Shown here: positions 1-64,000 of the stretch, in pieces | Position numbering within the stretch: position 1 is the first letter of the stretch | How the letters are laid out: the number at the start of each line of letters is the position of its first letter | Source of the DNA: Octopus sinensis | Lineage: Eukaryota | Direction: 5' to 3' | DNA length: 64,000 bases | NCBI RefSeq assembly: GCF_006345805.1 | Contig: NC_042999.1 | Span: 80,662,001-80,726,000, forward strand | Notes under the pieces: generated by a model | Databases searched by the model: none | What the model saw: only the letters and a program-made list of their open reading frames with translations | What the model was told of the DNA's origin: nothing | Program-made: the position numbers and the translations under genes

Positions 1-265
1 GTCTTTGATGAAGGGATATGTCTAATATCCCAGAAACAGATGTAACGCGAACTTTCACTTTATAAATATACTGAAAATTCCACAAAGCCTTGGGTTTGAT
101 CTCTCATTCTATTTATCATATACATGCTCAAACAAAACCCGCATTAGACTCCTCACTTGTATCATTATCGAACCGAGTGTTTAACTACGGACCTTCCAGA
201 GCACTTCCATAGCGTTTCCAGCCAATTTGGGTCTCCTGGATACCAATAACTCTCATTATATATTA
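1..265 (+). mobile_element. Penelope-pLTR/retrozyme-like fragment with a degenerate hammerhead (about 1-47), cut by the window edge
   Basis: TTGATGA-A-GGGATAT(gtcta)ATATCCC-A-GAAA-CAGATG-TA: 7-bp stem II, near-palindromic stem III, stem I not well recovered. Confidence 0.45.
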
Positions 266-267
266 TT

Positions 268-338
268 CCATTCTTTTACTTGTTTCAGCCATTTGACTGC
301 GGCTATGCTGGAGTACTGCCTTTAGTCGAGCAAATCGA
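268..338 (-). mobile_element. SINE family 1, 3' tail fragment
   Basis: Reverse complement of the tail (...gctcgactaaaggc...gcagtcaaat..ctgaaacaagtaaaag) seen in the full copies at 58048 and 62568. Confidence 0.75.
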
Positions 339-527
339 GCATATAATATATACATGCACATATATATATATACACATATATATGCACACATACATATATA
401 CATATATATGTGCATGTATCTATATACTTATACCTATCTGTCTATCTACTTATCTCTCTCACTCTCATCCTCTCCCTCTTTCGACACACACACACAGAGA
501 CACACACACGCACATGCACACGCACAC

Positions 528-589
<62 letters not shown>

Positions 590-990
590 AGTAAATGGAT
601 TATTTTTCAATTATATTACAACTAAAAGTTTGTCTGTCTCCGTGTTTCTAGGCAAAGTTTCAGCTTCATCTATTTAAGATGACCGATGAAAGTGAACGAA
701 GAATAATGAAACTAATGAGTGGTGTTCGAATATACATTCGAAGTCTTCTAAGTCTTTCAATGTTTTCTCTTATCTATCTGTGCTGTAGAAAAGTCTATTC
801 GGAAATATAAAGTACATTATTGGCAAATGAATTCTCTACCATTGGTCTACATATCTTGATATATGGTTTCCTACTAAACGTTTCTTTCCTGTTAACAAAA
901 GAAAGAAAAATCAACATCATGTGGAATGTGTTGAATGATATATCCCGAAATTCAGTTTACGAAACTCATAGTTACACACAGGTACTCACA

Positions 991-1057
<67 letters not shown>

Positions 1058-1152
1058 TAAACGCGCACCCCCCCCACACACGCAAACACAGACATGCACA
1101 CACATTCATATACATACATATATATCCTTTAAACAAATTAGCACTAAAAGAT

Positions 1153-1220
<68 letters not shown>

Positions 1221-1222
<2 letters not shown>

Positions 1223-1719
1223 ATAGAAATATTAAAATAACTAAGTCTCTCTAAAAGAGAACAGCGGCAGCGTTCCCGGAAAATAATAGTTATCGCCATA
1301 CTAATATGGCATTCTTATAAAAATAAGAAAAAAGCTGTCCGCTTATTAGCTCCATGAGGCCATCGCCTTAAGTTAGCTATTTGATACACAAATTGTATCC
1401 ATATAAACTTCGAACAAGGGAGGTCAGTCGCTCCACACTACTTGACCGGCAGCTACAGACGCGTTTCGGGGTATTGCCCCTTTTCAATGAAGCGTAGCCA
1501 GCCAGTAGGTGTCGCTTCCGACAATCTCTGTTCGATGGTTTTATTTACCTAGTTTCGGTGGAATACATCCACTTGTTTTCAATAATAGAAGTATTAAAAT
1601 AACTAAGTCTCTCTAAAAGAGAACAGCGGCAGCGTTCCCGGAAAATAATAGTTATCGCCATACTAATATGGCATTCTTATAAAAATAAGAAAAAAGCTGT
1701 CCGCTTATTAGCTCCATGA
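1221..1719 (-). mobile_element. Retrozyme-like tandem repeat family A, 362-bp unit, about 1.4 copies
   Basis: taatagaa.tattaaaataactaag at 1221 and 1583; abuts (TA)n; many hairpins; contains a hammerhead. Confidence 0.85.
1452..1498 (-). ncRNA. Minimal type-I hammerhead ribozyme, U3-A8 variant
   Basis: Minus strand GCTA(cgctt)CA-TTGAAAA-GGGG(caata)CCCC-GAAA-CGCG-TC^TGTAGC. Confidence 0.75.
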
Positions 1720-1790
1720 CAGTATTCCAATCTAATCTTGTTTTCTCACACGTACACCGAGCTGTTTCACAGGCCGGCAATATTTAATCA

Positions 1791-1829
<39 letters not shown>

Positions 1830-2078
1830 GTCCCCTTGAATGTTGTTTAAGTAGGTAAAAGAAGAGTGTCCGTTCCTGGTGAACTTCAAGAAAGACGAAT
1901 CGCTTCTGTCGTTCTCGTGAATCACTGTCGTGAAGATGCTCGAATATATATATTTAGTTTCTAATACAAGTATAGGAAAAGAGTTTATCGCTGACAAATT
2001 CACCCTTCTACAGCGGATAACTTCTGTATGATACGCATAAAACGAAATGCACACAATATTCAAACAATATGTATATAT

Positions 2079-2225
2079 AGGCGCATGTACGGCTGTAGGT
2101 TAGGTAGCTTGCTTCCCGACCACATGGTTCTGGGTTCAATCCCATTGTGCGGCACCTTGGGCAAGTGCCTTCTACTATAGCTTTGTGAGTGGATTTGGTA
2201 GACGGAAACTGAAAGAGGCCCGTCG

Positions 2226-2263
<38 letters not shown>

Positions 2264-2401
2264 TATATTAAATTAGAGACAAAACCACTATTATGCAAAT
2301 CAAACAATGAAAGACTTAAGCCAATGCCAATACTATAAAATTGGATTCAATCCTAAATCTCATTTTTCCCTGTAAGTTTGGATTTATTCCCTAATATTTA
2401 T

Positions 2402-2442
<41 letters not shown>

Positions 2443-2622
2443 GTCTGTATGTATGTGTGTGTGTATGTTTGCGTGTCTGTGTTTCGTTCCTCCACCATCG
2501 CTTGACCAATAGAAGAAGTACTAGGCTTACAAACAATAAGTTCTGGGCTCGATTTGTTCCACTAAAGGTGGTGCTCCAGCATGGCCTCAGTCAAATAACT
2601 GAAACAAGTGAAAGAGTAAAAA
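2079..2622 (+). mobile_element. tRNA-derived SINE family 1 with internal microsatellite and nested insertion
   Basis: Head ...ggttctgggttcaatccc (B box), body ggatttggtagacggaaactgaaag, tail gcatggcc.cagtcaaat.actgaaacaagt; matches 58048 and 62568. Confidence 0.85.
2258..2400. mobile_element. Inverted-junction fragment of hammerhead family C (see 15620), nested in the SINE microsatellite
   Basis: 2258-2326 is the reverse complement of about 15780-15845; 2331-2398 matches about 15852-15919 directly. Confidence 0.75.
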
Positions 2623-2785
2623 ATTAAAAAGATGCATGCATGCATACATATATACATGCATATATATATTCTTTTATTTTTTACTTTTGTTCTTACTTGT
2701 TCCACTCATTCGACAGCTGTCTCTTTTGCCGCTTGAGAAGCGATGTTGGGGTGACAAAGACAGACAACAAACACACACACATACA

Positions 2786-2819
<34 letters not shown>

Positions 2820-3299
2820 ATCACACACATACACACACAGTTCATTGATAAGATCCAAATGTAATACGTATAGAATACACTCAGTAGTGCTCAAGAAATT
2901 TAAAATTGAGCATGTCTAGAAATAAATGCAGGCAAAGTTAGTAAAATATATAAAATATATTTCAAATACGTAATATGCAAAAAATATGCCTATAAATATG
3001 CATAAAAAGTACCAACCCAAATTTAATATCCCACTAAGCACTGCTATATCGACCAGCAACTTAGGCCCCACAATATCAACGCCCCTATATCTTCTCTCAT
3101 ACCTCTCTGCAAAATATATACACATATACATACACACACACACACACACACAATATATATATATATTGCGCGTAGGTTGTCGTTCTCTGTGTACACAACC
3201 GGAATATCTTATTTGATATTTATCAACCATAGGCGGGGACCACAGGTTTATCCAGCACCACGTTGTGCATATATATTTTCAAGTACCTGATTTTATCTG

Positions 3300-3408
3300 A
3301 ATCATCATCATCATCATCATCATCACAATCACCATCACCATCACCGTCACCAACACCATCGCCACCATCATCATCATCCTTATTATTATTATTATATTAT
3401 TATTATTA

Positions 3409-3452
<44 letters not shown>
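3300..3452. repeat. (CAT)n/(TAT)n microsatellite
   Basis: Direct reading. Confidence 0.95.
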
Positions 3453-3453
<1 letters not shown>

Positions 3454-4205
3454 TCTTCGTAACATAGTGTAGGTAAAGTCACAACAAGGACGTCTGACAG
3501 ATGATGTTTTCATTAAGATGTTCGCTGTGCCCAATAAGCCTGCTTTTTGCAAGACATCAATCTTGCAAGGGATTCCTAGTTGCCTTAACAGGACTTGAAG
3601 TTTCAACGTCCCGATCATCACTGGTATCACTTTTACATTACCCTCTCGCATTCCATACAGTCTTGCTATTTCCACTTTCAATTCGGAGTAATTGATGATT
3701 TTTTCAACCACTTTATTCACAACATTCATGTCATTTGGTATGGCTAAATCAATGATCTGCCAGTATTTGTCTCTCATATTCTAATATGATAATATCCGGC
3801 CGATAGATACGTCTGAAAATCATAGTCTCATAGTCTCACTGTATAACGCTCCTGTTCCTCATCTTAACAGCCCTATCACCATTTCCCTGTTCCTCCTGCC
3901 TACTCTTCTCCTTGCTTTCAACTCCGACCATCCTGTGTAACCCATCCGCAGGGTCTCTCAGACTCTCAGTAATCCGAGATTTTTCTACTCCAGTTAAGTA
4001 ACTCTTCCTCCTAATTACTCTCACTTGGTTCATTAGTTTCCTTCTGACATTGGACACGTCCTTTTCCATCCAAAATTTCAACGTACGTCACCCTACTCCA
4101 TGACTTTTTTCCAGCTTTGCTCTTTCATAACATTCAATAAGTGTATCGTACTCCTCATTCGTTCACTTATATCTGTTTTGCGCACACTGTGTATGTGATC
4201 TGTTG
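3453..4205 (-). mobile_element. Internally deleted R4/Dong-type non-LTR retrotransposon (N-terminal region fused to RLE C-terminus)
   Basis: Minus strand RPDI..., IIDLAIPNDMNV..K..EKI.NY.ELKVEIARL...VIPVMIG...LQKAGLLGTANIL is an RLE endonuclease end; MKFWMEK...LMNQVRVI is Dong-like N-terminus; flanked by (TAA)n/(TGA)n tracts. Confidence 0.8.
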
Positions 4206-4207
4206 TG

Positions 4208-4239
4208 ACATCATCATCATCATCATCATTATTATTATA

Positions 4240-4292
<53 letters not shown>

Positions 4293-4294
4293 CA

Positions 4295-4339
<45 letters not shown>

Positions 4340-4371
4340 TATTATTATTATTATTATTTATTATTATTATT
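4208..4371. repeat. (CAT)n/(TAT)n microsatellite
   Basis: Direct reading. Confidence 0.95.
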
Positions 4372-4590
4372 CAGTAGTTTTATTTTATAGCGTGCTTTCA
4401 CTTCACTAACGAGCGCAGCTCTGTTTGCCTTGGGTATGTGCTGTGATTTGTTGTGATGCTCTGATGGTTATTGTATGGAAAGTGTTCTGCGTAGGATGTG
4501 TGCAGTGCCTAGTTGTGCAATTTTCTGCATGTTATATGTGTTTGTAAGTCCTGGTGTTTTTGTTATGTATTTGTCTGAATATTTTTTTTT
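4372..4590 (-). mobile_element. 5'-truncated Dong/R4 3' end inserted in (TAA)n
   Basis: Minus translation KKYSDKYITKTPGLTNTYNMQKIAQLGTAHILRRTLSIQ* plus 3' UTR; (TAT)n on both sides. Confidence 0.8.
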
Positions 4591-4594
4591 ATTA

Positions 4595-4654
<60 letters not shown>

Positions 4655-4792
4655 CATCATTATTATGATATATGGAGGAGAATGTGTATGTTTGTGTGTG
4701 AATGTATGTATGGATGTGGTATGTATGTATGTATGTATGTATGTATGTAGATATCTAATATAACTATGAGCGTAGTGTGTGCATACATACAT

Positions 4793-4877
<85 letters not shown>

Positions 4878-5283
4878 GTGTCCAAAATCACAGTGTAGGA
4901 ATAAGATGGAGTAGGAGAAAGAGTCGTATAAGTGAAGGGAGAGGAGAGAAAATGATAATTCAGTGAAGGAGAAATAGTGAGAGAAAGTAGTAGCAATGGA
5001 GAAAGGAAGACGTGATAGACGAATATGGAAGGAAGGGGTGAGAAAATCAGTTTTTCAGTTCTGTATGAGTATATGTATGGAAAAGAAAGGTATGTCAATG
5101 TTTGCCTGTGTTGTGTGTGTGTGTGTGTGTGTTTGCAATGGAAATGGGATTGCGAACGTTCAACACTGAAAAGAAAAATCAAACAGCATTTCGACTCCGA
5201 GTATATGTGTGTATGTGTGTTCATGTACCAATGAAGTATGTGAGTGTATGTGTGATTATTATGTACCTTATTTTATACCTTAT

Positions 5284-5338
5284 TTATATATAAAATACTA
5301 CAATTAACCGTCATTTTTGACGGCACAGGGTCGGCTAG
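5284..5338 (+). mobile_element. Small Helitron-like remnant (3' hairpin plus CTAG)
   Basis: CCGTCA-tttt-TGACGG hairpin 11 nt upstream of CTAG followed by T. Confidence 0.5.
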
Positions 5339-5520
5339 TATGAATTAAAATGTAGCAGATACATTTGAAAAACTATTTGCTCCCTCTTTTTAAGAATGTG
5401 AAGAAATGAGTCAGCTCCTACTTTTTATATTTTAATTATACTTAAATGCTTGCTGCTATAATATTAATGCTTGTTTTTTTTAAAAATTATACTTAAATGC
5501 TTGTTATAATGATTATCATA

Positions 5521-5901
5521 GGCGCAGGAGTGGCTGTGTGGTAAGTAACTTGCTTAACAACCACATGGTTTCGGGTTCAGTCCCACTGTGTGGCACCTTC
5601 GGCAAAGTGTCTTCTATTATAGCTTCGGGCCGACCAAATCCTTGTGGGTGGATTTGGTAGACGGAAACTGAAAAAAGACCATCGTATATATGTATAAGTA
5701 TATATATGCGTTTGTGTGTCTGTTTGTCCCCGCAACATCGCTTAACAACCGATGCTGGTGTGTTTATATCCCCGTATTCTAGCAGATCGGTAAATGAGAC
5801 CGATATAGTAAGTACTAAGGCTTACAAAGAATAAGTCCTGGAGTCGATTTGCTCCACTAAAAGGCGGTGCTCCATCATGGTCGCAGTCAAATGACTGAAA
5901 T
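5521..5901 (+). mobile_element. tRNA-derived SINE family 1
   Basis: A box tggctgtgtgg, B box gggttcagtccc; colinear with 58048 and 62568. Confidence 0.9.
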
Positions 5902-6090
5902 GAGCTGTCAGAAATGTTAGTACGCTGGGCGAATTCTTTAGCGGCATTTTGTCTGTCTTTACGTTCTGAGTTCAAATTCTGCCGAGGTCGAATTTGCTTT
6001 TCATCTTTTCGTGATCGATAAATTAAATACCAGTTGCGAACTGGGGTCGATCTACCAAATTTCGGACCTTGCGCCTATACTAGAAAAGAA
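5902..6090 (+). mobile_element. SINE family 2
   Basis: gagct.gcagaa..gttag..cgc.gggc...gagttcaaatt..gccgaggtcga...; similar to 11918 and 62235. Confidence 0.75.
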
Positions 6091-6597
6091 TAATTATCTA
6101 TCCTGTATCCTTGCGTTTAATTTCTGAAGGCGGATGTCATTCGGATAATTTGAACAAGAAAGCTGTGCAATGCAATCTCGCAGAGAAGCCAACAAATTCT
6201 TAAAAGAACTGCTTAATACTCTAATAGAATATTAGTACATTATTAGAACGTTAGACTGCATTTCTGAAAGTGACATACCACATTTCCCTACTTGAAAATG
6301 CAAAAGCGTTCAATATATTCACTGGGTAGCTGTAGAAATAAGATACTGTTATTGCAATAGTAAAGAAGATTGATATTAGATGCTCAATATCATTGCCAAC
6401 TCAGGAGTGTAAAAAGAATTTAAGAAATCTAAAAATTGTCACGTACAGGTATTTAGATTATGGCTTTCTTTAGGTATAGATATATATACCGTGTGCTTGC
6501 ACGTGTAGGCAGGTATTCATACAAAAGAGGAAGACTATTGTAAAGGCGATATATAACATGAACTAATACAGTGTAAAATGATGTAGTTAGAAGCGAA

Positions 6598-6641
<44 letters not shown>

Positions 6642-6692
6642 AACTACTACTACTACTACTACTACAACTACAACTACTACTACTACTACTAC
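6598..6692. repeat. (ACT)n microsatellite
   Basis: Direct reading. Confidence 0.95.
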
Positions 6693-6768
6693 ACCTGTGA
6701 TTTCTGTGTATTAAGTATATATTCGTATGTTTATTTCCTACAAGTGTTTTTGAATTATATCTACATAT

Positions 6769-6818
<50 letters not shown>

Positions 6819-7004
6819 GTATATATATATAAAATTAATAGTTATCGCCATACTTAAATGGTAGTCGTATAAATATAAGACTAAAGCTGTCGCTGATTAG
6901 CTCCAAGAGGCCACCGCCTCAAGCTAGCTATTTGACATACAACCTGCTTTCATTATAAACTTTCGAACAGGGGAGGTCAGCCGCTTCATCCTGCCAGTCA
7001 GACA

Positions 7005-7047
7005 GCTGCAGACATGTTTCAGGGTATTTGCCCTTTATCAATGCAGC
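7005..7047 (-). ncRNA. Minimal type-I hammerhead ribozyme (U3-A8), intact
   Basis: GCTGCA-TTGATAA-AGGG(caaata)CCCT-GAAA-CATG-TC^TGCAGC. Confidence 0.85.
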
Positions 7048-7369
7048 GTACTCAGACCCAGCAGGTGTCGCTACTGACTGTCCCTGTTCGAAGAATCTAT
7101 TTACCTAGTTTCAGTGGAATATATCCACTTGCTTTCAATAATAGAAATATTAAAATTACAAAGTCTCTCTAAAGGAGATCACGGCAGCGTTACTGGAAAT
7201 TAATAGTTATCGCCATATTTATATGGCAGTCTTATAAATATAAGACTAAAGCTGTCGCTGATTAGCTCCAAGAGGCCACCGCCTCAAGCTAGCTATTTGA
7301 CACACAACCTGCGTCCATTATAAACTTTCGAACAGGGGTGGTCAGCCCCTTCATCCTGCCAGTCAGACA

Positions 7370-7412
7370 GCTGCAGACATGTTTGAGGGTATTTGCCCTT
7401 TATCAATGCAGC
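7370..7412 (-). ncRNA. Hammerhead copy with G12C (GAAA to CAAA), predicted inactive
   Basis: Plus strand reads gtttgaggg where the sister copies read gtttcaggg. Confidence 0.75.
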
Positions 7413-7733
7413 GTATTCAGACCCAGCAGGTGTCGCTACTGACTGTCCCTGTTCGAAGAATCTATTTACCTATTTTTCTGGAATACATCCACTTGTTTTC
7501 AATAATAGAAATATTAAAATTACTAAGTCTCTCTAAAGGAGATTACGGCAGCGTTACTGGAAATTAGTAGTTATCGCCATACTTATATGGCAGTCGTATA
7601 AATATAAGACTAAAGCTGTCGCCGATTAGCTCCAAGAGGCCACCGCCTCAAGCTAGCTATTTGACACGCAACCTGCATCCATTATAAACTTTCGAACAGG
7701 GGAGGTCAGCCGCTTCATCCTGCCAGTCAGACA

Positions 7734-7776
7734 GCTGCAGACATGTTTCAGGGTATTTGCCCTTTATCAATGCAGC
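7734..7776 (-). ncRNA. Minimal type-I hammerhead ribozyme (U3-A8), intact
   Basis: Identical motif to 7005-7047. Confidence 0.85.
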
Positions 7777-8022
7777 GTAGTCAGACCCAGCAGGTGTCGC
7801 TATTGACTGTCCCTGTTCGAAGAATCTATTTACGAAGGTTTATAATTGACGCAGGTTGTATGTCAAATAGCTAGCTTGAGGCGGTGGCCTCTTCGAGCTA
7901 ATCAGCGACAGCTTTAGTCTTATATTAATAAGACTGCCATATAAGTATGGCGATAACTATTAATTTCCAGTAACGCTGCCGTAATCTCCTTTAGAGAGAC
8001 TTAGTAATTTTAATATTTCTAT

Positions 8023-8089
<67 letters not shown>

Positions 8090-8139
8090 ACACACACACA
8101 CACACACATATATATATAATATATATATATATATATGTT

Positions 8140-8208
8140 TGGCTGAAGAAGGTAAAGTAAATATGGGTGAGAGACATATCTTGCAAAACCTGAAACCTGC
8201 AGGTACCA
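8140..8208 (+). ncRNA. Type-I hammerhead ribozyme with extended stem II and palindromic stem III
   Basis: TGG-CTGAAGA-AGGT..GTAA-ATATG..CATAT-c-TTGC..ACCT-GAA-ACCTGCAGGT-A^CCA. Confidence 0.8.
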
Positions 8209-8577
8209 CATTATCCATTTTCCGGGTGTTTCATCTTTCAGATGTTCTCCCTGGCGGTAAGACGGTTTTTTTTTTTTTTTTCTCTATTTTGTTGCACACA
8301 CGCATTTTTACTAATACATACGCGGTGAAGCTACACTTTAGCGTCGTATTTTTACGTTCGCTATTTCCAGTAAATATCGGTACTTTGTTGTGCCATTTAT
8401 TTACTAATTTGTGTATTTTTCCCTCACGGGCTACTTTTTACTGGAAGGCAATACTTTGTATTGCATTACTGATATTTGAAACTTCTTCACCGTTTCTCGT
8501 ACTGTTAGCGTTCCGTATTTCAGTCGAGTGTGTTAGTATTTATGTGGTAACATCGTAGTTTCGTCTTGGTATACGTT

Positions 8578-8646
8578 TGGCTGAAGAAGGTAAAGTAAAT
8601 ATGGGTGAGAGACATATCTTGCAAAACCTGAAACCTGCAGGTACCA
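8578..8646 (+). ncRNA. Type-I hammerhead ribozyme, second copy of family B
   Basis: Identical to 8140-8208. Confidence 0.8.
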
Positions 8647-8850
8647 CATTATCCATTTTCCGGGTGTTTCATCTTTCAGATGTTCTCCCTGGAGGTAAGA
8701 CGGTTTTTTTTTTTTTTTTTCTCTATTTTGTTGCACACACGCATTTTTACTAATACATACGCGGTGAAGCTACACTTTAGCGTCGTATTTTTACGTTCGC
8801 TATTTCCAGTAAATATCGGTACTTTGTTGTGCCATTTATTTACTAATTTG

Positions 8851-8883
<33 letters not shown>

Positions 8884-8930
8884 CATTTATGTCATATTTC
8901 GTTTATTGTCTTTTTATTAATCCTGAAAAA

Positions 8931-8988
<58 letters not shown>

Positions 8989-9051
8989 CCTGCTTATACA
9001 TATGTACATATATTATACATACATATATATACATGTAAAAGTATGCATACC

Positions 9052-9110
<59 letters not shown>

Positions 9111-9174
9111 ATATATATATATATATGTGTATGTTTGTATGTATGTATTTATATATAGGTATACGTACTTTTGT

Positions 9175-9490
9175 GAAGACACGTGGCTTAGTGGTTAGAG
9201 CATTCGGCTCACGATTGTAAGGTCGTGAGTTAGATTCCTGGTGACCCGTTGTGTCCTCGACACTTTATTTCACGTTGCTTCAGTCCACTCAGCTGGCAAA
9301 ACTGCGTTGTACCTGCATTTCAAAGGGCCGGCCTTGTCACACTTTGTGTCACGCTGAATCTCCTTGAGAACTATGCTAGGGGTACGCGTGTCTGTGGATT
9401 GCTCAGTCACTTGGACGTTAATTTCATGAGCAGGCTGTTCCGTTAATAGTATCAGCTGGGACCCTCGTCGTCGTAACCGACGGAGCGCTC
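9175..9490 (+). mobile_element. tRNA-derived SINE family 3
   Basis: tggcttagtggttagagc (A box) and gtgagttagattcc (B-box-like); reverse-complement match to 30845-31147. Confidence 0.85.
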
Positions 9491-9779
9491 TCACATACTT
9501 TTATATGTATACTTATTAATATATATATATTATGTATGTACATATGTAGGAGCAACGGAAACACACCTCGACAATGGATGACGCCACGTAGTCCAAATTT
9601 TGCCAGTGACCTACTCACACTTCAACACACTAATCGACATATGGTTATTAGTCATACAAAACAATATATATGTAGACCGACATGGCAGAAGTAAATAGAC
9701 AACGTTATATACATTAAAATATATTTTATATTTGAAATTCTATATTCAAATTATTTATTACTTATTATGATGCGAATAT

Positions 9780-10840
9780 CTAATATTTAGTAGACATGCC
9801 CTTTGCATTTTCTTAATAAATGGATCCAGTATGGCCACTAATCAGATGACGAATATTCTCTTGCGAAATTTCTTGCCACGTTTAATGTCCTCTCCATTAT
9901 ACCTCAGAGGTATTCAATAGGGTTCGTATCTGGTAACTTGCGTGGCTATGGAAGCTTTATAATGCCATTCTTTTCCAACCAATCTTAGGTATGTTTAGCC
10001 GTGTGACAAAGAGCCCAATCTTCCATAAAGAAAGAGTTTTTTTTAATCATTTCACCATTGAAGAAGATTGGAAGGATTCCTTTCTGCAATATGGGCACAT
10101 ATTTATCAGAGTTTATGGTTTCATCACAGTCCACTGCTCCAAATTGCTCCTCAGACAATCCCGGAATAGCTGCCTTGTTTCATTGTTGGCAGTAATCTTT
10201 TCATGTCAAATTCTCGGTCACAGAGTCTCCAAACCCAGACTCGACCACTGTCAGAAAATACAGCAAATCAGGACTCAACACAGAATATGACAGTGTTCCA
10301 AAATGCTAGTGGCCACTAGATCATCTCATTGGCCCAATGTTTTGTCCACTTGATGTAGGCTGGTGGAAGAAGTGTCTTCCTTCTTGTTATTCTACCATAG
10401 TAGCCAAGTTTATGTAGATAGCTGACGGCTATTCTGGGACAGCCATCAATTTGTTCTGCGATGTCAGAGTCCTTGCAATGAGGATTGTCCTCTACAATTC
10501 AATTAACAAAGCAAAGGTTCCCATCAGAGGGCCCTGGTCGAACTGGGCAAAATGATGTGGACTCCTTACGCTCTCTGGTTAATTGCACAATCACCTTATT
10601 AACTGTAGAAAGAGAGATGGCAAGGTTTTCTGCGATTTTCCGCTAAGTCCACCTTCAGACTGTCACATAGTGCGGCATCTTTGAAATTTGGACAGTTCCA
10701 AAGTTTCTTTTGTACGTGGCATAATTAAACAGTCACATATAGAACCTGAAACATAAAAATGTCCATTAATAGAAAATATAAATCTTTTCAAGTTAAACAT
10801 AAAACGATATTTTATGGGGTGTCTACTTTTATCACATCTG
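9780..10840 (-). mobile_element. Tc1-family DNA transposon remnant (disrupted transposase 10722 to 9780)
   Basis: Minus strand MPRTKE...ELS.FQR..I, LHKLGYYGR..RRKTLL, FWNTVIF and terminal GMSTKY*; 5' end CAGATGTGATAAAAGTAGACACCCC is TIR-like. Confidence 0.75.
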
Positions 10841-10891
10841 TGTATATATATGTGTGTGTGTGTTTGTGAGTGTGTATGTAGTGTGTGTAGT

Positions 10892-10942
<51 letters not shown>

Positions 10943-11917
10943 TATGTGTATACGTTGGTAAAAGGGTGTATGAGGCTTTCGAAATGCACACTAGATGCAA
11001 CCACATAAAGGTAAGAGACACAAACAAAGCAGCTTGGTACATGTCACTGCTGCCTCACTATTCTAGGATAACCAATTAGAGAGGGAGAGAGTGAGTGAGA
11101 GAGAGAGAGAGAGAGAGAGAGTTCCGGGACATAAATCTGAAAGAAGCATTGACCATAATATACTAAAAAACTGAACTGAAGGAGAATACTAAATTTAAAA
11201 TAACAAATAGGAGTAGCTTGAAGTTTTGTGTTAAGTATGTATGGCGATTCGAGTGTATGTCGTGTGTGGGCACATGTGCTTAGGTATACATGTCCAAACT
11301 CAAATATACATATATATATATGTGTGTGTGTGTGTGCTATATGTTTATAAGCATATACATATGTATGCACATTTGTGTATTGATGTATATATTACATGTA
11401 TGCCAGTATACATATTGTAAATATATGTGTGTGTGCGTGTGTGTGCGTGTGTGTGCGTGTTTATGTGAGTGTGTGTGCATGTGTGTGTATGCGCGTGTGA
11501 ATGCATACGCGTCTATGTGCCGTTTATGAGTGCACTCCCGTGTGTGCAATTTCTGTATAACGAGCGCTTAGCGTTCTGCGTTATCATTAAAACTGAACCG
11601 TATGGCGTTAATTCCCGTTTAGACGTACATTCTGCCGACAAATTATTCTTGTGTACAGATTTCGTCATTATAAAAAAATACTTCGGGGCTTCATCATTTA
11701 AATGGTTAAGAAACCTCGTTCTTTACACATACGTGCTTTACTCATACGGATTTGTGTCTCTTAACTGAAATGAAACTTATTTATAATCGGGAACATCATT
11801 GCTTTTCTTCCGAGCAACTAATTTGGGATATACGCTGAAGCGTAGTATTCTTGAATACTAACTTAAACGATGCACATCAGCATATCAAAGTATCAAAATT
11901 TAAACCGATACTAACGT

Positions 11918-12135
11918 GAGGCGGCGAGCTAGCAGAATCATTAGCACGCCGGGCAAAATGCTTACCCGCATTTCGACCGTTTTTACGTTGTGTGTTAAAC
12001 TTTCGCTGAGGTCAATTTTACATTTCCTCCTCTCGGTCCGACTAAATAGACACCAATAGATCTCGGTGGTCGACGTAATCAATTTACACATTCCACGCAA
12101 CGTTGCTGGACTTGTGCCGAAATTTGAAATCAATA
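11918..12135 (+). mobile_element. SINE family 2 (diverged)
   Basis: ggcggcgagctagcagaatcattagcacgccgggcaaaatgctta; matches 62235 and 5902. Confidence 0.75.
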
Positions 12136-12854
12136 TTAACGATAACCGTAGGAAAACCATGAACATACGGGAGTGAAATAAAAGTAAATTATTTCAGGCA
12201 TTACTATATACTTATAGTTGACATATGTCTGCAAATGTTAAATTGTTTTTTTATGAAACCTTCATGTGACAGCATAATCTCGATTCTGTTTTAAGTTTTT
12301 CGTAAGGAATGAAGCATATCATTCTTTGAGAGTCATAGTAACAATAGTTCCATCTTCGGGTAGTCATCTACAATTAATATTCAGCTCAATAGTAGGTTAG
12401 CATAACTTTAAGGATAAAAGAGAACAGTATTCCGCTTGTGCCTCTGGAGATGTACAAACGTAGAAAACCCGATTTTTTCTCGCGATCTGTAACATTACAT
12501 GAATAACAAGTTCGATTTTTGCAAAGAAGATTAAATAGAGACAACACAGGAGGAATAAGTTTTTAACAAAGATGGTGTTTACGTAACGACTTAACTTTCC
12601 GGATATTAGATATTCATCAAAAGAAAGACTAAGGCAGAGGTTGAGTATGAAACAGAAATTGTTAAAAAGAGGGAACGATAAAAAGAATGAGAAGGAAAAA
12701 GAAAACTTGTGAGTTCCGTGAGAATACGCGTGTGTGAGTGTTAGTGTATGTGTGTGAGTGAGTGTGAGTTTGTCTGTGTGTGTGGATACACATATGCCCA
12801 TACAGGCATTCATTCAGACACACCCTGCCATACGCGTACATAGGCACAAACATA

Positions 12855-13860
12855 CTGGGTTCTCATAAACTATTTAACTTTTTCCATTAAATTTAATTGT
12901 GATTTTTTCTTGAAAATTTTTAGCAAATCATTGAATAACATATTCTCCTTCTGCGTTCTCGAACCTCTTGTCAACCTTCCACCAGCTTACTAAATGTCTT
13001 GATGATAGGAATCTCCGACAATTGAAAAAAAGAAATCATCGAACTCCATTTTCAGCTCCAGCTGGTTGTTGAAAGTAATGCCTCACACACTGTTTGAAAG
13101 CGACCGGAAAAGGTAATAAACATCAGAAACTATACCAGGTGAAAACGTCATAAGCAGTAAAACCCACCGATCGAACACTTGAATAGCAGTTTTGATCAAA
13201 TAGTCACGTGTATCAATTGTTGTCATGCTGCGGAAGCACGCCTGTCGGCGGATGGGCCATTGCCGTCGAATTTCCTCCTTAAGTCGGTGCATTTGCTGAA
13301 CCTAAAGTTCTGTATTGACCGTGTGGTTGTCAAGTGTGCAAACTGGCGTTGATAGAAGAGCGCTGAAAATTGTTTTTGTTCGGAGCATGTGGAATCCACG
13401 AACCACGCCTTTTAGATCTAAACCATCGATGGAGGGTGATAAGCGGAAATGTCATAAAAGAAACCAATCTGGTAGGCCATTTCCTTAGAAAATTTGCTTG
13501 GTTTCTGATAGATCTAACACATCCCCGTTAACTGAATGTGTGAACCGGGAAGCAGGGAATACGTAAGGTGGAATTTCCTCGCCTTGTATTTTCAAAACCA
13601 TCTCTATGTAGTACTTTGGGTAATAGCATCCTCTCTATACGCAAAAAAAAAAACCGTCTGGAGCGGCTTTAGCATATTTCAAAATTTACTGAGAAGCAGG
13701 TGTCGAAAATGCTCATTTTTTTTCTTGTTGGCACGCAAGCCTTATATATTTGAAAAGTGACAAAATAAATTTTAAGAACGATAAAGAAATGGTTATCAGG
13801 AATTATAGCGCTACAGAATGGTGTGAAAAATACAGATTAATATAATATTTTAAAGTGGCG
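12855..13860 (-). mobile_element. Degraded mariner-type transposon
   Basis: Minus-strand fragments TVNTEL..QQMHRLKEEIRRQWP..R and HDN-like motif; many frameshifts. Confidence 0.6.
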
Positions 13861-13865
13861 AAGGC

Positions 13866-13913
<48 letters not shown>

Positions 13914-13930
13914 GTATGTATGTATGTATA

Positions 13931-13997
<67 letters not shown>

Positions 13998-15336
13998 TGT
14001 GCGCGTGTGTGCCCGCGCATTTTGTTTATATACGTCTATATACATCTATATATGTATTAATCCTTAAATTCTTCTTTGTTCTGACACTATTCTGATAATT
14101 TCGTTCTGATAACTTACGAATGGTAACAGGATCAATTTAAATATTTTTATTCCATGAATTTGTTAAATATGTTGAATAAGTTCAACTGTCTTTTATGTTT
14201 GAAGATAATGAATTCATCTGCCGAAAATGGTTTCTTCGCAATGATGTAATTTTCTCAGTAATCGATTAAAGGAGTCCTTAGAAACGGCTGTAATAAATTC
14301 ACACCTGTAACTCTTTGTCACTTATATTTTATTCACCTTTCCTGGAATCTATGCTTCGTGAATATTATAGACAGTATTTTTGATATAACGTGCATGTCTG
14401 AATAGCTAAGATCGGATGTCTTCTCTCATATGGGTCTTATTATCTGCATACACTGCAAGAATATCATGTGGCCGGCACTTATTCATGAAGTCTGATATTC
14501 ACTCAATATTATTGAGTATATTACTCAGACCTAACAACGTGCCTCAATTTAAGTAACTGATTAAACTGAAACTTAATTGTATTCACACACACACGCACGC
14601 ACACACACACACGCACACACACATACATACACACATACACGCACGCACATATATGTATATATGTGTGTGTGCGTATATTTATGAGTGTGTGTGTACAACC
14701 AACATAGCAAGAATTTTTGTACGGCTTCTTTTCTCTCTTTTCTCCCCCTTTCATTTACTCTCTCACCAATTTAGCGCAGTATTTTTCTGTCTTTCTGCCC
14801 CCCCAACGCTATTTCTTTCATCCTCACTACCACGTGACCCGTGACCATTCCCATTTCGCTCTCCAACTTTGTTCTTTCTTTTGACCTCTGATTTGCTGCG
14901 TCACACTTCTCCCAGCCTCCCACATCATCCTTTACCTTCAACGACTAGTTCGTTGTTTTTTTTTACCTTCGTTCTGTTTTTTCATCTCTTCACTTTCCGT
15001 TTCCAACCTTATAGGACATTTTCTATTGCTTTAATTATACACACATTTTGTCTTGACTTAACGCCTCACGGTCTGTATTTTACTTGTAAAACATATCATT
15101 TAGTTTGTTTGTAAACTTACATTTATAGTTGGGTCGCATTTGTTTACGGCGCTGTCATCAATGTTCACCCATTATTGCCAGCAGCCATTCACCATTGATG
15201 CGACCAAAAATGTTAAAGTCATGAAACTGTAGTGAATCTTTTGGAGGATAACTGACGACCAAAGAGCATATCCATATTTTGTGTGTGAAATTTCCTTTGG
15301 TTCTTTTGTTGTGCTTCTGATTAATTTTTGAAACTG

Positions 15337-15359
15337 ATCTATCTATCTATCTATCTATC

Positions 15360-15414
<55 letters not shown>

Positions 15415-15462
15415 CTAGTCTATCTATCTATATATCTATCTATTGATCTATCTATCTATCTA

Positions 15463-15498
<36 letters not shown>

Positions 15499-15511
15499 CT
15501 ATCTATCTATC

Positions 15512-15575
<64 letters not shown>

Positions 15576-15580
15576 CTCTC
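15337..15580. repeat. (ATCT)n microsatellite
   Basis: Direct reading. Confidence 0.95.
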
Positions 15581-15614
15581 TCTCTATACACACACACACA
15601 CATATATATATATA

Positions 15615-15920
15615 TTATATTATATTAAATTAGAGTTCATTGTTTAAAACTCGCCAAGAATATTCTGAAACCACCTGATGTATGTCTACTACTCATAGAT
15701 TTGATGACTGAAGACAAGAAACGGTCGTAGTGGATATTAATAATTGTTACATTTCTAAATAATATAAATTAATTTATGTATTGGCTTAAGTCTTTTTTGT
15801 TTGATTTGCATTATAGTGGTTTTGTCTCTAATTTAATATAATATAATATTTTACTATAAAATTGGATTCAATCCTAAATCTGATTTTTCCCTGTAAGTTT
15901 GGATTTATTCCCTAATATTA
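15615..15920 (+). mobile_element. Hammerhead-bearing element family C with a short 5' inverted segment
   Basis: tatattaaattagag (about 15621) is inverted relative to ctctaatttaatata (about 15826); relatives at 2258 and 41958; flanked by (TA)n. Confidence 0.7.
15671..15733 (+). ncRNA. Type-I hammerhead, slightly degenerate at A9
   Basis: CCAC-CTGATG(ta)-TGTCT...AGACA-a-GAAA-CGGTCG-TA^GTGG; stem I extends AATAT/ATATT. Confidence 0.65.
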
Positions 15921-15948
15921 TTATATATATATATTATATATATTATAT

Positions 15949-15996
<48 letters not shown>

Positions 15997-16025
15997 CATA
16001 TATATATATATTATATATATTATAA

Positions 16026-16071
<46 letters not shown>

Positions 16072-16073
<2 letters not shown>

Positions 16074-16580
16074 TCTCTCGTCGTCCACGATAATCCAGCG
16101 TTTGCAATACTTTTTTCGTCTGGCGTTAACAGCCCTTCTTATCTTGTTCTCCTTGTCCTGTCTCTCACTGTTATATATTTATTTTTCCACTGTTTATATA
16201 TATATTTTTTACTGTTTATATGTTTGTACTGTCGTTACCGTCTTGCTTTTTTTTACCCCTCTGCGAAAAGATCTCAGAATTTTAATTGATTTGCTTTTCG
16301 CGGGAAGGAAGTTTTCTTCGAAGTATACGTCTCGCTTTTATCCTTCGAAACGTTTAGTAGATGAAACCTTAGCGACTGAAGAAGGGGATTTTTCGTTGTG
16401 CTTATTGTCCTGTATCTCTTTTTTTTTGCTTGTCTTGTTCCTTGGTTTGTGTCTATGTTTTTCGTCTCTCTATGTGTTCGACGTCTTTTGGTGTCCTGTA
16501 CACATATATGCGTGTATATGTACATGTAGAGGTAGGTACGTACATATATGTTTATATATATGCATATGTTCTATTTTATT

Positions 16581-16582
<2 letters not shown>
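16072..16582 (+). mobile_element. Non-coding interspersed element in (TA)n, probably pLTR-like
   Basis: Its 3' part resembles the reverse complement of 51345-51470; contains GAAAC and CTGAAGA motifs. Confidence 0.45.
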
Positions 16583-16636
<54 letters not shown>

Positions 16637-16649
16637 TATACATATATAT

Positions 16650-17430
16650 ATATAAATGGAGTTAAACACAGGTGTTATTCAAATTCTTTTACTTCCGACA
16701 TAATCTTCTCATCAGGGAAAGAAAAAAAAAAAAAACCAAAATCATCAATAACACGTTCTAACAGAATGTGATGGCTGTGTATAATGATGAACGGAACGCT
16801 ATTAAATTGTTTTTTTAAAAACCATTAAAAGCTACAACGTCAAAGGTAGCCTATATAAAGAGAGGGAGTAAAGTAAATAAATAAGCAGAAAACTAATAAA
16901 GGAGAAATATAGAGCGATATGGGAATTAAAATAAAATCTTAACGGCTTGAAAATAGATATATCTAGTGGAAATGAAATATAAGAAGGAAATCGATGTTCA
17001 AATTATATATAATGGGAGATAACACTTATATGAACTAAAGGCATGTTTTTGCCAATATTTACATCAATAAGCACACTCTATAAACGTATTTACAAGGAGA
17101 AGGGGATTCTTGGAAAACGGAAGAGAAAATAGTTCACTATTACAGGGTTGGCAGAATTTTTTGATTTTATCGTATGGGAAGGAAATGGAGAGAATCAACC
17201 AATCTAAATTAAATTGTTAATTATGGTCTTTTAGATATGAAATTAATTTATCAAGCCCTGTACTGTTGCGTTTATTATTATACCTAAATGTAGAGTAATG
17301 ATTAGAAATTCTTTTAGATAACTGAGATTAAGAACAACCTATATAAAAACAGACATAGGTACAGGAAGTAATTTTACACTAGTATATAGTGTTTTTAGTC
17401 TTAGAATTACTAGACATAGACTTAATTCTG
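16650..17430 (-). mobile_element. Penelope-type 3' region, family D, with internally deleted hammerhead (16693-16719)
   Basis: aaatggagttaaac.caggtgttatt shared with 19405; minus strand TTCC-CTGATGA-GAAGATTATG fused to TCGGAA. Confidence 0.55.
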
Positions 17431-17469
17431 TTCGAATTGACTTCAGAGACAATGGCTCGGATCAATGGC

Positions 17470-17955
17470 ACGGATTACATCATTGGCTCGGATTTCATCA
17501 ATCGTCCATTGAAGCAGCCCAAATGTTGGTACGAGTACTAGGACTGCAAACACATTGTAGGTCACTGTTTTATAGAATGCAGAGAGTTCTGAGGTCCAAA
17601 GTCTTTATTCGGCTGTAATATTCTTTAGTGACACGTGTTTTGTTACAGGTGCTGTAACCCCTATATACTTGTGACATTCTTCGTCAGCTATAGAGTAAAC
17701 AGTCAAATCATTGATGGAGATGTTACTAGTCTGGTTTATAGTTTTCCTCCTTTTCACAACCATATAACAACATTTATCCTGACCTAACTCCAACTCTACA
17801 TCCTTTGAGAAAGTTGTAACTAGATGAAGGTTCTTTCCATCTCATGCACATTCTATGCATAATGTTTTAAGTCATCCACAAAGAAACAGTGTATAATTTT
17901 GGTATTTCTGTTTATATGTGAACCAGTGAGATATCCTTCAGACTTCCTTAACATG
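17470..17955 (-). mobile_element. R4-type non-LTR RT core fragment
   Basis: Minus strand HCFFVDDLKHYA, FSKDV.LELGQDKC, ECHKYIG, VLVPTFGLLQWTIDEIRA. Confidence 0.8.
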
Positions 17956-19033
17956 AGTGACATGTATGCATATATGTGTGAACGTACATATGTATGACGT
18001 GTGTTTATAAGGTTGTATTTTCACTAGAATTAGAAGAAAGATTTTTATTACTCCAGAATTACTTTGAAAGTATTTCAATTTTGCGTATGCAGTTTACTAG
18101 TTTCTTAAGAATATCATTTAAAACTTAAAATTATTAATAGATACATAATAAATCTATAAATTAATTGCAAAATTATTGCGTTAAATTAAATTGTAATAAC
18201 GAATATTTGCATTAGAACAAGACTAAAATAAATGCATAAAATGGTTTACATATCGAATGGGCAGATGGCGATCCTCTCTATTAAACGCATAGGTGAGACG
18301 TAAAACTTCGTGATTTTTCAATACATATGCAATAACTATGAGCATAACGATGATGATGATGATCACATCATCATCATCATCATCATCGTCGTCATGATCA
18401 CCACCATCATCATCATATTTTGTTCATAGTTTTGTTAAGCTTTCCATAGTATATTTGTGATTGCCTTTTGATTATTATTTTTGAATGCTCAACAATATAT
18501 ACATTAAACATCAGAATTTCAGCAGTAATCAAAATACATATCTGTATCTAATTACGGATTAATTGTTTTTAAATACAAACAAATAATTTCCGATTAAAAT
18601 TTCAATAATGAATATTTCTTTACTCCAGGAAAATAATTCCGTGTTATTAATATATTTGCATAACTCGTTTTATAATTATTTAAAATAATTAAAACTATAT
18701 ATTTGGTTAATAGTAGATTCTCTACAGTTTGTTTCTGATAATTTCTCACTAATGTATATACAGTTGTGTGTGCGCGTGCATGTGTGTGTGTGTGTGCACG
18801 CTCGTTTGTGTGTGTGGTGTTTATATTGCTATGTAGGTACGTTTTTGCTTTTCCGCCGTTTGTGCACTCATTAAACGTATTTTCCGTTCATCTATGCATT
18901 CATTATAGGTTTTTAACTTTTCGTTTCTCCAAATTTACTATACATGTGTTCAGATTTTAAGTAGCGGAATGCAACACACCCTAGTTTTTATTAACAGTAT
19001 ATATGATAGAACGCACGCATCCACTTCTAAGTT

Positions 19034-19034
<1 letters not shown>

Positions 19035-19121
<87 letters not shown>

Positions 19122-19159
19122 ATATATTATATATATATTATATATATAATATATATATA

Positions 19160-19240
<81 letters not shown>
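19035..19240. repeat. (ATCT)n plus (TA)n microsatellites
   Basis: Direct reading. Confidence 0.95.
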
Positions 19241-19274
19241 GGATGTGTGTATTTTCCCTTGTTTACAATTAATA

Positions 19275-19516
19275 CAGAAAAAATAAATAAACAGTTACCA
19301 GGGCAGCTAAAGAACACACAAGTAATAAGGACGTACTACCCTGTTTGTAATGGTAGAAAATCCGGGTTGATGTGAAATATTATGTATAATATATATAAAT
19401 AAATAAATGGAGTTAAACGCAGGTGTTATTAAAATTCTTTTGCTTCCGACATATGTTTCGAAGACAACATTGGTATTATTCCAAAGTAATATAATGGTAT
19501 AAAACAATATAATCTT
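19275..19516 (-). mobile_element. Family D pLTR fragment carrying the 3' portion of a hammerhead (19444-19516)
   Basis: Minus strand AAGATTATATTG...CAATGTTGTCTTC-GAAA-CATATG-TC^GGAA. Confidence 0.65.
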
Positions 19517-20640
19517 TCAAAAACCCGAAAATTACTAACAGGCACACATAGTTTCTACATAAACTGTGATGTAGACCACCTCTTCCTTATATGAAAACAA
19601 GGCGGCAGAGGCTTAAAATTGATCCAAAATCTCTTTGAATGTCGCACCATATCCCTTCGGCAACATTTTCTAACCACCAAGTGTCGAAGTGCATCCCTCG
19701 ACCAAGTTCGCACACATGAGGCTGATAACCTCATAAGACTTGGAAGGCAGTTCATTGAGCAACAATCTTTGACTGATAACATAGAATATGTGCCAAAAGA
19801 AGACGCATGACTCTACCGCAACTTATCATCAGATGAACGGTTGAGCCTGTATGAGCAGAAGACTATGCATGGATATGATAGTAGAAAGCTCCGTGATGAT
19901 AGTAACATTGACCATCAAAGCAGTGTATCATGGGCCAATAGCAGAATAACTACCTCCCACTTTGAGAGTATGCGTTTGCAATCTAGGAAAGGAAATATCA
20001 ACCAAGTACCTGATGCACAAACGGGATAGAGATGCAGGAGAAGCCGTAATATGTGACCACCGATGCAGTCTTTATGGAGTTCACACTGAAGATATCACGC
20101 ACATCATAAGCAGTTGTCCGAAAATGTCATCACAGCATTATGAGGGATGATGATCTAGCTAGGAGACTCTATAATGAAATCCGTCGGAAGGATAACCAGG
20201 AAGACAAAGAAATAAGAACCTACAATATGGTAGAAGACATAACCATGAACACTAGTGGAATATCCCAGTGATGACCTCAATAAAATATAATCACAACAGA
20301 CCTGATGTAATGATTTGAGATAGAGAAGAGAAACTGTGCGCAGTTGTGGAAATTAACTGAGCAGCGGATGTTAACATAAAGCTGAAGATTAATGAAAATG
20401 AGAATACCAACGCTGAACTATTGGAGAAATCTGCAGTTACTCAATGCAGATTACGAGTTCAGGTTTATATCTGTAATTATTGGGGCCCTGGGATATGTAA
20501 CACACTGCCTAAATACAAATCTTGAGAAATTAGGCTCCACAGAACAAAAAAGGTGAAAGATAACTCGAAGACATTAGATCCAGTCCATCTCTAGATCTGT
20601 AAAAATCTGTGCAATTTTCCAGAAGTTTATCATTTGAATA
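19517..20640 (+). mobile_element. R4-type non-LTR retrotransposon, 3' half (post-RT region, CCHC, RLE), pseudogenised
   Basis: KTRKLLT..CDVDHLF..KQGGRGL, KTMHGY, HRCSLYGVHTEDITHIISSCPKMS, HNRPDVMI, VIIGALGYV. Confidence 0.85.
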
Positions 20641-20989
20641 TATATGAGCATGTATAGACATGCAACTTTATGCATGATATTACACACATAAAGCAAAACA
20701 CATATACATACGTATAAACATAGATACATACATATATGCATACATACATACATACATACGTACGTACATACATACATACATACATACATACATACATACA
20801 TACATACATACATACATACATACATACAAATAAAAATGCCCTGTTGTTGATGCTGAAATTCAAATGAAGGAGCTCTGGATCTAGGTTAGAAACGGGCTCT
20901 TTCATTATTGGCAATAGATCTTGAAATAAAATTGAACAATGACATATATATACATACATATATACATTCATATCATGATGGATTCTCTT

Positions 20990-21600
20990 GTCGTGGACGA
21001 TAAATGAGCGTTCAGTAAAATAAGCTGTATATCATGTTTTATAGACACGCACGTGTCACTTGAGGCCTGCAGGTGCCTTGCAAACATTTCGGCAAATGAA
21101 ATAATTTGAGGATTCAGTTTACTCGAGTAGTTGGGGATCATTTACTACACGTCATCGTGAGTGGACGCCTGGTTTGCACCGTGTCACAAAACCCACGATG
21201 ATAGGCAAGATTTTCATTCAGAAGTGTGGCGTTTTGCCAGCGTGCTTTTATGCTTCCACGAAGCGGGTTCCGATGTTGGAATCGATTTTGCTCAAATATT
21301 TACGCCAAGAAGAAGCAGGACTGGCGCCAGGTTCTAAGTTCTGATGTTTTGTTTTCGCGGGAAGAAAAAGGGATTTCAATAACTTCAGATTGTCTTTTAG
21401 TTTGTCTTTGTAGCGCGCACAAGAGTGGCGTTCCAAATGACCATCCTGTTAAGAATTAGTCAAATAAAGTCATTGCGCCAATGACCTCATTAACTTTGTT
21501 GATATAGACCAATAAAGATCTACTATTTCAAACTGGGTGAGCCTTCCCAACTTGCCGACTAGCGTGCATGTGCTGAGCAGTTTCTGATGCAACTGGCTGT
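20990..21600 (-). mobile_element. Highly degraded Tc1/mariner-like transposase remnant
   Basis: Weak resemblance of the minus-strand translation to the QQDGA...WP.RSPDL region. Confidence 0.35.
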
Positions 21601-23828
21601 TATTTTAATAGGACAATCGACAGTGCAGAAGTTCCTTAATTTTTATACGAAATTTCTCAGTTCAAATCAGGGTCTATTAAGATGCGACCGTTCTATTTGT
21701 CAACCGATCTGGACTCATAGTCTGTTAATACTGATTGCACATAATGGCTTTTGGGTGACCGTTAAATTCATAGTAAACTCATCACATTCATGTCATTTTG
21801 TATCATTTGGATATTTCGAAATTATGAACATTTATTATGAGATACATGACCGTAACACTGTTGTGACCTATTGGTTAATTAAATCCGTACTGATATCCAT
21901 TGCCCAGTCAATTTCATTTGGATTAGCACCAAAATCGCCTGTTTATTTGCTTTTCTTTAAAAGCCTTACAATAAATCGAGCGATAATAAGATAGTAATGC
22001 AGCTTTTATGCCAGACTTCATGATAATTACAATAGCTTTTATGAGAATGTGATCTATAAGGTACATGACATATCTAGAGACATGTAAAGGGTATGGCATG
22101 AACTGCATATCATTATTGTATATGAGACTCTTTAACGTGTGAATGATTCGTATAAGGACAAGGTGTAATTAAGATAAGGAATAAACTGTGTGTTTCGATT
22201 GAAGAGAGGAATTGACCCCTGAATGAATGTGTTTCAGTTATGGTTGACTCCTCATGAGAAGCACTTCAAAACAAAGAGTAATTGGATGTTTAAGGATGCT
22301 TAAGAGACGAAGAGAAAGAGAAAGAGAAAGTGCAATTTCCCTCCTTCAATGATAATACAGTGTTTCCATAAATGATGTAACTTAGGATATACTACATTCA
22401 AAATAAAATTAACAACATACACTAAGCGTCATATTACTTGTCAAAAGATTAGGATTATCTTACTAACAACCAAGATCGACCATTACCGCCTCAGGTTACT
22501 AATTGCTTCCAAATATAAATCTTACGTCAGATTATGCTACTATTGACAATTAACTAATATGATATAATTTTCATAGGAATCGTGGAGAACATCTTAAGAT
22601 GAGAGATAAGCACTTGATGGATCAATTAGGCAATTTATAGTGCATCAATTGCCCGTTGTGTATTTACCCGTTCGATCGCTAGACTATTTCATGTAAGAAC
22701 AACTCTGTAAATTGTCTCCATCTTGCTAGAAACAGCAAATTGAACTCTGTGGTCTCACAAATATATATATATATATATATTAGGTTATGAAGTCATAAGT
22801 TAACTAATATTGTGTTACCAAACATGGAATATGTTGGATCATGAATCAGATTAAATATAGCTTAGCTGGAGCAATTTAAAAAGGACAGAAGTATTGATAT
22901 ATAAACTGCGGCTCTTGCAAAAATCTGACACCCAGGGAGCTGGCAGATTAGAATGGGAATACTTTACTATTTGGCTAAAGGAATTCACTCACTAATCCAT
23001 ACTTATCCTAGAAATTCAGAGAATCTAGCTACAAAGATAAAATCATCACAGGATTGAGAAATGTCAAATTCTGGGGGAAAATAGGACCGGTGCTTTAAAT
23101 ATTAATGTGTTCCACCTGCATCTATTCAAGGAAAAATGAAAGTGAAGTTTAGTAAACATAAATCATTCTAAGTCCATCCATTGTCAGAAACCGAAGCTGT
23201 TGTGCGATCAAATATGCCTTGGATCTTGGGTTTATTACACGTCTACAGAGATATACATTAAAACAAAGGAGCAATAAGAAATATAACAGCAGAGAGGCAT
23301 CTGAAAGTCATTACCGGAGGCGGTCCGATTCCTTAGACTTTAATGAGTTGAGAAACGAAATACTTCCATAAAGGCATATATTCTCTGAAGACCTACGGTA
23401 GTTCAGTTCTCGTTACAGTTTCTTATTACACGTACATGCAGGAATATATCTAAGGACGCTTTAACCATATCTAGAAATTCATTAGGAAAATCTTCCTGCA
23501 AAAATAAGAAATGGGATTACATGAATTTTGTTTCATTTATTAATGAGAGTAATACAATTGAAATTTGATTAAATATTCACTTTTATTTCCCCCATATAAT
23601 CAAAGCATATACTGAAGAAAAATTATTTAAATAACATGAATAAAAATAAATGACGAAACATATTGCTTAAACGCTATATCGAGTAAATGAATATTCTGTT
23701 AGATGATCAGTTGTGAATGATTCATTCAAATTTAAGTTGATTAAGAATTATCTAACAAATCATCTCATCATTTGTCCAACACACGCGCACACGAAAGCAC
23801 TTATAGAGGGAAAAATTCTGGGTAAAAA

Positions 23829-23894
<66 letters not shown>

Positions 23895-23959
23895 TAGCGA
23901 AATTGCGGGTGAAAACAGGTGACTAACAACTAATATATTTTACGTACTGCTGCTATAAC

Positions 23960-24031
<72 letters not shown>

Positions 24032-24070
24032 TTGTATGTATGCGTATATGTATTAATGTATGCATGCATA

Positions 24071-24138
<68 letters not shown>

Positions 24139-24174
24139 CGCAGCTGCTTGGTTGGAATGAGTAACAGAATAAAA

Positions 24175-25620
24175 GATGATTGCTTTATACTTTGGAAAGA
24201 TAGAATGGACAAATTCCCTCATTTCAAGATAATGCTCAACAATATCAATAGCAACATACAATTTACCATGAAACACACCAATAAATAACTCCCTTTTCTT
24301 CACATCTTAACTGAAATAGTCAATAACCACATCAAAACAAACATCTTCTATAAACCCACAGATTCAAAGCAATACCTATTAGTGAACTCATGCCACCCCG
24401 AACACATGAAAATTAATATACCTTATAATCTAGCGAAAATAATCTGTACCATAATTTTGGACACCAATGCTCGTGAGTGAAGACTCCTTGAACTCAGATC
24501 AATACTTGTCAAGAAACATTACCGAACATCATTAATAAATGATGTGATTAAACGAGCAAAGGAAACAGATATACGAACATTAAGGGAAGTTAACCGCAAT
24601 ACTATACCAGACTAAAAAATACTCCCATACATCTCCACACATAACTCTAGAAAGAACGAAGCCTTCAACATTACCATCCAAGATCTACCCATTCTCACAG
24701 GAGATAAAACTAGGAACAAAATTTTAGGCTCACACAAAATTATCAAGAGCAAAACGCAACCTAAATCATTGAAAAAAAATATAAACCAACGCAACATTTT
24801 ATCCATTAACAACGGAACCAAAAGTTGAAAAATGCGTTCGGCCTACCTGTGGCACATGCCCCCATCTTTTGGACAGTACAGAGTTCCACTTTAAACAAGG
24901 TGAAGTATTTAAGATTAAATCAAATTCACCTGTACCTCGGAAAACCTAAACTATGCCATTACCTGCTAAGGGTGCGGTAATCAATATATTGGCCAAACAG
25001 GTATATCATTCTGTCGAGGAACCACTCTTCACAAAGAACGAATCCGCTACCCGCAATACAAAGAGATACAGGTCAGTGAACACATAGATAGGTGTTCTAG
25101 AAACCTTAATCCTGATTTCCTAATTTTTCCCTTCAATCAATGTTCACAGAACACCTCAGTACAGCAAAGAATGAATAAAGGAACAACTTTCCTCAATAAA
25201 TATCATCCACAATATAATACAGAACACAACAAACCTTACAAATAATGCCACTAACACCCATACATTCTTTATGCCATTCATATTACAGTATTATATCGAC
25301 CCTAAATGCACCACGTCCAGAACTACATACCTCCCTTACACTATATTTTCACTCAGGGACTAGTAGACGCGACACCGTTTGATAATCGGTGCGCATTCAA
25401 ACCGATCCCGGTTTGACTTTGAATCTCTTTAAGAATTCATAATAATAAATTAACTTCTATCTCAGTTCATCTAATTGTATTTATTTATCGCTACTTTTCG
25501 TAAAAAAACCTTTATTTTTTTAATATTCAATGTGCATTTACGCTTTTTTTCTCAATACTTTCCCCATATCTTTTTCACGTGTAGTTTCTATTTTTTTTAA
25601 AACATATTTCTATAATATAT
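24175..25620 (+). mobile_element. 5'-truncated Penelope-like element (Neptune-type): RT C-terminus, Cys motif, GIY-YIG endonuclease and 3' UTR; pseudogenised
   Basis: DDCFILW..NIQFTM..LPFL..FYKPTDSKQYLL..SCHP.H.KINIPYNLA; KCVRPTCGTCP; CTSENLNYAITC*GCGNQYIGQTG; stops and frameshifts. Confidence 0.9.
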
Positions 25621-25635
25621 ATAAATATCTACATA

Positions 25636-25688
<53 letters not shown>

Positions 25689-25931
25689 TATATATATATA
25701 GAGAGAGAGACATACATAAATAGGCACACACACATATAAATATAAATACACATGTATATATGTTTGTGTGAGTGTGTGAGTGCGAAAAGATGACAAAGGA
25801 ATAAAGGATTTTATAATGAATCCCATTAGCTTACAGCTGTTTACAGTCCAAGATGCAGTGAACACACTGCTCAGGGCCTGAGTGGTACCTTACACAATTC
25901 CGTCACAGTCTCAAACATGGAGTGCGATGTA

Positions 25932-26348
25932 TACAGGGTGGAATGGGTAAATCGTCACCATTTTATATTTTTAATTTCACGTATGTATTGACAGGGAAAA
26001 AACTGGTAAGAAAAAAGAATGAGATGAATTTTGATAATAACACGAAGAGAGATTTATGCTTGCAATAAATTTTGAAAGACACATTTTCTCATACATGTGA
26101 ATCCAAATACATATATATGTATGTTTAACAAAGTGATTTCTACTAGTTTCGCGTGAGTCAGTGAAACATGTCTGATTGTTCAGATGTTTAGTTTCCTGCG
26201 ATTTTCGATTTTCGAAAGTAACGTTGTTTGACGTTGAATGTAGGTATCGCTTGTTATATTTCAACTAAACTCCTTGAAGATTCCACTAAAATTCTTCCTT
26301 TACCTATACTTATTGTAGTCTTACTAGAAAATGATACGCCACCCTATA
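25932..26348. mobile_element. Tc1/mariner-type MITE
   Basis: TA-CAGGGTG...CACCCT(a)-TA terminal inverted repeats with TA target duplication. Confidence 0.55.
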
Positions 26349-26559
26349 AAACTATCTACAAAAATGTAAGGTGATATACGCTTGTTAGGGGTATATTCGT
26401 CTCAGATATCGATTATAGTGTACTTTAGAATGGTTACTTCGCTTTCAGCAGAGACGGTTTTATTTCTAATTTAAATACAAAGTTATCTGGAATGAAAAAC
26501 ATTTGCCAACTTCTCTGTGGTAATATAACTGGCCCTAAAGTAACTTGGTTTTGTTTGGA

Positions 26560-27118
26560 TGTCAACTCAACCCTGTCAGACAAACTTAAGAGGAATGTTT
26601 TCTGTGTAAGAGTCGTGCCAGTGATTTTATATGGAGCCTAGCATGGACGCTTACTGAAAAGCGGGAATCCAAGCTAGATGGAACTAACACTCACAGTGTT
26701 AAACATAACTCATCCCTCCAATGGACAACTGTATAGAGATTTCCTACATGTTTCCACCAATATAAGGTAGAGACGCTTGCGTTTAACAAGATATTGTTGG
26801 TGCACTAAACATGACCTGGCAAGTGACTTACTACTATAGATGCCAAAAATACATGATCATATAGTATATTGTAATATTAAGGAAATGCATACACTTAGAT
26901 GGAACTAACACTCACAGTGTTAAACATAACACATCCCTCCAAGGGACAACTGTATAGAGATTTCCTACATGTTTCCACCAATATAAGGTAGAGACGCTTG
27001 CGTTTAACAAGATATTGTTGGTGCACTAAACATGACCTGGCAAGTGACTTACTACTATAGATGCCAAAAATACATGATCATATAGTATATTGTAATATTA
27101 AGGAAATGCATACACTTA
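26560..27118 (+). mobile_element. LINE 3' coding remnant (RTE-X/L2-like) with a 221-bp local tandem duplication (26675-27118)
   Basis: SKLDGT...RRLRLTRYCW..KHDLASDLLL; tagatggaactaac at 26675 and 26896. Confidence 0.6.
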
Positions 27119-29445
27119 TAAGAGATTCAATTTGAACACATGTAAGTGCATTATATCCCAGCCGAAACAACTGTAAGATAATGAAGTTCATTGCATAATT
27201 TTCTAATCTTTTGTCATTTATTTGACTCCATATACGCATACATATATACATACATAAATGCATACATACATATATATGTGTATGTGTCTCTGTGTGTGTA
27301 TGGTTATTCACATATTCGTAATACAATTTTCACATACATCCTCACACACACACACGCACATATATGTATGATATATAATGTTTTAAACAATCAATTTCGT
27401 ACATTTGATCATAGAAGATATTCGTATCTTCAAGAATATAATAGACACAGCAAATATTTAACTCACATCACTTGTCAAGCCGTTTATAACTTGTATGCAT
27501 AAAGACACGCAATTCTTAAAATAAAATTGAGAATTCTGAAAATGTTAATATTCATGCACACATGCGCACACACACAAAATACCGACAAACTCCCACACAT
27601 GCGTATAGATGTACGTCTGTGTGATTGTGGGTGTATGTGTGTGTGTGTGTGTGCATGTGTGTGTGTGTTTCGTTGCATGCTTTCTTGATTACATCAAGTA
27701 GCACTTGCGTTGCTGCTAAGCAACATTAATTTTCATTCACTCTACAATGGACGACTTTCTCATATCCGATAGAATGACAACAACTTGGTGATGTAATATA
27801 AATTGTAATTATATTGCTAGCGTAGTATATATTTGTAAATTTGATTATACTTCATGATTCTATTACCTTCTACTTTGTTCTGAATGTAGCAAATTGTGGT
27901 ATATGTATAATTTGCCTATTTAAAGTTGTCAGAATATTCTTTTGAAATTTTAATATTCGTTTTCAAATAAATATCAAATATATTACCTCGTGCGAATATT
28001 GTTAATTGTAAAATTTCAATCAGTTTTTTTCGTAAACATTTTGTTATAAATTCGATGTAATGAAGTCTATCGCAGTTCTCTGAGAAGTTTGAGACATTGT
28101 GTGATAACTGAGAAGAAATGGCTGTTTGAGAAGACACTATTGAAGGCTGATGATAGATCGGGTGTTCAAATCGTGTTGTAGCATAGAATAAATTCTAGAA
28201 ATTTTATTTTACCATATTTTATTTGCTGTGGGACATGTGAACTAACTACAGTTAATTTATTGTCGTCTCTGGAAAGAAATTATTTTGTTTTTCTTTTAAG
28301 GATCTTGAGCCAGCAGAGTCAGTATACAACATACATTACTGATGTACTTTCTTGGCAGGCAAAATGCTAGCTTACATCTAATTTACGCTCTTTATAGTAC
28401 ATTTACTTTAAGGTATTAATTAAGGAATAAATTCGCTGCAGGAGAAACGATGCATTAGTAAAATATAATTAACGAATGTGCCGTTATTCATAAATATAAA
28501 AAAAAGGATAATTAGTTATATGCAATCAAAATACATATAACAAAGAGTATAAAGCCTCCAAATTTGAGTTGTCTGTTTAAAAATTGCAATCAGTGTTTTC
28601 ACTTTAACTATTCAATTTGAGCTTACTTTCTTATAGTATATACTACAATGTTAACTATTCTCATTGTAATATTCATATAGCGACGCAGTTGTCGATCACA
28701 AGTTGGACGTGTTGCAGTAAAACACGTAACACTTAAGGTGGATGACTGTGGCAACGCCGACTACAACTCATGAGTTTGAGCTTATTGACGTAATGACAAA
28801 CTTTGAACTTCACTCCATCGAATTAATTAAAAAAAAAACAACCTAAAACGAGGAATTTATACACCGCACCTATTATAGAGATATAATATTGAAAATTAGT
28901 GAAGCGTACAAATTACGTGATATAATGATAGCCACTTAGCTAAGTAAATGACATATGGTGAAATTCACTGTAATTTCAAACCATTCACTGATATACGTTT
29001 GTTTAATCTTATTTTCCACTCTGCTTACATAAGCAAAAACTTTTCAAGTATACAAAACTACGTGTATTGTCTAAGGCTATGGATTTATAGACAAATTATG
29101 TAAATCATCTCAAAATGCAGACATAAATAAATCAATCTATTTGACATAATCTTATCATTGTATATTATCTCAAGCCGTGCATATGAATCATTAGTCTGTT
29201 AATACTTGTTTTCTTTAGTTTGTAGGTTAGACATTCTAGCAAGATACTTTTTCTTACAGTCTTCCAGCAACAGGTGTTGAACACCTGAAAACAGAGTTGT
29301 TTACTACTCCACCATTCCTCAAATAACGTAAAGGAAGGCATGCATATCCCAGTATTTCATTAATACACAATGATACAGACGATTGCTTTCGCATTCAAAC
29401 GAAACAATGATAATGATATATTACATCGTAATTATTATATCTAAT

Positions 29446-29484
<39 letters not shown>

Positions 29485-30239
29485 GTATAAGTGCATACAC
29501 ACATAGACACAACATACGCACCTCACAGACACACACATATACATATAGATGCATACATATGTATGTAATGAAAATACTCCTATTTTCTAAATAATATATT
29601 TTTTAATTTATCATTTCATATCTGCGAATCACGTATTTATTGTTCGTTTCAAGCGAAGGAATTCTCAAATTTCAGTGTTTATTTGTTGCTCTTGAAACAC
29701 AGATACATAAATAAAATGAGATCCAGAATAAAAAAATATTTTAGTGTTTACTACTATCAGTAAAAGTACGAATCTGATGACATAGAATTCTAACCCTCCA
29801 GCGGTGAAGTTATGAATAACAATCTATACGAACAAAATTCTGACTGTAAATTCCTATTTATAAGAACAGTGTATGATAGGCAAATACCCCATCATATCCT
29901 GAGGATCAAGCGACAAAAGTAATATCGAATCGTTGGAATATTGTTGGAAAAGTAGTCGGGCTACTCTTTAATATCGATGTCAGGGTCGAACCATTTGTGG
30001 AAATATGGAACTGTCATAGCACAGCTTCTTACGTAGGGTTAGATTTGTCAGTTTTTTGTTTCATACTTTGATAAATGGTAACTAACACACACTACGATAT
30101 AAGTTCTTGGCACTCGTGAAAGTTAACTAATATTTCAAAGTCAATTGAATTGTTTTCAGGCATTATAAAGTTTCCATAAAAATGTTAGGTTAAACTGAAG
30201 GATTACTCAATAAATAATCGTAGTGTAAATATTCATTAT

Positions 30240-30775
30240 TCTTCGTTAACAATACCAGGCCCTGGATCTCATCGCTTCTGATATTAACTGATTGCAAATG
30301 TTATCATGTACATGTTTTGTCTTGATATAAAAGATGGGCTGCAGCAAAAGTTCTGCTCAATACCAGAGATTTGCTTGTCAGTTGTTTGACATTAACCATT
30401 CAAGCATATCTCTTAGTGGCTGACGATATGTGCATCTCAGATTAAGAGCAGAAGCATTATAGCCATGTGTTGAGAAGAATTATTTGGGCTTTGAATCATT
30501 CACCTCTGGAAAGATTGGTGTTTCGTTTGATACCTTTAAACAACTCTTATTCAGAGATTTTTGGGAGGGATGGCCTATTCCATCTGAAGAAAATTCTAAC
30601 TGCACCCCACGTGGAAGATCATACACTGTTTATCCTGATATGAGATAACCATGTGGTTGTGATGCAATTGCCCACTGTACCCTTCTTGGAGAGGTAGTCA
30701 GAATGGGTATACTGGGTTTCATATTTTACCCGTATCACTATGATAACATCCACTGCTCTGTCTCACTCAATAATA
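30240..30775. mobile_element. Unclassified interspersed repeat
   Basis: Higher-complexity block resembling a common octopus repeat; family not determined. Confidence 0.3.
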
Positions 30776-30793
30776 ATCACACGCACACACACA

Positions 30794-30844
<51 letters not shown>

Positions 30845-31147
30845 CATTCTGTCGGTTACGACAACGAGGGTTCCAGCTGATACGATCGATAGAACAGCTT
30901 GCTCGGGAAATTAACGTACAAGTGGCTGCGCACTACAAAGACACGTGTACCCTTAACGTAATTCTCAGGGACATTCAGCGTGACACAGAGTGTAACAAGG
31001 CTGGCCCTTTGACATACAGGTACTACCCATTTTTGCCAGCTGAATGGACAGGAGCAACGTGGAATAAAGTGTCTTGCTCAAGGACTCAACGTGTCGCCGA
31101 GATTTGAACTCATGACCTTACGATCGTGAGCCGAATGTCCTAACCAC
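30845..31147 (-). mobile_element. tRNA-derived SINE family 3
   Basis: Reverse complement of 9175-9490. Confidence 0.85.
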
Positions 31148-33253
31148 ATACACACACACGCACACATACACACACAAACACACACACACACACACATAAC
31201 ATCGTCCTGCATAGCACTACCACATTGTGTTGTCAAATACACTTTACTGTACGGTACTGTTACTACATATTTCTCACTCAGAGATTAAAACTAGCTGTTT
31301 TTCTCTTTTCGACATTAGCGACTGTGTATTGCTTTAAATGTATATACTGTGAGCAAGGTGGACTGGCTACCATCTCTACCCGCTGATTGACCTGTACCGA
31401 GGAAGTGTTAATAACCCACAAACAATTGGTCTACAGGTATTGCTAAGCCTAGAAAGGGGGCAGTAAACTCCCTTGCCCACGGTAGCTAGCTGGAGAAGAT
31501 GTTTTCTTGGAGATAAAAGGTAGTAACATCGTACTTCGTAGGACTGCCATGTTTTGTTGACAATTACTACACACACACACATACACACACACACACATTC
31601 ATACATATATGTATGTGTGTGTGTGTGTGCATTGTGTGCACGCAGACAATTTACATACTGGCTCATATGAAATCAATTGTGTTAATTAGAACAGTAAAAC
31701 AGAAGTTCAAACAAATTAGACTTGCGTCTTATGATACTGAACACTCCATAACATCAAGTCTCCAGTGATTATTTAGCATGAGATAATGGAAATAAAATAA
31801 AAGTAACTTTGCATCTTGAAACGTGCGTGCCTATGTTAAAAATTTAGGTTAAAGACATGTGCATTCGACCGCAGAGTGTCTAGCAAATTATTTAATGGAA
31901 CTGCTGTCATCCTCATGGGAGCTGTCTTTGTATTGTCATGCAATCTTTTAAAATTCGCTAGGATAGTTGACGCCAAAGACATGTGCTAACAACTAGCTTG
32001 AACTACAATTACATTTCCGATCCCAGCTGAAACTATTTCGCTTCATATACGCTGATAATGATCTTGGCAACTAGGGAAATGAATAATCAACTAAGTTCCT
32101 GTTTTTCCTGCCTTTAATTCGGCGAATACGTATTACATCACCAGATAACAGTTTTTGATTTCTGATTGTAAAAATTTAGTATTCTGGAATGTAGAATTTT
32201 TTTACATGAAACAGAGACGTGGTACGAGTTCAATTCCAACACTAAAACGCTCTCCTACTTTTTGTTTTGATGCTTTGAAAAAAATACAGATATAAAAAAT
32301 CCCCACTTTGTTACTCAGCATCAAAGTAAGTGGCTAACCTAGATTACAATACGTTGATATCATTTCATTATTTCCGAGTACTTACGTCGAATACTTTTGC
32401 AGTATCCCGTTTCTTCCCTTCCAAGAATTGTTGCAGTATTCTTTGCTATAATGTATGTATGTATGTATGTATGTGTGTATGTATGTATGTTTGTATGTAT
32501 GTATGTATGTATGTATGTATGTATGTATCTATCTATCTATCTACCTATCTATCTACTTATCTATCTATCTATCTATCTACCTATCTATCCGTCTGTGTGT
32601 GTGTGTGTGAGTGTGCGTGTCTGCCTGTCTGATTGGCTGTTGTTCTCGTCGTCTCGCGTAAGTTCATATATTTTGTCGTGTTTGCCTATGTACACCTGTA
32701 TATATTTTTGCCAGAAAGGTTCCTAATAACATCTCCTTGGCCTAGAGCGAAGCTTGCTCGAAAGTTTTCCTTTTAAGGGCCAATTTTCATATTGCACAAT
32801 CTTATCTCATAAATATTTCCATCTGTCTGGAAAACAGTTGCAGCATTCCTCTGCTCCACTTTCATATGACATTCCCTCCATTACCGTCACCTAACACATC
32901 GCACAAAAAATAAAGCATTGATACACGCACGCGCACACACACACACGCACACACACACACATGCACACACACACGCACGCACACATTTGAACAACAATTC
33001 ACATACTGACGCAAGCTTTCCTTTCGAACAAGTGGGAAGGAAAGGCAGAGAGATGAACGGTGCAACCAACTCTATTACCTCTTTTGTCACTACCACTGTT
33101 ACAAAAACCACTACCACCAGCAATAATACAATTGATAAAACCGAATAACTTTGCAGCTATTTTAAAACAAAGATTTGCACCCTGAAATACAATTAAGATG
33201 GCTGGTGTCAGCCATCTGTTACGATTTCGAAGAAAATTGAAACATATTAGAAA

Positions 33254-33392
33254 CTCAGTTCTGTACTTAAGAGATGAGGAATCATGTACATTATTTACAT
33301 TATTTACATTTGACGGATATAGGGTATATGGCGTAATGGCTAAGAGTGCGGGCTACTAACCCCAAGATTCCGAGTTCGATTCCAGGCAGTGA

Positions 33393-33461
<69 letters not shown>

Positions 33462-33465
33462 CGAC

Positions 33466-33528
<63 letters not shown>

Positions 33529-33699
33529 TACAACAACAACATCGAAAAATACTTTAGGCTTGAGAACCCAGGTTTAAAAGTTCCCCAACACACCTGATGA
33601 AGGCTGGAGGGTATATCAGCCTAAACGTTGTGTTAACAACAAACAAGATGAGGAAAAATATACGTCAACTGTAAATAATGTAAATAATGTAAATAATGT
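33254..33699 (+). mobile_element. tRNA-headed SINE-like element with (AAT)n body and hammerhead tail (family E), 5' inverted segment and 10-bp TSD
   Basis: A box tggcgtaatgg, B box gagttcgattcc (33322-33395); hammerhead 33590-33633; TSD ATATTAGAAA at 33244-33253 and 33700-33709. Confidence 0.8.
33590..33633 (+). ncRNA. Minimal hammerhead, G12 mutated in this copy
   Basis: ACAC-CTGATGA-A-GGCTG..CAGCC-(T)AAA-CG-TT^GTGT. Confidence 0.65.
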
Positions 33700-36399
33700 A
33701 TATTAGAAATTGCTGTCTTGGAACAGCAAAACTGGGCCGGTCAAGGGGTTGAGATTTTAATCCAGGCAAATCAGAACACAATAAAATATCACTCAGATTT
33801 AATAAAGCTACCGTATGGCACAACCCTACATATCACCGTTGAGGACAGAAGGCCACGTTGCTACCTTTTCGGTAGCCAATACCATTTAAAACAGACTGAA
33901 AATTGATAGAACAATAAAAGCAACAAGAACAGCAAAACCAGAATTCCAAGAGCAAACCAGCACCACCATCAGCACAAACAAAGGTGCAGCTCCACGATTA
34001 GATGAAAGAACTACTCAAAATACCCAAACAAATCAGCCAACCCAAGAAGTGACCACCACCGACAACAGAAGCAAAACCACCACCACCACCAACAACAGCC
34101 ACAGAAGTACCGAACCCTGAAAAGGTAAAAAAGGACCAACAACCCATTTATCACATCCCAATAACCATCAACTAACACCACCAACAACAACAACATCAAG
34201 AACAACACACTCACAAATTTATCCCAATACCCTTCCCTTTCCTTCCTCTGATTCCTCCGACATGTCGATACAGAAGAATAGCAAATGGCCACTGGGGTGG
34301 GGGAGAAAAGGAGTAAAGAATAGAAGTACACGCACTCAAACAAAGCAAGGAAGTCTACTGCTCTCGAGAACAAAACTATCTCACAAACACACACACATTA
34401 CCACCAATACTGCAAACACAAGCATCAAATGGCCCCACAATGTTGACAGTAATAAACACATACAATTCATACCTAATGCAATTCATTGGGTCAAAGACCA
34501 ACATAACAGAAGACAATATCAAAAATGTCAAAGATTGTGAGTTGGACAACAACCAACTTTCGAACAGTAAGTGACTCTCCCTCCCTCTCTCCCTCTCTCT
34601 CTGTCTCTGTCTCTCTCATTCTTTCATTTTTCTTTCGTGTGTAAAGCACAAATTTTGATAGGCTCATGCTTAGAATAGGTTGCATAATTATGAGTGGCTT
34701 GGGGTCGCCTTCCAAACAAGGCTACCTGTTAAATGACATCAAATCACAGAATCTGCATATCATAGCCACCAATGAGATCAGACTGCATGACCCGTGGGCC
34801 CTCCAGCACATGCTCAGCGGACAATTCGACATTTATTTTTCTCCGTGTCTGTCGAGAATGGGCGGAGTTAGTACCGCGGTGCTTTTCCGGAAGAGTCTGA
34901 CCCTCCAAATAAAAGCAGTATTCCTAGACCCAGAGGGTAGGCTGGTCGTCTTGGATGTCCATGCCAATAATGGGTGAGCTTTTCGACTGATAACAGTTAC
35001 CGTCTTTAATAGGTCGCCAGATTTCTTTCGATATTTAGAGATTTTCCTGGGAACGTCTCGACCTTTACTTTTAGTGGGAGATTGGAACGCTACCTTGGAC
35101 ACGCATCTAGACTACGTGGATAGAGATAGGAATAGGAGGTGATGTAAAAGCGTCAAAGACCTGCTCAGACGTTTACAACTGTCTGACAGGTACCGATTGG
35201 ACCAGCCGAATGTGCCAATGTGGACATGGAGCAACTGCATCGGGTCGTCCAAATCGTATTTAGATATAGTATTATGTAGAGGAGTGGATAGGGATAGTGT
35301 AGGTTGTCCACAATTGGTGGACTCGTGTGAAAGCTTTAGAGACAAGCAGTTTCCTCTCTAGCCTATCTCTCATCAACTCATCACCCTACTCCTCCAGGAA
35401 TCGATCCCAATGCCAACCCTAGAATAGCACAAATATGCATCCAGGAGCCACAACCCTACACCCAGTCTCCATCCAGTGAAGATGACTTTTTAATAATAGA
35501 TACGCGTAGAAAGAAATTGACCTGAGGGAGAAGGGATGATTTTGTCAACAGAAAAAATAACTGATGGAGAAAACGTAAGTTGTAAAAGATTTTGATATAT
35601 AAGAGACTATTGCAGATAAAAGAAGGATGAAATTGGTAAGGTGGTGTTAGTAATGCGGTCGCCAGAGATGAGGGGCCTCTGGAAGCCGCCAACCTTCCCC
35701 ACCTTACATTTAAAAAAAAAAAGAATAAAATTGACAAAATTTGAAATTCAGGACTAATTGTAAAAGGTTCAATGATTTCACTCGAAGTGTGGGCTTTGAG
35801 CGGCCGTCATTCTTCATTCTCTCTTTTCATCTTCTCATTCGTCTTGTTTTTTCCCCCAAATATATCTTGTCTGTCCTTGTGTCGTCCCCTCTATGTTGAG
35901 CCTTTATGGCGTGTTTAGAAATAAAATAAAAGGTTAAATTATCCCACTACTTTCAATGTATAGGAAGTAATCGTCATTGAAAGTGTCTTCAGCTGCATAT
36001 AATAGTGGGATCGGTTATAGTATTTTCATGCCAATCAATTACAAAACTCTCCTACAAATTTACCAATATCTGTAATAGCAAGGTTGTAACTAAAATGGAC
36101 AAATATTTTCTCAGAAACAATTTTCAAGAATGCTAACTGTCAACCGATTTAAGGAGTATTTTATTATTTTGCTGTCTTTGATTCATCCTATTTCTTAACC
36201 GATTAATTTGGATTTTTCATGATTTGGGATATGACATATGTGATTTTTTGCTTTATCTATGGTGTACTAATGAAATAATAATATCATCTTCATCGAGGAT
36301 CATATATTTTGTGAAAAAAAAAAGGATAGTTCACCAAATCAATTTATACATAGACCTGACAAGTGGATATTTCATATATTATGCAATAATGTGAATGTG

Positions 36400-36612
36400 C
36401 GTGGATTAGTGTCTAGGGTATTTGGCTTAAAGTCGTAAAGTTATGAGTTCCATTCCTGGTGGGATGCTGAGTCCTGAAGTAAAACACTTTATTTCACATT
36501 GCACCACTTCATTCGGCTGGTAATTATGAGTAGTAACTGTATTTCAAAGGGTCAGCTGTGTCACATTCTGTATCACGTCGAATCTCTCTGTGAACTGCCT
36601 TAAGGGTATTCG
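36400..36612 (+). mobile_element. SINE family 3 (diverged)
   Basis: gtggattagtg..tagggt...gagttccattcctgg..acactttatttcac; similar to 9175. Confidence 0.65.
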
Positions 36613-37789
36613 TGGAAATGAAAGCCTTGCGACAGGAACATGGGAGATGGACATAAGAGGTGTTGGCAGTCGGCAGTCAGGCCAAGAAAGAAAAATCATG
36701 GCTGGCCGGACACCGGACACGGGAAAGGAGAGAGGGGTAGGGGCAGCGGGATTAAAGGATTAGGGAAAAAAAGCAAAGGTATAAAGGGAAAAGTACAGGG
36801 GAGATAAGCGAAGAGGAAAAGTGTGAGTTAAAGAAAGAGAGGGCCAAGAAATTTGAGAGAGAAGTGGAGCGAGAAAAAGAAAATAGTAAAAAAGTATGAT
36901 GGGGACTAAAAGACAGAGTAAAAAATCGTACAAAATTTAGATACATACTTACTTACAAGGTGAGCACATATGTGAACGTACGCTGCTATATGTATATATA
37001 AAAAAATGGAACAAACGCGCAATAGACGACAATAAAATATTCGGACTGACGATACAAATGCGAATTCGTAGCCTTCTTTCTTCAGTCAAGTTACCAGATG
37101 TCCTCAGTCACACACACACACACACACACACATATTTTATTGCCATATAATTCTGCACACGCACATATCCTGATAGACCGTTATGAATATATATTTTTCT
37201 AAAACGCTTAACCACATTTAAACAAATTTAAATTACTTCAACCAATGGGCATGGATAATTATAAAAAGTCCGTATGTAGTTTCGTTATATATATAAGTGT
37301 GTATGTATATATGTATGAATATATTTATGTAAATTTTATGTATGTATCTCAATATATGTACATTTGTAGCTATATACGTATATACACTATTCTATCTTTT
37401 TTCTACTTTTATTCTATTTTATTTGTCTATTTCTTATTTTTCTGTATGTTGCTTCCTACATTCATTTCATGTTATTCTCTATTCTACTTTATTCAGTTAT
37501 ATTCAAATTAATCCGTTAACAATCACGCACATAGAAAAAGAAAAACAAACAATTCCATATATATATATAGAGAGAGAGAGTCTCCTGACATGAAGAGAAA
37601 GCTCAACATGTAAATTTTTAAATGTCTAACATTCCCCTGATGATATTTTGCTCATAACATATAAATTCAAATTCAATGCAAAAACTTGTAATTTATTCAA
37701 TGAATAAACAACTGTAGGATAAATGATTATCAACTTATTAATATATAATTATCAACCACTAACTCTCCATTTTCTTCTCTCAATTATAT

Positions 37790-38760
37790 ATCTATATAAC
37801 CAAGAGTTAAGGAATAGATTCGAAAAAATCCTGGCTACATATGTTTCATAGAGTGCGGAACATTGGAAGTGGCAAATATATGAGAGAGGTGTATATCACA
37901 GGTTACTCTTTCGGCCAACGATATCAATAGTAAAGTAAAATATGTGTACATGGGCCTACGGTCATCGGCTTAGATGCAGTTTTGTCTTTATATGCCTTGT
38001 TGAGAGTTTGGATAAAAACGATCTTTATCTTTTGATAAATACACGTGACTTTCTTTTCAATAATTATCTGACTTTGTGCGTCTTTGATGATTAAAGATTT
38101 CCATAATTCGCTTTTGTTTACATTCAAAATATTTGAATAGCAATTTAAAGGCAACCGGCAAAACGTTTGATGGTACGTTTCATGATATTAACCTATGAAA
38201 TCAAATTAAAGTTGTCGATGAGATGCCAATAGGGACTTATTTAAATGTTCCCCATTGCTTAAAAATACCACTGTTCTTCAACTTTATGAGAAAAAAGGCG
38301 GTGTGTTCAAAAGGAATCATCGTGTATCATTGACCAGTTTTCTTTGATACTTACTAAACATATTTTATTTAAGAAACTTCAAATTTATTAAATGTTCCAA
38401 CAGAGTAAATTTAAATATACTGAATGTAAAAATGCAGTTGATATATTTGGATGCCATTAAGATAAGATTTATTAATTATGAAGAACCCCCATTAGAAAGC
38501 ACGAAACTCTAGAATTGAGAGCTGCGCTACAGAGCAATGAATGGAATTGATAAAGGACAATAATAGTCCAAAAATACAGAAAACTAGCTTCTGGCACTTC
38601 TGAAGTCGAATCCTTAGTGATATCCTTTATGAACATACTTGTAGAGGCATCGCGTTTAGTAATTTGTTTTGTCAAGTTTTTAAGCTGAATTAAGAGTGAG
38701 GATTTACTCATGAAGCCGGTCTTTCATGGGTAGCTCTAAAGACAATCAAAGACATCTTAA
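37790..38760 (-). mobile_element. Very degraded Tc1-like remnant
   Basis: Weak HTH-like (ITKRD..FIKDI.KD.STSE) and RWP..SP-like traces. Confidence 0.3.
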
Positions 38761-40559
38761 TATAAAGTATCCTTTAATACTAGTATGCAAAATGTATAAA
38801 GTGAATCAGACAAATATTTCACAGCCAGTTGAAATGTCTGTTTTTTCTCCGCTGTCACTTTTTATTTTATGAATGTTCATATTCCTTATTTCTGATAATG
38901 AAGATGCTACATAATTTATAAATGCTGTTATTATTTTCATACCATGAATAAAAGTTTTGATATTAATTATTTATATTCTGAAAATCTAGTTGTCCAGCAA
39001 TTATATTTCTCTGAATTTGTGTTGAAAAGGAAAGAACTTCATGCAAAACCGGATCTAACCATTTAAAATACACAAGAACTATTCAATTTAATTTTCGTTT
39101 ATTTCTTGACGTATCAAAATATTCGGTCACGTCCAGTGACACAGTTCCACTGCGACTTAGTATCACTGAAAGTGTGTGTCCACCTTTTATGCCTTATTGG
39201 TCCTACGAGCTAAATACTTACTAGTGAAACCAACGTGCAAACGTTTGATATTCTACTCAAGTACATTTAAAGCAATTCTCAAGTCAAGCCTGAGTGTTAC
39301 AACATGACACTGCAAGTAAAATCTAAACAGTTACAAGAACAGACGAAGTACTAGAATATCCGTTCTGAAAAAATGAAAGTTAATTTGATTTTAACGGATC
39401 TGAATAGAGAATGTAGCAAGCGGTCAAAATACTACAAGGTTTACTATTAGACACTTCCAAGTCGGCAAATTCACCGGCTCGCAAGCTTAATATTTACTAA
39501 TAGTTATAAACGTGGGTAAGCTGTTCTGGGATTCTTACTATGGATTTGACAAAAACAAAAACTGCTGTAGCTGCTTAGTGCAAATATTGTCGCTGCAGCT
39601 ATTTCTAATAATACTAAAAATAGTGCAGGTATTATCTTACAGACGACTTAATCAATTGTGTATACAGAACATAGGTACTACCTGTATGAATCTCTCTCTC
39701 TCTGTATTATAGTATCTTGATCAGCGGCGCTTGAAGAATACCACAGTAGGCTATATGGGCAATAATTACTTAGTTTTATCTCATGAGTAGATATCTCAGC
39801 ACTAATCCGTGTCTTCACACATTTCGATCTAGATACTGACTTCGATTTCATTCCGCTTACAATCCTTTCTTTAACTACATTCCAAATTTTCACTCCCTCC
39901 CTCTTCCTTCAATTCGGACTCCACCCAAACTCTCTTGCTATCTCTCTCTCTCTCTCTCTCTGGCTTTCCTTACTATTTTACGTCCATTCTCTTCTTTACT
40001 ACTACCCTCTTTCTGTCTTCTCTCTTTTGTCTGTCTGTCTCTCTGTCTCTTCTGGTAAGAGTTACGACACCTCCTTGCGAGAGATAGACTTTACGAGAAA
40101 AGTATAAATAGTAATGATCCGAGTGAGTTTAAGGTTGAGAGTTCGGAGTCGAGTGTAATTTGTGTTAGTTCGCAGTGAAGTCGGAAGTTGTCGGTTGGTT
40201 AGTTCACAAGGATTATTGATTGTTGGTTCGTAAAGAGATTTGTTAGTTCGTTACATTGTTTTCACTGTTGTCTGGTTATCTTATTTCTTGTACGTAACAA
40301 ATTACGTTAGAACACTCTCCTTCTCTCTTCCTTTGGTGAAACACTTTCTAACTTCCTTAATGAATTTCACTTTCCTCATTAGATCTCTCTGCACTCTAGA
40401 AACTAACTCCTTTGTTATGTTTAGGTCTTCCGCTTTCATTTTTTTCCTTACACGTAAATCTCTGCTTTTTATCTATTCGTTTGCAAAAATGATGGCAACA
40501 ATTTCACTTTTTCCCTTACTTCCACCAAAAAATTTAGTTTTGCCGTAATATTTTATACT

Positions 40560-41330
40560 TTATGCCTATCGGCAAATAAGTATTTTTTACTTTTCCAATA
40601 ATTTTGTCGAAAAATCAACTCCGAAACAAGGTGGTTCAAAATCTTATAATTTTTATTTCGTACTCTGTCATGAGTGGATTAGTATGTATATCATGTTAAT
40701 AATATTACACATTGTGTATATTAGATACCATGTAGAGGATGTTATACAAATTGATTCAATGTTTGAAAATGGTAAACCGTTTGGAATTCTTTAGATTTGG
40801 GGAATTCCTTTACACGGAAGGGGTTCCAGTTATTTCCTAATCATATCTGACTTCGTTGAAGTAAATAGATTTCGAATATTTTTCTTTCATTTTTAACTGA
40901 CATTGATCTTGATGTCAATACATTGTTGAACTATGTGGTGGTTGGAAGAGAATTGTTATTTTCAGCTGGGAATAGTAGAAATAAACAGTGATATTTATGA
41001 GACTTTTGCAGAAAGGTAGTTTAAAACCAAAATTTGCATGTCTTTTATATGACTATCTCTTTATTCAGTACGCTTCAGGAAAATGGAGAGTTGTTCCTTA
41101 ATCCTAGTGTTTTTAACGTAACGTGATACTAAAAAACCTTCGTTTAATGCTATCCGAAATACATGTGTAGATTCGTAGCTTATATAAGATGAACTATTCA
41201 TTAGCTTTTTATATGGATTATATGTATTATCTAGCTCTAATGGAATGACAAGAAATATAACAATGCAACTGTTGACATTATATAGGAAGAGGACATTATG
41301 TATGTCCTGTATTTGTCTTCTGTCGTTTTC
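40560..41330 (-). mobile_element. Old degraded Penelope-like element
   Basis: Minus strand IFLVI.LEL...YKKLMNSSSYISYESTH...G..SRYVKNT resembles the PLE RT thumb; CNIINMIYIL resembles the start of GIY-YIG. Confidence 0.45.
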
Positions 41331-41875
41331 TATGGAGCGAGGAGGCAACGCTGTCATATTTCTAGAGTTCACTTTATAAGCCAGTCTGTGGCAATCTTTT
41401 AAGTAAAAAAGAAAAGAATAAAGGCATTATCAAAATAACTTTGCCCACCTCCACACAACAAAAGATTGAAATAAACAGAAAAAACAAAAAAAAAATCTAA
41501 TGTATATTATATAAAACTTTGTATCGCAGAATCATAGAGATAGAAAATGTAAAGTTGCAGAGTGAAATACAAACTTCATAACAGAAATTATATGAAGTTT
41601 GCAAATAAAATCGTGTTTTTAATATTTGATGATTTTACTGTCTATATCAGTGTTAAATATTTCAGGCAATTTATGATTACAAGTAGATTTTGTTGTTTCG
41701 TTCTTGGTTAACTGTCTTTGTAGAGACTTATTAAAAGTGTTCAATGCATAATAAACTTGTTTTTGCCAGGTATAATACATGTTACTTTTATTATAAATGC
41801 TATTATATACACACACAAACACACAAAACTCACACACATATACACACATATATACACATACGTATATGTATATAT

Positions 41876-41921
<46 letters not shown>

Positions 41922-42239
41922 TATATATATGTATATATATATATATATGTATATATATTATATTAAATTAGAGATAAAACCACTATTAGGCAAATCAAAC
42001 ATATATATATATATATATGTCTGTGTGTGTATTATCAAAAACTTTTTAGATACATATTGTTGCCATAATTCTCTTACAAAACGCTTTTTATCATATTTAA
42101 TGTAAAATTGCCAGTAAGTTTTTATATATAACATTGAGATATTTGGGAGAAAACAGTAGATTAGTAAGTCTACAATACACACATAGAAGGATAGTGTGTA
42201 CGAAATTGATATTATATATAATCTAACAGTTTAAAGGCA

Positions 42240-42392
42240 CAATTGTGTCTGTTGGGTAAGGCATTTTGGTTCATACATGCATACTCGCAGGGTCAAGTTC
42301 CATAGCATATAAAGCAAGTGTTTTGTTTTATAGCACTGAGCCAACCGAAGTCTTGAAAGTGAATTTGTTAGATGGAAACTGAAAGAAGTCTA
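42240..42392 (+). mobile_element. SINE family 1, 5' half (diverged)
   Basis: gcaagtgt...gtgaatttgttagatggaaactgaaagaag. Confidence 0.6.
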
Positions 42393-42394
42393 TT

Positions 42395-42510
42395 ATTCAT
42401 ATTATTTGCAATCTTTATATTCGGCGGATATGTCCTCATATTGTTTGTTATTAACACGACGTTTCGGCTGATACACCCTTCAGCCTTCTTCAGAACCTGG
42501 GTTCTCATTT
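42395..42510 (-). mobile_element. Family E tail fragment with intact hammerhead core (42454-42493)
   Basis: Minus strand CTGAAGA-A-GGCTGA..TCAGCC-GAAA-CG-TC^GTGT; homologous to 33561-33690; 5' strand of stem I lost to a deletion. Confidence 0.75.
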
Positions 42511-43107
42511 TTACAGATATATACAGTGAGTGAGGTGGGGGAGGGAGAGAGAGAGAGACAGTGCAGATATGGGTCTAATCATTTGATTTCCAATCTTGTT
42601 TTGAAACTAAAGCTGTTTCATTACAGTATATTCGCATGCATCTACACCACATTACACTAAGTCGACGGTGACCATGATCAGATCGTTCGTATACAGTGAA
42701 ACCTTGTGATATTAAATACTACATAATATTTTATGAAATACAGGAAAATTGGATCTAACTGTGTTTATGTACCTTAAAACACTATGGCGATACTACTTTA
42801 ACGTACGTTCCTTATACAGATAGAAAGAGGGGGAGGGAGGGAGAGAGAGAGAGGAGAACGAGAAAGCGAGATGCTGTACAAAGCAACATCAATCAGCACT
42901 ATATTGCAAAGGAAATAGACAAAATGTGGTCGGTATCAGTCATTAAAATAACTAACAGATACCAGTTTTATACATTACAAACATGTAAATGCAAAGAATT
43001 ATGTATCATACTTCATAAACATGGACATCTGTATACTCATCTGTATATAGTTGTGAGGTATATGTATATGCATGAATGTATATTTTATATGTCCATATAT
43101 ATGTATG

Positions 43108-43144
<37 letters not shown>

Positions 43145-43348
43145 ATGTATAGGTGTATATATACACACACACATATATATATGTGCGTGTGTGTATCTAT
43201 GTATGTGTATGAAATATACACGCACACACATATTGATATATATATATAAATGTATATGCATGTATGAATGTATGTACGTATATATGTATGAATATTTGTC
43301 TCTCACTCTCTTTCTCTCTCTGTACACACACATACACACACACACACT

Positions 43349-43364
<16 letters not shown>

Positions 43365-43387
<23 letters not shown>

Positions 43388-45676
43388 CCATATACATACG
43401 TATATAAATGTATGTATATATATAGATAGACATGTGTATTATACATTTAAAAAATATATACGCGTATATATAGATATATCATGTTCTGATGTACGTTAGG
43501 TTTTATATATGTACACACATACACACGCACACACACACACACGCACACACATACACATGCACATAAACACATATGAATATACGTAGCTATTTATTCAATG
43601 TAATCAAACATAGGTGTAAGGTTTTCTCTTCGTCTGTATATGAAACATTTTATTCACTTTTTCAAAAGACAATTGTCTTTGATTTGATATTGCTGAAAAT
43701 AAGATACCATAGACAGAATATGTAATGTCAAACGAATACGTTTGAATCATCGTACTTTCATTTAACTTTATGTCTGAAGCAATTGCAGCGTCATATTTAG
43801 TGCAAATCTTACATACATCAAATCGTATCCATTGTTTGATCTATACAAATTTTTCACATTTGCATTCCTGCTGTTTGGGCAGTTAACTACAGATTTTGCA
43901 TTACGGTATATTACCGCTATAGCTGTTTTATTTTACTTCACTTTTTTGTTCTATAATACCAAGATATTGAGACATAATATCCATGACAAAAAAATAGTTG
44001 CTTTCAAAATACCAGAAATCAGAATGTATACTTTTGTCATTACTCTTCCGTTTTGTGTAGAAACATTGCAACATCTCTGGACGTTGATTGCGATATATAT
44101 ATATCTAGTCAATCCAAATAAGAACCAGCAAGAAAAACCAACAAAGCTAAGACGTGGAAGTATGTGTTATTGTACGTTGAGGAAAGGAAGGAAAAGAAAG
44201 AGGACTTCATGTTTCGAGCGGCTCTTCATCAGAAATATAGAAACAGTCCAAAGAAGGGAAGACGGAGGAACAAAATCGCCAACAATACACGCACACGCAC
44301 GCGCGCACACACACACACACCACACATATATATATATATATATATACATATATATAAACACTGATACAAAGACATACACATGATTACATATACATATACA
44401 TACATACACACACACACACACACACGCACACACACATATATAAACATTGATACAAAGACATACACATGTATACATATACATACACATACATACACACACT
44501 CAACACACACACAACACACACACACACAACACACACACACACAATATATATATATATATCCATATACATACGTATATAAATGTATGTATATATATAGATA
44601 GACATGTGTATTATACATTTAAAAAATATATACGCGTATATATAGATATATCATGTTCTGATGTACGTTAGGTTTTATATATGTACACACATACACACGC
44701 ACACACACACACACACGCACACACATACACATGCACATAAACACATATGAATATACGTAGCTATTTATTCAATGTAATCAAACATAGGTGTAAGGTTTTC
44801 TCTTCGTCTGTATATGAAACATTTTATTCACTTTTTCAAAAGACAATTGTCTTTGATTTGATATTGCTGAAAATAAGATACCATAGACAGAATATGTAAT
44901 GTCAAACGAATACGTTTGAATCATCGTACTTTCATTTAACTTTATGTCTGAAGCAATTGCAGCGTCATATTTAGTGCAAATCTTACATACATCAAATCGT
45001 ATCCATTCTTTGATCTATACAAATTTTTCACATTTGCATTCCTGCTGTTTGGGCAGTTAACTACAGATTTTGCATTACGGTATATTACCGCTATAGCTGT
45101 TTTATTTTACTTCACTTTTTTGTTCTATAATACCAAGATATTGAGACATAATATCCATGACAAAAAAATAGTTGCTTTCAAAATACCAGAAATCAGAATG
45201 TATACTTTTGTCATTACTCTTCCGTTTTGTGTAGAAACATTGCAACATCTCTGGACGTTGATTGCGATATATATATATCTAGTCAATCCAAATAAGAACC
45301 AGCAAGAAAAACCAACAAAGCTAAGACGTGGAAGTATGTGTTATTGTACGTTGAGGAAAGGAAGGAAAAGAAAGAGGACTTCATGTTTCGAGCGGCTCTT
45401 CATCAGAAATATAGAAACAGTCCAAAGAAGGGAAGACGGAGGAACAAAATCGCCAACAATACACGCACACGCACGCGCGCACACACACACACACACACAT
45501 ACATACATATATATATATACATATATATATAAACACTGATACAAAGACATACACATGATTACATATACATATACATACATACACACACACACACACACAC
45601 GCACACACACATATATAAACATTGATACAAAGACATACACATGTATACATATACATACACATACATACACACACTC

Positions 45677-45715
<39 letters not shown>
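43365..45715. repeat. Tandem duplication of about 1.17 kb bounded by (CA)n/(TA)n
   Basis: Near-identical blocks offset by 1172-1174 bp, for example 43832 versus 45006. Confidence 0.9.
44100..44290 (-). mobile_element. Family F short element with degenerate minimal hammerhead (44205-44235); duplicate at 45274-45464
   Basis: Minus strand TTT-CTGATGA-A-GAGC-C-GCTC-GAAACATG-AAG. Confidence 0.55.
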
Positions 45716-45730
<15 letters not shown>

Positions 45731-45744
45731 GTTACATATGAGAG

Positions 45745-46380
45745 ATTCTTTCAGTTTCCGTCAGCTAAAATCCACTTACAAGTCTTTGGTTGACTCGAGG
45801 CTACAGCAAAAGTCACTTGCCCAAGATGCCACGAAGTGGGACTGAACCTTGAACCATGTTGTTGGAGAGTAAGTGTCTTACAAGGCCATCTGCAGCCATG
45901 CTACCGCACCACTCTGAAGAATTTCACTACAACAAATCAACTCCAATGCTTATTTTCAGTAAGCATTGTTCTTACGTCATCACCTTCTTAGATCGAGCCG
46001 CTAAGTCACGGCTATGTAAGTACACCTTCACCGGTTGTAGGGAGGTAGTGGGGGACAAACAGAGATACATGCATACGTGAATATAAGCCATTCACACACA
46101 CACAAACACACACACACATATACATACAACAAGCTTCTTTCAGTTTCTATCTATCAAGTCAACTCACAAGAACACTTGCTAATTGCTGGTATTGATCCCA
46201 GTACCAGTTACCCATTGGAGTCGATAATCGACTTAATCCGTTTGTCAGTTCTTGTTTGTCCCCTCTGTGTTTAGCCCCTTTTGGGTAGTAAAGAAACAGG
46301 TATTGATCCCGGAATAATGAATTTGAGGAGAAAACGTCTTACCACAAAGCCACCAATTAATTGCTGGCATGGACGCAGTG
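45745..46380 (-). mobile_element. Cluster of SINE family 1 fragments
   Basis: ttctttcagtttc, cacttgcccaag and gccatgct..gcacc reverse-complement matches. Confidence 0.7.
46200..46298 (+). mobile_element. 5'-truncated SINE (family-2 body, LINE-like tail) with 12-bp TSD
   Basis: TSD GGTATTGATCCC at 46188-46199 and 46299-46310. Confidence 0.75.
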
Positions 46381-46564
46381 TTTCGATTTGCAGCCATAAC
46401 ACTGTACCAAGTATTTTAAAGTTTTGGACACCAATATTATTCCTACCTTATGTTTGCAGTGGGGTGCATTCACTTCTAGGTATATCTCCACAGATTTATT
46501 ACAGAATTCGGAGCACCACTGCTAGTTAAGACGTTTCGTAATTGAATACGTCTATGTACGTCTC

Positions 46565-46765
46565 GTAAACTATATGTTACTTGTTTCAGTCACTAAACTG
46601 CGATGATGCTGGGTCGCCACCTTGAAGAATTAAAGTCGAAGGAATAAAGACCGTAGCATGATTTTTGTAATCCTGTTACTTGTTCTATTACCTTTGTGGC
46701 GAACCGCTAGATCACCGGTACGTAATCACACCACTATTGGTTCTCAAGCGGTGCTGGGGGACAAG
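46565..46765 (-). mobile_element. SINE family 1, 3' half (diverged)
   Basis: ttacttgtttcagtca...gaaccgctag..caagcggtg.tgggggacaa. Confidence 0.65.
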
Positions 46766-46971
46766 TAATATGATTGTGAATGGTCGATGGATTAGATATG
46801 GTATAGGTGAAAGAGCAATAAATCAATATGTATATGTGGACATTACCTATTTTCCCTTGTTCGGTCGTGTTGTTTACATAGAAACGCCGTAACTTGCTGT
46901 GCAGGCTCAGAGTTCCATAGGTATTTTATAGAGATAAACTCATGTATGTGTATACATAAATATATATATAC

Positions 46972-47046
<75 letters not shown>

Positions 47047-47239
47047 GTAATACTAAGCAATAAAGGGTTTAGCAACGAATTGCCTTACCACATACCGAAT
47101 TTAGAAATAGCAGTCAAAGAGTTATAGCTATTTCTTCTACTAAAAAGGAAGATCTCAGTAAAAACAGCAATTGGAAGGCAGACACAAACAGGTAAGAGAG
47201 AATGAATTGACGGCAATCTATCATACAATTTTAAGTTAT

Positions 47240-47337
47240 CTACGGACGCACGTTTCGAAATCAAGTTTTTAGGAAAGCATAAGAATTAAATATTAAATAA
47301 TTCTACCTTACCAAAACTTCTTTTCTGTTCAGCGTAG
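47240..47337 (-). ncRNA. Hammerhead-like motif with long stem II and atypical C8
   Basis: CTACG-CTGAACA-GAAA..AAGTTTT..AGAATTA/TAATTCT..AAAACTT..TTTC-GAAA-CGTGCG-TC^CGTAG. Confidence 0.65.
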
Positions 47338-47832
47338 AATACTATAATCATAAGTGATTATATATTGAATTTTGAGATACTAGAAGGCACCAACTCAACT
47401 CAGTATCAGAGCGAGCTAGAATCCGCAACTAGTATCCCCAAATTCAAAGTGTGAATGAAAAGATTGTGTCACCAGCCCCTTCCCACCCGCGTGTAGCCAA
47501 AACAAGATGCTGTGGTCATCTACTGAGATAAAATATGGTTATCCGTAATAATGAAGGGTGAAATTAATTAATTTGGAATAATTATCAATTACACCAAGTA
47601 GTCTTCGGCATGTAAAAGCCTCATTCGAGGAAAATTTAAGTAATACTAAGCAATAAAGGGTTTAGCAACGAATTGCCTTACCACATACCGAATTTAGAAA
47701 TAGCAGTCAAAGAGTTATAGCTATTTCTTCTACTAAAAAGGGAGATCTCAGTAAAGACAGCAATTGGAAGGCAGACACAAACAGGTAAGAGAGAATGAAT
47801 TGACGGCAATCTATCATACAATTTTAAGTTAT

Positions 47833-47930
47833 CTACGGACGCACGTTTCGAAATCAAGTTTTTAGGAAAGCATAAGAATTAAATATTAAATAATTCTACC
47901 TTACCAAAACTTCTTTTCTGTTCAGCGTAG
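47833..47930 (-). ncRNA. Second copy of the family G hammerhead-like motif
   Basis: Identical to 47240-47337, offset 593 bp. Confidence 0.65.
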
Positions 47931-48306
47931 AATACTATAATCATAAGTGATTATATATTGAATTTTGAGATACTAGAAGGCACCAACTCAACTCAGTATC
48001 AGAGCGAGCTAGAATCCGCAACTAGTATCCCCAAATTCAAAGTGTGAATGAAAAGATTGTGTCACCAGCCTCTTCCCACCCGCGTGTAGCCAAAACAAGA
48101 TGCTGTGGTCATCTACTGAGATAAAATATGGTTATCCGTAATAATGAAGGGTGAAATTAATTAATTTGGAATAATTATCAATTACACCAAGTAGTCTTCG
48201 GCATGTAAAAGCCTCATTCGAGGAAAATTTAAGTAATACTAAGCAATAAAGGGTTTAGAAACGAATTGCCTTACCACATACAATTATGTATATATATATA
48301 TATATA

Positions 48307-48363
<57 letters not shown>

Positions 48364-49021
48364 ATACGTATGTATATATCTATGTGTGTATTTGCCTGTG
48401 TGCATATATATATATGTATGTGTATGTGTGTGTGTGTATGTATGCTATTCGAATTTCCAAGCCTCTCGATCAAAGATCTTCAGCTGGGAGAAAAACCTGT
48501 AGATTTTATCAGACGATTCATTACCTTGCGCATAATATATGAATCACAGATAAAATGTGAGATAAAAAGAATTTGAGACGGGAAGAGAGAGAGAGAGAGT
48601 AAGAGAGAGAGAGAGGGAGAGGGAGAAAAAGGAGAGAGTAAGTAAGAAGGAGACAGGGACAAATTTGGATGAGAGCAGGGCGTATTCAATGCTTGATTAT
48701 TACTTTATTTTATCTGTCAAGGAAGGATGCGAGTAAAATCAAACGCGGCACAATTTAGACTTTCAGATCCTAAAGAGGTAGATCCTAAAGAAGTAGAACA
48801 ATCTATTTGATGCTCTAAAGACCCTGGTAATTTACACGGCGCTATATGTAACCTAATGACCAAACAATATTAATTTGAAAACAAAAATAACTTATAAATA
48901 AGACATATAACATATCTGCACACAAAATACACTTTAAATCCTCATTCACAAAAATACTCACGTTTACGTACATGCACGCACTTTCAAACACACATACACA
49001 TATGTGTGTGTGTATTACATG

Positions 49022-49097
<76 letters not shown>

Positions 49098-49127
49098 CAT
49101 AAATACATTTATCTATGCATATATACA

Positions 49128-49745
49128 TCTATATATATAAATATTTGACATAGGCGATTCTTTCTATTCTTGCGATTCACGGTCAAACGGTTGGGTGGAA
49201 TTGCGCAAAAAATTACACAGATGTGTAGAATGATCCATTCGTGATGCTGGGCTTTGTATTTTTCATAGCTCCCATGGTTACCGAGATAATCTACTATAAT
49301 ATTATTCTTGTGTTTATGAATGGGAAAGGAAGGAGTGATACATGAATAAGGAAGGAAGGGGTCGTGTCATAATTTTTCATCGCTGCCATGGTTACCGAGA
49401 TAATCTAATATAATAATACTCTTGTGTTTATCAGTGAGAAAGGAAGGGGTGGTACATGAATAAGGAAGGAAGGGGTGATGTCATACTTGGTAGTGTACGC
49501 TGAACTTAATAAATCAAATTGCGTTTCAACTCTGCAAGAATATGTGTTTGTATGAAAAAGGGTGTGTGCATGCAATGGAAGTGGGATGGTTCATCTTTGT
49601 TCGCTTAGTATTTGGGTTTCTTTTTTTGATTTGGTTGAATCTTGGTTGGTTTTTCTTGTTGGTCAGTTATTTTTAGTGTTTTGACAGAAAAATCATTCTA
49701 AAATTGTTTTTTTAACGTAAGCGTGCACAAACAAGTCGTATGCTT
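49128..49745 (+). mobile_element. Possible non-autonomous Helitron with internal tandem repeat of about 114 bp (49255-49490)
   Basis: Starts A|TCTATATATATAAAA; ccatggttaccgagataatct at 49272 and 49386; 3' end not found. Confidence 0.35.
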
Positions 49746-50053
49746 AAACAGAATTCTAAAATAGAATATATATATATGTGTGTGTGTGTGTGTGTATGTG
49801 TGTGTGTGTATGTGTGTGCATTACTATATTATATATATGATATTCCTTGAGTGCACAGTTAAATGTGTTTACTACTGAAAATTGTATAAACTGCATCTTG
49901 TATTTAATCAAACTTTTTCGATATCACAGACACACGCATACACATACACCCACCCACTCACGCATACATATATACATACATACATACATACATACATACA
50001 TACATACATACATACATACATGCATACATACATACATACATACATATACATAC

Positions 50054-50092
<39 letters not shown>

Positions 50093-50093
<1 letters not shown>

Positions 50094-50255
50094 GGGAGAA
50101 TTCACAAAAGAAACAACGACGAAGACAGATGGTGTAGACAACAAACAGACGTATTAGTTTAACGCTCGGGAAGTGAAAAAGTCTTTAAAGTTTCGAGCCA
50201 ACGCTCTTCCACGGAAACAGGGAGAGAAAATATAGAATGTGTAGCTGCTAGCGAT
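50093..50255 (-). mobile_element. Short pLTR-like element related to family F, with a decayed hammerhead
   Basis: Minus strand CCGTGGA-A-GAGC(gttg)GCTC-GAAACTTTAAAG at 50181-50218. Confidence 0.45.
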
Positions 50256-51469
50256 ATATATGTACAGCTATTATGAAGCCACTTGTATATAAACCTAATC
50301 AACGCACAAATTTGTAATTCGTTTATACCTAGTAAAACAAATATCACTGAATGTTAATACCAGACGTGGCGTACAGACCGGATATTCGCGAAGCCAAACA
50401 ATTTCTAAAGAATTCATGAGAGAATCGGGGAAGAATAAAAATTCAACAAACAGTAATTCAAAATATACGGAAAATAAGTAATTTAATTACTACAAACATT
50501 TGTATGTTATGACTAGTAATCTAATGTTTGCTTATATATAATTTAACAAAATAAACACCAAGAGACCCACGTGTGCTGGGCCAAAAGTTTAGAATTCTAT
50601 TTTTGAATTCTGTTTATATTTATGAACAGCAAAATAAGTTACCAACCACCTGAAAAAGACAATTTCTTGCCTTTTACAAGGAATAGCATATACGTCGTTT
50701 GCATTAGATATAGTTGTTGTTGGCTTACGCATGTTTCCCTCTACGTTAACTGCCTTAGCTTTCTTTATATTGCTTTTTTCTTCCAGTTCTATTTTTTGCA
50801 TCAAACTTTCAATTTTTTTTTTCATTTTAACACTGCCCAGGTTCATTGTTTTTAATGTATATATAACGAAAGCCAAAGCCTGAAATATTGCTTAGAAGCA
50901 CATGCATAAAGTATTATAACAGAATGAAACTATTAGCAACTGTTTCGATTGTGTATTAAACCGATATTTATCTCTTACTTTTATCGATTCTCCCCTATAT
51001 ATATATATAATTTTTTTATCCATTTTCCCCTTCGAACTAGATACTTCAATGTCAGTCCATATGTTTTGTTATATATAACACAAGTTTAGCAGGACTTCTA
51101 ATTTTAGTCACGAGATATTAGTATATCAATACCTTAAACCTCACTCTATTTGCGTCTTGCTCCATGAGCAGGTTATATGTCATTTCGTGTTAAAACAAGT
51201 CTTGTAATTGTAAGAGCATTCTTTATACATCGTCGTGTATGCGCATGAATATATATATATATATTATATATATATATATATATATAATATAAATATGTAT
51301 ATCCATATATACATACATATATGTACATACATACACATATATGTATATATATGCATATATGGGTGCAGGACGTCACAAAACGTAAACAACATGAAATACG
51401 AAGACAAACTTGGGTATGCGAACAACGAGAGAAGCAAAAGGAAAACAAGACAAGTAATACAAACAACGA

Positions 51470-51640
51470 CAAGTGTCTTCTGCTGTAACCTCGGGCCAGC
51501 CAAAGCATTGTAAGTCGATTTTGTAGAGGGACACTGACAGAACCCGTCGTACACACACACATATATATGTGTGTGTATACATGTATGTATATATATTTAT
51601 GTATTTGTCTCTGTGTCTATGTTTATTCATCACTTCATCA
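51470..51640 (+). mobile_element. SINE family 1 fragment
   Basis: caagtgtcttctgctgtaacctcgggccagccaaagc, shared exactly with 53645. Confidence 0.7.
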
Positions 51641-52394
51641 CTTCTCGGCTGTCTATCTACTCCTCGGAACCGTGAAGATGGGTCCTCAATAGCTTATTAG
51701 TGGATAAACATTCTTTATTGTTTGGTTAAATATGCTATTGGTTTTCTGAAGAAGATTCGCAGCAGCTACCATGCTTTCCACATGGAACATTGGCATTCTC
51801 TTCCCTCTTGCATAAAATTATAACGAAGCTACACGTGACTGTGCGAGATTTTGAAATAAGAAAACAGCTATACAAATCAGTGTCAATAAATCTTAATTAT
51901 CTCAAATTAGTTCTCTCAAAGTTCAATTTACAAATATAAGTAAGTTTACTACACTACGGTTGCTAACTTAATGATTTTCCTGAAATGTAAGGCAATCAAA
52001 AACTCGCTCGGGATTTGAAATCTTTTTATCGGGACATAAAGATGAACAGCAACTTACTATCTTCCACCGCCTTACCTACGTTTACCACTTTAATGCAACA
52101 TGACAAACATGTGTATAAATATTTACTTCAGTTTTAATATATCTAAAGTAAATATAAAATATTTTGAATAGCGATGTTAGACTTAAGCTTCGGATCCAGT
52201 GTTTCTTAACGTCTTCTTCATAAGGATAACTTCTGGTATCATATGTTGCAATTATGTTTCCGATGCGACAGTGAATACTTATGCTGCATAAGCTATTAAT
52301 TATTTTCTTCTCCAATATTGTAATAGTATTTCAGCTTCAAAGCGCTAGAAAATTTCATTTCTACAGTTTTTTCATATTTATATATAGTAATATT

Positions 52395-52581
<187 letters not shown>

Positions 52582-53584
52582 CATGCATGCAAACGCACAA
52601 AGGCATTTTATGCACATGTGCTTACTTATCAGTGTATATGTGTACACACATGCTTGCGATTTGTTTTTATATTATAATTTCAACGAAATCTTTGCCTTTC
52701 TAGGATGGCTTATTCAAGAGATTTGTTCGGAAATTTTGCATAATCATTCTTGGTATTAAATAACACCTTTATCTTTAGTTTTAGTCGAAGACAATGCCAT
52801 TTCTTTGAACTATATGCAGATCTCAACGTATTTGTGATACACTGAAACAGGTACAAAGTAGATATCTTTACACCTATTAATTCAACATCGTTATCACTGG
52901 ACATTAAGATGTTGTGAATATATTCTATTGTTATCTTAAACACCGAAGAACAAGAGTGAATTGCCTTTCAGATCTTTTCATGAAAATTGTCCCTTAATAC
53001 CCATAGTAGAATGCCAGAAACATGTATAACACATATAACTATGGAAACCTTTATGGTATTAAGGAAGACGTCATGTGTTATGACATGTCCTTTCAGTTCC
53101 AATAATAGTAATGGTGATTGTAATAAATATATCAAATAGAGACAAGGCCAAAACTTCCGTGTTACGCGTTCATTAATTTTATAAACTGGTACTTTTTTCT
53201 CTTGTGGCGGACCACGAATGGAAAAATCGATCTCAGTGGTGTTTCGGTTTCATAACTTTAAAATAGTGAAGACATTTCGTCAACAACAGTGAAATTTTAC
53301 TTCTACTCATTGAAATGAAATTTTAAAGAGATTTAGACCAACATCCCAATTGACAAGTGTATTAACTAGTTACTTTTACAATACGGCCGATCTCAGACTT
53401 TATAATACAGATGCTAGACAATTGGAAGTACTGCAACAAAAAGAATATGGATTTATGAGATGAATTGATATGAGATTCGCACAAAAATAATGCAGCATAG
53501 CAATTTTGAAGAGAGCAACGTGAATTAGGCGTAGGAATAACATGCTACATAAACATACCGTGGTCGAAGAAGAGTTCATGTAGC

Positions 53585-53694
53585 TATAGGCATGGTCGTG
53601 GTTGTGTGGTAAGAAGCTCACTTCTTTGCCACTGGTATTTTGGGCAAGTGTCTTCTGCTGTAACCTCGGGCCAGCCAAAGCATTTTAAGTCGAT

Positions 53695-53727
<33 letters not shown>

Positions 53728-53975
53728 ATACATGTATGTATATATATTTATGTATTTGTCGTTGTGCCTATGTTTATTTTTCCCACCAAACAACAGATAC
53801 TGGTGTTTTTGCGTCATCGTAACTTAGCGGTTTGCCAAAGAAGAGTGATAGAATAAGTACTAGGCTTACAAAGAATAAGTCCTGGGTGCGATTTCTATGA
53901 ATAAATATCATTTAAGGCGGTTCTCCTGCATGGCCACAATCAAACGACTGAAACAAATAAAAATACAAATAAAAC
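53585..53975 (+). mobile_element. SINE family 1 with deletions
   Basis: Colinear with 62568-62997. Confidence 0.8.
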
Positions 53976-54024
53976 AATAAATCAATAAATAAAAATAGAA
54001 AATTATATGCAATTACATAAGAGT

Positions 54025-54419
54025 CAAAAAAATACAGTGTCATTGCACACGAATGAAAGACACGTTCAAAAAATTATACTTTAGAAAATTATATCTTAAC
54101 ACCTCAGTATTGTAGCCATTCCCGTAGCACTTTACAGTTGCTATATGCTCAAATGGAGTCTAAGAAACTAGTCTAGACAGAAACTTACAATGTTACAATT
54201 TACAACATTTAAAATAGACCAAAATAATACAGTGTCATTGCACACGAATGAAAGACACGTTCAAAAAATTATACTTTAGAAAATTATATCTTAACACCTC
54301 AGTATTGTAGCCATTCCCGTAGCACTTTACAGTTGCTATATGCTCACATGGAGTCTAAGAAACTAGTCTAGACAGAAACACACAATGTTACAATTTACAA
54401 CATTTAAAATAGACCAAAA
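54025..54419. repeat. 195-bp local tandem duplication
   Basis: aatacagtgtcattgcac at 54031 and 54226. Confidence 0.9.
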
Positions 54420-55211
54420 ATAAAAAAAATATGTAGTGTCTTTCCCATATGCCGATAATTTCCTCCACCGCCTCTGTACACTATGCTTCACAATGTTCAT
54501 CGTTTGCATATGCCGATAATTTCCTCCAGCCACAGACTTTGTACACCATGATTCGCACTGTTCCAGTTCCTGGAGAACTAGAAAAAGAGATTCAGTAAAT
54601 ATAGTTGAGATCAGTAAAGACAAAGCTAGCGTATGAAAGAATAAATTTCGATAGGTAATCATTTAGTTTGGTCACAGATGAGATGCTTCTATATACTGAG
54701 GCACTCCAGTCTCTAAAACTCGGTACGACTAACAACTGCACGGAAAATAAAACACAAAATATCAATGAATTTCCTGAAGAAAGCTTCCGATCGCTGCAAA
54801 TTTGATCAAATCTTCACCGGCGCCTGTGTACTACCCATCCTTTCTGTGATCTATCTTAGGCTGGAGATTGCCATGGATACTTTATCAGATAAAGAAGAAT
54901 CCTGATAGAAAAAGATCATCCGTATATCAAGAGAGAAAAGAGCTTCTAACTGATCATCAAATGTGAACGTCAACGACAAAATGCAATTATCGCGTAACTG
55001 TTGAAAATGGCTAAAAGAATATTAGATCTAAAAAGTCCTAAATGAGGACTACAAAATCAATATCTATTGAACTGAGTTAATGGAGTATGCTGAATTGTTT
55101 CCAGAGAGATATCATCAGATCAGGTGTTAAATTTGTGCTTGTATATATGTATATATATATATATATTATATGTTTGCATATATATGTATATGTATGTATA
55201 TGTATGTATAT

Positions 55212-55265
<54 letters not shown>

Positions 55266-55289
55266 GTTTGCATATATATATGTATATGC

Positions 55290-55337
<48 letters not shown>

Positions 55338-55341
<4 letters not shown>

Positions 55342-56217
55342 GATAAGCCGCACAAAAGAATTGGAATTTCGCGATATTATTTTATTCACTCAGCTTTACA
55401 TATTCACATTTTATCTTCTTCAAAGTATTTTCCATTTGATGCAATGCAACCATCCAGGCTCTTTTTTCCACTATTCGAATCATTGCTGGAACGGAACTCT
55501 TAGCGATGTGATGCCTTGTAACGCCTCCGTCGCTTATTTTTCAGTACTTCCACATCTGTTAATTGCGTAGCACCAGCTTTTCCTCACCAGTAATGACCTT
55601 CGAAAACAGATCCACATCAACTTCTGGTTCTTTTTCAGTCCACGACACGCATTCAGTCGTGACTGTTTTTAATCCTACCTCAGCAAGCGAGGTACACATT
55701 TGGCTGCAAATCGTTTCGTTCGCAATTCATCGTTCAAAATACATTGGCAGGAGCTTCAGGCCACGTCAATCATATCAAGAAGTTCGTCACATGTTCGGTG
55801 AATGCTCATCAATTTTCATGATGTTTTCATTCGTTCGGAAGGGGAATTGTCGTCCGAACAAGGTTAGTCTTCAAGCGACAAGTGATAATATTTAAAGCGT
55901 TGAAATATTTGTAAACTTGTATGTTGCTCAGAGCAGCCCTGCTTGTAAGTTGTTTGAAGCATGACAACTGTTTCGGTCATATTTTGCACCAGCAGAAGAC
56001 AGATTTTAACATAAGCCCGCTGTTCCTTTCTTTGAGCCAATGCGAAAAATCATCGAAGATGGAAGGGCCGCAAAACAAAGACGTACTACGTAGTATTACG
56101 ACCTCGTCTGATGAAGCCGGTCGGCATAATGATGCCTGGTGTTTGCATGAAATGGCATCTAGCGGCGGAAGCCTGAAATAAGAAGAGGACGTTTCCTGTT
56201 ACTTTTGTATATCCCTC

Positions 56218-56220
<3 letters not shown>
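55338..56220 (-). mobile_element. Internally deleted mariner element
   Basis: Terminus TACGAGGGATATACAAAAGT on the minus strand at 56220, degenerate partner at about 55338; N-terminal HTH remnant. Confidence 0.65.
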
Positions 56221-56280
<60 letters not shown>

Positions 56281-58047
56281 CATACACAGATACATATACA
56301 TCTACGTATGTTTATATACATACGCATATACAATTATAACCGTATTAAAAGCTCATATAGATATTATATCCATATACATCTAATTATATGTATATTTTCT
56401 TGTATGCATATATACATATGTGTGTGTGTATGTATGTGTGAGTATGTGATTGTGTAAGTGTGTGTGTATGTGAGAAGTATAAAACATAGACATTAAGACG
56501 AATAACATTTGAAGAACGATATTTGACCTGTAAATTCTTGGCTTAACGTTTTAATTCAGGATGTCATTAATATTTTGGGCTTTAGACCTTAATGAGAAAG
56601 GAGAAAGACAGAAGCTAAAAAGTTATGATAGAGGGAAATTTTCAGCAAAAATATAAATGAAGAAAGGTTTAGAAAATAATTTTTACTCTGGATGTGTGAA
56701 TGCATTCATATATATATATGTGGTGTATTCTTGTTTGTATATGTGAGTATTTGCGTGTTTGTGAATTTGTGCGTGTGCTTTTGTACATATATAATATACA
56801 CGCATATATATTTGCCTGTACCTATGCGCTTACACAGACACATACTACATATGTTTGAAGGAACCGCAGAAATTACAACATCATAGTTTCCTAGATAAAA
56901 CTCAGTTTTTCACCACCATCCAATTCACTCACGCTACATACTGCAATATACAAATACATACCTTGAAACTATCTTTCTCACTAACTTTTTAGCAAGCTCC
57001 CACCCTGACTAGTTCTTTGATAATCCTAACTAGTTCTTCAACCAATCTTCTCTCTTGACTTTTAACCCCAGCGTCTCACAGTGTGTATCACACTACCTCA
57101 TGTGTTACAACATAGTAACCAAAACATTGCGTCCACCCTTGTTTTGCCATTTGTGTCTTCGTGTATTCTCTCCTCTTATTCGCTTATGGTACATATACAT
57201 TTTCCCTATTTTTTCTCTTGTATCGCATATATTGTTCACGTATTTTTCTCCTATTTTCCTAAGTTTTGTGCGCAACTTTTCTATATCATTCTTACCCTAC
57301 GCCACATTCCCCTCTTATCAACCTTGAATCATTATCATATTATTGTTATTAAATTATATTTTTATTCAATTTATTTATTAGATAATTTTATTGTATTATT
57401 ACCGTATTATTTTCGCTCTGCTATGTTATCGATTTCTCACAATTGTTATGAAAATGTTCATTATTTCCAGCATTCTTCCCCTTTTTTTTTCTCAACATCA
57501 TCTCACATACAATGAATAACTAATTCCCTCTTTTCATTAACAACCCTAAGCCTTTAGTGATCTTTCTTTTTATTCATTGCTTTTTTATTAAGTTCCACTA
57601 ATGTTTTATTATTAATTATGGTTTTAATTTCATCAATGAGTTTCAATATTTTATTATATTTTTTTTATCAATAAGTTACTCTAAGTGCTAAGAAGTTCCA
57701 ATAATCTATAATTATTTTCATAATTTTACCAACCCAGAAATTCACAATATTTTATATTTTTTAACACATCTTTCCTTTGATTTTATTTTGTTATTTCATT
57801 GCCTTCTTTAGCACTACTAGTCACATCCATGTGATATAAAGACTTATGCGCTTAATAATAATTGTTACTATGGGTAAAGGAAAGAAAAAATAAGAAATCT
57901 AGCTTACATAATATATCAGCTAAATAACAAAAAAATAATACCAGTTTTTATATGATTATTTCTTCAAAATATCGTGACCCCAAAAAATAAAAAAAAATAA
58001 AAGATTACAGTTTAGCAGAGTCAAAACTTTAAAAATTCATTTGCAGA

Positions 58048-58460
58048 TAGGCGCAGGAGTGACTGTGTGGTAAGTAGCTTGCTTACCAACCACATGGTTC
58101 CGGGTTCAGTCTCACTGCGTGGCATCTTGGGCAAGTGTCTTCTGCTATAGCCTCGGGCCGACCAATGTCTTGTGAGTGGATTTGGTAGACGGAAACTGAA
58201 AGAAGCCTGTCGTATATATGTATATATATATGTGTATGTGTGTGTATGTTTGTGTGTCTGTGTTTGTTCCCCTAGCATTGCTTGACAACCGATGCTGGTG
58301 TGTTTACGTCCACGTCACTTAGCGGATCGGCAAAAGAAACCGATAGAACAAGTGCTGGGCTTACAAAGAATAAGTGCCGGGGTCGATTTGCTCGACTAAA
58401 GGTGGTGCTCTAGCATGGCTGCAGTCAAATGACTGAAACAAGTAAAAGAGTAAAAGAGTA
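58048..58460 (+). mobile_element. tRNA-derived SINE family 1, full length
   Basis: ggcgcaggagtg...gggttcagtc...central (TA)/(TG) tract...(gtaaaaga)n tail. Confidence 0.92.
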
Positions 58461-61400
58461 TACATAAAGTGTAAGTAGGTTCTTAAGGGAGAATTTGGGT
58501 AGAGATAAAATGCACATATTCTGATCTTACATGATATATAAAGTAAATGTGTTTCATAAATGTTGATACAGTTTTCCGTAAATTGAGCACACTATTTGTT
58601 GCTGACCAAATAATTTACCAGATATTACGTAATATAATTAATCTACATATGCAACAAAGAGTTTAGATTGATTGAAATTTGGAGGATGTTCTACACTACG
58701 TATTTCAAATGCTCAAAATCCAACAGTTAATTTATATGATGTTAGAGTTCTTTGCTGTGTGTCTACTGTCGCTTACAATTTATTGCATAAGTTGAATTCC
58801 ATAATGAAGATATGGCCTTAATGAAGTCTGTTTGGGATTATATGATAATACTGATAGAAGAAGATAATATACCTACATTAATAATAACAGAGAAAGAGAC
58901 AGCACTGTCGCAACACACTGGTGCAGTTGCCATGTATAATTAACCACCTGTGGTATTTTTGGCAGATAACACGAAATCAATATTTTGTATAATTTCCAAG
59001 GGTCTTACCATCTAAAGTTAAACAATATGGAATCGTAAAATAAATTCGAAAGCAAGTCAGTGACGTCAGTTTACAAGTGTTATATGATATTCTACCCGAA
59101 ATGAACGTATACTAATGAATATATTATAACATTTATTTCATTGTCCTGTATTCGTTTATCCTATTCAGATTTAACGCTTTCTATTTAATATTTCCCTTTG
59201 ATTTGTTATTTCCGTAGGAATTTCTCCTGTTTCTACATACACGTCTCTCTTCCTCTACAACATCTTCACTTCGTCCTCTCTTCCCCCCTCTCTCTCTATA
59301 TATATATATATGTAGTATACACGCCGCACAATTTATATATATGCTTATAATTTATCGAAAGTCACGCATATTTGCTAGCTGGTTATAAGTGAGTGTTGCA
59401 GAGGTGTATTGTAGTTACTGGGTACATGTGTGTCAAATCTTATCATTTCACAGTGTCAAGCCAACAAAACCGCCACTATAAATCCCTAAATATACATAAC
59501 TAATCGACTGCAAGAGCTCACATGATATCCATTTATACTTCGATTGATCTTTATGGCTAGAACGGTATCTCTTATTATGTGTAATTAGAGGGAGAGAAGC
59601 GGAATTTGCGTTTGTGATTTTTGTGAAGAGAGCGAGGTGCGCCCAACAGCGATAAAGAGAGATTATAAAATGTGACAGTGAAAAAGAGAAAGTATTAACT
59701 CTAAATAAAAGAACCATTCACCAAAACAAATATACATACGTATATATATATATATATATATTCGTGTATATGTGTATATGTGTGTGTATGTGTGTGTATG
59801 CATAGTATTGGCAGAAAACTTAGAATAAACTGACTTCAAATTGTTTCCTTATCATTTTCTTTTGTTACGCTTGTTTTACTCTTCATTTTGGGATTGTTTA
59901 CGGCAACGGTAACAATTATAAGATAGCGGGCTCGGTAGACAGACAGAAGAGAAGCCATGGAGAGACTCTGAAAGAATCTTAGACATCTCCAGGGATTTGT
60001 GGTATCTGTTAAAGTAGGCTATAATACCAATGAAGTAAGCTAGTGTATTTATTTATATAGAGGTATATTTATGCCACTAATCTGTCCTTTGTCTTTATTC
60101 TGTCGACCGCAAACATATTCCCTTAGGATCGAAAGTTATTTGATTGAATCATGAAAATTGTTCTTACACTACTTTGTTTTTTCCCTCTTTATCATTCTTC
60201 CTTTCTCTATGGTATTTGATTTGCATTCAGAAGGAATGTATCTGTATTGATGCATTTGAAGATGCTTTAATTATATCTACTTATTTGACATCATTTACAA
60301 TAGAAGCAACATAAAGTTACTTTTCAAACATAGTAGTATAATCTAAGGAGAGATTTAAATAGCCGAAAGGGTCTTAATGTTTCCCTCCATCCTCTCAAAC
60401 CACCTCTCTCTTTCCCCTTTCATTTCTCTATCTGTCGTATCTTTTTTGTTTGGCAATTTGTACGTTGAAGCTAATTACATTATATGGCAGCTATTCTAAG
60501 AGAAAGATAAAAATATGATGAAACTCATAAAACTTTATTTCTCCTTTTAAGACGTTTCAAGTCGATTTAGATAATAAACTAGACAGACTGAAAGAATTTA
60601 CAATGAAAACTGCAAGCAATTATAAAGCAGAAAATCGAATATAATACAGAACAATATATTAAATAAAGTTTTATATATATAAAAAAACAATAGCAGGGCT
60701 ATAAATTTTTGGTCTTTCATCGAGAATATAGAAAAAATACTCTTCTCATGATTTGAATTGTTGGTGACCGCTGAGATATTTTGATTTAGATTATTAATGA
60801 AATAATATATTTAAAAAGTTTATACAAAGACGAAATAAAGAAAAGAACATATGGGTATAAATAAAAAAAGAGCTTACTTATATAAGGAAGATATAGAAAA
60901 TGGTGTGTTGTTTGGCCTGTATGTATCTATAACGCATCGATTCTGACAACATTTAACAACAGTTCCACGACTCTCTCACAAGTTTTCAATACTGGAACCG
61001 ATAGTCATAAGACAAAGCATATAATTTTAATATTGCTTTTTACGTAAGGTGACAATGGTCTAACAATTTTCTAGCAATGTTTTATGACAACCCCGGTTCA
61101 GTGTATAGGATAGATGTATTCCACCAAATATGTATCTAGATGTTAAGGAATTAATGACGAGTTCTAATCGTTGGACAAAGATTGTCCAATATTGCATTGT
61201 AATAACATCTTCCAAATTAGAGATTTTATACTCATATTTCACCCCTTTAAGTTCGAAAGACAGGAACATATCACTTCGGTAGCTAAGTTCATCTGCCAAT
61301 CTCATGGAAAACAGTATAGACTACTGAATTTCCTGGGCCGTTTCAGTTAGTGTTCTTCTATACACAAGCAGAACCAGAGGAAGTACCTGCGATGTGTAAT

Positions 61401-62234
61401 CGGGTGTGGCGTTGACAGTCCACTGTTGCAGGTCTAAATTAATTAATAATTATAAGTTATTATTACAAGGCTCCCACTCACTTTAAAGTTTTCTTAAAAT
61501 TCCAACACAAAAATCCCCATAGCTAATCAATTTAACTTGATTCAGTCAACATTAAGTCTAGAGTTCTTCTCTATTTGATTCGCACACCTTGCTTGAATTA
61601 TTTCTTGTAGAACCAATGACTGACGCACTTCTTAAATAATGTATAACTCTACCCTTAACTACCGTCCCCTCTTTCAATTTCAATATAATCATATGAGACA
61701 TAAGATTATCTAGAAATGGCTATAGAGTTGGGGAATTATTCTAAGATATCACCAGTACATTATTTTTGTTTCTTCCAGCCCTCATCTGCGTCTCAATTTT
61801 TCTTTATATTGACCCTCCAGTATTGCCACCTCTGTGATGATTGTAGTAGACTGCCGTTTTATTCTAAGTCGATGTATGTGAAATTCCCTTCTCTCTGTTC
61901 ACCATACATACAACATAATTTGTCATTTTTTGATCAGTAGGCAATCTCGGCATTAGCAAGTTTCTATAAAAATCAAAGAAACTAATTTGACATATCCATC
62001 AGTTACTTTGTCTAACTACCAAGATATCTTCGCTGAAATGGATACATGTTTTTAAATTTTTCACTTCGATATTCCACAACATAACATTCTAATTATAATT
62101 CCTGTAAGTTTGCAAAATTGTCCACAATAACATTACCTAGTAATTGTTTCTAGTTACAAAAGTTGTTCACGTATGAAATACTTCCACTAACAATCGAAGC
62201 GATCAGCACGATTGATAATATTATAGAACACCAT

Positions 62235-62450
62235 AAGGTGGCGAGCTGGCAAAATCATTAGCAGGCCGGGCGCAATACTTAATGGCATTTAGTCCGTTTT
62301 TACGTTCTCATTTCAAATACCGCTGAGTTCGACTTCGTATTTCCTCCTTGAAGAGTCGATAAAATCAGTACTACCTGAATACTAGAGTCGAAATACTTGA
62401 CTTACTCGCTCAACCGAAATTACTACCCTTGTGCCAAAATTTGAATTTAA
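62235..62450 (+). mobile_element. SINE family 2
   Basis: aaggtggcgagctggcaaaatcattagca.gccgggc; similar to 11918. Confidence 0.75.
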
Positions 62451-62567
62451 TATCATAGAACACCATCTAATGTTTTTTTTATCTCTTTACTATATATACA
62501 TTCTTACAAAGAAACACATATATTCTACTTTTATGAATTATGTGAATGATTTATATATATATATATA

Positions 62568-62997
62568 TAGGCGTAGGAGTGGCTGTATGGTAAGTAGCTT
62601 GCTTACGAACCACATGGTTCCGGGTTCAGTCCCACTGCGTGGCATCTTGGGCAAGTGTCTTCTACTATAGTCTCGGGCCAACCAAAGCCTTGTGAGTGGA
62701 TTTGGTAGACGGAAACTAAAAGAAGCCTGTCGTATATATGTATAATATATATGTATGTGTGTGTGTATATGTTTGTGTATCTGTGTCTGTGTTTGTACCT
62801 GCCAACATCACTTGACAACTGATGCTGGTGTGTTTACGTCCCCGTAACTTAGCAGTTCGGCAAAAGGGACCGATACATTAAGTACTAGGCTTACAAAGAA
62901 CAAGTCCTGGGGTCGATTTGCTCGACTAAAGGCGGTGCTCCAGCATGGCCACAGTCAAATGACTGAAACAAGTAACAGAGTAAAAGAGTAAAGAGAT
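62568..62997 (+). mobile_element. tRNA-derived SINE family 1, full length
   Basis: Highly similar to 58048-58460. Confidence 0.92.
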
Positions 62998-63826
62998 AGT
63001 ATATATACATATATATTGTAAATATATTGATTAGTCATGACTGGAATGCATTAATATTATCTTCTTTAATTGTAGAGTATTGAAATGCAGATAGCGCATA
63101 TAAAAATATAACATTATTAAACTGTTAAAGTCGTTGTGTTCGATATCATAAATTAAGTTTATAAAATTTTAGAATATTTGCTTCAGCAAACCTATGATTA
63201 CAGACATGGGTTCATTTTGTACCCTCCAACAGCAACGAGTAAGCATGTTGCATTAAATAAAACAGATTATCACCTTTATTACACTGAATTTCAGGAACCA
63301 TATATCGATGTGATTGAATATTGAAATTGCTGGCTTATAAAGTTATTCGACATTTCATCACCGATAATAACGAAGATTGTAATGTTGATTAATTAGAGGG
63401 TTACAAGATAATTTGAGACAATTTGCTTGTAAGAGAATGTTAAGAAAAAGGCAAAAGCAGGGAGAAAATTGGGAATGAGTAAAGAGATACAGATGCTTAC
63501 AGAGCGATGGAGAAAGATATCAATATAAGATCTTTATTTTTATCGCAAGTGCTAAAAAAAGTATGAAAAAGGCAGTTTTTATTGAAATTAGAAACGAAAG
63601 TGTATGACAAGAGGCAGTGAAGATTGGGGAAGCGTAACAAAGACAGAATGGAAATAAGTATATCGAAGAAATGATATACTTGTAATAGACAAGTGTACCA
63701 TTGCTTCATAGATAGTTGGCATTATGACATATGCCTGATTCTGCGGACTGGAATGAAGAAACAAATAACGAAGGAGATAGAATACAGAATAAAAACAAGA
63801 AACATTAAGACAAAGAACGTATGTGC

Positions 63827-63918
<92 letters not shown>

Positions 63919-63923
63919 TATAC

Positions 63924-63977
<54 letters not shown>

Positions 63978-64000
63978 AAATATAAATATAGATATGTATA

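Follow-up and report, generated by a model that had tools for sequence, protein, structure and literature searches.

The window analysed here, a 64,000-nt stretch of the Octopus sinensis genome (2.7 Gb), carries at 6832-8024 an insertion of a repeat, named family A, in which each unit holds a hammerhead ribozyme motif. It raises the question of how such a non-coding sequence was copied into its present site, by which enzyme and from which RNA. In our reading, which we consider probable, the insertion is a non-LTR retrozyme with Penelope-type ends, likely copied into (TA)n by the RT-endonuclease of a Penelope-like element (PLE) from a circular or uncut multimeric RNA, the U3-A8 hammerhead being predicted to cleave as a dimer. 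Animal retrozymes, their link to PLEs and the U3-A8 pair in PLE hammerheads are already published; the mobilising enzyme and the template of animal retrozymes are posed as open questions in PMC7229834 and bioRxiv 10.64898/2026.07.22.740005.

The insertion and its hammerhead motifs

The features of the insertion, and of a second family A copy found in the window, are the following.

6806..6831, strand unassigned: (TA)n tract bordering the 3' end of arm 1, putative target (sequence)
6832..7833, minus strand: arm 1, subfamily A1, 2.75 units of 364/365 bp placed head to tail (repeat comparison)
7005..7047, minus strand: hammerhead 3, intact (motif reading)
7320..7460, minus strand: long predicted hairpin with the hammerhead at its tip (unit 2 shown, recurring in units 1 and 3; folding)
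7370..7412, minus strand: hammerhead 2, like hammerhead 1 but with G12C at 7385 (motif reading)
7734..7776, minus strand: hammerhead 1, with stem I, U3-A8 core, stem II with CAAAUA loop, and palindromic stem III (motif reading)
7833..8024, plus strand: arm 2, inverted and 5'-truncated, covering unit positions 46-238 up to the long site L (repeat comparison)
8023..8061, strand unassigned: (TA)n tract bordering the 3' end of arm 2, putative target (sequence)
1220..1719, minus strand: separate, young insertion of 1.4 units, subfamily A2 (99% to another locus of A2), ending at L against (TA)n (sequence comparison)

A preliminary description had presented 6832..8024 as a 365-bp tandem, which holds for the 2.75 units of 6832-7833 but not for 7833-8024, the inverted truncated arm. 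Arm 1 has its 5' end at unit position 272 and its 3' end at the short site S, about 179 nt beyond the cleavage site; with arm 1 ending at S and arm 2 at L, the insertion obeys the S+L rule described below. That description mentioned neither the inverted arm nor the G12C of the middle ribozyme, and it left out the stem III palindrome and the PLE insertion marks.

The A1 hammerhead is made up of stem I (GCUGCA/UGCAGC), the core UUGAUAA, stem II (AGGG/CCCU) with loop CAAAUA, GAAA, the palindromic ACAUGU and C17. On the minus strand, the core of the three type I motifs lies at 7770-7764, 7406-7400 and 7041-7035, and C17 at 7740, 7376 and 7011, giving a spacing of 364 and 365 nt; cutting is predicted after C17, at 7740 in hammerhead 1 and at 7011 in hammerhead 3. 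Stem II has 4 bp, and stem III consists of 2 bp round a 2-nt loop and is palindromic. Stem I, with 6 bp, had been called perfect, and is so in all three motifs of 7005-7776, but in the A2 copy it carries a U.U mismatch plus a G-U pair. The latter copy has a single hammerhead (1493-1452) with the core UUGAAAA, which had been placed at 1452; it is present, but at 1487-1481, position 1452 being the end of its stem I. With UUGAUAA and UUGAAAA both found, the replacement of C3-G8 by U3-A8 in both subfamilies is confirmed.

As for the characters of a type I hammerhead (three stems, an open stem I, G12 A13 A14, A15.1-U16.1 and H17), units 1 and 3 possess them all, while unit 2 departs by G12C: it reads CAAA at 7385-7382, whereby a conserved catalytic base is lost, and from this sequence it is predicted to be inactive as the enzyme strand. 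The 3-8 Watson-Crick pair is provided by U3-A8, but the literal CUGANGA motif is absent. A strict descriptor gave two matches on the minus strand, none on the plus strand and none across 60 block shuffles of the window, the remaining copy, that of the middle unit, escaping it because of G12C. In Rfam, no hammerhead appeared among the five matches at E<=10 in 6850-7850, nor among the 150 matches listed, of 186, over the window; the other Rfam matches were judged to be microsatellite or chance.

The assignment of the RNA to the minus strand stands, being fixed by the core itself, and five pairs vary there between G-C and G-U or between A-U and G-U; folding energy separates the strands weakly (-65.1 vs -61.1 kcal/mol). 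Folding of the 141-nt hairpin gave a z of -5.3, with 0 of 200 shuffles equally stable, and the predicted family A circle is highly paired (z -5.7 to -7.3).

Concerning the rest of the window, no host gene was evident by eye among its 43 ORFs of at least 110 aa. Two short frames, at 3409-3780 (minus strand) and 34645-34977 (plus strand), resemble LINE fragments by eye (C-terminal nuclease-like, AP-endonuclease-like). Tandem two-copy duplications at 26675-27118, 54025-54420 and 49258-49485 (221, 195 and 114 bp) contain no hammerhead with the descriptor used. Near-identical stretches about 1.17 kb apart, at 43778-44383 and 44952-45539, were noticed through their matching translations and represent a local duplication or an assembly artefact. 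Also, a retrozyme-like repeat with a 438-bp unit, family B, lies at 8138-8852 (plus strand) in the same microsatellite tract as the family A insertion. Its hammerhead is canonical in the core (CUGAAGA), with a long loop 2 and a palindromic stem III of 10 nt; the family counts 527 exact 25-mer matches in the genome, has two 3' ends about 62 nt apart and has a 10-nt motif in common with family A.

Family A across the genome

Family A is a non-coding repeat with a unit of about 362 nt. An 18-mer of this unit has 3,172 exact matches genome-wide, and the core pattern with positions 3 and 8 left free has 1,813, the reversed-pattern control giving 0 in each case. Among these 1,813 cores, 1,797 are U3-A8, four are C3-A8 and none is C3-G8 (12 others were not itemised); the pair is therefore fixed within the family, without covariation inside it. 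Covariation of positions 3 and 8 in a genome-wide consensus of the family, which the preliminary description had set as a check, is thus absent, U and A being constant. Its expectation that searches fixed on CUGANGA would overlook the family is borne out, such a descriptor and Rfam both missing a family of more than 1,800 cores. Between families of the genome the pair does differ: U3-A8 occurs in family A and several PLE families, and C3-G8 in family B and another PLE family. That U3-A8 is a tolerated rare variant agrees with its publication as an active natural covariation (PMC3088659). The idea of a retrozyme with a compensated U3-A8 core is hence sustained by the anatomy and the family-wide pattern, but the core variant itself was already published.

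Four subfamilies, 82-90% identical, were distinguished. Position 7, the free position of the core, is U, A or G according to subfamily, and the stem III palindrome shifts from ACAUGU to ACGCGU, both self-complementary. Across 25 distinct rows, pairing is preserved by double changes in three places: the stem II base, distal stem I and the outer helix. Because these compensatory changes amount to about four events between related subfamilies, and not to independent copies, shuffle counts are not probabilities. Several outer pairs are broken in one subfamily, and damage in the core or stem III affects at least 6 of 45 sampled hammerheads, including three of the four at one A3 locus. The loop 2 CAAAUA, a UAC bulge and an opposing U match the residues of the loop-loop contact as described for Schistosoma.

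The family thus has the characters of a non-LTR retrozyme, namely an ORF-less tandem unit of 150-450 bp, one type I hammerhead in each and many dispersed copies. Four contig sets, presumed to be RNA, cover the unit, contigs of this kind giving no strand, ends, level or circularity. A pattern scan of metagenomes yielded 88 loci, none extending into the hammerhead, which were set aside as chance matches.

Insertion ends, template and mobilising enzyme

The arms of family A insertions were analysed at 59 loci taken in order along contig C1. This sample, which excludes three listed clusters, is conditioned on the exact 18-mer and hence leans to young copies; it comprises 97 arms after dropping 4 of 101 rows (a duplicated pair at L107 and two 24-nt strays). 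As a whole, 89 of the 97 arms end at one of two sites 60 nt apart, S (about 175-179 nt beyond the cut site) or L (about 237 nt). Thirty-six insertions are inverted, and all 31 with two standard ends combine one S and one L, the other five having a non-standard end. A (TA)4 lies within 20 nt of 75 of the 89 3' ends, vs. a background of 7%. Copies are dispersed and 5'-truncated, with random 5' ends; 23 of 89 arms are longer than one unit, and some arrays reach 7-8 units. The insertion marks of a non-autonomous PLE are therefore present: a tail (two 3' ends), 5' truncation, partial tandems, an inverted 5' arm and a microsatellite target. The same marks (partial tandems, inverted 5' arm, one-end tail and microsatellite bias) are described for EN+ PLEs (PMC8557442, PMC3846280), and with a purified PLE the RT starts at two internal sites whose distance apart is the length of the tail, both DNA strands being cut and extended (PMC11167929).

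As regards the template, the cut site is traversed by 44 of the 49 arms that reach it, 13 of them traversing it twice or more; a cleaved linear monomer was therefore not the main template, which was likely a circular or uncut RNA. There was no significant pile-up of 5' ends at the cut site (positions 1-12 contain five stops, 2.0 times the mean; P 0.11). An excess of 5' ends is seen at positions 29-55, where the ribozyme hairpin has its foot (3.0 times the mean; P 2e-5, for a window picked post hoc), suggesting that the hairpin forms in the RNA. Divergence in the young subfamily A2 is 1.1% between pieces of the same locus and 1.15% between opposite arms, compared with 2.3% from one locus to another; such distances, as far as sequence comparison goes, fit one template sequence for both arms, circle and homogeneous multimer both being compatible. 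For A1 and A1b, which are older, pieces of one locus are about as distant from each other as from those of other loci. Circle and uncut homogeneous multimer predict an identical DNA pattern.

An uncut multimer is also the template in a competing explanation, which we hold to be unlikely. Family A would then be a PLE-driven non-autonomous element with a slow or idle hammerhead, templated by uncut linear multimers from tandem source loci, and no abundant circle would form. The free passage of arms through the cleavage site agrees with it, as do three published results: insertion by the purified PLE was unaffected by hammerhead mutants, with no reads ending at the cut site (PMC11167929), eight of nine predicted Xenopus dimers remained uncleaved (bioRxiv 10.64898/2026.07.22.740005) and PLE minimal hammerheads are weak in vitro (PMC4209133). 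However, the core has stayed constant over the four diverged subfamilies while position 7 varied, the stems were compensated and the palindrome was retained, and circles do form in mollusc, coral and axolotl retrozymes of like size (PMC7229834).

In the retrozyme reading that we prefer, two hammerheads of a multimeric transcript would join via their palindromic stem III and cleave after GUC, assisted by a Schistosoma-type contact between loop 1 and loop 2. The retention of a palindromic sequence in both states of stem III points to such dimeric cleavage, and 2 bp with a palindromic loop are a published sign of it (PMC4209133). The monomers would be ligated into circles, and a Neptune/Nematis-type PLE protein would nick both (TA)n strands and use S for priming on one and L on the other, which would leave the arms head to head. 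Copying round the circle would yield non-integer tandems, the RT frequently stalling at the foot of the ribozyme hairpin. More tentatively, one and the same circular retrozyme RNA might template both arms, a dimeric PLE protein nicking both (TA)n strands and priming once at S and once at L, so that each inverted copy would have one end of each kind.

A Neptune-type PLE is the most likely mobiliser. The genome holds intact RT + GIY-YIG ORFs in families of 781, 776 and 775 aa, whose linker is CxxC, of Neptune/Nematis type. UUGAUAA...GAAACAUGU is found in the 3' UTR of the 781-aa PLE, about 100 nt upstream of the 3' end, and this element has two 3' ends of its own against (TA)n (30 loci: 22 short, six long and two tandem junctions). 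Its inverted pairs are S+L in three of four cases and L+L in the fourth, and one of the two family B pairs is S+S; the S+L rule is therefore not universal. The tail measures about 60 nt in family A vs. about 36-40 nt in the autonomous PLE.

No extended similarity to family A was found in the PLEs retrieved, a small part of those present, the shared portion being the ribozyme core and stem III. A search by homology (PF01541 matches, a second endonuclease query and 36 longer stretches) returned several PLE families, none with the 3' sequence of family A, and tblastn with four PLE proteins detected no RT-EN ORF in register with the unit at 106 family A loci. In the PDB, no sequence match to the PLE protein was obtained. 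We thus infer the PLE partner by class and not by an identified element.

Several observations on these PLEs are added here. The 781-aa PLE (L061 674-2113; L065, C1:207473500-207479800) has an extra upstream ORF of 479 aa, which overlaps the RT-EN frame and gave no Pfam match over the cut-off. At L182-L191, a young 776-aa family has a 3' UTR passing into (CA/TG)-rich microsatellite-like sequence, and the descriptor found no hammerhead downstream of its ORF. For the 775-aa PLE, the 3' UTR of L068 shows a hammerhead-like motif with U4C, and L034 has a canonical core (by eye). Finally, L088 (1252-1877) is a single chimeric locus, in which a rearranged family A piece lies between 139-nt inverted arms that include a PLE N-terminal coding region.

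That an autonomous PLE outside those found has this unit as its pLTR, and that the loci are just the truncated ends of that element, is very improbable. All the end features are indeed PLE pLTR features, and PLE fragments occur at 6 of the 106 family A loci, but by coordinates none of the six lies in register upstream of the unit, the bare unit is repeated up to 7-8 times in arms, and the full-length PLEs retrieved have unrelated 3' UTRs. A satellite with a fossil hammerhead, its arrays growing as DNA through unequal crossover, can hardly be upheld: this route of array growth is proposed in bioRxiv 10.64898/2026.07.22.740005 and some arrays reach 7-8 units, but the dispersal of short arrays, their fixed 3' ends and random 5' ends, the inverted arms with S+L and the flanking (TA)n are marks of retrotransposition.

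For the questions of enzyme and template, family A displays the PLE insertion signature directly and in number (31/31 S+L), and the genome also encodes intact PLEs that share its ribozyme core. Both questions can be addressed in the published in vitro PLE assay, with an RNA of 362 nt and a protein of 781 aa. Should one circular RNA template both arms, as in the more tentative model above, the ORF-less family A, with thousands of copies, would be a natural read-out and minimal substrate for priming on two strands by PLEs, and the origin of its U3-A8 core would lie in the U3-A8 clade of Neptune-type PLEs found in this genome.

Comparison with known systems

In the literature searched, which included few subscription journals, no description of family A and no S+L count in a retrozyme was found; the supplement of PMC7229834 may list similar families. 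Animal retrozymes, their circles and PLEs as candidate helpers are treated in PMC7229834, and further passages on the subject are found in PMC2632901, PMC6155905, PMC7151607 and PMC13282606.

Like the animal non-LTR retrozymes of PMC7229834, family A is a GC-poor, non-coding tandem of 150-450 bp, in which each unit has one type I hammerhead, with thousands of copies and a highly paired predicted circle; mussel units measure 350-390 bp there, vs. about 362 nt here. Unlike them, as described in that paper, it has a family-wide U3-A8 pair, inserts with inverted arms and two fixed 3' ends, and has (TA)n as its target; the present description of it is from DNA.

With the Schistosoma mansoni PLE Cercyon (PMC4209133), family A shares the U3-A8 pair, the heptamers UUGAUAA and UUGAAAA reported in Schistosoma PLE hammerheads, and the palindromic stem III. 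For Cercyon, about 1,300 matches are reported, with minimal and mostly single hammerheads, whereas the fold of family A is canonical (6 bp/4 bp), with loop-loop residues, and lies in an ORF-less tandem unit.

The resemblance to EN+ PLEs (Neptune/Nematis) and to non-autonomous Chlamys elements such as MRC1 (PMC8557442, PMC3846280, PMC11167929) extends to 5' truncation, partial tandems, the inverted 5' arm, the one-end tail, microsatellite targets and two internal RT start sites; family A differs from EN+ PLEs in having no ORF and a tail of about 60 nt, vs. 30-40. As for the Xenopus retrozymes (bioRxiv 10.64898/2026.07.22.740005), their origin and mobilisation are likewise read as those of non-autonomous PLE derivatives. 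The Xenopus case is built on co-occurrence and pLTR homology, whereas that of family A, with no pLTR homology seen in the PLEs retrieved, is built on insertion anatomy.

What the first reader, a model, noticed from the sequence alone, without database searches (positions are those of the whole stretch)
8137..8851. Family B: 438-bp tandem unit with canonical core, elongated stem II and 10-nt palindrome
Seen: canonical CUGAAGA/GAAA core, GUA cleavage triplet, perfect palindrome ACCUGCAGGU, and a bulged stem II of about 42 nt. The two hammerheads are identical and 438 nt apart, the arrangement needed for dimeric folding and monomer release. The 5' end of the insertion is only 3 nt upstream of stem I. 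Stem I is short (UGG/CCA). It lies about 110 bp from the family A array in the same TA/CA tract, suggesting an insertion hotspot.
Basis: partly seen in the sequence, partly recalled or inferred. Interest (0 to 1): 0.7.

Follow-up and report, generated by a model that had tools for sequence, protein, structure and literature searches.

The report
Penelope-type hammerhead repeat in TA microsatellite
This is a 438-base repeat (1.6 copies) in an animal genome with two identical hammerhead ribozyme motifs that are predicted to cut only as a pair, and it is likely an ordinary non-coding parasite (a 'retrozyme') copied by Penelope-like retrotransposons, not a new kind of element.

Summary
Observation confirmed. 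8137-8851 holds 1.63 copies of a 438-bp unit. Two identical type I hammerhead motifs lie 438 nt apart, with a 42-nt bulged stem II, a 10-nt palindrome, a GUA site and a 3-bp stem I. Folding predicts a lone copy is trapped in inactive hairpins, while the two palindromes pair with probability 0.93-0.999. The motif fits the published Penelope-like-element (PLE) hammerhead consensus; its 10-nt palindrome, short stem I, A17 site and unit size all have precedents. Both ends abut (TA)n, and the window holds a decayed Neptune/Nematis-type PLE. Best reading (0.62): a recent non-autonomous, PLE-mobilised retrozyme insertion. Main rival (0.22): two truncated PLE ends inserted head-to-tail, so that 438 nt is not a real unit. 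No second locus exists in the window and the host genome could not be searched. Cleavage, transcription and circles are untested. The 'hotspot' reduces to general (TA)n targeting. One oddity: a 131-codon frame starts in stem II and spans the cleavage site, but it is frameshifted in copy 2 and has no credible homologue. New member of a known kind; interest 0.32.

The parts
8137..8574 (+). First, complete 438-bp unit (GC 37.7%, T 40%)
8575..8851 (+). Second, partial unit (277 bp; repeats 8137-8412 with one substitution and one extra T)
8413..8574 (+). Segment present only once (Z); pairs at long range with the repeated segment in predicted folds
8140..8208 (+). Type I hammerhead 1: stem I 8140-8142/8206-8208, core 8143-8149, stem II 8150-8191, GAA 8192-8194, palindrome 8195-8204, A17 = 8205
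8578..8646 (+). Type I hammerhead 2, identical; predicted cut after 8643
8150..8191 (+). 42-nt stem II: 4 bp (A-U at the base), AAA/AAA loop, 4 bp, C bulge, 5 bp, 9-nt loop; holds an ATG at 8163 with A at -3 and G at +4
8195..8204 (+). 10-nt palindrome; predicted to pair with 8633-8642 as the shared stem III of a double hammerhead (duplex -17.7 kcal/mol)
8206..8643 (+). Predicted self-cleaved monomer / circle, 438 nt, highly self-paired (z -4.62; 0 of 100 shuffles as stable)
8163..8558 (+). 131-codon open frame from the stem II ATG across the cleavage site; probably not a real gene
   Evidence: no credible homologue
8257..8262 (+). Splice-donor-like GTAAGA in front of the T-rich body (possible retained intron; untested, motif common by chance)
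8023..8136 (.). Left flank (TA)n(CA)n(TA)n separating family A from family B; 5-nt junction similarity to the unit
8852..8883 (.). Right flank (TA)n; 5-nt junction similarity with one G/A mismatch (8413 vs 8852)

Best explanation
The locus holds two identical Penelope-type hammerhead motifs 438 nt apart inside a (TA)n tract, and is likely a recent insertion of a non-autonomous retrozyme whose RNA is predicted to cut itself as a double hammerhead and would be copied into TA repeats by a Penelope-like reverse transcriptase. Steps: (1) shown in sequence: two complete motifs, 1.63 units, TA on both sides. (2) Predicted: one copy alone folds into inactive hairpins that bury the palindrome; two copies in one RNA pair their palindromes into a 10-bp shared stem III, which frees stem II and allows cuts after 8205 and 8643. 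(3) Inferred from coral, mussel and axolotl retrozymes: the 438-nt piece is closed by a host RtcB-type ligase into a stable, self-locked circle. (4) Inferred: a Neptune/Nematis-type PLE enzyme nicks (TA)n, primes about 208 nt past the cut site and copies more than one round of the circle (or an uncut multimer), giving 1.63 copies. (5) Inferred: the unit descends from a PLE pseudo-LTR, the ATG in stem II being the relic start codon. This particular copy yields a monomer only if it is read through from upstream.
For: Motif far above chance (0 of 60 shuffles). Fits the metazoan PLE hammerhead consensus in PMC4209133 supplement (U-rich 5' flank, 3-nt stem I, CUGANGAH, palindrome, AU-rich 3' flank), with precedents for a 10-nt palindrome (Aedes), A-U at the stem II base plus A17 (Marsupenaeus, D. 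willistoni) and 450-bp tandem units. Palindrome duplex probability 0.93-0.999 and stem II of copy 1 0.75-0.85 in the two-copy RNA; active double fold 6.0-11.2 kcal/mol above the ensemble for two sites against 6.0-10.5 for one site in single-copy RNAs and 7.8 in the circle. Monomer fold z -4.62; the outermost helix between the repeated and single segments closes 24 and 39 nt from their join, as expected of a closed unit. 715 bp is more than one unit but less than two, so not a simple DNA duplication. Both ends abut (TA)n, which covers 4.6% of the window. The right junction resembles the first bases of the single segment (5 nt; 10 of 438 positions do as well), hinting that the template ran on across the join. 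A PLE remnant with RT, CX4CxxC linker and GIY-YIG lies at 24148-25230. Family A next door shows the PLE hallmarks (inverted piece, repeated end point). In the anole PLE the ORF starts at stem II of the hammerhead.
Against: No cleavage, transcript or circle data. No second locus in 64 kb; host genome not searchable. The join at 8412/8413 is seen once. No sequence similarity to the PLE remnant's 3' region (73 of 200 shuffles score as well), to family A (173 and 106 of 200) or to the 42493 motif (83 of 200), and no tblastn match of 28 PLE proteins in 8000-8900. Stem I is 3 bp with probability below 0.01 in the unconstrained folds; stem II of copy 2 only 0.07-0.08. In the longest context (8100-8851, 37 C) the double fold is no cheaper than a single hammerhead 2 (11.2 vs 10.0). 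Base of stem II is A-U, not the usual G-C. PLE hammerheads are slow in vitro, needed protein in the anole PLE and were dispensable for insertion; 8 of 9 Xenopus dimers did not cut.
Confidence: 0.62

Rival explanations
1. Partial tandem of two 5'-truncated 3' ends of an autonomous PLE: a 276-bp piece (8137-8412) followed by a 439-bp piece (8413-8851), both ending at the element's usual 3' end. The 438-nt spacing is then an accident of one insertion and no 438-nt circle ever replicated.
For: Both pieces end at the same base by construction; partial tandems and insertion next to earlier copies are typical of PLEs. The motif is PLE-type with an ATG in stem II. The order single-then-repeated segment folds as well as the other (z -4.18 vs -3.51). 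The PLE remnant in the window also ends in a T-rich stretch before TA.
Against: The truncation point would have to fall by chance just outside the closing helix, begin with TA-like bases (25 of 438 positions reach 4 nt) and keep the reading frame open. No similarity to the one PLE in the window. Family A proves that true tandem hammerhead units exist in this genome.
Confidence: 0.22
2. The unit is a protein-coding circle: the 438-nt (146-codon) circle is translated from the stem II ATG across the ligation junction into a 131-residue hydrophobic peptide.
For: One stop in 146 codons on that frame; 11 of 2000 dinucleotide shuffles give an ATG frame as long; 3 of 1164 overlapping genomic windows and 0 of 193 T-rich ones do. 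Length is a multiple of three; ATG context has A-3 and G+4; hydrophobic segment near residue 97. Ribozyme-flanked circles of 3n length with open frames occur in totiviruses.
Against: Copy 2 has one more T and is out of frame after 40 codons. Given 17 sense stops, one frame with at most one has P about 0.03, found post hoc. No codon-position bias (270 of 2000 shuffles). No Pfam match, one weak 26%-identity multi-stretch hit among 1.8 billion representatives, no Atlas hit above 0.80. Retrozymes are described as non-coding.
Confidence: 0.05
3. Inactive relic or local satellite seed: a solo PLE-derived piece expanded by DNA-level events (extrachromosomal circle, unequal exchange in the microsatellite), with the hammerhead playing no part.
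For: Li et al. favour local tandem amplification of PLE termini and found 8 of 9 dimers inactive. The flanks are unstable microsatellites. Junction microhomology also fits DNA repair.
Against: Intact core and perfect palindrome in both copies, strongly folded monomer, and 1.63 copies cannot come from one simple duplication without later loss.
Confidence: 0.08
4. Chance motif or assembly artefact (a falsely duplicated 277-bp stretch).
For: Copies are nearly identical and one difference is a homopolymer length; Rfam finds nothing.
Against: 0 of 60 shuffled windows give such a motif; a substitution separates the copies; the motif matches a published consensus.
Confidence: 0.03

Closest known systems
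Metazoan non-LTR retrozymes (Cervera and de la Pena 2020, PMC7229834; Li et al. 2026, 10.64898/2026.07.22.740005)
   Same: Type I hammerhead once per 150-450-bp unit, GC under 50%, no LTR or protein similarity, self-paired monomer, co-occurrence with PLEs, dimeric cleavage as in axolotl.
   Different: Only 1.63 units; stem I 3 bp and PLE-type rather than the canonical 6-bp helix; 42-nt stem II; unit at the top of the invertebrate size range; the predicted circle hides its hammerhead in alternative hairpins, whereas most metazoan circles were predicted to leave it free; no expression data.
Hammerheads in PLE pseudo-LTRs (Cervera and de la Pena 2014, PMC4209133), especially Marsupenaeus japonicus, Drosophila willistoni, Aedes aegypti
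   Same: CUGANGA core followed by A, short stem I, longer-than-canonical stem II, palindromic stem III up to 10 nt, A at position 17, A-U at the stem II base, U-rich flanks; D. willistoni has 450-bp tandem arrays.
   Different: Stem II is 42 nt with 13 bp, longer than any in the alignment part I read; no RT-endonuclease frame is attached.
Poseidon PLE of Anolis carolinensis (Frangieh et al. 2024, PMC11167929)
   Same: Start codon at stem II of the hammerhead; AT-rich targets; insertion ends a short way downstream of the hammerhead.
   Different: Autonomous; priming 111-118 nt into the ORF in an AC-rich loop without homology, against a U-rich end 208 nt past the cut here.
Family A of the same window (364-bp unit, minus strand)
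   Same: Tandem hammerhead unit with palindromic stem III, A-U at stem II base, ends about 180 and 240 nt past the cut abutting (TA)n.
   Different: No sequence similarity; U3-A8 core, 6-bp stem I, 6-nt palindrome; two loci, inverted piece, compensatory changes.
Zetavirus-like ribozyme-flanked circles (PMC13725137; 10.64898/2026.09.16.752053)
   Same: Size, 3n length, long open frame.
   Different: Genomic DNA element, ribozyme on one strand only, frame has a stop, opposite strand closed (longest ATG frame 38 codons).

Membership tests
Type I hammerhead ribozyme | Core CUGANGA ... GAAA ... UH in type I order | tested here: met
Type I hammerhead ribozyme | Three helices can close the core | tested here: met
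   Stem I 3 bp, stem II 4+4+5 bp, stem III 3 bp alone or 10 bp as a pair; stem I weakly populated in unconstrained folds
Type I hammerhead ribozyme | Site-specific self-cleavage | not testable with these tools
   needs in vitro transcription
Type I hammerhead ribozyme | Match to an Rfam hammerhead model | tested here: not met
   a detection limit for variants rather than a definition (family A motifs are also missed)
Canonical (Schistosoma-like) type I hammerhead | 6-bp helix I and 4-bp helix II capped by a short interacting loop | tested here: not met
   helix I 3 bp, stem II 42 nt; not filed as canonical
Canonical (Schistosoma-like) type I hammerhead | Loop 1-loop 2 tertiary contact | tested here: inconclusive
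   U at 1.7 (8212) and an A just outside the 4-bp base of stem II (8187) could form the Hoogsteen contact described in PMC11875169; not modelled
PLE-type hammerhead (Cervera and de la Pena 2014) | Consensus U-rich, NNN, CUGANGAH, G...C, GAAAN-palindrome-NUH, NNN, AU-rich | tested here: met
   differs by a U pairing with the extra A, as in the Marsupenaeus and D. willistoni rows
PLE-type hammerhead (Cervera and de la Pena 2014) | Palindromic stem III favouring dimers | tested here: met
   duplex probability 0.93-0.999, monomer stem III at most 0.01
Metazoan non-LTR retrozyme | Tandem unit of 150-450 bp, GC under 50%, one type I hammerhead per unit | tested here: met
   438 bp, 37.7% GC, two motifs
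Metazoan non-LTR retrozyme | At least two consecutive full units (Li et al. operational rule) | tested here: inconclusive
   two complete motifs but 1.63 units; not listed by TRF
Metazoan non-LTR retrozyme | Stable self-paired monomer | tested here: met
   z -4.62, 0 of 100 shuffles
Metazoan non-LTR retrozyme | No encoded transposition protein | tested here: met
Metazoan non-LTR retrozyme | Many dispersed or arrayed copies in the genome | not testable with these tools
   none in the 64-kb window; host genome not available; 0 matches in prokaryotic genomes, which is uninformative
Metazoan non-LTR retrozyme | Expressed as linear and circular monomers | not testable with these tools
   no RNA data
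Metazoan non-LTR retrozyme | PLEs present in the same genome | tested here: met
   remnant at 24148-25230; an intact partner not seen
Autonomous Penelope-like element | RT plus GIY-YIG reading frame between pseudo-LTRs | tested here: not met
   no tblastn match of 28 PLE proteins at the locus; not filed as autonomous
Zetavirus-like circle | Ribozyme and endless frame on both strands | tested here: not met
   no minus-strand motif; 8, 11, 3 stops on the minus frames and 1 on the best plus frame

The most novel reading that the evidence does not exclude
A genome-encoded retrozyme circle that is also a messenger: self-cleavage splits, and ligation restores, a 131-codon frame that starts inside hammerhead stem II and fills 90% of a 3n-length circle, while the monomer locks its own ribozyme with hairpins that reuse the palindrome. 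It would bridge animal retrozymes and coding viroid-like circles.
Probability: 0.05. Interest if true: 0.75.

Novelty: new member of a known kind. Interest (0 to 1): 0.32.

Why it matters
As it stands it adds one more family to a class that is common in animal genomes. Two features give it modest use. First, it offers a testable answer to a question left open in PMC7229834 (why retrozyme circles do not cut themselves open): here the palindrome has two predicted alternative partners in a single copy and is freed only by a second copy. Second, it sits with a second hammerhead family and a PLE remnant, all ending in (TA)n, which extends the retrozyme-from-PLE idea, shown so far mainly in vertebrates, to an invertebrate-looking genome. 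It would matter much more only if the junction-spanning frame proved conserved and translated.

Tried and rejected
Rfam scans found no hammerhead family. Short-fragment folds did not give the active hammerhead and were no more stable than shuffles. A decayed hammerhead after the PLE remnant's reading frame (about 25378) was considered and dropped: it needs two core changes and stem I does not form; the region folds as other hairpins. Sequence kinship of family B to that PLE tail, family A or the 42493 motif was not found; an 11-nt word shared with family A is within chance. Pfam, PDB and Atlas did not recognise the PLE remnant and a first homologue search with its endonuclease piece found none; only the longer read-through did. 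The 131-codon frame found no family; the single weak hit was not examined. A motif scan of prokaryotic genomes gave 0. An intron 8257 to about 8523 is possible (donor-like word, branch-like words, T-rich body) but such words are common and no splice model or RNA data was at hand. Pol III transcription is unlikely because of the T16 run (general knowledge). A target-site duplication cannot be read in the TA flanks. The hotspot idea was not significant. Lunse et al. 2017 on dimeric PLE hammerheads was not held; the supplement of PMC7229834 could not be read, file 1 of the PMC4209133 supplement was not searched and bioRxiv supplements are closed, so a prior listing of this family there is not excluded. 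Metagenome and viral contig collections stayed unchecked.

Full report
Setting. The window is AT-rich (30-42% GC), full of microsatellites and transposon debris, with no tRNA genes: animal non-coding DNA. My impression that it is cephalopod, probably octopus, rests on recall of its microsatellite density and of the SINE at about 9177-9490; no call tested it and the argument does not depend on it.

Observation. Two hammerhead cores lie at 8143 and 8581 and two 10-nt palindromes at 8195 and 8633, 438 nt apart. The insertion runs 8137-8851: a full unit (8137-8574) and 277 bp repeating 8137-8412. The repeats differ by one substitution (C8255/A8693) and one T in a run of 16 or 17. Bases 8413-8574 occur once, so this is 1.63 copies, and TRF does not list it. 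Stem II is 42 nt (4+4+5 bp), stem I is 3 bp, the triplet is GUA and the predicted cuts after 8205 and 8643 give a 438-nt monomer. A descriptor allowing both core variants found 5 sites in the window (2 of family B, 2 of family A, 1 at 42493), against 0.27 per shuffled window; 0 of 60 shuffles gave a palindrome of 6 nt or more with 4 bp of stem II (descriptor written post hoc). Rfam misses the motif (0 matches at gathering score; 0 of 43 weak matches are hammerheads). No other copy is in the window.

Folding. Short single-motif fragments do not adopt the active fold (4 of 4). In 4 of 4 single-copy contexts the monomeric stem III has probability at most 0.01; the palindrome's 3' half pairs instead with the 3' strand of stem II in two alternative hairpins (0.24-0.86 and 0.04-0.56), and the active fold costs 6.0-10.5 kcal/mol, 7.8 in the circle. 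In the two-copy RNA 8120-8680 the palindromes pair with each other at 0.93-0.999 and stem II of copy 1 rises to 0.75-0.85; stem II of copy 2 stays at 0.07-0.08 and stem I below 0.01. Forcing both active junctions costs 6.0, 9.0 and 11.2 kcal/mol in three contexts at 37 C; forcing one monomeric hammerhead there costs 10.0-14.0, so the dimer wins in two contexts and not clearly in the longest. Separately, the junction cutting at 8205 costs 3.7 and that at 8643 5.4. These are nearest-neighbour energies without tertiary contacts and with no validated ribozyme as calibration. The monomer is strongly self-paired (z -4.62, 0 of 100 shuffles); stem II alone is not exceptional (14 of 200). U8212 (position 1.7) and A8187 could make the Hoogsteen contact described in PMC11875169 (passages), which would make the long stem II a canonical 4-bp helix with an extension; untested.

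Kind of hammerhead. The alignment in the supplement of PMC4209133 (part 2 of file 2 read; main text parts 1-2) gives the metazoan PLE consensus: U-rich flank, three-base stem I, CUGANGAH, long stem II, palindrome, AU-rich flank. Family B fits it. Aedes has a 10-nt palindrome (also noted in a figure legend of PMC3088659, passages); Marsupenaeus and D. willistoni have A-U at the stem II base and A at 17; D. willistoni has arrays of 450-bp units. Only the 42-nt stem II exceeds what that alignment shows. In the anole Poseidon element the reading frame starts at stem II, the ribozyme needed the protein to cut and was dispensable for insertion in vitro (PMC11167929, parts 1-2). Family B has an ATG in stem II with A-3 and G+4.

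Surroundings. Both ends abut (TA)n; such tracts cover 4.6% of the window. Of 8 element ends checked, 6 met the strict TA criterion (2 of 2 for B, 3 of 4 for A, 1 of 2 for the PLE remnant). Family A (364 bp, minus strand, U3-A8 core) has a 2.7-copy array, an inverted piece at 7833-8025 and an older locus at 1220-1719 with the same end point, the PLE layout described in PMC8557442 (passages). A decayed PLE lies at 24148-25230: 28 of 859 candidate proteins matched, with RT and in part GIY-YIG domains, best tblastn 43% over 372 residues, and a CX4CxxC linker that marks the Neptune and Nematis clades and was proposed to drive microsatellite targeting. Family B shares no detectable sequence with it or with family A. 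With some 30 TA tracts in the window and 2-3 touching family A, adjacency is about a 1 in 10 event, so a special hotspot is not needed.

Mechanism. Most likely (0.62) a non-autonomous, PLE-derived retrozyme: read-through RNA with two motifs folds as a double hammerhead and releases 438 nt; a host ligase closes it, as shown in vitro with RtcB for axolotl and mussel (PMC7229834, parts 1-4); the circle hides its ribozyme; a PLE enzyme primes at (TA)n about 208 nt past the cut and copies more than one round. Only the anatomy is shown; folding is predicted; ligation, mobilisation and ancestry are inferred. If the promoter is internal, transcripts of this copy would carry only the second motif and release nothing. 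Li et al. (bioRxiv 10.64898/2026.07.22.740005, parts 1-3) link vertebrate retrozymes to PLE pseudo-LTRs but saw cleavage in only 1 of 9 dimers.

Main rival (0.22). The same sequence can be read as two truncated PLE ends, 8137-8412 and 8413-8851, inserted head to tail. Folding cannot separate the readings (z -3.51 vs -4.18, 0 of 60 shuffles each). Against it, the join would by chance lie just outside the closing helix (24 and 39 nt), start with TA-like bases and keep a frame open. One genome-wide BLAST would settle it.

The open frame. 8163-8558 encodes 131 residues and crosses the cut site, so it is intact only in uncut RNA or the circle; 438 is a multiple of three. 11 of 2000 shuffles give a frame as long, as do 3 of 1164 overlapping genomic windows and 0 of 193 T-rich ones. 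But given 17 stops the imbalance has P about 0.03, there is no codon-position bias (270 of 2000), copy 2 is frameshifted, and Pfam, 1.8 billion representatives and the Atlas give nothing credible. Probability 0.05. Precedents are viral (PMC13725137, abstract and passages; 10.64898/2026.09.16.752053, abstract).

Literature coverage. Searches for retrozyme/hammerhead/octopus, octopus/Penelope/hammerhead, cephalopod/ribozyme/tandem repeat and retrozyme/metazoan/open reading frame/mollusc/circRNA (listings) showed no paper describing cephalopod retrozymes or a coding animal retrozyme; the giant squid genome paper lists 235 Rfam hammerhead hits (passages). Reviews PMC6155905, PMC6765202, PMC7761336 and PMC3846280 were seen as passages. 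Unread supplements and the unheld Lunse 2017 paper may list this family or long stem II variants.

Verdict. Interest 0.32.

Noticed in passing
window 6832-8025 and 1220-1719: Family A: minus-strand U3-A8 hammerhead; the middle copy (core 7406) has C in place of G12 and is probably dead; the older locus (core 1487) shows compensatory changes in stem II and a different 6-nt palindrome, real covariation support. The inverted piece and the older locus end at the same unit position.
   Followed up: partly
window 24139-25610: 5'-truncated, decayed Neptune/Nematis-type Penelope-like element (RT, CX4CxxC linker, GIY-YIG) starting at a TA tract, with a 365-nt structured, partly T-rich tail (z -2.39).
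   Followed up: partly
window about 42455-42500, minus strand: Solo minimal PLE-type hammerhead (CUGAAGA core, extra A, 6-bp stem II, 4-nt palindrome) with poor stem I.
   Followed up: partly
window about 9177-9490: tRNA-like head (weak Rfam tRNA match, 18 bits) of what looks like a SINE; the cephalopod family assignment is recalled, not tested.
   Followed up: no
window 26675-27118, 54025-54420, 49258-49485: Two-copy tandem repeats of 221, 195 and 114 bp; no hammerhead motif found in them by the descriptor.
   Followed up: partly
window about 43500-45750: A roughly 1.17-kb segment appears twice with near-identical open frames at 43778 and 44952; recent duplication or assembly artefact.
   Followed up: no
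window 34645-34977 and 3409-3780: Fragments resembling LINE-type elements (weak endonuclease Pfam match at 34645, E 0.054; the second judged by eye).
   Followed up: no
window 7963-7973, 8363-8373, 8802-8812: An 11-nt word is shared by the sense strands of families A and B, 39-52 nt before their 3' ends; within chance, but a candidate shared signal for the PLE enzyme.
   Followed up: partly
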